Shown here piece by piece: positions 1 through 64,000 of a DNA stretch of 64,000 nucleotides. The stretch covers positions 12,177 through 76,176 of the forward strand of contig DF237399.1 in assembly GCA_000708835.1 (NCBI GenBank), written 5' to 3'. This stretch comes from Klebsormidium nitens. Lineage: Eukaryota; Plantae; Klebsormidiophyceae. Positions within the stretch are counted from its first letter, which is position 1, and each line of letters opens with the position of its first letter. Both the position numbers and the translations under genes were made by a program. Under the pieces are notes generated by a model that worked only from the letters and a program-made list of their open reading frames with translations, was not told the DNA's origin and ran no database searches.

Positions 1-78
1 CTCGCTTACGAACAGAGGCCGAAGAAGTGAAGATTGACGTCACCTTTTCTTGACCATGACGTCACCTTTTCGATGCAG

Positions 79-750
79 ATTGGCAGGCACGAATGGACGT
101 CGTCCAACTGCTGGACCGCCTCAAGCGGACCACCACGCTCGTCGTCGTGAGCCACGACCTGAGGTGCGCGAGCGCTCGCCGCTTTTCTGCTGACGTAGTT
201 GCTGACGTGGCGCCCTTCGTTTCCGAGGCCCGACGGGCAGACGGCTTTGTTGCGTCCGCCTCTGTTTACAAGTGACCCATTGTCGACGTGTAGGAAAGCG
301 TTCAATGGGACGCAGACGTTGATCTCTGGACCATTGACGTGGGGACGCGGTCAAATCCAATCCTTAACGCTCTTGGAACGGACTGGCATTGAGGATTGCG
401 GAAGATCAGCGCTACTTCCGATTTCCGGCTTTGAAACTCGGGCTGTTGCACATTTCGTTTGTGCGGACATGCTCAGATTTCTCAGGAAATATAGCAGGCT
501 TCTAAGTGGACAATCTGATCAGAACTAGGTGTCAGAGTTTTGGTTTGTCAATGTACTGCTGTGGTTAGCACTACCTACGAAGAACCTGGGGCGGCATGAC
601 CATGTATGTTCTCTTGTCTGCAGGGAACTTGCTCCGCTTGTCGACAACGCATGGCGGATGCACACCGGGGGGAGATTAGAGCAGGCCAAATGGCCGTTGG
701 AGCCGGGGTCTCAACGGCTTGAACTCGGGCAAGGCGTAGCTCGAAGCTGA
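79..750 (+). CDS. ABCI11: 3' end of ABC transporter ATPase, ABCI11/NAP14-like (gene begins upstream of window)
   Basis: Exons 79-163 (DWQARMDVVQLLDRLKRTTTLVVVSHDL) and 624-750 (RELAPLVDNAWRMHTGG...GVARS*). GT-AG junctions are phase-compatible. VVSHD is the ABC H-loop, and the C-terminus resembles plant NAP14/ABCI11 as I recall it. Confidence 0.75.
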
Positions 751-1862
751 ACAGTTTCGCGCCGTTTGTTGAGTCGCGCTGGAGGTCGCCTTTGCGCATC
801 TATGTATACTTGTTGCCCGATTCGAAGGGGAAGAAACTTGTACACGTGACGGCGTAAAAGAAACTAGCTCCAAGCGGAAGTTTGCCGTTGACACTGGGAA
901 TGAATTCACGTAACGGCGTCGCAACTTCCGACACGAAACTTCATCAAGCTCGATTCCCTTGGCAACCACTGATGGTGCTTAGAGGCAAGCAACCGCGTTT
1001 GATTGGTAGGTCTCGTGTCAGATCGCCGTGCGCCGCAGTTTACTCTGTGATGCAATCGGTTGACTCCATTATGTGGTCACAACTAGGGATTCCTATGGCC
1101 TACTCTTTTTGAATTTGATACCAGCCTCCGGGGTAGTTATTGATTGGCCGGTTTAAGCTTTAGGAGTTTGCATTATGCATGCGCATGGTCCAATTAAGTT
1201 TATGCTGTAACTGCATACTGACACCCTCAGCGCACATGCACATGAACATATCAACAGTACCTATAATCAACGCCCTCATTGCAGATCCTTGAACGCCATG
1301 TTCTTTGCCGGCCGGACGGTGCGACTAGGCTCCGGAGTCCGTTGGCCAGCGTAGGATGATGCTGGCAGAAACGACATTGGTTGCTAGTCTTTCCGCAGTG
1401 CATGCAATGGCGTCCGTTGCATTCCGATCAGCACTGCCCAACGCGCACGCGGTGCAGCATGCAGAAATTAGTGGCGTCTCGTATTTGGTGTGCGCGCGCG
1501 CTCGCGCATCAAGTCCAACCCTGCGCGCGGCCGTCGCCGCCAAGCTCGATCATTGTCCACCTGGCGCCTATTGGACCTGAACGGAAGGCTGAAGAAGCTC
1601 AGAGTTCGTTTGGAAGAGGTTCTGCAGTTACCGGTAGCGCGTTGGCGCAAGAGCCCTTTCAGCCATGGTGTAGCCGAAGCATGATGTGTAGGTGGTTGAT
1701 CGCTGAGTAGCTGGCACGTGGTGTCCCTCGTTATTAGCACCCGTGCCCACTCGGGAGACTAAATTAGCTGGAGCTCTCAGGAATCAGTGATTCCAGAAAG
1801 TTTCACGAATGCGGGCGCCATTTTAGACCCTGGGTTCCCTTTTGCATTGAACGTGGGCAGCG

Positions 1863-3788
1863 ATGTCCAAGAGCTGCGAAGGACTGCTCAAAGAGTTTGC
1901 ACGGTGCCTGCTAGAAAGCGATTGCGTCAAGGTGAGAATACAAGGCCTTCTCGATTGGCGTTTCAAGCACGTCTACCAATTGACCACTTGTTCCTTCAGA
2001 CCACCAAAAACCGGGGTCACCAGAAACCGGGGTCTTCTGGATATAATGCTGTGAAGTTGTCTTCCGCTAAAAAGAAGAATTTGTGCATTTGAGAAAGAGA
2101 CTCCGGTAGAGATCGCCACAAGTGACTTGTAGACTGAGTAAGTGGCAACAAGGACCTTTCCTGTCTTTGGTTCCCGAATGTTTGAGGCAAAGCAGTCGTG
2201 AGCGGCGCTACACATAGTGCGTGCTAAGCCATCGTCTTGTGCCTGCACATCCTACTTGGGTGAAAACTCAGTTGTTTCACCAACTCGCTTGCTTGCTTGT
2301 CAGGACGGCCGGCCTTACAAGGAGTGTGCGAAGCTGGGCGAAGGGGAGGGGGTATCACCGGAGTGCGTGGGGATCAGAATGACGTACTTCCGGTGTAAAC
2401 GGGGCCAGGTAAGGTGTTAGGAATGTCAGGAATCACGTTTTTTTGGTGTCCTGTCAGTGCTAATTGGAAAAGGGGAGGGCGTTTCACCGGAGTGCGTGGG
2501 GATCAGAATGACGTACTTCCGGTGTAAACGTGGCCAGGTAAGGTGTCACTGATCATGTCTTTCTGGTGTCCTGTCACCGTGAATGGGGTCAGATAAGTTG
2601 ACAGCTTTTAAACCGCTCCGACGAACTTTCAGCACAAGGGGTCAAGCATATCCTTCTGAAGTTTTTATGTTGTCAATGGGGGCCAGGCAAGCTGACAGCT
2701 TTTACATCGTTCTGACATATCTTTGGTGCGATTGGAGCCAAGTAAGCCGACAGTTTCTATTTGTCTGACATTCTTTTGGTGCGAATGGGCCAGGTAAGCT
2801 GACAAATTCTTGATCTATCTACGTTTTGCCGGTGTAATTGGGGCCAGGTAAGGTGAAGGCCTTTACTTCTCTCTGTGGTGCACCACACAAGTTGCATCGG
2901 TACCATAGTGAACCACCCAAGGCTGTATGTCGACGGGGCCTTTTCAAAGGCAGGCACTATGTTTGAATGCGAGTTCCCTCTTGCTGGAAAGTTTGAGTGC
3001 CCATAATGGCCCAGCCAAAAGTGGACCCTTTCGACAACTCTTCAATGCCTGAAGAGGGGCCATGAGATCAAAAACATTTTCTGAAGTCACCCAGAATCAA
3101 AACGAATCCGTCAAGTTGCATATCCTTTTGAATGTTGAATGATTGATTCCTGTCGATGCTGGGGGGACTTGGCACCCTTGCTATACATAGATCTGACCAG
3201 TCGGGGGAAGATTGACTTCCAGGATTGTCCTCGTTTTGCAATCTATGCAAGGAAGCGTGACATCGCATCGGGAGAGAAAACCTGGAACTTTGTATTCTTA
3301 TAGGCACCTCTAAACACGCAGGCACAGACCTCTAAATACGGAGACTGTGCCTCTTCTACATGTTTGATCAGACTCGTATATGCAAGATCGTTCATCAAGT
3401 CATTCGTCTTGATAGATGAGTCGTCTTTTGATCTAGCAATGTCTTGGTGCACAGTACAACAACCGGATCACAGAGGGGGTTTACGACGAGACTGTGTTGT
3501 TCTTTTGTATTAAGTGCTGCCTCTCTGCAAGCCAGTACTTACCTTCGTGATCCATGATAGAGCCGCTCATGAAGGGACCACTGAACTCACATGTTGTGGT
3601 CGCTATATTGGTAGTAGTGCGCACTTTCGTTTTGAGAAACACTTTTTCTTTGGCCTTCTATGCCTGCTGAGTACCCTCTGACAAACTATTGACAGCAATT
3701 CTTGGAAATCGATCCTACTGAACCGTGTCCTTGACGCGCCTTGCAGTTGGACATGACTACTCGGATACGAGGGAACAAAGGTTACTGA
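1863..3788 (+). CDS. COA5: Cytochrome c oxidase assembly factor PET191/COA5 (71 aa, twin-Cys motif protein)
   Basis: Exons 1863-1931 (MSKSCEGLLKEFARCLLESDCVK), 2304-2408 (DGRPYKEC...SPECVGIRMTYFRCKRGQ), 3747-3788 (LDMTTRIRGNKGY*). All junctions are phase 0 GT-AG. CKRGQxDMxxRIRGNKGY is the PET191 signature. Confidence 0.93.
2469..2856 (+). repeat. Exon echoes in COA5 intron 2: one near-perfect copy of the exon 2 3' end plus donor, then about five shorter degenerate donor-site copies
   Basis: 2472-2537 repeats 2343-2408 with 3 substitutions and the same gtaaggtgt donor (129-bp period). Degenerate gggccag|gtaag-like units sit near 2585, 2680, 2735, 2787 and 2840. Confidence 0.9.
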
Positions 3789-4755
3789 CACAAGTTGCCT
3801 CACGTTGCCTCACGTGTCTTCCTTACAACGTTGAAAATAGTGTAAGCACTGTCCTAGCTCTAGCAATGTACCATTACAAGTTAAATGACTCACAGAGTCT
3901 GATTGCGCTCCTGGCCGCCACCGTCATGTGAGGTCACTGATGGCGGTCATGGCTGGGCTATGCACGAAAGATCACGTCGATTCCATTCTTTGAGCAAGAC
4001 ATCAAGTAGCAATCGATACCTTCCGACTCATGGCCAATCTGAATCGATCAGGATCCAGCCTAGCTAGCTGGCAGGCTCACATGTCGGACTCACCCCGCTG
4101 CCGTCGCCCTCAAAGTGTCGATCGGCCGATCGGCCGATCGGCCATTGAACTGACCGCATGTCGTTCTCAGATCAAAACTGAATGATGGGATTGAAGCAAT
4201 TACCATACGGCCCTTAACATGATAAAATTATCGGATGGTGATCGCTTGCTAGTACGCACCGCTACTAGAGGGTCACTGTTATTAGCGGCCGCCCCCCGGC
4301 CAAGTGATATACTAAACGAGTACGTAGGACGGTACCATGAATGCATGTGCCATCATAATTGGTGTGTCTGATTGAAAAGCGTCACAAGTATGTATAATCT
4401 GCAATCCATGCAGCCAATCATTTTGAACTTAGTACTAATAGGGCCGCCGGAAGTCGGTAAATAGGATCATAACTTTAGGTAGGATTCCACGCACATGCAA
4501 CATATTGCAGTGATACATATTCAATGATTCCCATTCTATGATTCCCATAGAGCTCACGTGCAACAACAAGGGGTGATGAACTTTCGGCTCACTCTCGTGA
4601 TCCTTTGACTTCAAAACTGGTTATCTGCATGAACTTGGATCTACTTGATCTAAATGAATTCACTTGGTTCCGCGGTTCCAACACAGATGTTTGGTCAGTG
4701 TACAAGATTGACAAGGCTGTACAAGTTCCTGGAGTTCCAAAAAACAGACACTTAC

Positions 4756-7700
4756 CTACTTAGATAACCAATACAGGAGCAAAAATACTGTACAGGCAGC
4801 TATTACGGACCCCAAAATGTAAGTGTCTCGCGATCGCTTTCGTCGAATAGCCGCTGCACGAAACGACACGTTTCACCGTAAGCATCGACAAAGCATTGCA
4901 AGGTCTTCACATCACCCTTATTTGTAAAACGAACCGCAAGGCCCCTGCATTTGTAAGCTCGAATTTCTCGTGCTGCCAAACTCTTCAGACATCAGCGCAG
5001 GTCAAGGTGAGACCCCATCTAACGTATCTCACTGAGAGAGCACCGTAGCTCAGCGCATTGTTCACCTTAAACACACTCTTTGAAACCGTTCCAAACAACC
5101 GTCAGCGCTCGATTGAGCACTGGTGTGGGAGATACTTGTAAATGTCCGCGTGCGCAAGACGGCCAAGACCCAATGTGCAATCCACCGCTTTTTCCTTGAT
5201 CCCACAATGTGAGCACCGAAGTGCCCCACCGACAAGTACACGCGAATGCATTGAAGGAGCGGCCCCACGTAGCTGGTTAAGTGGACTCCAAACGGTTGAG
5301 CGGTTTCTAATCCCCAGCTACCGCCAACGGCTTTCCAACGTTGAATAGAGGTGCAGCACTTGCTGTCCCGACAGAGCAAGGCCATCGTTCGCAAGTGTGA
5401 AACCAAACCGGCAGTCACTCGAAAGAACAGAGGAACAGACGCTAGAAGTCCAACCCAGCGATTCGAGCGCTCCGAACAACTCACTGAGCGTGCTATGATG
5501 CCCGGGAAGCGTTTTCCCAGGTGCTTCATCTTGCCGCCAACCTCGTAGCCGCGGAAAGCGGCGCCGGAACAACGATCGCTGACAGAATTACGGTCACCCG
5601 AACGGACAGACAAACAGACGCGACAAATCCAACCGAGGACCCAAAACAATCCAACCGAGCGCTCCAAACCACTCACGCTCAGTCCAACCGAGGACCCAAA
5701 ACATTCTAACCGAGCGTTCCAAACCACTCACGCTCAGTCCAACCGAGGACCCAAAACAATCTAACCGAGCGCTCCAAACCACTTACTGAGCGTGCTCCGG
5801 ATGACCGGGAACCGGTCCCCCAGGTGCTTCAGCTTGGCGCCGATCTCGACGAACAGTCCCCGCTGCGCAGTGAGAGCGCTCCTGGTCGCCTGCGCCTGCG
5901 CCAGAACCTCGTCGGCAGACGCCGTCGCGCTGTGGATTTGGCCACGTTCCCGAAGCAGGCCGCCGACACCGGAAGTTGGGCCGCCCTGGGCCTGCTGGGG
6001 GCACGGAGATTGGTGTCAAGAAGCTTGCGTTTAGTATAAAAAGGCGAAAAGGGGGTATGCAGAAAGTTGTGAAAGCGCTCATGAAAGCTTTTGCATCTAG
6101 CTGCCCAGTGCTGTCCGGTTTCACTTTCGACCCTGTACTTGCTGTGGTACTGGCAGCAATTCCGTAGCAGGCCGCCGACACTGAAAATCGGGCCGCCCTG
6201 CGCCCGCTGGGGGCACGGAGATTGGTGTCAGGGTTTTGGGCGAAACAGTTTCTGTGATAGTAACCCGCCGCGCTGTGGAGCTGGCTGCATTCCCACAGGA
6301 AGCGGCTGACACCGGAAATTGGGCCGCCCCGTGCCTGCTGGAGCGACAAAGACTGGTGTCAAACTTTTCCGGCATAAGGCTCTATATCATATATCGCTGT
6401 TGCGATGTGAGTTCGGCGGCGTTCACGCAGCAGGCCGCGGACGCCAGACGTCGGGCCGCCCTGCGCCTGCTGGGGGCGTGGACATCCGTGTCAAACCTTG
6501 TGCACAATGCTTTGCAATATTGCGAAGATTGAGAACGAAGAGACGCAAGGATTGGCTTTTGGGGATTTCTGCATTTGGCGGCTGAGGGCCGTCCTTTCCG
6601 GGCGAGGATTCGCTGCAGATCTGGCCGCATCCCCGCAGCAAGCCGCCAACGCCGGAGGTGGGCCCTTGGAGCCTGCTGTGGGACACGGCGAGTGTTCTGG
6701 ATCATCTCCATTACCGTAGGACCTTTTTCACGGGCGCAAATCTGGAAAGTCGGTATGGGCAAAAGGGAGGTTGCTGCTTAAACCCTGCATCTGGTCGGTC
6801 ACTGCCCTCTTTTCCGAACCTCCACTGAATGTGGTCTTGGTGTGTGCAGGAATCGGCCCGCAGTGGAGGGAAAAAGGGACGGGCAAAAGATGAGAAGGCG
6901 AGACGAAAGGAGCCCTTTTGCTGAGCAATCCGCTGACAGTCGACGTCAGACGTTTCACCAATCTTAGACGTCATGGCTACATGGCTGCTTTTCAAGCCTG
7001 TTCTGCATTACCACATGAGCATGACACTTGAGAAAGAACATCGTCGAGTTATTGCCAGATCCAGGCTTCGTTTGGGGCCGCAAATACGGGGCCCGACAAG
7101 AATCGGGAATACGTTGGGCTGAGACGAAAGCTATGAGGCTTGTACTTGAAAAGTCCAGAGCGGGATCAAGGTTGGCCTAAGAAAAACATAACAGCCAATC
7201 TACCCACGGCGGTCCGTCCTCGATGAAGCGTAGGTCACAGGAGGCTACATATGGAAGCTAAACGGGTGAGACACCGAGGGGCTTTGAGTCCAGCGGCGAG
7301 GACAACAAATTGCGGGCCTCGTTGTGTTTATTTGTATTTCCTGAGAGGATGTACAAACGTTCTCAGAATGGTGACTGCCTCACCTTGTACTCGCTGATGT
7401 CATTTCGTACGGATGACAGCAGCTCGGCGTGCTCCCGCATCGAATTGATGTTGTTCTTTGTCCGCTTGAACTCCTGTGGAATAAGTAGCTTTTGTTCGAA
7501 AAATAGATTCTGGCCAAGCGCAGTTCCAGGACCAAAGTATGGAAGACAGGGTATCATATGGTTGATAATTCTACCCTAAGCGAATGGGCAGAGTTGTTGG
7601 AAGTGAAGACATTCTGGCTGGTATACCCTTCAGACAGAGCCGAGCGGCAATTACTTCAAGACCCAGGTTATCCTGCTAGCAAAGGACGCCACCGCTGTGC

Positions 7701-9992
7701 AGCCATAAAAATTTTCACCGAATCTGCCGTCCGAAGAAGTTGGAATCTACGAACTGATAAAAGAACACGACGAAAGTGCCAAGGAAGGAGTCCAAGGATA
7801 TGGAACACTTACCTGCGAGAAATCGTGCAAAATCTCTCGATGCCGGGCGAGCTTCTGCGCGAGGGACGCCGTGCTTGTGGCAGCGGCGACGCAGTGGCTC
7901 ATCGACTCGTTGATGTCGAGCAGCCGGGTCAGAAGGCTCTCGATCTCCATCTCCATTGACTTCCAGGAGCCGTCGGAGGCGAGGTCTGGGGACGTCCCAA
8001 GGGCGGACCCTGGGAGGGGGGAGGAAGCGAGATGAAATAAGAAGTGGCTTGAAGACAATAATGAGATTTTTTGAAGTCTGGTTAGAAGGTTCTCGATCTC
8101 CATCTCCATTGACTTCCAGGAGCCGTCGAGGCGAGGTCGGGGAAGGTCCCGAGAGCAGATCCTAGGGGGGGAGGAGGTGGAGAGAATTTTGTGATAGAGT
8201 AATGAACAGGCATTTGGGAAAGTTTATATAGCAGTCTGGTCAAACGGCTCTCGATCTCCATCTCCATCGGCGTTCAGGAGCCGTCCAATGCGAGGTCAGG
8301 GGACATTCCAAGGGCGGATCCTGGGGGAGGGGAGGGAGCGAATTAATCAAGAATCAGAATGAAACAGCATTAACCATTTAGAGTCTGGTCGGAAGGCTCT
8401 CGATCTCGACATCCATTGAGTTCCATGCGTCGTCAGATGCACTGTCAGGGGAGGTCCCAAGGGCGGATCCTGGGGGTGAGGAGAGGCGAGGAGAATCTAA
8501 TAAGCAATCAATGCGAGAAAAAGGAAATAGAAGGAGCCGAGTCAGAAGTCTCTCGATCTCCATCTCCGTTGATTTCCAGGAGCCCTCGGAGGCGAGGTTG
8601 GGGGACGTCCCGAGAGCAGATCCTGGGAGGGGGCAGGAAGACAAGAAGTATAAAAACTTGGATAAACACAAGCTTAATACTTTAGCAATTAAACCAGAAG
8701 GCTCTTAATCTCCATCTCCAATGACTTCCAGAACCTGTTGGAGGCGAGGTACAGTGGAGGTCCCAAGGATGGATCCTGACAGGGGTGAAAGGCGAAGGGT
8801 AATTGATCAATCAAGTAATCAAAGGGTAATGAATAAAGGGAGTCGGTGAAACAAGGTGAAGAAGTAGGTTGTTTGAGGGGTGGTCAGGGGAGGTAGCAAG
8901 GGTGGACACTAAGGGAGAGGGAGCGGAAGAGTGCAGAAGGAGATTCTGCATGGAATGAAGCCTGGAAGCAGAGGCAAAGAATGGTACAGAAGACACAAAA
9001 ATAAATCAAGCAGAAAGGGGGGCCATGTAAAGATATCCTGGACCCAAAAAGGAAAGGGAAAGTTTGAAAAAAGGAGGCGAAGAATGAATAAGCAAAAGGA
9101 GAATGTATTAGTAAGGTCTGGATCTAAAGGGGAAAGAAGGAGATGAAGGAGGCCAGGCGTGATCAAAATGAAGAGAATTGGTCATCCGAAACAGAGGGGA
9201 AAGGAGGGTCGAATAGAACGACGATCGACGGGCGTGAAGGATGACGACTCAAGAACAGTATGATCGCCAACGAAGGCCAAAAAAGGTGTGATCAGTGACA
9301 TTCCTCATCAGTTCGCTGCCCTTGATGCGCTGGTTGGCATAAAAGAAAGTCGTGGCAGCGTGGTATAGCAAGCACGGGCTTTTCGATTCTTGCTGTATGA
9401 TTCTAGCCATGATATACTAAGTCAAAGAATCATGCTCAGCACGCACTGCACAATTTCCTATGGTGATTGTCAAGAAGTTTGCTGAGGTTTCACAAAATGT
9501 ACACCAATGGATTATCAGGCTACGGTATTGCATCACGGTGCTCGAAGTAAGCGTTCTCCCAGACGTGTCACGCGTCCATGAACAGGTCACCACGTTCAGA
9601 CTTCGCTTATGTTCTCGATCATATGTACCACTGGGCCAAAGATGTATGCAACACGTGTCACCACAAAGGAGAAGAAAAGGCAACTTCAGATGGAACCTGC
9701 TGCATAACAAGAGAGCCCTGCCCCGGATGCAACGCGATCCTTGAGAGCAAAGATGTGACCCTTGCATAATGGATCTGATGAGCAGTTTCTTGACGCAGTG
9801 TGTGAAAAGTATTCGTAGCAACAAGGACATAGAGATACAGCACTAATGTTAAGAGGGTTTTTTGACTTGGAACATACCGTGCGACATCATGCCGCCGAGC
9901 TTTGCATAGGACGACAGCTTGACGTCCAGATCCCCCTCGATTTTCCTGGCGTCCCGCCGCAAGTCCTCCCATTGTCGGTCAATGTCAGCCAT
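4756..9992 (-). CDS. GOS12: Golgi Qb-SNARE GOS1/GOS12 (about 234 aa, C-terminal TM anchor)
   Basis: Minus-strand exons 9992-9878 (MADIDRQWEDLRRDARKIEGDLDVKLSSYAKLG), 8009-7813 (SWKSMEMEIESLL...QKLARHREILHDFSQ), 7473-7384 (EFKRTKNNINSMREHAELLSSV), 5991-5787 (LLRERGQIH...LGDRFPVI), 4853-4756 (AIRRKRSRDTYILGSVIAACTVFLLLYWLSK*). Phases are consistent and the sequence matches plant GOS12 motifs. Confidence 0.95.
5463..5786 (-). repeat. GOS12 intron 4: 55-bp tandem repeat (x3) beginning at the donor, plus a diverged copy of the exon 4 3' end
   Basis: Unit tccaaccgaggacccaaaacaatccaaccgagcgctccaaaccactcacgctcag at 5628, 5683 and 5738. The echo at about 5480-5546 reads YEVGGKMKHLGKRFPGI versus real VEIGAKLKHLGDRFPVI and is followed by gtgagt. 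Confidence 0.85.
6120..6690 (-). repeat. GOS12 intron 3: four echoes of acceptor plus the 5' part of exon 4
   Basis: Copies of ccccagcag|GCCCAGGGCGGCCCAACTTCCGGTGTCGGCGGCCTG near 6165-6215, 6290-6345, 6415-6475 and 6615-6680. Confidence 0.88.
8074..8785 (-). repeat. GOS12 intron 1: five echoes (about 150-bp period) of acceptor plus the first ~80-90 nt of exon 2
   Basis: Each unit keeps a pyrimidine tract, AG and a GSALGTSPDLASDGSWKSMEMEIE-like sequence. Acceptors lie near 8162, 8311, 8469, 8623 and 8777. Some copies carry indels or a TGA. Confidence 0.92.
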
Positions 9993-11389
9993 GCCCTTTG
10001 CAGTGTCGATTTTCTGCCCTATATGTGGCTTGAACAGACTTTTGGAAGAGAGCCTGAGCCTCAGGCTTGATTCAGCTCTCTGAGTTTCTGTGCTGCTATC
10101 TACAAAGTTCTTCCAGACGGAGGCACCGCTCAATAATCTACGGGCTCAGTGTGACACAGAGACAGAAAATGCTTCTAGCTTCTGCTCAGTCTACTCAGAA
10201 TGCAGGGTGTAAGAGGTTTGACTCCCTTACAGCAAGGACTGACCAAAACAGTGGCATTTGAACCATTTGTGAAATGTAAAGCTACACTTTGGTTTGCAAT
10301 GCATTCATGCCTCCTAAACAAATTCTGCATGCACGCTCCACCGCTGCTTACAAAGTGCCAGCGCCAGCGCTTTCCCCCCTGATTCTCCTTGCTGAGAAAA
10401 GTAGGTGACGCGACGCCACACGCCTGCCCTCAGTATGCATCCCCAGCTTCAATGCTGAATTAAGGGCTATGAAAGGTCACGTGCCTCAGGCTTGCCCTGA
10501 TTCTCGGTTGGCAGATTCAAGGTTTCAGCTGAACAGAAAACAGGCCGCCAAGAACGCTGGATTCAGCTTAGACTGAACAGCGAAAGACCATGACCGCCAA
10601 GCGCGCCAAACAGACGGCGCTCTTCCGAAGACTCGGTCTTCTTCCCCTGTGACTTCTGGTCACAGTTTCCGGTGATTTCGGCCGGCATGTCAGACCAGGA
10701 ATCTAGGTCTGAAATGCTGGTTTAGCTTCAGCTTTCGAGAAGCCGTCCGAGGGTCCATCCAACGGTCAGATGCTCCTTTAGCATCCGATCGACGGCTCAA
10801 ATTCCTTCAAAGAAGTACCAGAAGGTCCGTATGACACTATCTTAATTCTAGTCAGAAGCTGACATGGGATCGCCTGGCCAGCCTGCCGGAAGTCAGCCCT
10901 TGCGGCAGGAGCGCTGAGCGCGGCAGTTTATTACTGGTCAGCACTGGTTCAGAGGCGCAGCTTTCTGTGATGCTGGCCCTGTCTTGTGCCCTTTCTCTGC
11001 ACGGGCAGCAGCTCGCACCTTCTGACATTGACAAGGCTACCATGGGTGTGCTTTCCTTGGCAGACCCTGTGCGCAGGTAGAAGAAATTGGAAGAATGGAC
11101 TGTGGATAGGCCGAGTCCTTTCTTTTCCTTTGTTGTGGAGATGTGGAACGAACAGGGCAATGCAGAGGCTCAATTGAGCTGCTTTTCAATCTTCAGTGTG
11201 GCCCCCTTGCGGACGGACTGCTTTAGGAGGCCTTCAACAATCAACATCGGCAGTGTTGGAGGGAACAGAAACAGAAGTGTCACGTGAGACAAGGTCGTAA
11301 GACAAGGGCGTTGGTTGGCTGGTCGGGCCCCCTCTGTCGTTTGGAGAGCAGGATGCCTGCTGCAATTCCAGGCTCATGCTAGTTGCAGC

Positions 11390-14300
11390 ATGGGCTGTGT
11401 AGGATCCAAGGAGGCTTCGGAGAGCGGAGCAGGACAGAAGAAGGTGCAAAACCCTGCAGCGCAATATGGAGCCAAGACCGCGAACACAGCGGCGCAGCAG
11501 AAGAACAAGCAAGTTGAGCCTGTGGATAGCCAGAAGAGTTATAGGACGGACGACACGTCTGTTGGCAGTGGACTCGGGTCCGGTCAGAAGCCGCTTGAAA
11601 AGAACTTTGGGTTTAGCAAAAACATCGCCCTGAAGTACGACATTGAGGAGGAGATTGGAAGGGGCCACTTTGGCCACACATGTGCGGGCCGGGTGCGGAA
11701 AGGGGATAATAAGGGGCAGAGAGTGGCCATCAAAATCATCCCAAAAGCAAAGGTAGGCCGATGTCTGCCAATTTTGCCGCCGCTTTCTTTTGGAAAAAGC
11801 AACCCTTCAGAGCCATCTTAACGTTCTGCAGATCTCAGCACATGTGCAAAGTTGAGCTGCAATTGACAGTCATGGAGGCTGCACACAATTCGGTAGTTGT
11901 ACGTGCTAAGTATTGTATCTCTGCATCCTTTCCTGAGAATTTGGATCCAACATTCTCCACTTGAATTGTGGAACGTCCGCAAAAGTCAACGAGGCACCAT
12001 GGTTGATCAAGGCCATGTTGATCGCTTTGCGCCTTGTTTGAAGCACATCCATTTTTCTTCTTCAGTTAAATCCTCTTTCCCTGGCATAGAAATCTAGTTG
12101 AATTGCCAAACGAACTGCAAACTCTGGTGCAATTCTGCATAATCAGTAGCTCATTGAGCTGGTCATAAGCATTTGGGCCTTGAGGCTCCTGCTGACTGGC
12201 AACCTTTCATTTCAGAACCTGACTATCGGCACTTCATTTTCATTTGAACTCCAAGTTTGTGAGTAGTTGTAGCTGCCGCTGTAGTTGATTGCCAATGCTG
12301 GGACCGTGATTACAGAGAAGTTGACTTTAAGTTGCTCCCTCTTGTGCAGATGACATCAGCGCTGGCTGTCCAGGACGTGAAGAGGGAGGTCAAGATACTG
12401 CGGGGATTGGAGGGCCATGAGAACATCGTGAAGTACTACGATGCATACGAAGACAACGTGAACGTGTACATAGTCATGGAGTGAGTCTGCTCTGGTGTCA
12501 GTTGCTGCTGGGGGCAGATGGTAGCTTCGCGCCCTGATTTGGAGTTGAAATAATCTGGCTTCACCAGGACCACACCACTAGGAAGCTGCACACGATAGTT
12601 GCATGTCAGGGATTGCCACTTGTTTTCAAGATGAAATCTGGGGCTTGGATTCCTTTTTTGTTGCAGCGCCAGGAAGGTTGGGAATTTTGCTTTTTTGTAT
12701 CATCTAGCTGGTGGTGGAGAAGAGCGGAATATCCTTGAGGAACTGGCACGTTCTTGCTGAAGTGCCGAGTCCGCGATAAAATCCTTTCTCAAACGTAGCT
12801 CACTAAAGAACCAAGTGCACTGCTGCTGATTCAAGTTGATAAGAATGTTATGGACGACAAGTTTGCCTCGACAACTGCTTCTTGTCTCTGTAGCCTAACG
12901 ATCTGGTCTTTATTTGCTCGCTGAATTTCTATCGAGTATATTCAGGCGTTGGAGCTCAGGCATGGATTTGAGCCATCCCTCCTCTCAACTGTCTCAGTCC
13001 GGCTCGGCAATCACCACTCAGGTCACAATCTGAAGCGATGCTACTTCTCTGCTCTCAAGTCAACTGGTACAGAGCTCCCTACGCACTACTTGAGGTCCTG
13101 TCTAACCCTCTTTAAATCAACATATGCTCCCCTCTCTTCAGTCTCAATGAGCCTACAGGCACTTGGTGTTCAAGCTGCCCCATGGTATAAAAGTAGGATA
13201 AGGAACTGGACATTTCCTTTGAAAGAGAGGCGTCCGTGAATTGCCTCCGTGCAAACCTGGGTCTACTCAGGCAAGAGAGTTGAGTTCCTGGGGATCCACT
13301 TTCCGGGCATAGCAAAGCTGAGGAACGTCTCTCCCACCTATGCAACAACCGAAAATCGCCAGAGACCTGTTTGATGCAAGAGAATGGATCCTGTGGTGAG
13401 AAAATCGTGAGCATCCAACATTCTGGCTTGCAGGTTGTGCGAAGGCGGGGAGCTCTTGGACCGCATTCTTGCGCGCGGCGGCCGTTTCAGCGAGAAGGAC
13501 ACACAGGAGGTGGTGCGACAGATTCTTGGCGTCGTGGCCTGGTGCCACTTGCAAGGGGTGGTGCACAGAGACCTGAAACCGGAGGTCAGTCAGGCGGTCT
13601 CCAGATTCGTTTGCAGAGTTGCAGGGATACTGCTAGCATGAAGGACAGGGAGCTGCAAGCAGCAATAGTGGGAGGAATTCATCGTGGTCACCTCAGAGAT
13701 TGGAGGCCAAATCCCGTTAGGTGCTGAGCAGACAAAGAGGCAGAAAAAGCTAAAGTTTATCGGCGTGCTGGGTTGGGAGAGGCACTTGCATTGTTGTTTG
13801 TGCAAGAGTCTTTTGTGAGTAGGAAACGTACCGACCAGGCTTCATATACACTAGTCCAGCTTCGACACTGCTGGGTAATCACCAGGTATTTCTTGTGCCC
13901 TAATGCATCCTCTGTCCTTGTTTGGGGCCCAGCGACACACGATTGTCCGCAAGATTTCTACTGTCAGCCACTCTGAGGCTGACAATCTCGATTCTCAAAT
14001 AAGGAGTCCATAGTGGCGAAAAGAATCCCCTATGATAATGCATTCTCAGCTTTCTTCCATGCCACTGCTCCAGTGTCTGTGGCTAACTCCTCGCACACTG
14101 CTTCCGCTGCAGAACTTCTTGTACTCGACCAAGGCCGACGATGCACCACTGAAAGCGATTGATTTCGGGCTGTCAGACTTTGTGTTGCCAGGTAGGTGTC
14201 GCTCCTGAAAGCCCTTCTTTTAGAGGTGACTGTTATCATAAAAGGCCGGGGAAGCAATTGCTATCTGCTCTTAGCGTTCTCGAAGTCAAGTTGAGGCAGC

Positions 14301-17300
14301 ATCTGTAGGCAGCATTTGAAGTTTCTCACTTTACCTGGTTCCTCAAACATGATCGATAACGAAGTTGCCAAGAGTACTACCCTTGACCATCTCAAGGCCT
14401 ACGATGTTAAGCCATCACACTAACACCTGCTATACGCTTGGATATCGACCTTGGGAGGTCCAATCTACTTTCATACTCCCAGGGGCAGCAGTCATTTGAC
14501 TATCTGTACTCATCTTTGTTTTTGGAGGTTCAAAGTGGAAAGACATCTGGGAGGCGCCTACGTGTTGCCACTTGCCTCACTTTCCTCCGATTATTATGTC
14601 TCTAGCTTGATCCCTGTCGCGCAGTTGCAGAGCTGGATCGCAGATCGGGGAGGCTACGAACCGGCCTCAGCCTCCTTGGATACTGCCGCAAATTCCTGGT
14701 TTTTCCTGAAAGTTCCGGCTCATTCCTTCTCAACGTCTTCCGTGCAGACGCGAAGCTGGACGACATAGTGGGAAGCGCCTACTACGTCGCGCCCGAGGTG
14801 CTCCACCGCTGCTACAGTTACGAGGCCGACGTCTGGAGCGTGGGCGTCATCACGTACATTCTTCTGTGCGGCAGCCGGCCGTTCTGGGCGCGCACCGAGT
14901 CGGGCATCTTTCGCTCGGTCCTGCGAGCGGACCCCAACTTCGTAGACATGCCCTGGCCCAGCATCTCCACGCTCGGGAAGGACTTTGTGCGGCGGCTCAT
15001 GAGCAAGGACATCCGGCGCCGGCTCACGGCCGCGCAGGCGCTGAGTGAGTGTCTGAGCGATCGTCGTGGTTGTTTTCGAAGGCTGTGTACTGCTTTCTGG
15101 TCTTTTGGTGTATTCATCGTTCGTGTGCCCCCTTCTTGGATCCAGGTCAATGCAGACCAATTCTCGTTTGCAAAGTGCTCTCAGAACATGAGGTACTGTG
15201 GCTGGGCTTCGAACGGGAAGTCCTGTGTGCAAATTCCAGATTGCGGTTCGTTAGAAAGCGGTCACGATCACAGCGAGCTGCTCAGAGGTTCTGTCGGTCA
15301 GGAGCGGCGCTTTCGGTACCAAGCTGCAGGCGCCTCTGGATTAAGGGATATTCGCATAGCCTCCGAATCAAGGGTTATTCGCATCGCTCATCGTTCTAAG
15401 TTGAAAAGTGCTTTCAAGAAAGTCTGGACGCTTGTATGGGAGTGAAGCGCCATCAAGAACGAGGATCCCAGTTCATTTGCTTGGTTGCGGCAGTCGCCCG
15501 GTTGTTGACACCGAAGTTTCTGCTTGCAGCGCATCCCTGGTTGAAGTCTGACCGGTGCAGCCCGCCCATGGACATGGCCGTCGTGCGATCAATACGAAAG
15601 TATTCCAAGCACGGCCCGCTCAAAAAAGCGGCTCTCAGGGTGAGCATTTGATTGAGTACCATTCCGCGTCGAACAAGACGAAGTGTACGATTTGCCGTTG
15701 TGCAGTCTGAGGGGACGTGCTGGGAGGATCACAAGGTGCTTAGCCTGGCTAGCCGACCTGCTGTTTTCTTTCCCTGGTCCTGTCGTTCACGGAGGTTGCA
15801 AACCATAGTGAGTGACGGCAACGTTCCCTCTTGTGAGTGTCAAACGTCGACGTTTAGGTGGCATCGAGTCGAAGTTGCGTGCTCGCCTCTCATGGTGCAA
15901 TTGAATGTCAGCCGGTCCTATTGAGCATTTCTCTAAGGGTTAGTGAAGGCGGCCCCTTGCAAGGTACAAAAGGACGAACGTTTCAAGAGCCTTGTGTAAT
16001 TCAACACAGGTCTGAAATGTTCTACATTAAGCGACGCTAATTTGAAAGCTTCGTCTCGACCTTTCGCAGGCCGTCTCAGGGACGTTGCGGGACGAGGAAC
16101 AGGCCCACGCGCGGGTACAGTTCGCCATCTGTGACGCAGACGGCGATGGGGCGGTCACTCTTGCGGACCTGAAAGCGGTGAGCCTTCTTCTTCATACGCT
16201 TTCCCTGTTCTGTGTACCCTATACCTTTACGTGCACGTGTCCGTACTTAAACAATTAAGGTCGTTTCGAGAGCACGGTTTCGCGTGAGTTCGTAGGTTTG
16301 TATGATCAGTCCGTTGCGGTTGCTTCTCGCCCTGTGACACGTGTAGCGGGGCCACGTGTCTAAGCGCTTGAAGTCGATTTTTCGTCCACTTGACGGATAT
16401 TGTTGGACTACAACCAACGGTATTTCGCATTCTGTGTCTTTTTTTCCCGTCCCCTTCTGTCCTGCCCTCTGGCTCAACCATAGAGCGTCTCCTCAGGCGT
16501 CTGTATTTGCAGCGCCAAAACTTCTATCTGTGACCTCTGTAACTCCCGTTCTTTCCCTTTTCTCTTTACATCGAAGGACAGATTCAGCTAACCTTTTCCT
16601 CGCCCCCTGCAGTCTGTGGCGAAGTTCTCGACAGAAGCGATGCGGGAGTCCAGGGGGATGGACCACTTTCTGTCGGTGAGCCTTGCCGCCCTCTAACCCG
16701 CTCTTTTTCTGTCTGATCTTGACGACTTTGCAGTTGCGAGGCTTAGATTTTCAATCTGCGAGTTTCCGTCGCTTTCTTTGAACGAACTGTGCCAAAAGTC
16801 AAGCCTTTTTGAGCCCTCCGCTAGCGTTCCGTTGGGAAGGGAACGGAAAGATGGTGGCGGAGTTCATGGTTGCTGAGGTCATCCTCAGCATGCATTCGCA
16901 GCGACTGTGGGTTCCCTCGACTTCGACATCTTCTGCGCTGCTCTATGTCACCAGCATCACTTGTGCTGGCGTATGCATGACGCCGTCTCCCGTTGGCTGA
17001 CGTCACTGCCCGTCTGCTTTCATAAGCTGGACGCAGCGGCGGTGGGGCACCTCCACTCCGACAGCTTCAGCGCAGCGCTTGAAGATAAAAGCAGCTTTGT
17101 TGAGTCTTTGTGCTGACTTGTGCTGACGTCATCACCCGTCTTTTTATCCAGATGGACGCAGCGGCCGTTGGGCGCCTCGATTTCGAGAATTTCAGCGCGG
17201 CGATCGCGAACGTGCACCAGCTGCAGCAGAGCGGCGACTGGGAGAACCGGATTCGCGCGGCGTTCGAGTTCTTTGAGAAGGACGGCAACGAGTTTGTAGA

Positions 17301-17653
17301 AGCCGAGGACCTCGTCAAGGTACGCTTACTCTCAGACTCGTCCTACCAAAAAAGAATTGTACCATTCTGGCGACCACAAAGTATGCTGCTTTTCATCTGG
17401 TCGCCAGCTGCCGCCCCGATGTCCTTTTTGCGCTTTAGCATGTGAGAACGGTGCTTTGCTTTGCTCTCCTCGCATGGCCTGAAGCGGGTTGTGTACTCTG
17501 CAGGAGATAGGCCATCCTGATCCGATGCCCACCTCCACCATTATTGAAAACTTCACGCGAGAAGACGACGCGAAGCTAAATTTTGCAGAATTTGCAAAGC
17601 TATTGCGGAGTGGCTCGATGCGAAGAAGACCCCAGGTGAAAGCAACCCGATAA
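11390..17653 (+). CDS. CRK: CDPK-related protein kinase (CRK) with N-terminal acylation motif and degenerate EF-hands
   Basis: Exons 11390-11752, 12350-12480, 13434-13584, 14113-14191, 14748-15044, 15530-15639, 16070-16177, 16613-16675, 17152-17319, 17504-17653, all phase-consistent GT-AG. Motifs: [17 protein letters not shown]-loop, [42 protein letters not shown]. Confidence 0.95.
16880..17085 (+). repeat. Two echoes of acceptor plus the 5' part of CRK exon 9 in intron 8
   Basis: About 16985-17080 ([18 protein letters not shown]) and 16905-16970 ([14 protein letters not shown]) versus the real exon [18 protein letters not shown]. The upstream tgctgacgtca-like intron motif is also repeated. 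Confidence 0.8.
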
Positions 17654-19029
17654 GCAGCAGGAGTTTGAGGTGGTCAGCTTTGTAGTCCGCCGGTAGAGTA
17701 GAATGACCCGCTCCAATCCAGTAATTTGAGATTTACACGACGAAATCTTATACGGGCTAGGAGTAGCCAGTTTCTGGCACTCGGCGTCCCATTAGTGATT
17801 GTAGATACTTGAGAGGCAGTCAAGGGCCATTACAGGCCGTAGGCTCATCCCACTGTTGTCGTCCAAGATATCCGATCATCAAGGGACAAACTTAGCAGGA
17901 TCGACTCCCTAATAAATGATACTTTCGATGTTGCAATTGCAGTTTCGTATTCTAACCCAGATCCTGTGGCATGAGAGAAATTAATGCTCGTACTGCCGGG
18001 AGCGTAGGCCCAGCTGCTATTCCCACGTTATGTAGTTGCAGCATGGATTTCAAAGTGACATAATTCGATCCGAAGCTAGCAGTTAATTTCATTTTTATAC
18101 GTTGAAGATCCTAACGTAGACGATGAAAAGCTTGCAAGTGGTTCAATTCCTTTGGAAATCCAACTGAGTTCCGCGTGCCAGCCAGCACACTAATCTTTAT
18201 CACGTCCCTGCCCTTGAATCGGGTACATGTTTACCATCTGGCAAGAAATATATCTTGTATATGATCGAGCTAGCTGAGCTGCATGATTTCAATTGTCGTG
18301 TATACTTCCTGTCCTGCACGCCGGCCTCATCAGCTGGAGCACCGGGACTATACCGTATATATTGCACACGCGGGCCCCACATGCACGCGCTTCGGTTAAT
18401 AGCGAGCTGCATGCTAAACTTAATCTGGGCAAACGGCCCGGTACCATGTGCAGCTGCCAACATGTCGCAGTGAAGGCTGCGGGGATGGGGCCGGCCCATT
18501 GCAATCGCGGGCGAAGGTTCCCACCGCAGACAAAAGAAGTGAAGGTAACTCCTGGGAGCTCTCATGATAGGGAGCCTCGAGTCTTGAACGAACTCCATTG
18601 AACGGACTGCAGCAGTGAGCATGCGCCCACACACATGAGCAAGCCTGCTCTCTCTTTCTCTCTCCAGATTCCAGTCCTCTCTCCAGATCCAGGGTCCACT
18701 GGAAGTCCTTGAAAGTTATATATTATTAAGGTCGCATTCCCAACCTTAGCACCGTCCGATCAGTCGCCTAAGGCAGAAAAACCGTTGGATCCTAGATTCC
18801 TTGCCAGATTCATTCATGTCGTCATCGACAGGTTCTGACTTCTTGAATCTTGTGTACACCTGGCTACCGGGTACATATGTGGGTACCAGGATACGTACCT
18901 ACCAGTATAGGTATGTACCTAGATACCATATGTAGGTACTACCGGTACCTAGTCAAGCTAGGTACGGTATGCAATGTGGTACCGTGGTCCGTCACCCGTA
19001 CCTACCTAGGTAGATCACAGTGTGGCATA

Positions 19030-19319
19030 CCGTAGTCCAACGTGATGATTCCGAACGATTTTATTTCGAATTATTTTCTGACAGTCCGACCAGGAAAGCG
19101 AACTTAGTTATGCTGAATCCGACCACAATCCGAATGCCCTATGTTCTCACTCGGAAGGGGATTTTTAGGGGTATTTTGGCCGTTTTGGGGCTTCCGAGAA
19201 CCATTCCAGAATTATTAAACCGTTCCGAATTTCCACTTTCCGAACGGGAAATTCGAATTTCTGACTTTCCGAATGCCAATAATTGTTTATTTATTCGGAA
19301 TCATCACGTTGGACTACGG
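19030..19319. mobile_element. 290-bp MITE, Tc1/mariner-pogo type (TA TSD)
   Basis: Perfect 26-bp TIR CCGTAGTCCAACGTGATGATTCCGAA (19030-19055; reverse complement 19294-19319), flanked by TA at 19028-29 and 19320-21. The interior is non-coding with repeated ttccgaa-like motifs. Confidence 0.88.
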
Positions 19320-19741
19320 TATGTACCTACCGTACGTGGGTACCTGAAAGCCGGAAACGCGCGGTGATCACCCTAAAGTTTTGTCAGTGAGCCTGGAACC
19401 TGTACCGTGCTACTACCTACCGTACCCAGGCGTTTCTGCACGAGAGGACTTGAGGAAGCACTGGTGAACGTCCTAGGTACTCAACCCCTTTGATTTGCTT
19501 ACACTACACTTGTCATAGACTCTTGCACGTCTGCTTCCTGTAACCTTGAAGTTGTAAGGGTTCCGTTTCTCGCTGGCTCTGTCTCTCGCCGGGTGGTTCT
19601 TCGTCCACTCGATTACACTTCTTGCTTGACATTGTTTTACTTTGCGTTGGCTTGACTTTTTGATATCGAATTGTTGTTGTTATTGTTTTAGTAGGTCGAT
19701 GACAGAGTGGCTGCGGTGCCGGCAATGAGCACACCACCACC

Positions 19742-22700
19742 ATGAAGTGGGCGCCTTTCCGGTGGGCGTCGGCAGCCCTCCTTTTGGTCCCCTTAGCCAC
19801 GCTTCTCGTGTTCACCCTCCAACCCCCCCCGCCCATAACCCATTTTGGGGATGGTGGGCTCCTGGGGGGCCCACCCTCCTCGGAAGATGTCCCGCGGTTC
19901 AACTTGAACATGTCCCACTTCGGGGGAGGGGGCACCGCTGACTTGTTAGCCCAGGCGGTGGTATTGTCGGAAGAGATGCAGCGCTCGGGGCGGCGGTTGA
20001 GGGCACAACTAGCGCGGGAGGAAAAGAAGCTGGCGGCGGGGGCGCTGCAGAAACTAGATATGGGCGCTTTGGCGGGGGTGAACCAGGGGGAGCAACGAGG
20101 CGTGGTCCCGATTGTGTACGTAGCGACGGAGCTGTCGCCGCTGCTGGTTGCCTGCGTCCGGACAACGCGCATGTGAGGACCCGTCTTGCCACAAAAACTC
20201 CGAGCTCATGTGGCAGTCATTGCTGTTTCTTTGGACACAAAACTTGAGCTCGTATAAGGCCTTCTGGGTCGCCAGAGATGGAGCTCACTCGAGGTCGCTG
20301 TTACTGACACCACATAGAGTTGCCCAGTGTTCACTGGTTTTCTGGCGATGCCGTAGGTTGCAAGGAGATCTTAGACATGAGGTTCTTCGAAAATTTTCGT
20401 TAGGTCATGTGTCCTTCCGGACATAGTGGTGGTTGTGCTTTCCAAGGGGGTGGTTGAGTCTTCAAATTGCAGGTCCAGTAAGCCCAAAGATTGTGTTCCA
20501 TTAGCAGAAGACGGTTAAGCTCACTTCTCCAAGCACTGCTTGTTAAAGTCAGCTGGCTGCCTTTGCAAGTCCCAATGTCGCATCAGAAAAGTGGTAACTG
20601 GAGAAGTGTCAAGAAGGTGGAGGTTCATAATTCTCAGCATGCTCAATGTTCGGTTGAAGTCACGCCCTCATGATTTTTGGGGTTTCTTCCCCCCGTTGTA
20701 AACCAGGCTCCAGGACTAGTTAAGTTGTCCTATGCTGAGCCCAAACTGATTACAAGGTTCTTTGCTGGTCTTACCAAGCTGTGCAGCATGGTAATTCTCT
20801 TCTGTATTCACCAGCTAACCTAGGTGTTTTGCAGTATTTCTTCTCCTACAACACCAGGTTCTTTTGATTTATCTGGTGGGTGGATGGACCGTCAAACCCA
20901 GTGTTTAACGTGCTGGTTAAGCTCAATCCGTTTCAAGGAATCAGCCACTTGTGTGGGGCACCCATAGCATTGCAAAGAAGCTGGTCACTATGGGTTACCC
21001 CATCAAACCACAAGCTAACCGGCTATCCTTGAGTCCAAATCAAGGTGGGGGGGCATATGGCATTCGACTGGGCTCTCTCGGTCGTTTGCCCAGTCGCTGA
21101 CCCACAAGCTAACCAGCCGCAGTCAGAGCGCCATTGACTTTCCACTTCACCTTTCTGCCGGTTGATGCTCCAGACAATTGCAAAGGCGAAGATAACCACG
21201 CAAGTTTATGTTGCTCATCAACAAAAGATCAATGGCTCCCATCTCATGCCAGGTACGATCCGACGGTGCCAATCATCGTAGTGGCTAGCCTGGGGCTCCA
21301 GGCGCCAATGAAAGAGTTGACCGAAGTTCTGCAGTTGCCGCATGTGCAACTGAAGTTGCTCGAGGACTATGTGGGGGAGGGCAGCGGGTCGCACGCCTTC
21401 TCGCAAAAGTGAGTCGCCACACTAGTTCTTGGTCTCTGCTTTCAAAGTTTCAGAGCCTGGACCAGTGGAATTTCGGGCTTTGCAGCGAGTCGAATCTTTC
21501 GAAATCTTGCACATACTTATTTGCGGCTGCGTGCGCATTGAGAGCGCCTCGTTTGATTCCAAGCTCTTCAAGCAGCTTTGACATGATGGTGGCGGCACGG
21601 AAGTTGCTATTGATCGCTTGGAAATAAACATGCCGAAACATGACAAGAAGTGGACTGTTTGTACTTGGGTAAAGGATATGCTGTCTACTTTCGAGCGCTC
21701 CCTTATACTCCCTGCGAGATATTATAGATCCGATTTTGGAAGCGGGTCAAGCGCTCTGTTCGGGTCAAAATCCCTGAAGCTCCTAGAATTGATTGAGAGT
21801 TTCCAGACTTTGCCACGCAGGTACATCCATCACAGCGTGAATGGCGTGATGTACGAACAGTTTTGCTTCCAGCGATTCTTTGTGTTGAGGGACGTGGCGA
21901 TTCAGGTAGGCTTTGCTTCGCTCTCGCTGTCGTATCTTCACGTGCAGGATCGGAGTCTTGTGGGCAATCAGATCAGAAGCGATCTGAGCAAGCATTCGAA
22001 CGTACTTTTCCTTAAAGCCGCTGTCGCTGTGCGTCCGCTGTTCGTATGCAACGGCGAGGTCTCTTGAAAGAAGTCTTTGATTGACCGGTGACTAGTGGGA
22101 GATTGTTGACAAGGGCCCGTCGAGGTTGCGGAATCTGGTGGTATTCGGAGCAGCGAAGCGTCTAGAGCTTGTCTCTGCCTCGACGGTGTTGCAAAGACTC
22201 ACTGCTCGCAATCTGGAGGACCGCTTAAACGTCGGTCTTTCGTCGAGCGTAAAAGCAAAGGCCGTTCAATCGACCCAGATGGCCTTCAGCGGCCAGTGCT
22301 TGCCGCCCTTGTAAACCTTTTTCTGACGACCATCACGTTGATTGATGGGTTGAAAGAAGGGCATGTCAGCTGTGCTAAAAGTTGGCGCATCAAATTTGGA
22401 TTCAAATTTGAAGTCGCCGCGAGTAGAGTGTTTAACCACGAATCTTAAAGCAGACGAGCAGGCCTCCGGCTGTTAGCATCGCTTCAGTTACACCATGAAA
22501 AGCCTCCTCAAAGTGTCGGGAAACTGATCTCGGGCGGCGACTTAGAAGCAGGCAATTCCAACTTTGTGTGTCGCCTTTTCTCACCCATTTCGCAGCGATT
22601 CTACGTTCGCTGCCACTGCTCCGCAAAGGCTCTGCCAACGGCCCCGTAAACGAAAATTCAGCTCGTATCTCTCAATCTCGTGAGCATTCAGCCCAGTACA

Positions 22701-25003
22701 CCAGTAAGCGTTCTGCGTTCGACCAGAACCGTGAGCAGAAAGGTCACGCGCTCTGCATCCATACTCAACCCAACCCCTAAGTTACCTGTTCCAAATAGTG
22801 TTCACCAAGTTAAAGAAATAACCCTGTTCCTGTTCAGGAAGGTTTCGCCCGGGTTTTCCACGTGGACCACGACTTGGTTATCTTCGATAACCACCGAGTG
22901 TTTGTGGAACCCTGGGACGTCGATTTCATTGGGCTGGATCTGATTTCCACGCACTTTTCGGTGTGGAAGCTGCCCGTTTTGGAGCGCTTCTGCGACTACA
23001 TGCTCGACTTTTACGCGCGACCAGTAGTGAGTCTCCCTGTTCGATGCTAGCCGTTCTCTTAGCGGCTGTGTGTGCTTGTGCTTATTGTATCTCTTGATAC
23101 AATAAGCACAACCAAACGCTGCGGATGATGCTTCCCAGACACGCGTCGAAGCGTCATGGGGGTCTGTCGTCACCCAACGATTTCACGACGGGTCAGTTTG
23201 ACATTCGATATTGGTCCGCGTTGAACGAAAAGTGGAAGGCTTTTCTAGGCGCGGTTCTCCGAGCGTGACTTTGCTTAAGTGGCTTTGCGAACGTTCAGAA
23301 ACTTGGTGCTTAAACCCAACCCGGAAAGTCGGCGCCGCAATCTGAGGGCACTAACCCGCCAGGCTAGTGTTAATGACTCCCGCCCTTTCTTGGTCGATGC
23401 GGACCCTAACTCGAAAAGAGTGTCAAGACACAATGAGTGCCCCGGAAGGGGGAACTAGAGAAGCGGGGAAAGCGGGCGGAGAAGGAGGGAAGGGAAGGGG
23501 GGTGGGGACGGGACGTTGGGGCGAGGGAATAATGTGAGAAGTGATCATTATCAAGTAACACGTGGACGTTTTGGCATTGCCCCGACTATCGCCACCCAGT
23601 CTATTCCATACGATATGGGCGCTTTGTTCAACCCGATGATTTCATGGCTGGAAGGAAACCTTGAAGTTCTTAGGAGGCAACGCTCGAAGAATGTCTAGGA
23701 AACCCCAAGTCCCTCTTTGACGATGAAAGCGCTGAAGACACCTCTCAAGTACAACCAGTTCTTTCGTTTCGACTGATTGAAATCTGCTCTGTGACCCAAT
23801 TTGACGGTGCAACCCCGCTCAACCTTCACAAAATGTAAGCTCGGATCCCTGTACTCGTCATCAAAGCTGGATACACCGATTTGAAAACTCAACTTCAGAT
23901 CCCCGTACCCAAATACCAAACCTCATAATCGCCCAATTGCAGGTGCAAGTGGACGCCGGTATCCACCGGTTCGGATACGCTATGAACGCGACGTTCTACA
24001 CGTTTAGCGACATGTTCATCCTCAAAGCTTTTTTCATCGAGTCTCAAGAGGCGGGGCGGCCCGTCACTTACCACCTGCTTTTACGCGATGAACACGGGGT
24101 GCTCAAGGAGGGAGCCACGTAAGCTGGACTCATGTTTTCTAAGCGAGATTGCCATCTTCTTTGACGTTGTATTCTTGCGTTTCGCGGACTGGTGGACGTG
24201 CGAGGTTGGCTTTTGCGGACTTTTTGGACGGTGCGATTTTCAAGGTCGCGAACTTTGAAACGTTGCGAGGTCAGTTCTGGTGAAGGGTTTGTGCTATGTT
24301 TCTTAGAAGCTTTACCGATGTTGTTGCGCAAGGAGATTGAATTCTAAAAGTAGGTCTTGTTGCTGCGCTTCAAAGCCGAGTTTCATGATTGATGGAAGTT
24401 GTAAAGCCCAAAACTTCTTTGGTTTGGTGGGAAATTTTGATTCCTGCGCATACTATCAGCCTGGCAAGCCAGTGCAAATGCAGTCTTCTACAGAGAAGGA
24501 GCACGTTTACAAACCAGCGCACAGCTGATCGATCTGATTGGCTGCTTTTGAAAGCAGTCTCAACGTCGTGTGGAACCTACTGAGCTCGCTAGAACAGCGC
24601 AGTCTTGGAACCGGGATGCAAGATTGGAGTGACATCTAGCAGGCATGTTACATTTGGTATCATTGACTTTTACTGGCGGCAATGGGACGATGTGTCACTT
24701 TGTTGGAGCCCGAAGGCTGTGATGAGGCTAACGGCAGTGTGTTGATTCACGAGAATAAAAGCACAGACCTGAATATCTCCTTGCAGACCCTACCTTGCTA
24801 TAGAGCAGCTCGACCGGATCACGGGATGGCGGTGTCGTTACCGAGATTGGGAAGCTGCAGTGGAGTGGCGCGCTTTGAGTAAGGAGAGCAATCTGCCGGT
24901 GCCGTATGTCAATGGCACGTACCTGAAGGGAATTCAATTTCAAGGCAACATGTGCAAAAAAATAGCCTTGCAGGTGTTGAGCCGGGTTCTTGCTGAGAGC
25001 TAG
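19742..25003 (+). CDS. Type II membrane glycosyltransferase-like protein (GT-A, DxD motif)
   Basis: Exons 19742-20172, 21253-21408, 21821-21905, 22838-23026, 23943-24118, 24787-25003 are phase-consistent. The N-terminal TM and Pro/Gly stem are followed by YIHHSVNGVMYEQFCFQRFFVL, VFHVDHDLVIF (DxD), FSDM and GIQFQG. The gene model is firm; the enzymatic function is inferred. Confidence 0.75.
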
Positions 25004-26817
25004 CTATGCTTATATTGAGTTGTGCCATGTGCTGTTGTTGACTTAGCGTTGACTTAGAGTGGGGATGAGACGGCTGGAATTTCCTCCACCAACGGCAGTA
25101 GCTAGAATTGAGGCTAGCTTACCTTATTATGACTCACGTTCGGAAAGAGCCTTTTTATAGAGGGGACCATTTGTTGCGATGAAGCCGCAATCGACTCGAA
25201 ATCTGCGGCGTAGCGCGCGGCACATTCGTTACACGCGGAGCACTGCGTGGATCCCGACAGCAAACAGTCTTGAATTGTAAAGGGATGACGTTGAGGCACT
25301 TTCGAGCTGAGTATAGGAGCCTCGAAAGTGGCTGGAGTTGAGGTGCGGGCTGAAAAATGGATTCATAGCGATTTCCATCAGGCCGACTGTGAACTTTGAA
25401 GAATGACTAGATTCGTAATTGGCTAAATAAATTCAGAAAATGACAATTTGAGTTGAACAATTGGATTGTGAGATCAAGATTCTAGCCTTATAAGGCCGTC
25501 CTCGGCGACATAGGCCAAACACTTTTTAAGTTTGACCGTAAGTTTACTTCCATATGCTGCCTATGCAATAGGTCAGTGATTCAAACAAACTTCTCATGCT
25601 TTATGGTGGCATGCAGCCCGTCGAACAAAGTGCAGATGCATGGTGGACTCATACAATAATGATCGTTCGAGATTGCATGCAGTTTTGCCAGTTAATGCAC
25701 AGATGACAAATCACAGCATTAATTAGATCGATGGTGCCAGGTTTCCGGCTAGGGCGGCCGCATAGGGGGCCGGGCCGGACGGTATGTTTGTTTCAGCTGC
25801 AAATGTTTCATGCAATCATAATGTGTCCGATCGGATCAGATCGAACCAACTTGATATATCTACGATCGAAGCGGCTGACAGTCCGCACGTGGACGCGCCA
25901 CCGTACTGACCCACGAAAGGTAATACTTTCTGCTGCAATCATTGAATTCAGCGGGCCGCGCGCGCTGCGCTGCGGCGGCCTTGAGTTGGCATCATCACGC
26001 GGCTGTGTCTTTCCATGCAGCTTCATGGTCTCGACTTGCTCAAAGAATCGCGCGACTTGTTATCATTGAGTTAACGCCGCCGTGCGGAGGATGCTAAAGT
26101 GCAGCATGCTAAGTCATTATATGCAGCTGAAGCATTTGTGCAATATGACCATTCATACCGGGTGCATGCACTTAAAGAAAAACTTGAACGATTGTTCCAA
26201 GTTCATGCACTCTCTGACTCAGTGACGGATCAGGTCGTATTTCAGCCTATGCTTCACACATAGTACTCACGCATTGCGCGCCACACTTTAGAATGCACGT
26301 AAATGCGAACATTTTCGAAAGTTATTTGCTGCAAGAGGACTCCGTCCGAGACTGCCAGTGCCCGCAAATACATTGAAACAAGGGCGGAGCAAAAAGCAGA
26401 CTCAAGGACAACACACCCGAGAGACCCCGTTATCCGTTTCGAGATCTCGTTGCTCTGTGAAGGTTTCGACAAGGTGTTGATTTTGACGCGGCTCGTGCTG
26501 TCCTCCAAGTCAAAGCACGTCTTCTGGTCTTCTTTTGTAACACTTGCGACTTGCAAAAGCCGTGCCGCTTCCCTGAGTACGGTGAGTACGCTTCGTAAAC
26601 TTGAGCGTGTCCCCATGCGCTGGAAATTGCACATTTTGCTGTGACCTGTTGCCATCCTCTCACCCGATGAGCGACACATCGCTCCCTACTTGACCTGCTC
26701 TCGAGCAGCGCCTTGATGACCATCCAGCACAGTCGGTCGATAATCAAAGTCAAACCAGGTGCGCTGATGAGAACACTAGATCCGGGACACGGAGCCTTTT
26801 TGCAGAGCCTGGGCCTG

Positions 26818-29800
26818 CTAGTCTACCCGCACGTCGCTCCTGCAGAACGACAAGCAAAATCCATCAGCGCTGGGTTGACAAGTTCTTGAATTCAGTCGCA
26901 ACGATGAACTGGACCCGGGCAGGATAACCAACAGTTGCAAATTGCTTCCTCTCTTCTGACCAGAGTTTTTGAATCCAGGTCGTTTGAATCCTCCTTGGAG
27001 CAATGAACGAGCTCCACAAACGGCGCCTTGATTGCGAGACACAAAGATCAACAGAAAAACACATCGAGCTTCGCCGGGTGCTGCTTGTGCATCTTTCAGG
27101 GAGCTTTTAAGCGACACCGGAAAAGGATGGAGGAGAAGTAGGCGACGGGAAAAAGGAGGGATTCGGAGAACCGTCCCTAACCATGCCGGAGCAGCTTGTG
27201 CATGTCCTAGTAGCCTTTCAAATGGCATTGGTAATTTATCAGAGAAGGTTTGCAGAGACAAATGCAGAAGAAAACTAACGGACAAAGAAGACAAGGAGGG
27301 AAGAGCGACGAAGTCAAAGAAACGCTCACACCTTTGTCGGTGCTGCTTGTGCATGTCCCAGTAAACCTGCCGCGTGAGCCGCACACACAAGAGATCAAGC
27401 AAAGAAACTCTCCCGACAAGAAGGGAAGGAAAAGAAAACCAAGAAGAGAGAAAGGGAGGGAGACGGGAAGAACAGAAGGAGCTTTCGTGCCTTTGCCGGT
27501 GCTGCTTGTGCATGTGCCAGTAGACCTGCCGCGTCAGCCGCACACACAAGAGATCAAGCAATGAGACTAACCCAACAAACGGGGAAGGAAGAGAAACCCA
27601 GAGAAGAAAAAGGTAGAGAGAAGGAAGAAAAAAGGAGGGTCGTTCGTACCTTTGCCGGTGCTGCTTGTGCATGTCCCAGTAAACCTGCCGCGTCAGCCGC
27701 ACGAGCCGCAGGCACAGCAGCACGCCCACGCCGCAGATGCCTGCCATAATGAAAAACGTCATGCGGAAGCAGTCGGGCCCAATGCACGTCTGGTCGTCGA
27801 CGTGCGTGCGCCCATAGAACCCGCGCGCGATCATCCTGGTGAGCGTCTTTTGCGACTTCGCAATCTCCTTGTCGTAGAAGTAGCCCGCGAGCTTGACGGA
27901 GCACAGGTACGAACCGATGGTGGACGAGATGCTGCAAGGGGAGAATGGGAAATTAGCGTTCGAGGCTCTACGTTTTGAGACGCAAAATTTCAGGTGTTCG
28001 ATATCCGGATTCTTGCATCTTCGGGTATACGCGTTTGTGGCTGAACAACTTCCTTGTCGTAACAGTAACCCACGAGCTTCGCAAGGGGAGGTACAATCAA
28101 GGATGGACGAGATGCTGGAAGGACGCAACCACGTTTTCGGCTTTCAATTTTCAAGATTTGCAGGTCAGGATCGCAGGGCTTCATAGGCAGCCTCTGACAA
28201 TCACTTGTAAGCCTTTTTGTCTAAGCTAAGGATCTTATTCCTTGAAAGACCCCAAAAGGTTGAGAAAGCGCTGATACAATAGGATGAAGGAGAGGATGCA
28301 GCAAAAGTGGGGACTCAAATCTCTAAAGTCTTTCAATATTTACAGCATAAACGGCCAAGTTCCATATGGCAGAATCCTTGTTCTGAGCTTGAGAATCAAG
28401 TTGCTGACAGTATGAAGTGAGAAGCGATAATATGACTTTAGCAGTCTCGACTACAGAGCTTGGGTCGTCGGTATTCTCGTAGCACTCTCGTATCAAAATC
28501 AGAGTCAGGGCACGGGCGTCTGGTGTACCCGACGTGATCAATGCTGAACGTGAACGAAGATATTGTGACACGTGATCTGTTGCCCAGCACTTACACTGTT
28601 AGGCTCGACAGGGCCTTTTAAACGAGGCAAACGGCGGGCTGCTTACCCCTCTTTGTGTCATTCCACAAATATCATTGTCTTCTGGCAACAAAAAAGGGAT
28701 TTGCCGCTTACCTGAGCGTGTTGTAGATGCCCCCGAAGTGCTCCAACCCGAACAGCTCCGACGCCGTCGCAACCATGATGGACCAGTGCGCGCCGTGCGA
28801 GAGGCCAACCACAACGGAGCCCAGGTAAAGCATGGGGATCTGAGAGGACGCAAATAGCAGGTGCGCCACAGCCATAGCCACCAAGACCACCATCAGAAAC
28901 AGCGGCCGGGGGACTGCCCGGTGCTTCACGTACTGTTCCGAAATGTACCTGCGGGGAAAGGGAGGAGAGAATGGTATTTGGCGTAGAGACGAATCCGACA
29001 AGAGTATCAGTCTGGCGCTGACAGAAGCAAGAACCGGGAAGCCAGTAATGCTTTTCGAAGTCATTCCGGTGAAAGCGAACTTGGTTGGGAACTCGGAGTA
29101 CTCCTTAGCGGCTAGGGAAGTTATGCCATCAGCGCATGGGCGCATGAGCAGTTTGTTTTCGGAAAACAGCAGATTGATATATGCTGTTCTCCGAGAGCCT
29201 GTCGGGAAGGTCTTTGGACTGACGCTCTGTTGAGGCGCGCCGACCAACAAAGATCCAATCCCCAAATACTGAACTAAACACCCTCCGTTCAACCTAGCGT
29301 TCAGAGGACGAGCCAGATAACCGAAACTTTCAGATGAGCCTCCAAGAGTAAATAAAAAAAAAGACGCGAAACCTACCCTGCCCCCATTCTCCCCAGGAAG
29401 TTCCACACGCTAACTAACGACACGAAGGCGTCCACGCTGTCGGAGCCCAGCGCCTCCGCCATCTGGGCCAGGTTATTGATGGCGCATAGGCCTGACCCGG
29501 TCCCGCAACCCATGGCGATGAAGAGTAACCTGCAGAAAGGACACCATTCTGCTCAGAGCGGATCCGTTGCTTCCCCTGATTCTGAAACTATAGGTATGAG
29601 ATTATCCCTCTTGCAATTCAGTGGGCGTGTGTGGAGACGAGAGACCTTCGAGCCGTCCAGCGATGATCCACGATTGCTGCGGGTCAAGAGATGTATCCCC
29701 CTTGACTTTTGCATGGTCAGGATTCTGAAGGGCCGAACAAGAAAATCATACTCGTTTCCTAAGGTGGTTTGGCTGTTTCTCGTCATGTGGTATTCCTTCA

Positions 29801-32800
29801 AAGTCGGAAGGGACTTTTTTAATCTGTCCCAGCCTAGAGGACGTTTGCATAAGGAATACTTCGTCCAGCTTGAGAAGCCTGTACAAGGGGATGCTTACCA
29901 ATACTCTTCCGTTTTGCAGGCTTGTAGAAGCGTGAAGTCTTGACCTATCCGTGGGGGCGCTTTCAGCTTTGACGGGGTTTCTAACACATCTTTATTCTGG
30001 ATGGTGATCGCTAGATCGCTCGAGGGACTCTCGCGGAACGTGGTGGCCTTGAAAATCGGGGTGGAGGGGCTGGACTCGGCGCCAGGTTTGGTGGGCGACA
30101 GGGACCGTTCAATGGGGCGGTTCCCGAGTACCGACAGGAGCTGCATCCGAAGGAATAAAAGTTCAGAAGTGGGTACAAATAGTGACGGAGCCGGCCCCTA
30201 AGAAGAGCAAGGCTTTGAATAAGCATGGGTTCCAAGATGGTGGGACTTAGAGATACTCGGACAGTACCGTTACATGGCTGGAGATGCTTGAAAGATTCTG
30301 AAGGAAGCCTCACACTGAGAACATTGTTTGTGCGATACGGTATGCAAAACAGGTGGTCTCTACCCATAAAGAGGGGCGGCTTTGTTCGTAACCAATCAGT
30401 TCGTGGCTGAGCCGCTGATCTGTTGCCAATTTAATTCGACAAACTCTTCTGAGTGAAGACTATGGACGAGAGATGTTCGTTCTCTGAAAAGGTAATCTCA
30501 GTGTGCTACATCATTCTGCTAATCTTGGCAAAAACACGGCAAAGAGTATCGTTTCGTAAAAGCTGCATCAGGAATGTTTCAAAGGACGACGTTCTGCCGG
30601 AAGCAGAATAGCTGAAACGTTTGAGCTTGCCCGACGCGCCCTTTGCTCGACAACTGTAACGTGGTTTACGATCCAGTTTGACAGAACCGGAACAGTTGAA
30701 ACTAGGAAAAGACAACCCTGATAATTAACAGTGGGATGCAGATAGATAAAGGCCAACAGGAAGGTGAACGCGGCATTCGGTAGGTGCACGGGTTTGAATA
30801 CTTCTGGAGCATGACGGTTTCGTCCGTTCAACAGGTCACGATGCGCGGAGGAACTTACGGGTATGGCCAGTGGAGCCACTAGGAGCACCAGCATCGCCAG
30901 CATGAACCAGAAGCTGGTCCGTGCGGTTACTTCGAACCAATCCTGCACCGTCGAACGAGAGGAATGAGGGGCAAAAACCGATCCAGACTGGGGGTTAGCA
31001 GCATCAAGCCACAGAGCTCGGATTCGATGATACGGATTCATCCGAAACAGAGGCGGAGATACTTGTTAACGGCGAAGACATCTGGACGGCTTGCTCACGA
31101 GGCTAGGACAAAACGGAGTCAACTAAAGTGATTGCCTCAAGGATCGGTTTGAGATCTGCTGCAAAATCATCAGCATACAATCCTCAACAGCCACCAAACG
31201 ATAAGTGCTGCGTTGAGCACTTTCAAAGACAAAAGAAGTATTTCCATTGCGCAAGGAGTCATGTTGCGAAGGGCAACGACTTACTTGTACCAGAATGACT
31301 ACCAGAAGATATGCGGCTAAGAAGAAACCAAGGCCCTGCAGATGGGAGCACAAGAGATAAGCCTTCCAGATGTCAATGACTGCATGTAAGCAGACCATCA
31401 CGCTTCACGTAGACAAAACTGGAGCCAAACACAGGTTCACTTTATGTGCTGCGGATCGAGTGAGAACCGTACAATAGCGTTGAGAAAAGCAGCCAGCTGA
31501 TTGAGCGTACCCATTGAGACTCTGGTGAACTCCGTACATCATGCTGACACTTCGCGATCCCCTTTTCAATCTCAGATTAGATTCTCTTGCGTCACAGACG
31601 TCTAGAAAGCGGAATGTGTCCAGCTTGGTGTGCATTTGTCGGTGTACTCACATACGACAGCATGAAGCTTCGACGGTCTCCCTCTTCTCTTCCTTTCGCA
31701 GCTTCCACTGGTCGAACCAAGAACATGACTGAGAGGGCGACTAAGGATGGAAGAATGGCGGCAAGGAACAAAAACGATTCCTCGACAGGGGCGTAGAGAG
31801 CCAGGTAAAACTGGAGACGAAGAAAAAACAGGTCAGGTTAAGGCCGGTTAACAATAATGTGAGAGGTACCACAGTAAAGCAGGTGACTTATCAAAGAATC
31901 GTGCCTTTAACGTGAACGGGGCTTGTGCTGTGCAACGCGTGCTCTGCGCTGTTTGTCAGGTAAAGAACACGTACAACCGTATTTGGCCGACTCTCGACCC
32001 TGCAGGACTCTACAATACGCACAACCATAACACTGGCATGTTATGATTGGATAAAGGAGCAGAGTAGAGATGCAGCACCAACGCTTTTGCTTTGCAGAAA
32101 CAAACCGGGCTTTCAAGGCAACACATCCTTTACCAACTTCGTAAGAGACCGAATGACAATCTCAGACCTCCAGGAACAGAGTCGCGCTTCAGGAACAGAA
32201 AGACAAGCAACCTACTTATGGGCTTAAAGTGTCTCCTCGATCAGAGCCGATGTCTTACCTGCGTGAACACGGCCCCGCTGAGTCCTATTACTCCTACCAG
32301 GAGTCCCACCACGACCCCTCGATCCGTAGGAAAGTTTTTCATACTGGAAGCAAGGAAATGGCGATTGGAACAATCTTATTGCTGTTGCAGACAGCTCCAC
32401 AAGATGAAGTTTCTGCAACCGCCTTGCAAAATGCTGATTATAGATCCATTCGTCAGATGCCAGACAAGCTTTGGAGCACGACTTACTCCTGATTGCAGCA
32501 AAGACCAACAATCAGTAAGCAGGATTCTCCTGTGACTGCAAGTTTGATCATCTTACCAGGTCACAAGAACGGCTGTGTTAAACCACGTCGAACCATTCGT
32601 TCCCACACAAATATATGTACACATCTGCATGTCAATTTAAGAGGCTCATTTTCTCGCTGTTAGGGAGACGGGTCCAAACCAGGTCACCTGCCTTTGGCTC
32701 CTCTGCAATGCGCTGAACTTGCTATATCTTTAATCGAAGCTGGTGAATTCTGAGATGCTGATTTAGAGCTGCCGGACAGTCGGACACTGGTTTCAACAAA

Positions 32801-33976
32801 GTGGATCCAAGTACTCTAAGAGATTGGTCAGGCGGCCGTAAACACGTACCTGCCAGTAGGTCGGAGCTATCTTTTTGGTTACGCTGAGCCACAACTGCAG
32901 GAGAACAAGCGCCGGTATAAGAGCAGCCCTCAGCTTGTAACCAGAACCACAGGTCGAGAACCACACTTAGCATTGAAGTGCCCCTTCCAACCATGAACAC
33001 ATCTCAAAGCAAGTAACTTCAAAGCAGACTTGTAGCAGGTGAATTCTGCACACTGATAGCATTTGCAGTGACATGTACTCACCATTGAATACCCGAATGT
33101 ATTCAAGACGGCACCTATCAGAATGATTGCCCATGGTGGTAGAAGGTTGTACAAAACTCCACTAAGAAGGCCAACGTTACCCCCAATGTCTTTGGCTGCA
33201 CAGCGTTGAATCAGTAGATTCTTTCATCTGTCAAGGTGTTGCTACTTTGAAAAGGATATGGTCGGCACAACCGAGGACCTCGATGTGACATATAGTGACT
33301 CTCAGACTCCGCATATGGTCCAGGAGTCAGTTGGTTGATTGGCAGCCTGCAACTTGATCACTTGGCTTCTGCTGACTCTCTCGTTGAGCTTTCTTTCAGC
33401 AGCAGATTCGAGCAAATGGCCATAGCCCCTTATGGATCCATCTCTTCATCAACTGCTAGTTTCATCTCAACCACTCAATCTCTCAGATGGCTGTTGATAA
33501 TAATGGAACAGTAAGGCTTGGTTGGGAAGATCTCGTACCTGTCCCCAGTCCATCAATCTCCTCTTGATTGTAATGCAGCTTGTGCTTTATACTCCCAGAG
33601 TACAAAGAGAAGACATAAGATATGCCACCACATGCCTGCACAAGCGATTGCACTGTACTCACAGGCACGCCCTATGCTGCTGCCGTACTACAAACCATAA
33701 GCAGAAACTTCCAATGTTTATAAAGGAACTGCACAAAAGTTTGAGCTACTGCATGCCACAGGAAAAAAAGGTGATGCCACCATGCTGTTCTCAGAGTGCC
33801 AACGCACCCAATAGTCTGAAGCAGTGTCTATTATTGACGTACTCTGGAAACTTACTTCAATTGATCATGCTTTATAGCTCTTCACTTGGTCGAATCGATC
33901 GACAACTCACCTGTATCCACATCCCTACAACCAGGCCGAGCCACTTGTCCTCCCAGACCTCTTGCAACCACCCCAT
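26818..33976 (-). CDS. Nodulin-like / NFD4-family MFS transporter
   Basis: Minus-strand exons 33976-33911, 33635-33539, 33195-33083, 32894-32850, 32624-32557, 32343-32259, 31810-31652, 31335-31285, 30942-30859, 30140-29899 (start approximate), 29529-29377, 28948-28712, 27931-27650, 26839-26818. Motifs: KWLGLVVGMWIQAC, AKDIGGNVG, GTNGSTWFNTAVLVTCMKNFP, RIGQDFTLLQA, WNFLGR, SELFGLEHFG, CIGPDCFRMTF. Confidence 0.93.
27060..27560 (-). repeat. Echoes of the MFS penultimate exon 3' end plus donor (159-bp in-frame units, then two degenerate copies)
   Basis: VRLTRQVYWDMHKQHRQR copies end at 27491 (donor gcacga) and 27332 (donor gtgtga), spaced exactly 159 bp from the real donor at 27650. Fainter copies lie near 27185-27215 and 27065-27090. 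Confidence 0.92.
28050..28125 (-). repeat. Echo of acceptor plus the 5' part of the MFS penultimate exon
   Basis: cttccttgtcgtaacagtaacccacgagc...ggatggacgagatgctgga parallels ctccttgtcgtagaagtagcccgcgagc...ggtggacgagatgctgca at 27865-27935. Confidence 0.75.
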
Positions 33977-35729
33977 TGTTACTCAAACTCAGAGGCAGCC
34001 ACAACTGTCTACTCCTCGATAGGCTTCTCAGTGGGTTTCAAAGACTGCCAATCAAGGTGTCCTCTCATGCTGTCAGAAGGCGCCACCTATAGTTGCTTGG
34101 ATGACTACACTCATTGAGCGGGCGGCTCATTGCACTGGAGGATGGGAGCATGGGATGCCACCACTCCGTGTTGATATGCAATTGAGTTGGTCTTGCAAGC
34201 CTTCAAATCAGTTGAAATCCATAAAGATCTAACTGTTTTGCACTTTTGCCTTCCCTCCACTGTTTGTTGAACTCATTGAAAACCAGCTTTCAAAAGAAGT
34301 TGGATTCCCCACAGCACTTGTCGAAAGGTCTCGTTGAAACAGCTTGGCGGTTGATATTTCAGACTCTGTGTGGCAGGTGCACAACTATCACTTGGAGGCC
34401 ATCAGTGTGGCTTTCACATTTTGTTCACAACTCAAATGCCCCTCCAACGGATGCTCATGCTGAAGCTACTTGAAAAAGTCCAGATCTTCAAAGAGACGAT
34501 CTGCTGATCCAGCTGACATTCAGACTTGGACTATTGGCTCTTGGAATGCTGCCTTGAGAACAGAGTAGACTGCCCTCTGAAGCTGGCAACTTCCCGCTGC
34601 CCCGCTTTGGTATTTTGGGGGTGGACTCGGCGCTTTGCTTGGGGGCGGAATGCTCTCGCTATGCAAGTGAAAGGTGCAACCGAATCCCAGCACCGAGCTG
34701 CACCGCATTTGCCACCAACAATGGTGCACGGGACGTTGCTGCACCGAGGCAGAGCCTTGGATAAAAGAAGCCTTGCAGAAGCTGCACCGTGAAGAGCTGA
34801 AGATGTGCAGATTGCATGTCCAGCGATTGCCCAGCTAGCAGGTGTACCGTGACGGTGTAGCCGCACTCTCTCACTCCTTGCAAGGAGCATAGCCATGAAT
34901 GACGTTCAACAAAATGGAAAATGGCGCACTGTCGACATAATTTACCTTCCTTGAGACTTGAGTGACTGACGGGAGTTCTCGAATGAGGCCACGTGTTCTG
35001 GTTCTATCGATCCACATGCTCCAGATCAACGGCCAGGATCTTTTAAGCAGTCCTAGCAGCATTTGGAGAGTGTGTTAACACCAGCTTGAGAATTCCTTAT
35101 TGCCCGAATTTGCGCGCTGTCTCGCCAATTGCTTACGTCATAATTGCTGACAGCCGGCCACGGTGGAAATTCGCATATACGTCCTAAGCAGACACTACCG
35201 CAATTTGTAACATCCACGGTAATTTGGCTGTTTTCGACGACACTTACAGAACATTTCCAAGACTTGCCATCACACCAGATTCGTTGCAAATCAGGATGTC
35301 TTTGCTGCAATATTGCTGCAACTCCGCTGCAATTTGCAAACGGCAGGACTTGAGAAATAGAGAGAAGCACAAGTTGAACACAACTGTACACTGTACAGGT
35401 GTCAGCGGCTGAGCTGGCTGGGGCTCCAGCTTCAAGGTTGCTGATCTGGCGCGAGGCAGCCGTGGGCAGTGGCGCAAAGGCACCATTGCCGCTGGCACCT
35501 TCGTTGGAGAGGCGCACCAGTTTCTTCCGGGGTGGCAGAAGAGCAAAGCTGGTGGTGGTTCCTCAGAGTTGATCTTGCATGGGAGAAGATTCCATCAAGG
35601 GTGCCACTGGTTGTCGAGGCTTGAAAATCGCACGTGTCAGTGTTGTGGACGACGTGCTGGTACAGCTTTTGAATCCGAACTGACACTTCGTGTTGGTGTT
35701 TCCCTTGAAGCGCCCCAACCGAATTTGAG

Positions 35730-38700
35730 ATGCCTTACATAGGCAGACATGGGTTGGAAACCCTGAAGCGGTACAAATACAGTGGTGTCGATAATTCCCC
35801 TCTGGCGAAGTATGTTTTCCAACCCTTTTGGCGGAAATTCGTCCTCCTTTTCCCAACGTGGTATGCGTAAGTTGCCCAACCCACAAGTTCAACCAGATTC
35901 TATTCTACCTTCTGCTTATTGCAAATCATGTCTCCTTGTCTCATTGGAATCCTTTTTCTCGACGAATTAGCTCGCCCTATTTGATGCTTCTGGATCTGTT
36001 TAAAGAGCCTCTGTGTCATTTGACTGCTCCTATCGTGTGGCTATGATGTTGACCACTACAGGTGCGCAATGAGTGAGTGGTGTAGTGATTTCTGAAAAAC
36101 TGCTGCTCAGCTGCAACTATGTACTGACTATTTTCTTTGTTGTCTTGCATCGTCTTTCTCCAGACCAAACCTGGTAAGTGCTGACAGCAGATCTCTGCTG
36201 TGGAGTGATTGGTGCAATGTCCCTGTTGTTGTCCAGTGCACTGCCTTGTTAGATCCATTCATTTCATGTGCATCAAGTGACGCATTTCGCTGCTGCTCCC
36301 TTCAGCTTTTCAAGTGACCTCCTCTATTGTTTGTGCAGATCACCCTGACCGGCTTCTTCTTCATTCTCCTCTCAAGTACAATCAGCTATGTAAGTACCGA
36401 TCGCTGCTACCGACTTGCCGTCCAGAGATGATAAGGAAGTCTGGGCCGTCTCAATCCCAGGGGCCCAATGCTTTCTGCTCTGAACTTAGTGTCCTCCTAA
36501 GCAGCAGTTATGAGCACTCGGCAGGTTCTGGTCAAAATGATGTTCCTTTGTCGAGGAGGGGAATCTCCAATGATCCAGTTGCTCTGCTGCTGAGGACATG
36601 GAGTATGCATGCATTGCATTGCGCGAATCCAACGCGAATGCAAAGCAGATTGAAGGGAGTAAAAGAATGAAGACGAACTTTTGCTGTATCTACCGTGAGC
36701 AATTAACGGCGACAAAACGAAAGATTGGAAGTGGAGTAGCTTGGGGTTTATTCAAAGCTGATTCAACGACATTCTGTTCCCTGCAGTTTTATACCCCATT
36801 CCTGGACAACACTTGCCCTTGGTACATCTACTTCATCCATGGCCTTCTCCTCTTTCTCTACCAGGTAAAAGCTGATCTGAGATATCATCTGCCCAAGTAT
36901 TATCCTGTGAAAACTGAAAACTGAAAACTGAAAGCCAACTGATTAGTTTTGGGAGGACGCTGGACCTTCAGCCCAGATCTTAGTTTCTGTCATTGGGCGT
37001 CAAATAGTTTGGTGGACATTTGATCAGATGGTTACCGGAAGGAAAATTAGTTCAGCTGGAGCCATGCATTTTGGCGACCGGCTTGAACATTTGTTGCTTA
37101 AGGAGGCCGCGTCCTGGAGGGTCTGGTCAGGTAGTCACACTGTTTGTGAAAACTACAGTCACTCTGCTTTGTAGACTATCAGCACAGTCTCCTGCGACAA
37201 AGGGCGGTACTTGTTCTCGTCAGTCATGTAACCTCGGGGCGCTTCTGCCAGAAGCACTCCGTCTTCAAAACCTGAAAGGTCGTTGTTTCAGCTGACCTGT
37301 AATTGCAGTCGTTTTGACGGCCAGCATCGTGGTCCTTTCTTCAAACATTCGATACTGTTGGTTCAAGTGACCCTCAATGGTTTCGACCATCTCCGAGTGA
37401 CGCGATTGGCCCCTGTGCTTCCAACCATCTCTAAGGCCAGCGTTTTGCCCCTCGCTTGCAGACATTTGACGCTGTTGATGGCAAGCAGGCGCGGCGAACC
37501 AATTCCTCGAGTCCGCTCGGGGAGCTGTTTGACCACGGCTGTGACGCGCTCACAACCTCAGTGAGTGGCGCTCGGAAATCATCCCACCAGTCCGAGTCAT
37601 CTTCCTCGTCTTCCATCGTTTCGTTTTGTCCTGTTCTTTAGATACTGATAGCGGCATTGGTGTGATTTGTTGCAAGAACTACGAATTATTAGTTGATGTC
37701 TATTCTTTCTGTACTGGAATGCATTCATCTCAAAGATTCGACCCTCGATGTCGTCAAAAGTCCGTTGCAAGGAGGCCTTTCCGTTTCGGGTGTACCTTTT
37801 GAGAAGTTCGTCGGAAGCTCCTGAAAGTTGCGACTTTACAACAAACGCCGGCCATGTTTGCTTGACTCTCGTGCATGGGTCAAGGCATGACGCTGGCAAC
37901 TTTGAACTTCCTAGTGCAGCAGCTTAGATTCACATGACAAGCGCCTGGCAAGACTTGACAGTCATGAGATTGATTGCACGAACTTACTCCTGTCTTCTTT
38001 CATGTGTTCAGTTTGAGACGCTGGCTCTGGGGTCCACCGTCATGATTGGAAACAAGGTCATGTGGCTCTGGGCAACCGGCGTAGTCCCATTCTACTTCGC
38101 CACCTGGGAGCAGTAAGTTGGCTTTCTGCCCATTCTCTAGTTGCGCCACCTGCTTGTCACGAGCTTACCTGAGAAGCACATTCTAAGGCGTGCTTCCTAC
38201 ACGTTTCAATTGATGGAGCGTTGGCTGTGAGGAGAAAAGTGCGAATGTTATGTCATAGGGATAGCTTGTATTCAGTGGAGATAAGGAAAAGGTGTTGCAC
38301 CCTGCATCAGACTCGTGACCCTGAGGAGTTTGCAAACATACATATAGTCTATCAGATCTCAACGACTAGATTATCTCGTATTGTGTTAAGCAAAGAGTGA
38401 CCGAATGCCGTTCGAAAATTGCCCCCTTTGGGAGTGCGATGTGGGACTTCGTCAGATAGCAGTGATTGGCGGCTCCGTGAGAGCTGATTTTGCTACGAAT
38501 TTAGAAGAATCTGGACAGCCCTTCTCTGACAGCACTGCCTTTACTTCTGGTTGAGTACGCTCAGTCCGAGCAGAATCATACTGATCCCAATACTTGAAAC
38601 CAAGTTAGAAACGGGAAACGAGGGTAGTCCACCTCGTTTCCTTTCACACTTACTCTTATTTCCAATATTCGTGCAACATAGAGCGTTTGGTTATAGTGCC

Positions 38701-41700
38701 ACGTGCCTCTGCAGGTACCACACGGGCTGCCTGCTGCTTGGCTTTATGAACGGCCCCACCGAAGGCCTGATGATCATCTACTTCGTGCACTGGATCACCG
38801 CCATTTTCGGTGAGTCTCTCAAGAAGCAATCTGGGGTTTGGGTTTACTGCTGTTCGAAATGGCTTCAACGTACAGCGAACCCCCTGGCAATGGCGCTCTC
38901 GAGGGTGGCAACCTGACATCCACAGCATCAGGAAATTCCGACTATAGTTCGTGGCGACCAGAACGGATTGCTCACCAGGATTCTGGTCGCCGAAGCCTCA
39001 TAGGTCTGAGGACAACCCGTTCAGCACTCCACTACTCTTTTTGCAAGCGTTTGGAAGGGAGGGTGTATTGTGCTCCCGAGCCCATCGCTCCGCTGACGTC
39101 CTTCCATATTGTGCCGTTCATTCTATCGCGGTAGTCGGGAGTCCAGCCTTGCTCGTTTCTGTGGCCTGAGCGTGCTCATATCCCTTCCCGATTGCGATGG
39201 AAAGAGAGCGTGGGCGCCCAAATGGTTTGCCGTTCGGCGACGCGAAAAACTGTATCTTAAACCTTGTCGTCGCCTTGACTGTCCTTTGTTCATGCGCGCC
39301 GGCTGTTCGCATCGCACAAGGATGAACCTTTCTCGGAACATCAATCCATCCGGTGCAGTTGCATCCCGCCACGCCCTTAACGGTTTCGAGTCCTGTAACC
39401 CAGATTCAACAGCTGATGTAACTCACACAGCGAGTAATTGACGGGAGTCTCCGGTGCAGGTCCTGAGAGGTGGCTTCTGGACTTCAGGACAGTGTTGGGG
39501 CTGCCCTCCGATCTGCTGATCGACCTTGTTCCAGGTGAGCCGAAAGCTGCGTCTTAGACCGGGAATGTATCGATTCATCGAGCTAGTCGTTTGAGGGACT
39601 GGATCCTCTGAGGTTCGTTGGTTTGGGTAGGTAGAGCGAATCAGTCGGATTCTGAGACCAACTCTAGGTCCTCAGCTCGCTACTCCTGCAGTTCGTTTTG
39701 TCGAAGGATTGGATATGTAAATAATGCAGGGGCATTTAATACTGTCACGGTCGTGAAAGTCAAGCTTGGTTGTCATTGACGCGAGTTTAAGATGGCTAAG
39801 AAGAGCCCCCCCGAGTTTTTCTGGAAGGATGTGGTTATTTTTGCCGAGCTAATCTCCTTGGTGATTCTTGATTCTAGTTCACCCCCACTAATGTATAAAT
39901 CTTTTCTCTTCGAAAAGATTGGAACCCCCTGCTGGCGCCAGTCTTTCAAGGACCCCGAGTCTTTTCCTTGTGTACGAAATCGTTATTGGCCTGGGAGGCA
40001 TTGACGTCTGAAGTCCGTTCGTTATACCTCACCCCGTTTCCTTGAGCCCTCTGCTCCTCAGGGCTGCTTGGATTCCACATCACCAGTATTGTAAAGTTTT
40101 TTTTTGGGAACTTCTTAGTCCTGCAGGAGAAACAATCCTTCTGCAAAAAGGGAGAGCCTTATAATGAAAGCGGTTCGTCGCCATGGCAGGATGTTGACGC
40201 GTCTGTGTTTGCTTTTGCAGAGCTGTGCCTGCGGGACCTGTGCCTGTTCTCGATGCTCTTTGTTGGAGTTGCCGTCACGGTCTCAATCAAGTGAGCTCCC
40301 TCCTGTCCACTTCGAGCCTCCTTTCCGTTCAGTCTGCTCATCTCTTTCTTAAGGGCTCTTTCAGTCAATCATGCGCTCAATCACAGCTCGTTTCGAACAA
40401 TGTCCGCTCGTTGATCTCATTTTCTTGTCTATTTTACTCGTTAGCGGGCTGGTTGATACGATGTGCTTTCAGAAGGTGGCAGGTTGCTTGCATGATAGTA
40501 CGATAAGCTACTTCGGGTTTGAGCCCATGTGTTCGAGTTTGCGGAGTAAGCCCGACGAAGAGGATCTTTTTTCCTTTCCCTAAGCTACTTGCTCTGAAAA
40601 GCTTTAGAGTTTGCTTTTACCGAAACGATTGGGAAGTTGTTAGCGTGGCAGGTTAACCTAATTTGATGACAAGAAGGTTCTACAGTGCTACGGCGACGTG
40701 ATCATTCCACGAATCGACCAGTTCATCGAAGCGGACCCTAACTCGATCATCTTCCCTCCAAAGTGGATCCTCAGAGCCCAGACTTGTTGAAACCTGGAAA
40801 TGGTGTCCTTAATAACGCTATTTCGAAAGACGAAACAGCCCTGCGCAACCATTTGGGTTCCTTGTTGGGCGGACACCGTTGGCACAGACACGCCGTTCAT
40901 TTTTTCCAAAAGCAGCTCTGGGTCAAATCATTCTTGACTCTGACTCTGATCCTTGAGCTTTTCTTCCCCAGCATCGTGAACGTGCACAAGGCCGTGAAGG
41001 AGAAGGGCGGCAGTTTAGTGGAAGCGTGGCTCCAAGTCATCCCCTTCCTCTCCCTGCTCGCAATGCTCTTGATCTGGTGAGTGTCCTGGACTTTCGCCTC
41101 CTAATCGTTCCCGCCGAAAATAGAATAGAATGAAGTGAGGGGCGCTAGCCCCACTAACAAACCTGTTTAAGGGGAGTGCAATGCAATGGGGGGGCGCTAG
41201 CCCCACTTATGAAATCACTGATGGGGCTATTGCCCCCTGCTTCGCTCCAATCCCTTTCGGGGAGCGGCGGTTCGCTCCCGGGAAGGAGTGGAATCGCATA
41301 GCTACGGGCGATCACCTAAATTTGATGAAAAAACCCACTTTCTTCAGAAAATTAGGTCCTATTGACTCTCAAACTACTTCGGTTGATAGTCAATTCCCAG
41401 GTTAAGAACACTTTGTGAATGCTTCTTCTACCATGGCGTCCTGAGACTGCGTGCTTTTGCAAGCTACTAGTATACCAAAACAACGGCCATCTGCAGCGAA
41501 TCTCCACCTACTCAAGGAGCTGGTCATGCTCTTCGATGGCGGAACCGTTTGAGGTTTTGATCTGCTTGTGTCAGAGCCGGAGCTCCTACTCCTAAGCGCA
41601 TGGATTTGAATTTGAATTCTTGGAACTTTGTTCACAGCCCTTGCTTCTATCTGCCGAAGGGCTGCCTTCCTTTGTTAGGGGCCTCAAGTAAACCTCAGGT

Positions 41701-44677
41701 TCGTCGTGAGACACCGTATTTTCACTTAGCTTCGGCCAGAGCTACGGTACTTTGCTTTTTCTCATTCCGTCTATGTCGCTTCTTGCAGGGCCAAGCTTTC
41801 CCCTTCCGACTTGGTCAGGACTCACCCTTTCCTCTTCATCATCGGTAGCGGGTTCGTCTTCGGGTTCTTGGTGGTAAGTTCAGGCGACGCTTCCCCTCTG
41901 CTTCGTGTTTAAACATCAAACTTTAGAAATAATTTTTGAAGCTGTGCTACCTCTCGTGAAGAAGCAATACCTTCCTTCCTGAAGATCGAAAGCGTCTAAT
42001 CCGTTCTATGAATCCTTGTGAATTGCTTTAGCCAGTCTTAAAGAGGATCGTAAAGTCTGTGCATCAAGGCTCCATAGAGGCATCGGATCCTATAGAGGTT
42101 GCGAAGATGAGTCAAGAAATGCTTTGAACCAGAAGTAAAGCAAAGCTTGAAACCCAGAGGCTTGCCCGCTCCGCCCCCATATACACCCGAATAGTGATCC
42201 CCGCATCCCTGGTGATTTTGCAATTCCCTGGTTGTGTTGAGAGAATATTTCTTATGGAGAGTATGTGTGGAGACACGGACTGCAGAAGGGGGGAATGCTA
42301 TGCCCTTTGAGCCCTTATGCGAAAGCCTCTGTTCACATTACACGTCATACATGGAACCCAATCGAACTCGTAGACTCTTAAAGGAGGCCTACCCTTGCGC
42401 TGCGCCGAGTTCTTGCAGATTTTGTACTGGACGCTAAAGCATGAGGGGTGTTCCGAACAAAAGCAAGCGGCGACGTACATGCTGATAACCTGCGTTTCGA
42501 ATCTTTGCAGGGCCGCATGATTCTGGCGCATTTAGCAGACGAGCCCAAAGGTATCAAGACGCATATGAGTACGGTGAGTCGACTTTGGCGGGATGCTTTT
42601 TAAAACGCCGCGACTCCAAGGCGTTCTGCACTGTGCGCGTAGATCATAATACCATTAGGTTCTGATTCTGCACGTCAGACCCCCTCAGATTTTCGGTCTG
42701 CGATGATTTAGAATGCTTGGAAGCCTCTGTCACTGTAAAGATCAGGATTCGTTGCAGAATCGGGTATATGTGAAAGCGAAATGTCTGCTGAGCACTTTTA
42801 ACAAACAAACTATGGTTTTTTTACGCGGTCGACAGTCTGTAGTCAATCTGTCACACAGCAGTGAACTTGCGGCGTTGGAAAAAGATTGAGCTGCGCCTGG
42901 AGTACAATCCGAAGATTGCGTATCTACTCTGGTGGCGCTTTTTGCGGGAGTCAGGTGCAATTTGAGCGGGAGGTGTCTGAGCGAATGTTTCTCCGTGCAG
43001 GCCATGCTCTTCATTCCCCTAGGTATAGCCAACGCGCTTACTGCACAGCTCTTCGACGGGTGAGATTTTGATTTTCACTCTCTTTTTCTCTACAAGATTA
43101 TCTTAGTCGACCCCTTTGTCTTCTTGTACAAATTATGCGCTTCCCTTAAACCTGTTCGGATGCGGAAGCCCTTCGCTATCGGTATCAAAGTCGTCCGGAA
43201 AGTCGTCCATCTTCCGCACGCAATTTTGGACCCTTTGCACGTACCCTCCCTTCCTTCTCTTTCCATCTTGCACCGACCGTTTTCGCCAGAAGAAAAGCAC
43301 TCTTTAGAATAGACGTGTTTTAGATGTGATTGGCTTCGACACCGAGGTCTAGCCCCCTACGAGCTTTCTAAACACCTCGTCCCCATCCTGTTTTCCGGTC
43401 TCGTCCTATTCAGCTCTTCGAAGTCCGCTCCCTCTGCGTCGCTCCTTATCAGCAAGAACTCGTTGTCGCGCCTACTTTACTTTCTCACCCGCTACTTTCT
43501 CACCCGTCTTGAGTGCGCTCACCATCTTTTGTCCGTTTGGGGTCCCCTTCCTACCGGGTTGGCTTCCGCTTTTAAACTTTCACCACCAATTACTAGTTGT
43601 TGTGCCCTCTGCCGTGAGGCCAGCTAGAAAAGCATCCCCCCCTTTCCGTGTCCCCGTCCCCCCTTTTCTGTCCGTAGCCCCCCCCCTTCTTCTCAGTACC
43701 CCGGTGCTGGTCAAGACCCTTAATGGAACCGCTCTTTGCTTCTGCAGGCAGCCAATCATCCCCGAGTACTGGATGCTGATAGCTTACAACGTCTGGAGTG
43801 GTGAGTTTTGAGACCACTTGCCTCTCTCTTACGGAAACGGCTGTCAGAGATTCTGCACGAGTTTTGCAACTGGAAAGTGCGAGAACTCGCCATGTCGACC
43901 TCGCAAACAGTCGCCAGAGCGTTCAGCTGCGATCGCGAAGAGGTTTGCTTTCCGCAGTTTAGCTGCTGTGAGAGGAGCGCAGACATTGTCAACGGTTGCC
44001 GCTGTTCACATGTTGATTTTGTAGGAAAGCTTTGTCCCTTATAGCGGGCGACTGGTTGAGGAGCAAGATTTTGCATGCAAAGTCTTGAGTATTTCAGTGC
44101 CCCATGTATGGTTCCTAAGTGCCGTTCCCCGCCTGATTGCCTGCGTTCTTTCTCTTGTGTCCAGCTGGTCTCTACTTCTATTTTGTGAGCAACGTAATCG
44201 TGGAGATTCAACAAGCCCTGGGGATATCGGCCTTCAAGTAAGCTCGATTTCGGCTCTCACTTCGAACTGCTGACGTCACTGTCGAAATGCGCACTGCTGA
44301 CTCAATGGACGAGCATGCCGTCATGGTCTTGGTCTGCCAGGAGTGTCGTGTTTTGATCCTTGGAACTTGATCGTCATTTTAGAGTCTTGCTTCACTACTG
44401 CGCCGTCTTTGTTTTCACGTAGTGCGAAAGTTTTGGGGATGCTCGACTACGATGACTTTGTTGGGACTAACATGCGTTGAAGGTTGAACGTAAGCAAATC
44501 GCTTTGTTTATGATGGCTCTCTGGTAAATGGAGAACCAGTTTGTAAGGATGTTGTCCTGACGGTCCAGAAGGATGGACCATCTGGACGTACGGTCAAATT
44601 TGGTAACGTGTGAAATTGATTACTGTCTGTTTGTCTATCTGGACAGGATCAAGAGGCAACCCGAGAAGGCAAGTTGA
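35730..44677 (+). CDS. AAPT: Aminoalcoholphosphotransferase (choline/ethanolamine phosphotransferase)
   Basis: Exons 35730-35866, 36164-36173, 36339-36389, 36787-36864, 37462-37560, 38012-38112, 38715-38809, 39460-39534, 40221-40290, 40972-41076, 41789-41873, 42511-42573, 43001-43059, 43748-43800, 44165-44237, 44647-44677. Contains the CDP-alcohol phosphotransferase motif [26 protein letters not shown], plus NGPTEGL and GRMILAHL. Confidence 0.96.
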
Positions 44678-45727
44678 CAGAAGAGACGGAGGTTATGCGG
44701 AGTTAGGATTTTTGCGTTAGCTGAGGTTGTTGTCAGCATTTTGTGCACTGTACGGGCATGCTACGTTATCAGTCTAGCTAGTATAGGTGATCTGCGCAAT
44801 TCTTTGCCCCTTCCTGTGAAGGGAGTTGCTTGTGGTTGGAGGGACTATATGTCAATTCTGTCAGTGGATAAGCAGAGTTCTGGCTCTGTGGGTCCAGTCA
44901 CATGTACTGCTTTTGCTTTGATCATTGAAACGGATGGACACTTCGTCAGGCTGTGCAATGGCGATTAATAACATGGTGGCAGTGGACCACCCATCCGATC
45001 ACCCCATCACCGGCGGTGCACATGTGTGCATGTTGGCATCCGATCATTGAAACGAAAGAATTCATGCCAGTATACGAGATATCGACTTCATCATTGCAGT
45101 AAGTTTGCAGATGCACTGATATGAAGATTGGCTGCACATCATCTTGCCAGAGCCGGCGGCTGCAACCATGCTCAGTGACAGTGAGCGCATACACAATTAA
45201 GATATAGTTGATTGCTCTGTCGCGTGCATGATCATTTGGACGACCTAGTCAATGACGCGTTTCGCGGCATTCCTGCAGTTTTGCGACGTGACGATAGTCA
45301 TAACGCAACTGGCGCGGTTAGCTGAGAGGTACCAGGAATGCAGCTACAGGGCGTATGCGCCACATATGGTCATAACTTTTGTAGGTTTGAGACGCGCACG
45401 GCGGGCTTCGGTTGGTAAACGACCAAAAATATTTCGAGTGCTCACTACTTCAATGGATCTCAAGATGCTCAGGGATGGGTCTAGCGATTCTACTCAGTGA
45501 GCTCTGTGATACTAATCAATTTCGTACGCAAAAGAAAGGAAACTGAAGAACAAATAATAGCCCGGCCATTTGCCTCGTCAAGATGCATGAGTCTGGCTAA
45601 GGACTACGAATATCCACTTTGTACTCCAATTACTTTTGTCCACCTTAATTGGCGAGTCTGTCACGACCGTTACGACTGAATGTCTGCTCATGTAATTCGC
45701 GATCCCCTAGATCGCAAACCTACCTAC

Positions 45728-46971
45728 TTATGTCGGCAATGCACCATCAGATCCTTCCGGAAAAGTCACACAACGCAGCACTTTACACCGGGGGCACATC
45801 AACACTCCTGCCTGCAAGGAACAAAGCTGAGGGTTGATCATTGTACCCGAGTACGAGAAGCTTCTCTGGCAAATTTGACAAAGTTGACTGCATGGGGTAC
45901 ATAAACAATTGAGCCAACGAATGTTTGATCAACAACATGGGATGCCCTCAACCAAAACATATTCTGTCATCTTGTAGCTACTTCAGAATCATGTGCAACT
46001 TGACTACGGTCTAAACACTCAAGCTATTGCACCAGTTGAAACCTTGGCACAATCACAAAGCAGCCAGGAGGCAGACAGAAGTATTATAAGTTGGGAGGAA
46101 GATTCACATGAAGCTTCCACTCACCGCTCGACAGGAAGGACAGCGTCGATACAGCTTTTTCTTCACTTGTATGTTAACCTTTTCTCCTCGGCAGAAATCG
46201 CATATAAGCCAACCACTCCCCAGACAAATGTCGCATGGAATTTCCGCCTTGAAAGGAAGGGGAATCTGCCGGAGGTAAGAGGAGAGAAGCCATTTAAGAA
46301 GTAATCAGTGATTGTCCCTTATACAAAGTCCTCCACCCTTCTTGGTGCAATTGACCACTGCTGTCCATTGGGGAATGTGCCACTAAGGAGAGGAGACACT
46401 ACAAATGAGCTTTCACGTAGCGAGGAGTCTTCCACGATTCCTTGTGTGGCATAGGCCAAGTAATGAAGGCTGTGAGAGCATGCTTCATCAAAGCTTTTGA
46501 GACTGCCACATTACTGAGCAATTTGTGAAGTTACGCCAAGCGGTTAAATCACTGAATCAACTACTTCAACGAACATAAACATATATTGCTGCACAATCTG
46601 TGCTGTCAGCATTCTTGATGAAGCGGGATATGCACAGGTGGCGTCTCACTTTTAACCAAACCCAGGGGCATGCCATTCTGGTACCACCATTGTGATGCCT
46701 GAAGAAACAATCAGAAGATTTGTAAAATTGAGTCCCTTACATGGAGGTCTTCTGGTCCGTTCTCCGCCCTTACTTTACTGCCACTTTGTCGGCACACATT
46801 CTTCCGGTCAGCTATGCCCCTAAACTCTCTACAAAACGAATTAGGGACTCTTTTTAAGGACTGCGAAAAGGCGCGTGAGGAAGAAATCTCTGAGCTGGAT
46901 TCACCACACGATTGGCGCCCTGCCCAAACCCCGCTGGGCCCGCACTTCCGAAGAAGGACTGCCTCCAACAT
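45728..46971 (-). CDS. DnaJ/Hsp40-type cysteine-rich zinc-finger protein, probably plastid-targeted
   Basis: Exons 46971-46741 (Ser/Arg-rich, transit-peptide-like; start uncertain), 46265-46125 (CDICLGSGWLICDFCRGEKVN...YRRCPSCRA), 45811-45728 (AGVLMCPRCKVLRCVTFPEGSDG...*). The zinc-finger exons are absent from the ORF track. Confidence 0.85.
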
Positions 46972-47740
46972 CCTTCAACACTGCTGCATTTGAGAATACC
47001 TATGCCCTCGAAGGCGGCGTTTGAGCTATGGTGGGAGCTTACATCAGGTCCCACATCATTCTCATTAGAGCAGCTGAGACGCTTAGAAATTCGATGATGT
47101 CAGTGCCACTGTAGCATAAAGAAGACATATATTCGCTGCATAATTTGCGCTCATATGCAGTACAGCATGGATTGCTCACAAACACGCAGAAACTTATCTT
47201 GAATATTGCCGATTGAGGGCAGCCTGCCCTCAGAAGAACGTAAAACGGTCACTGTATAATCGAAGAAAAAGACAATAGGCGCATGCAGGCACGTTTTGCA
47301 AGCGGACTTCGGAGACCAAATTTTTGAATCAGAAGGAAATTGGAGGAAGAAGAGGGAAGGAGGGGGAAAGAGGGAGAAGGAGCCCGAGGCCGAGGGAGGA
47401 GCTAGGACTCGGAGGACAATGGAAGTAGGAGACGTGAGACTGGCTTACGAGCCCAATCCACTTCGCTGCGCTGCTATTCTAGCAGCATTGGCAGAGGGTA
47501 TAAAAGTGGTCCTGAATTCGGGCGCATTTGCCAAACCGCTGATTGAAAGCCTGGTTCTCAAGAAGCTATCGGCCTGGAGACCGCTGTCAAGCGGAAGGCA
47601 ATCAGCACTTTTGTATCCGGCAGTATCTTAGCAGCATTGAAGGTGCTCTGAGGAGCTGCTGCACCTTAGTCTCCAAAGCCTTCAGGGTCAACGTTGTATC
47701 AGAAACGCAACAACCAGCCTTCACTTTTTGTTATTCAAAA

Positions 47741-50562
47741 ATGGCAGGCACTTTGCGTACTTCCCTTTTGCCTGCGAGTGGCAACCTGACAACTGGCCTC
47801 GACGGTCAGAGCACCAGGCAAAACGCTGCGAATTCAATGCTCCCAACAACTCCCCAGGCGAGCGCTGCTCAAGGGCTGAAAGGCCCGGTCATGATGAGTG
47901 CGCCCAAGTTGAAGCTTGTTGGGATTGGAGGCTCACTGAGGAAGGCGTCCTGCAACAAGGGTCTGCTCAGAGCAGGTAACAGCTCTCTTCAAAACTTCTG
48001 CTCATTGTTAATCATGATGCGCATTTTGTTCCTCTATCAGTGACTTATTTTTGCGTGGGCAAGATGTTGCCCCGAAGAATTTTGAAGGGAGATATCAATC
48101 ATGTTCTGCCACCCTGGTACTAATAAGCTCAATGCACAGAGCGCTGCTCATCAAGAATATGCTGAAGAGTTCTGTGAAGTCAATTCATGTATCTACCCCC
48201 TGCCATGAGCCCCTTGCGAAGCATTACGTTCCAAAAGAGTAGACTTGACATCGTTGCCATTCTGTTAAGGAACTCCTCATATGGAGCAAGCCAGCTTTGC
48301 TTGCGTCGCCCTGGTTGAGAGTTGTATGGAATTACTTCTGTCGCATGCAGAAGGTGTTTCTTCAGGACAATGAGCTGCCCCTTTCTTTGCACAATCATTT
48401 TTGTCACTTGCATACTCCCTTTTTTCATCTCTTCTCCTCTGAACCTGAGATTGCATATTAGACCGTGAGTGTGGCTTTCTCGATTACCTTTCAACTTTGA
48501 GTAAAGAGCCCTTACTCTCTTGACTTACGCATGTCCTGTCATACGGCTGCTCTCACATCCGCTGCATTCCCTCGAATCTCTGTCAACCAAGTGGTCTTGA
48601 CAATCATTTGTCATCTGGTGCCAGGTCTTGAGTATGCCAATACCCTGCCCGGCATTGACGCCGTTACTGCGGACTACAGCCAACTGCCCCTTTACAACGG
48701 TGACCTCGAGACCAAGGAAGGTGACATCATCAGGTTTCCCCCTGAAGTGGAGGAGTTCCGAGCCCTGGTCGCATCCGCAGACGCCTTCCTGTTTGCCGTT
48801 CCGGAATACAACTACTCTCTTCCAGGTGCGGCGTTGACGGTCCTTAGTTAGAAGAGCCCGCCTCATGGCAAAGGTCGATCAGCACATTCGAAACACAACC
48901 CGGCCTTCGCTGGTCCAGTCGGAATAAAGGTCCCTGTTAAGAGGAAGTCGAGTGACATTTCGTGACATGCTTGTATCAGAGCTCCACACCAACAGTTAAG
49001 CTTTGCAGTTTGCAAGTTCTTGGGGCAAATACTCTGGCTAGAGGAACGGGCATCTTTTTCTAGACCTCCACAGAACTTCCGTCTTTGTGGGTCGAGGACG
49101 TTTCAGGGCTTTGTTGGCGTTTCGCTTGCCTGCATCTATTTACCGCCGATGCTTTAAAGATGCACGCCAGTTTGGGGTTTGCATCAGCACCGTGTGGAAC
49201 CTGAAATGTAAAACTTGGCTTGCTTTCGATGATTTTACTGATATCCCTTTTTATCTCCATTGACAGGGGCCGTTGGCGTTGGATCCGCGCCAGGTCCTGA
49301 CAACCCCCTCTCTGAACAGCGCTTGCAACAGCCTAATCCCTCTCACTTTGCAAGGCTCTCAAAAACCCGTTTCCTCTGGATCCAGATGGGAAGAGATTAT
49401 TCGGAATCCACGAGCCGTTACTCCTAGCGCTGTGACCTCATTTTGCCACCCTTGCGTTTGAGTTGCAGGCGTCCTCAAGAACGCCATAGACTGGGCCTCT
49501 CGTGCCCCCAACTGCTTTGCCGACAAGCCAGCAGCAGTCCTCGCAGCGGGGGGGATATCTGGAGGCATGCGTTCTGCAAATCACCTGCGCCAGGTAGGAC
49601 GGTCATCGATCTTCCCGGGCTTGTCCCGATTTTTGTCCGAGAAGTCTGTTTCACAAGTTCTGCTTTGAGGAACATGGGGTGATTTTAGCTCCAAACAGTC
49701 GGATATGTTTGGGTCACGAATTAGTGAAAGTCCTTATATTTGCGTCCACTTGTCTTTTATCAGCCCTGTAATGCCAACGTTATGTCTGCCCGTACAAGGG
49801 GCAAATTACACGTGGACTCGGGAAAATGCTATTCATTGCCATGGTTAAGCCTTGCGCTCGTGCCTTTACTGAAGAGCAAGGCTTTGTCCGCCATCAGTTC
49901 TGGGTCGATTTGTTCACCGAGGCCAATTCGTTTCCACCTTTGTCCTCTGGTCATCTCCGTCGTCATTTTCAAGCCGGATGGCTCTTCCTTCGTCACATCA
50001 ATGCTTCCATACACCGCTTCGCTCAAGCACGGCCATCATTCATTCTCCAAACTTTTAATTTCGCAAGGAAGAGGTTGCGGAACCTTCGGCCCATAAACGT
50101 CCTATGAGCTGATTCCGTCCAGTCTGATCACTACAGTGAAGAATGGTGCTCTGTTGCTTGATCCTCCATTTGTGTACGTTTTGAGTGTCATATTGACCCA
50201 CGATTCCTCTAGTCAGTTGTTACTAGCGCTCGTCTTTCAACGTCGAGCAGGTGAAGCTACATTTTAGCAGATCCAGTACAGTCGCTCCTTTTCTTCGTAT
50301 CGATCACAACAAAGCCACCACGAATCAAACATAAGGTGCCCGAAACCACTCTCTTTGCCCGCTCTCTCAGGTGGGCGTCTTCTTAGACCTGCACTTCATC
50401 AACAAGCCAGAGTTACACGTGCAGATATTTAGTAAGCCCTCACCATTCGATGCCGAGGGAAACGTGATTGACGAGAAGACAACCGAGCGCATTCATCGTG
50501 TTGTAGATTCACTGAGGGCTTTTACCTACCGCCTCCACAGGGCAGCTAAAACTGAGCAATGA
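47741..50562 (+). CDS. NQR: NADPH-dependent FMN / quinone reductase, copy 1 (with ~50-aa N-terminal extension)
   Basis: Exons 47741-47975, 48625-48825, 49469-49593, 50371-50562. Motifs GSLRKASCNKGLLRA, PEYNYS, LKNAIDWASR, HLRQVGVFLDLHFINKPE. The start codon is uncertain (47741 versus the Met pair near 47891). Confidence 0.92.
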
Positions 50563-52774
50563 GGAAGCTCACTGATGGTTTTCGCCTAAAAGTTGGTCGT
50601 TGTCCAACGCCCCTTCAGATGTTGAAACTGTGGGAGTACCATAGTAGGATCGATCGATTGGACTGGGATCATGTGCTAGGCTAGTGTAAATTAGGGGCTG
50701 ATTCGGGTTCAGAAGGAACATCTGAGCTATGGTCTGAGGGGATTGACTGAACTGTGGACTTCTTGGGCCGCAGCTCTTGAGTGGTCTATGCTACAGGTTG
50801 AATAGGACCCTCAGTGCGTACTTATTGTAGCGTTGCTTTGGAGTTCCGCAGGAAATGTTTGTGGGTAGCAAAACGAGAAGCATGCAAAAGCCAGCTTTCC
50901 GACTAGGTCCGATAGGGTTTGGCAATTCCTCTAACACACGTTGAGTGATGGGACCATAGACTTCTTCACATTGCATTCGACAGTAGCAAGCAACTTTCAT
51001 TCCAACCTTTTTAGATTTGAACTTGGTGACTCACTAGAAGCTGACATGTCATCCTTGCTTTGTGAATATATGCGTTGTCAAGTTCATGTTCCTGCCAAAG
51101 ACCATAACACATGTTGAATGTATGTATGTGTACATATTAACTGCGTCCTGGTGAAGCAAATGGCATGTCAATTGAGTCTTTAAGGAACCCTGAGCGTCCA
51201 TTGGGTTGTTACACTGTGTTACAATAGTCTGTACGTAAATATTTGGATGCATATTATTCCCCAGTTGCAATTCTTGGCAACTTAATGCAGAACGTTGAAA
51301 TACTTCATGGACGTCATTGAGGGCCTATGCGTTATACTTATAATTTGACCCTTCTCAGGAACCGAAGTCGGGCTGGCTCTTGCGACTCGATAACACACAA
51401 GACTAGTACGTGATGGTCTCCGAGTTTTCGTACGCGCCCCGCGGGCCGTATCCAAATAGGCCAAAGGCTTCTCATGTGGCATACATGTATGAAGTTGTGT
51501 CTTTTGCTTAGATCCTAGAGCTCTGCATCTCATGGACTATGCTCGTCTCTACCAAAAAGATGCCATTGCATCGTCTCTTTTCAAGGATTCTCGATGAACA
51601 TTGCGCGCACAACGTCAACATCACCATCATTGCATGTAGGTAGTATGTCTGGCGGCCGCGCGCATGCAGCCGAGGACCTATATATGCGCGCGCGTATTTG
51701 AGCGCCTTCACGGTTGTAACTTGCAGGCTGTACATAGCTACGCGTTACAGCCTGCAGGCGGCACGCTGTGCACGCATGCTCTTTTCCCGAACCCCCGTAG
51801 GATCAGAAGTGGAACTTGGTTGAATGCCAACTTGAAGATGGAAGGCCCCAATCAGAGCATGATCACAAACACAGAGAGCACCTGGTCCTGGAGCTGATTG
51901 GGACAATAGGTGCTGCAGGAGGTGCCAAAGTGTGCCGCTTTTAGGCATTGCGCCGGTGATAGAGGTGAGCGAGACGCGCTTCTTTGCTGAGTCCCTTGAA
52001 TCAACTTGAGCTGCTGCATTTTTGAAGCAACAGTCAATTGCAGGTCGGTGCACAGACTGGTGGTGAAGTCTGTTTGTTGAGCGGTGATGAACATGCACCA
52101 CCTCTTCTGTAATCCCGCAGGTAATCTATGCAATGACTTTCCCACCAATGCAAGCAGACGGCATGGTGCAGGGGGAAAGCGCCACGATCGAGAAAACGCG
52201 GAAGGACTTGCATTACATTATTTAGCATCTGGGGCAAAATGCGCAATGCTGCCAATTCTCCGCACCAAATCATGCCCAACGCAGTGATACAAAAAGCATC
52301 CCCAAGCGCAGATTACACAGCTTGTCAATATGTCAAAAGTTGAACGCCTCAATTGCGAAGATGGCTGATGACAGGAATTTAATAGGCGGCATTACTGCTG
52401 CTTACAGGCACATTCAGCCGATCGTGATCGCGGTTCATTGCATTTGCAGATGTTACTTAGGCATGCTTGTGACATCACTGTGATGTATCCGCAGAGTGAA
52501 GTTCATTGTGACGCTTGCTTGGAAAGTTGGCTTTTGAACATGGTCAAAAGCGTGGTTCCAAAAAGGTCACATGAACTAAGCTCTTGCTTAAAACGAGTTT
52601 AATCAGGGGATCAATCTTGTTGAACCATGACGAAAGCTCAATTTGCCAGGCGATTTTAAAAGCAGTTGTGAGGTTGATACTGCACCATGTGACGGGTCGT
52701 CTGATTGAAGGTGGTCAAAGCCTGTTGATTGAGCATTTGGAATTGGCTGCTCACAGGCTGAAGGTTTTCTTGAA

Positions 52775-55457
52775 ATGAACGGGGCCAAGATCAAGCTGGT
52801 GGGGATTGGGGGATCCCTCAGGAAAGCGTCCTGCAATAGCGGCCTCCTCAGAGCAGGTGACATCGTTTCCTTGAAGTTACGGGTTCATACACAATGATGA
52901 GCGAAAACATTTTCCAACTTGTTCAGAAGCCGGTTGATTGAGGTCATTTATCCGTCAGAACTGTGAGTTTGACGGTTTGTGGATCTTTGAGTATTTGACC
53001 TCCAGTTGACACATGATATATGCTTCAAAGGTCAAGAACAACGTCAATGATGTCACCTTCCAGGTGGGAGGTCACATACAAAAGCCTCCTTGGACCGAAT
53101 ACTTACACCCTCAAAACCTGGTGTCAGGCCTCGAGTATGCAAGCACCCTGAGCGACATTGACGCCGTCCGCGCGGACTACAGCAAGGTTCCCCTGTACAA
53201 CGCTGACCTCGAGGTGAAGGAGGGTGACGTCATCAAGTACCCCCCCGAAGTGGAAGACTTCCGAGCCATGGTCGCGTCGGCTGACGCCTTCCTGTTTGCT
53301 TTCCCAGAGTACAACTACTCCATGCCAGGTGCCGCCGTCAAGTCTCACCTTTTCTTCAATGCATCTCAAGTTACTAAAAAGTGTTCAAACTCTGTTTCCA
53401 ATCGTCTCTACATTGGTCTGATTCTCTCTTGAGGTTTTCAAATGTTTGCCAGGTAGGGACCATAAGCTATTGTCATGGGGGTGCCACCACCTTTGCAGAA
53501 GGGGTTTCTTTGTAACCGAAGTTGAGCAGGGGACTCACCGCCTCGTGTCTTGAGATTGCTTCGTGGTCTAACGGACCGACGACAACCAGTCCTTTAGGAA
53601 TGCTTGCAGAAGAATGACTACCTGAGGCTCGTAGAAAGGAGGGCAGATTGGGGCGCTCAATTGTTATTTAGCAATAGCTTTGTTGTCAGTCCCTTAGCAG
53701 GAAGCATGCCCCTTCAATGTCAGCTCCTCGTTCCCAGATCTTTGAAAACGCATCTTAAACCCGCTTACGCCCTCCTTAACTCCACTCAAAAACATACCAG
53801 ACCGCGCTAAACTCGCTCTAAACCCACCATTCCGATGCAGGCGTCTTAAGAACGCGATCGAGTTCCTAACCGCCCTCTGCTTCGGCAACAACCTTTGCAC
53901 ACCTCAAACGTCGGTTTGCCCCGCTCATGTTTGTAACATACTGCGCTGAACCCGCTCTAAACTCGCCCTAAACCCGCTTTAAACCCGCCGTAAACCCACG
54001 ATCCGGATGCAGGCGTCTTGATAAACGCTATCAAGTGGGCGTCCCGTCCGCCCAGCTGCTTCGCGACGGACTTTGCACACCTCAAGCCCAAGTATTAATA
54101 TCGCTCCATACCGCGCTAACCCGGTCTAAACCATATCTGCTCTAACCCGATGCAGGCGTCTTGAAGAACGCCATCGACTGGGCATCCCGCCCGCCCAACT
54201 GCTTCGGCGACCGGCCGGCAGCGATCATTGGGGCCGGGGGGGCCCTTGGAGCAGCGCACTCCGCTTACCACTTCCGCCAGGCGAGTCGTTAAAAGTACTC
54301 AAACTTTTCGCTCAGTCTCTAGTTAGCCACATAAGCTGGCGTCCTTTCCTGCAATCTGCATGGGAGGGCTGTCGGTTGCCAAGTGCGAAACATCGGACCA
54401 ACGACGGGGGCTTCTTGACGGTTGGAGCGCTTCTCAGTCTGTCCACAGGGGGACTCGGTATCAATTCGGCAAGCTTTGACGTGAATCAAATCCACCATCT
54501 GCTTACTCGCAGATGGAAGAGAGGAAAAATAGTAGAGACCTCCAACAAATCACTCGACGTCAGACTTCTAGTAGCTGCCAACTCTCGATACAATGCAAAG
54601 GGATTGGCATGGCGCAGATCTCCTTCCTACAGCTTCCTCTACCCACCAGTCCGACTTTTTTTCTGACATACTTGTTGAGGCCTCTCTAGTATACGGCTCA
54701 CTCCTTCTCGCCTCTTAGCTGCAACGGACGACGACCTTTTTCGCGTACTTTCTTCCAGATTCTGCTTGATCTATTGACAGTGAAAACTTCAGTGGGTTAT
54801 CGAGACCGTTCCTTGAACCGCGTCAAACCCTCGAAATGAACGACATTCTTCCTCAACCAGTCTGACTTCTGGCTATGTTTGATCGACTTTACGTCAACTG
54901 CAATGCTCTTTCTGTACGTCACGTACTCCTGGTTTGTCACAGCTGCGATGATAAGGAAGTGAGGCGACCCAGTTAGAGAAGCTCGACTCCCATCATTCTC
55001 GACACGAATAAGAGGACCGAAAAGGCTAGAGCGTCGATCACGTCAGCGTGGCAGATTGGTCTGCTTTGTGGACCCGGTTCATCCGGTGCTTCTTCGGTGT
55101 GATCAGCGGGTGACCCTGGCCTGTTTGAACCCAGAAGGTTCCTCTACTAGCGGTCAAGGCGAACCGTAACAAAAGCTTGTTAACCAGAAGGTTGGATTTG
55201 CTGTTTTTACGATCTTCTAGAGACTTCCAAACTTTTCTCAAGGTCGAATCCACATCCTTCTATAGTCGGGCGTCTTCCTGGACCTGCACTTCATCAATAA
55301 GCCGGAGCTGTTCGTCCGGATATTCAGCAAGCCCTCGCCGTTCGATGACGACGGGAACCTCATCGACGGCCAAACGATCGTGCGCGTGCACAGGGTGGTG
55401 GACGCGTTGCGGGACTTTACATACCGACTTAAGGGGCTGCCAAAGCCTGAGCAGTGA
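52775..55457 (+). CDS. NQR: NADPH-dependent FMN / quinone reductase, copy 2 (tandem paralog)
   Basis: Exons 52775-52856, 53128-53328, 54156-54280, 55266-55457. Intron positions and internal exon lengths (201, 125, 192) are identical to copy 1. Intron 3 has a GC donor (CAG|gcgagt). Confidence 0.92.
53800..54090 (+). repeat. Two echoes of acceptor plus the 5' part of NQR2 exon 3
   Basis: gatgcag|GCGTCTT..AACGC.ATC near 53835-53890 and 54007-54070 versus the real exon at 54156. The intronic ctaaacccgc motifs and the tttgcacacctcaa tail are also repeated. Confidence 0.88.
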
Positions 55458-56913
55458 GACAGATGCCCGCGGCGTCTGTCCGTCAATCGTTGTATCATAT
55501 GCGTGGCATAATGAGAACTGTAGAAAGCATGATTAGCAATTAGCATTGTTTGTCGAGCTGTTTTGCCGATGCCAGCTAGAGTACAGATTCAATGGTTCGT
55601 AGCAGCGCATGTCAGTGATAGCAGAGCGCTGCTTGGTCGGAGCTGTCGGACAAGCGGACAAGCGCGAAGAGTTTGGCGCGCTGTGTGAGTTCGATCAGTA
55701 GAAGGTGGTCGGCGGGTCAGCGAACGTCGTCCAATGGTGTAGGGTGTCGCGGGCTCTGCTATCATATCTTAGAGATGTACAAGGCTACGTACTGATGCGG
55801 GCATGAATGTAGAACATTGATTGGAGTAAGATCGCAGAGGATTTGGAAGGGGAAGATAGGATGGTCCCTTATAGGTACCATCATTGCCGTATGCTAGACG
55901 CCTGCCAAGTCATTGTACAATGGTCTTGTGGCTATGCTGGCTCATATGATCCTGCGCTTGAAATAAGCTAGCTAGTGGGTTCGAAGCTAGCCGCTGAGCT
56001 GACATCGAGACAAAGCACCAGTTCCGCGCGCTAATAAAGACCTTTGAATTGAACATATCATTTGCGCGTCAGTCCAAGGTCGTCTTGCATACATTTTCAC
56101 CCGCTCCATCACATATATTGCAAGGTCCGACTTAGCCTATAGGATCTTGTGACATGCGTGCATTGATCGTTTATAATTAGCCATGGCATGGATTGCAATG
56201 GCATGATGATACATGGATGTAAATTATCCTATAAAGCCCATACCGAAGCATGGCACTCAAGTGAGTTACCTGGTACACGGTTGGCCACAACCAGCCTAGG
56301 CCCGGTCGAAAAGTAAAAGTTACGAGCTACCGTCGGCGGTAAAATCGAAAATTCGCCGACCGTGGGTACTTTGGCGCGCTGGGTACTTCGATACAGGCTG
56401 AATTTCGAAATCGAATGTACCGCAGACTACGGTCGTTCGATGCAGTCTAAGAATCCGGATAAAAGGACTTAGCCGAATGAAAAACGTCGCGATATTCCCC
56501 GAGCACTCGGAAGTTGTGCCCGGAAGTAGAATCAGACTCGTATTCTAAATCCAAGCATCATATGTTGCATCAGTGAGTGGCTGGATGGTTACGAGAGTAT
56601 ACAGTTAGTTGGATAAAGCATTTGACACAGAGTCGACATACATAATAATATAACAATGTAATGTCTGAAGCTACTTGAACCTAATGCATCTAAGAATCTC
56701 GCGAAGCTTCAGAGAATATATGTGCAGATTGCATTGGTGAATGAAAAGTTAAACATATGAAGGTAAAATCCAGCTTTACATGAGCTTGAATTAATTTATT
56801 ATATAAGTCGCGTCTGTACAATTGATGTGGAATAGGTAAACTATGTATCCTTAACCTAACCTATCAAACTCATCTTTGGTAAAGGTTATACCAGCGCCAG
56901 CTAGCTAATTGGC

Positions 56914-59900
56914 ATGTCAAAAACAAAGATTGATGCAACCCTAACAAAGCGCAATGTCGTCCTTGGCGCCATGGAACCGCCTCTAAGCTGGGGTAGTTTC
57001 AGGTGCCCACGTTCTCGGTTGTCTGCTCTCCTCACACCCGCGCAGAAGGAGGACATCCTGAAAAGGAAGAGACAAGAAGCTGCATTTGCGCAAGATCGTG
57101 GAGAACGTGGTAGATTTGCCGCAGTAAACAAGAAGAGCAGACCAGAACGTCCAGCTGCTGAACGTAAAGTTAGAGAAGTAGAACTTGTTCAGCAGCGCTT
57201 TGATAGTTACGTTGCAGAAACAAAAGCCAAGTTTTCAGCACTCCAAGCTGAACACTCTGAGCAACTAGATCGACTTCAGTCCAAAATCAAGAATCTGAAT
57301 TCCCAAGTGAGATCTGCAGCGATTAAATTGGGATACGCCAAGAGCAAGAAGGCGGCAAGTGTTCAAGTTGCTGGTCTAGTAGGGAGGAGGAAATTGACAG
57401 GTGGAATCAGTAAACCTACCAAGGCAAAACTAGCAAACGTGATAGAAGATCTATTCAGTGTTGTCTTTGCTAACTCTGAAACACGTAGCACAGCTCTCTA
57501 TGAGCACTACCGTAGGCATCCTGCTGATTACCATCTCATCTTAGATTCCGCTGTCGACGATCAAGCCACGTTTCAGAGAAGCTGTGTCCAACACCCTAGT
57601 TGGCTGCAACCCTATCAGAGAGAAGTCATCACAGCTATCGAGGAAGCTTGGACCCTTGATCAGTGCCTTGCTGCTCAGATCCACTGCAAAATTGGGCATT
57701 CTGAAAAATGGCAGTTCCTCATCAACCTTCTGAGCAAAATCTATAACTCCAAATCCAAAACTTGGGAACGTAGAGAAATCCTGTACAAAGGTAGCACAGT
57801 GTTCTTACCTCTTCTCAAGTCCAAAAACGCTGTGAAAGCCCATCGAGCAGCCCTCCATTCCATTATCCCTTTAATCCAAAACGAAGATGGCACCGCTTGC
57901 TGGACTAACCTCCTGCAGCTCATCGTGGAGACCGTGCAACTCGACCGGACCAGCGGGTACCTGAAAAGGAACCAGCAGCTTGTCAGAGATTCGCTCTGGC
58001 TACATTGGGGGGGCGATGCAGCGGGGTGGATTCGGGGGATGTCCCATAGCATCTGGGGCTTTAAACTCCTCGGAAACAACCGGGTGGTCACGCACTCCCC
58101 CAGCAACATGCGCGTGGCCCTAACCTTTGAGGGCAAAGACAAGTACTCCACATACTTGGAGTACCTGCAGCCGTTTCTTGAGCAGATGGACAGCCTGGCA
58201 AACGAGGGGTTGCGGTTAGACGAAACCCATTACACGGTAACCCAAACCCTGGGGGCAGACTACGTCCTGATGGCCGAGCTCCTGGGCCATTCCGGAGCCT
58301 CCTCCCTCACCGGGTGCTGCTTCTGTGAGAAGCATAGAGACAATTACGGGAAGCTGGGTGTGGTGAACGGGAAGAAAGTGCCCCTGCCAGCTAAGCCGCG
58401 CACCACAGAGAGCATGGCCGCTGCGACGCACCGGCCGTGGCGAACCGGACCAGACGTGGAGTGCCCCTACTGCCATGAGAAATTCCCCAATCAGGCAGCC
58501 GTCGACGCCTCGGTCCCCCCCACAACCAAACAGGAGATCAAAAACTTCCAGCAGTCCCACGCCGGAATGCGGTTCGGAACCCCCCCAATCTTCAAGTTCC
58601 CCCTCTCAGCCTACGCAGTCTGCATTCTCCATCTTCTCCTCCGCCTCATGGCGATCACCTTTCAGCAGACTGTGGCCATCAATCTAAACACCCCTGAGAA
58701 AACCGACGCAGCAAACGCCCTCATCAAAGCCCTTCACCTTGGGGTAAAAAAACTGGAGCAGCGGACGACGAGCGGGGAGAAGAAGAAGGACACGCAGGAG
58801 ATCAACTTCATTGGGAGGTAAGTTACTTACTTGAATGCTCGAGCGTGCACTGCTGCATCCAAGCATCCCAAGCTCTCCAAGCTGCACTTTCTGAACACCT
58901 CCGCACCCACGCTCAACAGCTCCGCCTGAACACCTCGGCTTCTTGCTTCCAACACTCCTGATGACGTCCTATATCCTAAGCTCTGTCCTGCATACAATGT
59001 GCAAGTGTCATTGGTTAGTTCAAACCAACTCCTGTTAGTGCTAACTCAAATCCACTTTGCATTCTGCTTTCAGGGAAGCGCGCGTTCTCCTGCATCCAAA
59101 GGCCTACAACGCCTTCCTGGACATTGCCATCGACGACGACACCAAGCGGGCAGAGGCGGCAGTGATCTGGGACAACCTGGCTGCGTTCTACAACGAGCTG
59201 CTGCAGCCACTGCAGAATCCGGAGAACAAAGACGAGCGGCTGGCGAAGGCGAGCGTGGTGCAGGACAAGGGCGTGGCGTTTGTGGACAGCTTCACGGCGC
59301 AAGTGGGGGCTGGCAAGGCGACACTCTACTGCCACCTGGCGGTAGATCACGTACCTGACATGGTCGCCCGCTTCCCCGTCAACTTCTCCGACATGTCACA
59401 GCAGTTCGTGGAGCACAAGCTGAAAGAGGGCAAAACGGACATGCAGTTATTCACCAACCGGCGTTTGGTGGACGAGCGGGTGAAGATGGGGCGCAATCAG
59501 CAGGTGATGGCGAAGGGGAGGGAGCGGCTGAATATCGAGAGGGAAGTCCCTCTGCCGCCCACGAGGAACGAGAGAAGGTACATGGGCAACGGAGAGAAGG
59601 CAGCTGAGCAAGCAATCGAGCGAGCTGAGCGGAGGGGCAGCTGGCAAGCCGGAGCAAAGCTCAGTTGGAGAAGAAGTTGGAGAAGTGGGGGCCGGACATC
59701 GCCCGTGTGTACACGGGGTACAAGGAGATTGTGGAGCAGCTCACCGAGGCGGAAGAGTCCACTGGGGAGGATTCTGTCAGCGCACGCTTGATGGTACTGT
59801 CCGAAAACCGGACGCCAGGAGCTGGGATCGACGGCCCCGTGGGGGAGTCGCAGGGGCCAGCACCAACGGGGGGCGCCGCCGCATCGGCGGCAGCACCAGC

Positions 59901-60084
59901 GGGCGCCGCAGCAGCGAGAGGGGGCGCGGCAGGACCGAGGGGGGGCGCGGCAGGGGCGAGGGGGCCCGCGGTCGCCGCAGCGAGGGGAGGCAGGGGTGGA
60001 GGAAGAACCCGGGGGAGAGGCAGGGGCCGAGGTGGCGAAAGAGCGATTGGCCCGAGGGTGGCGTCGTCTGCAAGACCCATTTGA
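56914..60084 (+). CDS. RAG1-core/Transib-like DDE transposase, with apparent frameshift in the C-terminal tail
   Basis: Exon 1 56914-58817, intron, exon 2 from 59074. Motifs GGD368, GAD449Y, C468xxC471, LH573, H722xxxxH727 (YCHLAVDHVPDMV) and VE748H. The frame stops at 59791 (873 aa). A frame change near the G4 run 59634-37 would extend it to 60084 (about 970 aa, RGG-rich tail). Confidence 0.8.
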
Positions 60085-60260
60085 TAGTTTAGGAGTTGAT
60101 AGTTCAGGAGTTGATTGTAAGCAATTGTAAGCAATTGAACAAGTCCAAGTGCAGAACACAGAACACTTTGCACATGCTTTGCACATGCAGCCTACTCAGA
60201 GCAAAGAAAACTTTGTTGAAGCAAATGTCACCCCCCGTGAATCCTCCAAGTGCATGTGCC

Positions 60261-61518
60261 CTACAAGCCGGTACTGAGTATGTCCGCACTCTGTCGCCTT
60301 CGGGTATTGATGCACTCTTTGGAATGTGACCCTTTAGCTAAACAATGCTCCCCCCTTTTGAAACATCGATTCCTTGTAAACCTTGCAGTTGCCTTGAAGT
60401 TGCCTGGGTCATGCACCTTTTGATTGAACTTTTTGATTGCAATGAAGCAATATTTTGCAAACCAACAGACAAGCAGACAAGCAGACAAGCAGTTCAGAGT
60501 ACAGATGATGCATACCTTCCTCAATGTTTGGCAAAGCGTGCCAACCGTCCTCAAGCCCCCTTCCTGCATGCAACTCAGCAGCTTGCAGACGCCGCCTCTC
60601 ATCTTGTGGCCTTGCCCCCGGACGCGGCAGCACAATGTGCTCGTCTCGCATGCTGCGCTCTGAACGTGCACTGATGAAAGATTCATCAGTGTCGTACTCG
60701 GCTCTCAAAATGGCCTCAGAAGCAGCCACCATTTCAGCACTGACTGCCAGCCCCACATCCAGCATGTTCACAACCTCATCTCTGATCCACTTTTCTATGA
60801 AGTCCCACCCTTGCGGAGGCTCTATCGTGCCTTCTGCCTTCGTGATCACCCCTGCCACGGTCATCTGAACCCAGCCGTAAAGGAAGTGCACCCGAGAACC
60901 TGATGCTTTGATGCTGGTGTGCGTGACTTCCATGGGCGGCACTATAACCACCACTTCACCTGTAGGCAGAATCTTAAAACAGCCATAGCCTCGCTTCTCG
61001 TTCACCAAAGAGAAACTGCAAAACTCTAAAACCCCTCTGCTTGTCTCCAGAATCCTCTGATGGGTCTCGACTGTCGCAGTTCTGACTGCCGCCTCTTCCC
61101 ATTCTGCTTCAAACACCGCTTCAAACGCAGGCAAAGGGACACAAGGCTGAGTGGTCCAAAGCACCCCCGAATGAGCTGTCGGCGTCAGACGCCAGAAAAT
61201 CTTTCTCCGCCAAAAGGAAGCAATCTCCCTGGCATCATACAAGCAAGCAAACTTGCTAGGGCCAGCCTGTGACAAATGGAAGCCTGCATACTGCTCCAGA
61301 CACTGGGGGCATTCTTTCAACCCTCCCTCTAGTCTTTCCCCATCTGCCGGACAGAACTTGAAGTCCTTGCCGTGCACTTCCAACTGCTTCTCTGCAACAT
61401 ACAGACCCATGCGTTGATCAGCAAATGCCTTTGCCTCTGCTTTGCTTTTCTTGGGCCGACGCTTGTGGTCGTCAGCCCACGAGGGCTCCTTTCGTCTGCG
61501 CCTTTCTCCGCCTGCCAT
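60261..61518 (-). CDS. Transposon-encoded accessory protein of unknown function (about 381 aa if spliced)
   Basis: Long ORF 61518-60409 with a basic NLS-like N-terminus and a CPAD...CPQC motif. A probable donor (G|gtatgc, exon end 60516) and acceptor (cag|, exon start 60403) give a phase-compatible Cys/His-containing last exon to TAG 60261. Upstream exons are possible. Confidence 0.65.
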
Positions 61519-61729
61519 GCTGTCAGAGCAGAGAATCTACCTGCAGATGAGAGCAACTTGTCAGGAACCAGATTAGAGCAATTGCCCACAAAAGAAATTG
61601 CCCACATGCAAGCACATCACCAGCATCAAAGCCGTAAAACTACGCAAACCTTTCATAGTTGTTCAGCACAGCAACCATTGCTCAACTACAAGCAAGCAAG
61701 CGCCAGCAAACAACACAAGCAAGCGGATC

Positions 61730-61810
61730 AGCCAGCACAAGTGCAACCAGCAAGCATCTGGCAAAGCATCTGGCATCTGGCATCTGGCAAAATTGGCATC
61801 TGGCAAAATG
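61730..61810. repeat. Short degenerate tandem repeat (gcatctg)n inside the transposon
   Basis: gcatctggcaaagcatctggcatctggcatctggcaaaattggcatctggc. Confidence 0.7.
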
Positions 61811-64000
61811 AGCAAGCAAGCAGAGTGACTCAAATCCAAAACAGAAGACTCCAGAAGACCAGGCAACCATGAAGACTTCGTCTAGTCAGCAGGATACTGT
61901 TGACTGGACAAGGTGACTGACGTAGCAGTATGCTCCGGAAGCATCTCTGCATGTCCTTAAAACCAATGCGCAAGTGCCAGACAAGCATGGAGCCATGTGC
62001 TACCTGACAGTGCACATGGTCTCAGCAAGGAGTGCAGCCAACAGAGAACACTCACCTTGGACAAAGCACGGAAGCCACTCCTTTGGGAGTCTGCCAAAAC
62101 CGTGCGGTCAAGACTCTAGATCTATCGTCGGAAGTGCATGGCGCCGCGCAAAAGTTGATTCGGAATTTTTCTGACGAAGCGCCACCTTGATTTGACAGCT
62201 AGAGTCAGACACCCTGCCATGCACCCCTGCCACTCTGACGCGCTGTCACACACCTCAGATCTTCAAATCAGCGGCTGAAACTCGACAGTCGACCTAAACG
62301 CATTGTCACCCATGGTCATACCAATTTTAAGCCGTTGATATGGATGTTCGCCCCATGTGCAGAGCGCCTACCGCCAAAACTTCAAATTCAAATTAGCTCC
62401 TCTGAACCTCCCTTCCACGGGCATCTTCCTCCTCCTCGAAACTCGACCTATCTTTTTTCGCGATTTTTTGTGGGTTTACCGAAACCGACGGCTACGATTC
62501 ACCGTCGCTGTCAAAATTGAAATCGTACGGCGCTGCGAGTGGCGGCCGGGTTTGCCCGTAGGCTGGTTGTGGGGTTGGGGCCGTGACTTCGATCCTTTGA
62601 TCGAACTTCGAACTTCAATCCTTTGATCGAACGCACCCAATGATGCAAGGAATGTCCCTCGAGTCCGGTTGCATGTCTCCAGCGCAGTCAGGCTTAACAT
62701 GCATTTCATCAGCATGCAGCTAGGCTCGTAAATTGGATCAGAGACTCGATCAATTTAAGAATAGTTTTTGTGTCTTCGCCAAGATCCGATCAATCGTTAG
62801 TGGTCAGGTTATCGATTGATAGTAAGGGATCGTGGCATGGTTCCTCTGGCCCGCTCCTCAAAATTGTTGACATTCATCTCGCACGTCCCGCCACATTGCA
62901 GCTAATGCCGGCCCGAGTTTCAATCAGATCTGCAAGGATAGTTGGTCAGGCTCGCGTCCAGGTTGGCTCGATGATTAGACTTGACGTTATACGGTGCAAA
63001 CTAGTTGCGGTCCAGCAATACGCGCGTGGATGCGCCTATTGAGCGGCGGGGCATTGATGCTAAGACAGTCCTAAGACTGAACTACCTAGAGTTCTTAAAG
63101 GGATGCCATGTGTGGTTAATAGTTGGTGCCGCCTCAAATAAGCACACATGCATGCACCAGAGGAGATAGGCACCTGCACTGAAATCCACATCATGGCCTC
63201 AATAACACAGACGAAGACTCGAACGACTCGACTGGCGGCCTTCGCATGAGTCCCACGCTGGATTGGTGTCTTGGCGCCGTCAACCAATGAGACCTGAACA
63301 TTGTCATAGGCCACTGCTAATCTTGCCGAACTAGCCTAAGCTCGTAAGAGGATTAATTTCTATCATGGTGTCTTGTGATATAGAAATTCAAGGTAAACAC
63401 TTTGATGCACAGGGGCTGACCCACGTTAATGGTCCGTTAGAACAATCAAAGGGACCTGCTTTCTCACAGATCCAAATTCTACCTACGGCGCGGCCTATCA
63501 AAGACCATAAATGCCTGCAGGTTCTACTACCTACGACGCTCATTGGCGGATTCCGAAGCTACGCTCACGCCTCCGCTTCTTCGTTCTCTGGAAAGGATGC
63601 ATATGACATACGTGTGACTTCTACGTTCGAAGCGCATGGGCCGGTGCGAATCACCAACTAAAACTTTCTACCTTCGCAAGGGAATCAGTTTTTCCTCGAA
63701 ACATGTTCTCTCCGCACTAGTTATTTCTCACTTCTTAAAGGTTAACTTCTCAGAAGCACACGGTGCTCGAGACCCCTTCCTTCGTGGTCGTGACGCATTC
63801 TGCAAAGCACAAAGTGACGATACTGTGAACGACTGGAAACCGGGACTTTCGACCCTCGATAACGATACCATGAGCGCATCGGATCCGACGCCTCCGATTG
63901 TCTCTTTTTGAGAGTGAAGATGCATTTCGCAGACAGACAGTCATTCAACATGTTTCTGAGGGGCCTTGAAAACCTTGAGAAGATCGATGTCACGATGTAT

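Follow-up and report, generated by a model that had tools for sequence, protein, structure and literature searches.

A two-gene transposon family with a RAG1/Transib-like transposase and a conserved convergent partner gene in Klebsormidium and related green algae

Background

Does a transposon of a green-plant genome that pairs a RAG1-like transposase with a convergent second gene belong to a known clade, or to a lineage with rules of its own? The ancestry of RAG1 is usually traced through the Transib and RAGL elements of animals and those of a few protists. In a 64,000-nt stretch of Klebsormidium nitens DNA (the window), a first-pass annotation described perfect 14-bp terminal inverted repeats (TIRs), GGTTGG on both sides of them and two convergent genes inside, all of which are present in the sequence (Table 1). 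It took CCAC ends and a 6-bp target site duplication (TSD) to match none of the related families, and proposed an undescribed lineage of the RAG/Transib/CMC clade.

Results

Limits, ends and copies of the element

By itself, a perfect inverted pair of 14-mers is no rarity over 7 kb, where an unrelated perfect pair of 15-mers occurs as well. What places the ends of this element beyond chance is that homology to sister copies is bounded exactly there, and that the termini are common to 16 ends. In blastn alignments with other Klebsormidium copies, homology starts exactly at 56285 (L001:5047) and ends exactly at 62572 (L002:5337), and CACAACCAGCC is shared by 16 termini from 11 loci. CAC is present at 15 of these termini; the base preceding it is C in ten and G, T or A in the rest. 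The conservation of this base is far below that of TIR positions 1-11, and in L004 both ends have G there. The tip of the family is thus CAC and not CCAC, and the limits first proposed, 56285-62572, comprise the CAC...GTG body plus one extra C/G pair.

Table 1. Features of the Klebsormidium nitens element, in window positions
Feature	Position	Strand	Remarks
Left GGTTGG	56279..56284	.	Read as a 6-bp TSD in the first-pass annotation
Transposon body, CAC...GTG limits	56286..62571	+	6286 bp; sister-copy homology and 16 conserved ends
5' TIR, CCACAACCAGCCTA	56285..56298	+	56286-56298 are the 13 bp common to copies
5' subterminal conserved blocks	56330..56388	+	Alignment of six 5' ends
Transposase exon 1	56914..58817	+	D368 58015-58017, D449 58258-58260, C468/C471 58315-58326
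Transposase intron, GT-AG	58818..59073	+	Sequence and RNA contig
Transposase exon 2	59074..60084	+	H722/H727 59333-59350, E748 59411-59413
Convergent partner gene, 369-aa ORF	60409..61518	-	Conserved part 60517-61458
3' subterminal conserved blocks	62486..62536	-	Nine 3' ends aligned, invariant columns
3' TIR, exact reverse complement of the 5' TIR	62559..62572	-	
Right GGTTGG	62573..62578	.	Read as a 6-bp TSD in the first-pass annotation

Multiple diverged copies, about 30% apart in DNA, occupy unrelated loci, each with both genes and both ends, and a near-identical terminus lies on another K. nitens contig (a loose end at 56316). Six complete copies were examined, the window copy included, three of them from metagenome contigs of a Klebsormidium-like alga. 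A metagenome scan with the 14-mer TIR gave more than 100 matches, single chance matches of which none was usable, and no TIRs could be defined for distant relatives, L131 consisting of two head-to-head transposase genes and L132 having too little downstream DNA. Past the first 13 bp, the two ends are asymmetric and carry different conserved subterminal blocks. Those of the 5' end, with CCGTCGG about 45 nt in from the terminus and GGGTACTT twice, at 56364 and 56381, are probable protein-binding sites; at the 3' end, GC..CCGTNCGAT lies 36-50 nt and ATC..CCGTC 74-86 nt in from the terminus.

Target site duplication

The claim of the element to exceptional status lay in a 6-bp TSD combined with CCAC ends, and its sister copies do not uphold it. 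At the 6-bp geometry, the five other complete copies match at 2/6, 3/6, 2/6, 4/6 and, for L003, 4/6, in sum 15 of 30 positions against 7.5 expected, which is somewhat over chance. With CAC...GTG as the ends, perfect 2-bp repeats (TC/TC, CG/CG, GC/GC and TT/TT) adjoin L001, L004, L128 and L133, and L003 has a 3-bp repeat (GTC/GTC) instead of 2 bp. By chance, a 2-bp match in at least four of five copies has a probability of about 7e-5, which rises to about 3e-3 once the 36 geometries tried are taken into account. A 5/5 match beside the CAC termini occurs in no copy, the best being 3/5. As a family feature, the 6-bp TSD is not supported, and the other copies show what the first-pass annotation had itself named as grounds for refuting its reading, a different boundary or duplication.

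In the window copy itself, the 2-bp reading pairs GC (56284-56285) on the left with GG (62572-62573) on the right, no clean match; the alternative left dinucleotide is GG at 56283-56284, with an extra C at 56285. The 6/6 repeat of this copy lies one base out and has a chance of about 1 in 4096 per geometry. Most likely the GGTTGG pair is not a 6-bp TSD. It probably records an insertion, with a 2-bp duplication, into a short microrepeat of GGTTG type, in which case the copy has either a single base substituted or an additional C carried at the 5' junction. Families that do make 6-bp TSDs (hAT6, IS3EU and Dada) were set aside on account of the RAG1-type fold and motifs and of a 6-bp TSD that is not family-wide.

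A BLAST search for an empty site, with both flanks and their flank-to-flank join as queries against the window and the loci other than L131-L133, returned self matches only. DNA reads from a second sample (X5) carry C>T and G>A changes exclusively, and look bisulfite-converted rather than derived from a second strain.

The transposase gene and its product

One RNA contig runs from 58815 straight on to 59072, skipping the GT..AG stretch between them, and exact RNA contigs lie on each exon as well; the transposase gene of the window copy, or of an identical copy, is transcribed and spliced. The intron position is common to homologues ending at INFIGR. Near 59636 the window copy has a 1-nt deletion, after which its reading frame stops at 59791, the conserved Arg/Gly-rich C-terminal tail running on in another frame to 60084. 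The frameshift leaves the catalytic core intact and replaces the conserved tail, for which reason this copy may not be autonomous. Across paralogous copies, both genes of the element are under purifying selection.

Against the PDB, a profile of 32 family members (A3) matched RAG1 and the RAG1L of amphioxus with E values from 3.5e-12 to 1e-9, in a RAG1 alignment that spans D600, D708-C727-C730 and H937-H942-E962; HzTransib is absent among the 60 listed PDB sequence matches. This link needs the wider profile, a Klebsormidium-only profile of exon 1 only (A2) yielding coiled-coil noise. An AF2 model of the transposase reached a mean pLDDT of 78, with the core above 90. Its best 49 Foldseek matches in the PDB are all RAG1, RAG1L or HzTransib, the P element transposase coming next with E=0.15, and VIA-align gave Z=25 to RAG1 459-1007, 22.4 to BbRAG1L, 21.5 to HzTransib and 13 to the P element transposase. 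Among structure clusters, the TM by hit is 0.71-0.75 for those of RAG1/Transib type versus 0.54 for a Transposase_21 cluster.

The window transposase contains D368, D449, C468-x2-C471, LH573, H722-x4-H727 and E748, and exon 1 additionally encodes H506, C517, C520 and H549; the 32 relatives show no variation at the D, D, C, C and LH positions. As in RAG1, RAG1L and Transib, the CxxC cysteines stand 19 and 22 residues past the second D, and HxxxxH stands about 20 before E (here H727 +21). The Klebsormidium-type enzymes differ from those three groups, to which identity is 10-13%, in a further invariant set, H...CxxC...H, that lies between the pair of RAG1-type zinc motifs. The RAG1/Transib-like character first read from the letters is thereby borne out in fold, profile similarity and the D-D-E, CxxC, LH and HxxxxH motifs, and profile and model together argue for a remote but solid homologue. 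The model predicts the core architecture of RAG1, with dimerisation/DNA-binding, RNase H, zinc-binding and C-terminal domains.

None of the 33 proteins scanned scored high enough to pass the cut-off of a Pfam family, RAG1 included, and neither the window proteins nor the 32 relatives matched the CACTA families, Transposase_21 among them. A profile search for named relatives found close Klebsormidium-type proteins only; the named relatives are green algae, the hosts being a streptophyte alga and prasinophytes.

The convergent partner gene

The second gene lies tail-to-tail with the transposase gene at all ten loci with enough sequence (the window, L001-L006, L128, L129/130 and L133). Its product has a basic stretch at the N-terminus, a CPxDG...CPxC zinc-ribbon-like motif and then an orphan domain, with about 330 residues conserved, and its pN of 0.11-0.38 versus a pS of 0.60-0.83 marks purifying selection. 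Judged from sequence, the partner noted at first pass is indeed a conserved part of the element. It resembles no named protein: Pfam gave no match at E<=1, with kelch and PHD signals absent, and two Atlas searches, one of them a feature search, gave weak, sub-threshold zf-MYND leads only. Its AF2 model (nine sequences) has a pLDDT of 35, too low for fold comparison. The partner thus appears not to be RAG2-like, a kelch propeller fold being excluded without certainty. The analogy once drawn with ProtoRAG, which likewise has a convergent second gene between its TIRs, therefore holds for the gene layout and fails for the partner, RAG2 being a kelch/PHD protein.

Discussion

We estimate at about three in four the probability that the locus represents a two-gene cut-and-paste family of autonomous type in the broad CMCT clade (CACTA/EnSpm, Mirage, Chapaev, Transib and RAG1), with CAC...GTG ends, a 2-bp stagger and an accessory partner, hosted by Klebsormidium and related green algae. 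Since the sister copies lack the 6-bp TSD and the CCAC ends, the element obeys rules already known for its clade. Elements of the CMCT clade have 5'-CA..TG-3' termini and TSDs of 2-5 bp (PMC12730594), and CACTA-like elements that combine CAC ends with a 2-bp TSD have been described (PMC6004678); the claim that ends and TSD match none of these families is thus not supported, CAC being present at 15 of 16 termini and the TSD being 2 bp in four copies and 3 bp in one, with the window copy an ambiguous exception. The element shares with CMC transposases (Mirage, CACTA/EnSpm, Chapaev) a D-D-E triad with C(2)C, [M/L]H and H(3-4)H, CAC...GTG termini and a short TSD; it differs from them in matching no CACTA Pfam family, in a fold nearer to RAG1/Transib and in a partner unlike any named protein. 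It is an unnamed green-algal lineage within a known clade, so that of the proposal of an undescribed lineage the part that stands is that no Pfam family captures the transposase; the argument from CCAC and a 6-bp TSD rests on one copy.

Could the CCAC...GTGG ends and the 6-bp TSD nonetheless be right for the lineage, the other copies being old and their TSDs decayed? The perfect GGTTGG pair directly outside a perfect 14-bp TIR, the predominance of C before CAC and the excess of matches at the 6-bp geometry in other copies all speak for this. We consider it improbable, given that the position before CAC falls far below TIR 1-11 in conservation, and that L001 has kept its TIR at 16/18 with only 2/6 of the supposed duplication. 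Moreover, the perfect and mutually different dinucleotides that abut CAC...GTG in four copies exclude a fixed C/G pair beside CAC, and the length of a TSD is normally fixed within one transposase family.

A true member of Transib or RAGL/ProtoRAG, that is, a plant-lineage transposon of the RAG1L-RAG2L type, is suggested by the RAG1-core fold at Z=25, the RAG1-like spacing of catalytic and zinc residues, the tail-to-tail genes and the bipartite conserved blocks of the ends. Against it stand the low identity and the position outside the Pfam RAG1 family, the absence of HzTransib among the listed sequence matches, a partner with some 330 conserved residues and no kelch or PHD signal, and a survey of RAGL and Transib across eukaryotes in which these algae do not appear (PMC9435367). 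The TSD differs as well: Transib and RAG make 5-bp TSDs, whereas that of the Klebsormidium element is 2 bp (3 bp in one copy; 6 bp with a shifted boundary in the window copy). Such membership is very unlikely. Like RAG1, RAG1L and Transib elements, the Klebsormidium element has CAC at its tip, though its hosts are green algae and the tip reads CACAACC and not a CACAGTG-type heptamer; the first five bases agree with those of CACAATG, and conserved second blocks are present at about 36-50 and 74-86 nt, with a sequence and spacing of their own. Least credible of all is a domesticated or immobile gene pair with vestigial inverted ends: the window copy is frameshifted and the copies are widely diverged, yet these copies sit at unrelated loci with both ends and both genes, selection has maintained both genes among paralogues, the terminal and subterminal blocks are conserved, and a near-identical terminus occurs on another contig of the same genome.

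For the cut-and-paste family that we favour, homology suggests how transposition may proceed. The transposase would bind the terminal and subterminal blocks, pair both ends and nick at the CAC boundary to free the element, probably by the route of RAG1 and Transib, in which the flanking DNA forms a hairpin; integration would follow with a 2-bp stagger. The partner would act as an accessory subunit that perhaps contacts DNA with the zinc-ribbon-like motif at its N-terminus, in a role like that of TnpA of En/Spm or RAG2 of ProtoRAG, while being related to neither. En/Spm, too, depends on a further protein encoded by the element itself and carries subterminal repeats.

An expressed transposase of the RAG1-core fold in a streptophyte alga and prasinophytes, with a constant partner that is not RAG2, widens the sample of uses to which this architecture has been put, and a haploid alga with several copies offers a tractable system for learning whether RAG1-fold transposases need accessory subunits in general. 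A bolder and more doubtful reading sees in the family a deep branch of its own, green-algal and within the RAG1/Transib/CMC radiation, that independently acquired an obligate, structurally novel partner; were it true, two-component RAG-like recombinases would have arisen more than once, and the partner would be a new accessory-protein fold for DDE transposases. Lanisha of the moss Ceratodon purpureus (Repbase Reports 2020, MT647524) is a cut-and-paste element with EnSpm/RAG1-type motifs assigned to the CMCT clade (PMC12730594, PMC8245031). No moss protein occurs among the 30 long relatives of the transposase whose source was looked up. Compared by description only, Lanisha and the Klebsormidium element are alike as cut-and-paste transposons of the plant lineage with motifs of EnSpm/RAG1 type.

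Boundaries and target site of the element

The boundaries of this transposon are real, as documented both by the edges of its similarity to other copies and by a shared terminal sequence. Blastn similarity of ~70% to other K. nitens copies stops exactly at 56285 on the left (L001:5047) and exactly at 62572 on the right (L002:5337), and CACAACCAGCC is common to 16 termini from 11 loci. A perfect 14-mer inverted pair is in itself unremarkable in 7 kb, since an unrelated perfect 15-mer inverted pair occurs in the same interval. The perfect inverted ends, the GGTTGG immediately outside each of them, and the two convergent genes within, all described in the first-pass annotation, were confirmed (see table; the window's own partial gene model is KFL_004500130). 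Past the first 13 bp the 5' and 3' ends are dissimilar, each with its own blocks that are kept across copies otherwise ~70% identical.

Features of the two-gene transposon (window coordinates)
Feature	Position	Strand	Remarks
GGTTGG direct repeats	56279-56284 and 62573-62578		both directly outside the inverted repeats
5' terminal inverted repeat, CCACAACCAGCCTA	56285-56298	+	exact reverse complement at 62559-62572
Transposase exon 1	56914-58817	+	
Transposase intron, GT-AG	58818-59073	+	sequence; RNA joint
Transposase exon 2	from 59074 onward	+	
Partner ORF, 369 aa	60409-61518	-	tail-to-tail with transposase
3' terminal inverted repeat	62559-62572	-	exact reverse complement of CCACAACCAGCCTA

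The same annotation read the ends as CCAC...GTGG with a 6-bp target site duplication (TSD), and proposed tabulating TSD length in further copies. Five complete copies, two from K. nitens (L001, L003) and three from a Klebsormidium-like alga represented by metagenome contigs (L004, L128, L133), were recovered along with several single ends, and gave a different boundary. With the boundary one base outside CAC and a 6-bp length, agreement is 2/6, 3/6, 2/6 and 4/6 in four of these copies and 4/6 in L003, which was read by eye. When 36 combinations of boundary and length were scanned, CAC...GTG termini yielded perfect flanking dinucleotides in L001, L004, L128 and L133 (TC, CG, GC and TT, all different), and GTC/GTC in L003; the chance of at least four perfect 2-bp matches in five copies is ~7e-5, or ~3e-3 after correction for the 36 combinations. 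C precedes CAC in 10/16 termini, with G, T or A in the rest (G at both ends of L004), a variability that fits a target preference better than a position of the inverted repeat.

The window copy, which reads GC|CAC...GTG|GG, is itself the exception to the 2-bp rule. Its perfect GGTTGG repeats could be taken at face value as a genuine 6-bp TSD, a reading made improbable by the sister copies; most likely, the CCAC ends and 6-bp repeats are an accident of a single insertion site. The copy could be reconciled with its relatives as a 2-bp TSD with one base substituted, or as a duplicated GG with one extra C at the 5' junction, L003 being readable likewise with an extra base at its 3' junction. Under either reconciliation the pre-insertion site would have been a short microrepeat of GGTTG type, and the abundance of GGTTG in both flanks would be accounted for. 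GGTTGG/CCAACC also occupies positions -7 to -2 relative to CAC outside 3/16 termini, among them the L001 3' end (12257-12262), and the core of the inverted repeat, CAACC, has GGTTG as its complement; a target preference for sequence resembling the inverted repeat is possible.

Some further features were seen in and near the ends. A 34-nt segment of the 5' subterminal region (56316-56349) is the sole match of another genome contig (run X1; 2041 nt, depth ~31), whose loose end resembles a sister terminus (TACAACCAGCCTAAGCCCGGTCGAAAA) before the similarity is lost; this may be a related or non-autonomous element, in ~2 copies. A 21-nt sequence, ACTTCGATCCTTTGATCGAAC, and a direct repeat of it at 95% identity lie just beyond the right end (62586-62632), spaced 26 nt. 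L003 has, between its 5' end and the start of the transposase (2921-3194), a perfect inverted repeat with 26-nt arms separated by 222 nt, which looks like a small nested insertion.

A transposase with the RAG1 fold

Neither window protein has a match in Pfam. An exhaustive profile search returned 380 relatives of the transposase, the named ones from the green algae Pterosperma, Cymbomonas and Tetraselmis and the others metagenomic. None of 32 long relatives reached the cut-off of any Pfam family, RAG1 included (best sub-threshold scores: RAG1 E=8e-4, in one protein; DUF1280 E=6e-5), and the family profile is therefore free of true RAG1/Transib sequences. Against the PDB this profile matched zebrafish and mouse RAG1 and amphioxus RAG1L (E=3.5e-12 to 1e-9), in an alignment passing through RAG1 D600, D708-C727-C730 and H937-H942-E962. 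The corroborating AlphaFold model, of the paralogue P0001, has a mean pLDDT of 78 (core >90). RAG1, RAG1L and HzTransib occupy its Foldseek places 1-49, followed by P element transposase at E=0.15; VIA-align gave Z=25 for RAG1 (459-1007), 22.4 for BbRAG1L, 21.5 for HzTransib, 13 for P element transposase and 8 for Hermes; and in the ESM Atlas it lay nearer RAG1-type clusters (TM by hit 0.71-0.75) than the Transposase_21 cluster (0.54). The window protein carries the motif residues D368, D449, C468, C471, LH573, H722, H727 and E748, with the D-to-CxxC spacing of RAG1. Profile, model and motifs thus agree with the RAG1-like enzyme originally proposed, and indicate a RAG1 fold at 10-13% identity. 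Between the RAG1-type CxxC and HxxxxH motifs, an H...CxxC...H set (P0001 486-529; window H506, C517, C520, H549) is invariant in the 32 relatives and may be a lineage-specific extra zinc site.

The splice from 58815 to 59072 (GT..AG) is present in an RNA contig of a public run, and other RNA contigs match both transposase exons exactly; the window copy, or an identical one, is therefore transcribed and spliced. Near 59636 the window copy is one base short relative to paralogues (GGC CAG to GGCAG), so that its frame stops at 59791 and the conserved Arg/Gly-rich tail runs in another frame, to 60084; the catalytic core, upstream of the frameshift, is intact. A spliced antisense transcript crosses exon 1. 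In one RNA contig 57957 is spliced to 58828, the junction reading CT..AC and hence GT..AG for the minus strand, and coverage extends over 58828-58981, within the transposase intron. Transcription running on from the convergent partner gene is a possible source. Differences between run X5 and window 56100-62099 are all C>T or G>A, strand-consistent per contig; X5 is evidently bisulfite-converted DNA, usable for reading cytosine methylation across the transposon.

A co-inherited partner gene

Homologues of the partner ORF are 47-77% identical to it. The partner lies tail-to-tail with the transposase at every locus with enough downstream sequence (the window, L001-L006, L128, L129/130 and L133), a linkage extending to subfamilies only 44-50% identical in transposase; at the distant relatives L131 and L132 no partner homologue was found. 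Partner pN (0.11-0.38) is far below pS (0.60-0.83, saturated), and this is therefore a functional, co-inherited gene; non-synonymous differences are likewise far below synonymous ones in the transposase. The N-terminus of the protein is basic, and the sequence includes a CPxDG...CPxC motif. ESM Atlas gave sub-threshold zf-MYND leads only, and there was no sign of a kelch propeller or PHD finger in Pfam and Atlas searches, the AF2 model (pLDDT 35) being too low to use.

Relation to known systems

By analogy, the element would work like a cut-and-paste transposon of the CMCT clade (CACTA/EnSpm, Mirage, Chapaev, Transib, RAG1) with an accessory protein. It shows the clade-level features of CMCT, but departs from Transib in TSD length and sequence-family membership, from RAGL in a partner that shows nothing RAG2-like, and from CACTA in the absence of the Pfam signature. 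It is a real element of an unnamed green-algal lineage within a known clade. The suggestion of a lineage outside described families holds in that the family is unnamed and falls below Pfam cut-offs, but not as to its ends: CMC elements that combine CAC ends with a 2-bp TSD are already on record (PMC6004678), and CA..TG ends with TSDs of 2-5 bp are the published summary for the CMCT clade (PMC12730594). Klebsormidium, Cymbomonas and Pterosperma are not among the taxa given in a broad RAGL/Transib survey of eukaryotes (PMC9435367), and our literature search found no published description of the two-gene Klebsormidium family.

Loci around relatives

Just upstream of the sister copy on K. nitens scaffold DF237217 (L001 1-4342) are a gene weakly matching KDZ (Kyakuja/Dileera/Zisupton) transposase and a D5_N primase-like gene, an arrangement suggestive of clustered mobile or viral DNA. 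On metagenome contig L131 (4952-10847), where no terminal inverted repeats were definable, two distant transposase relatives stand head-to-head and share an inverted segment of 103 nt that is 77% identical.
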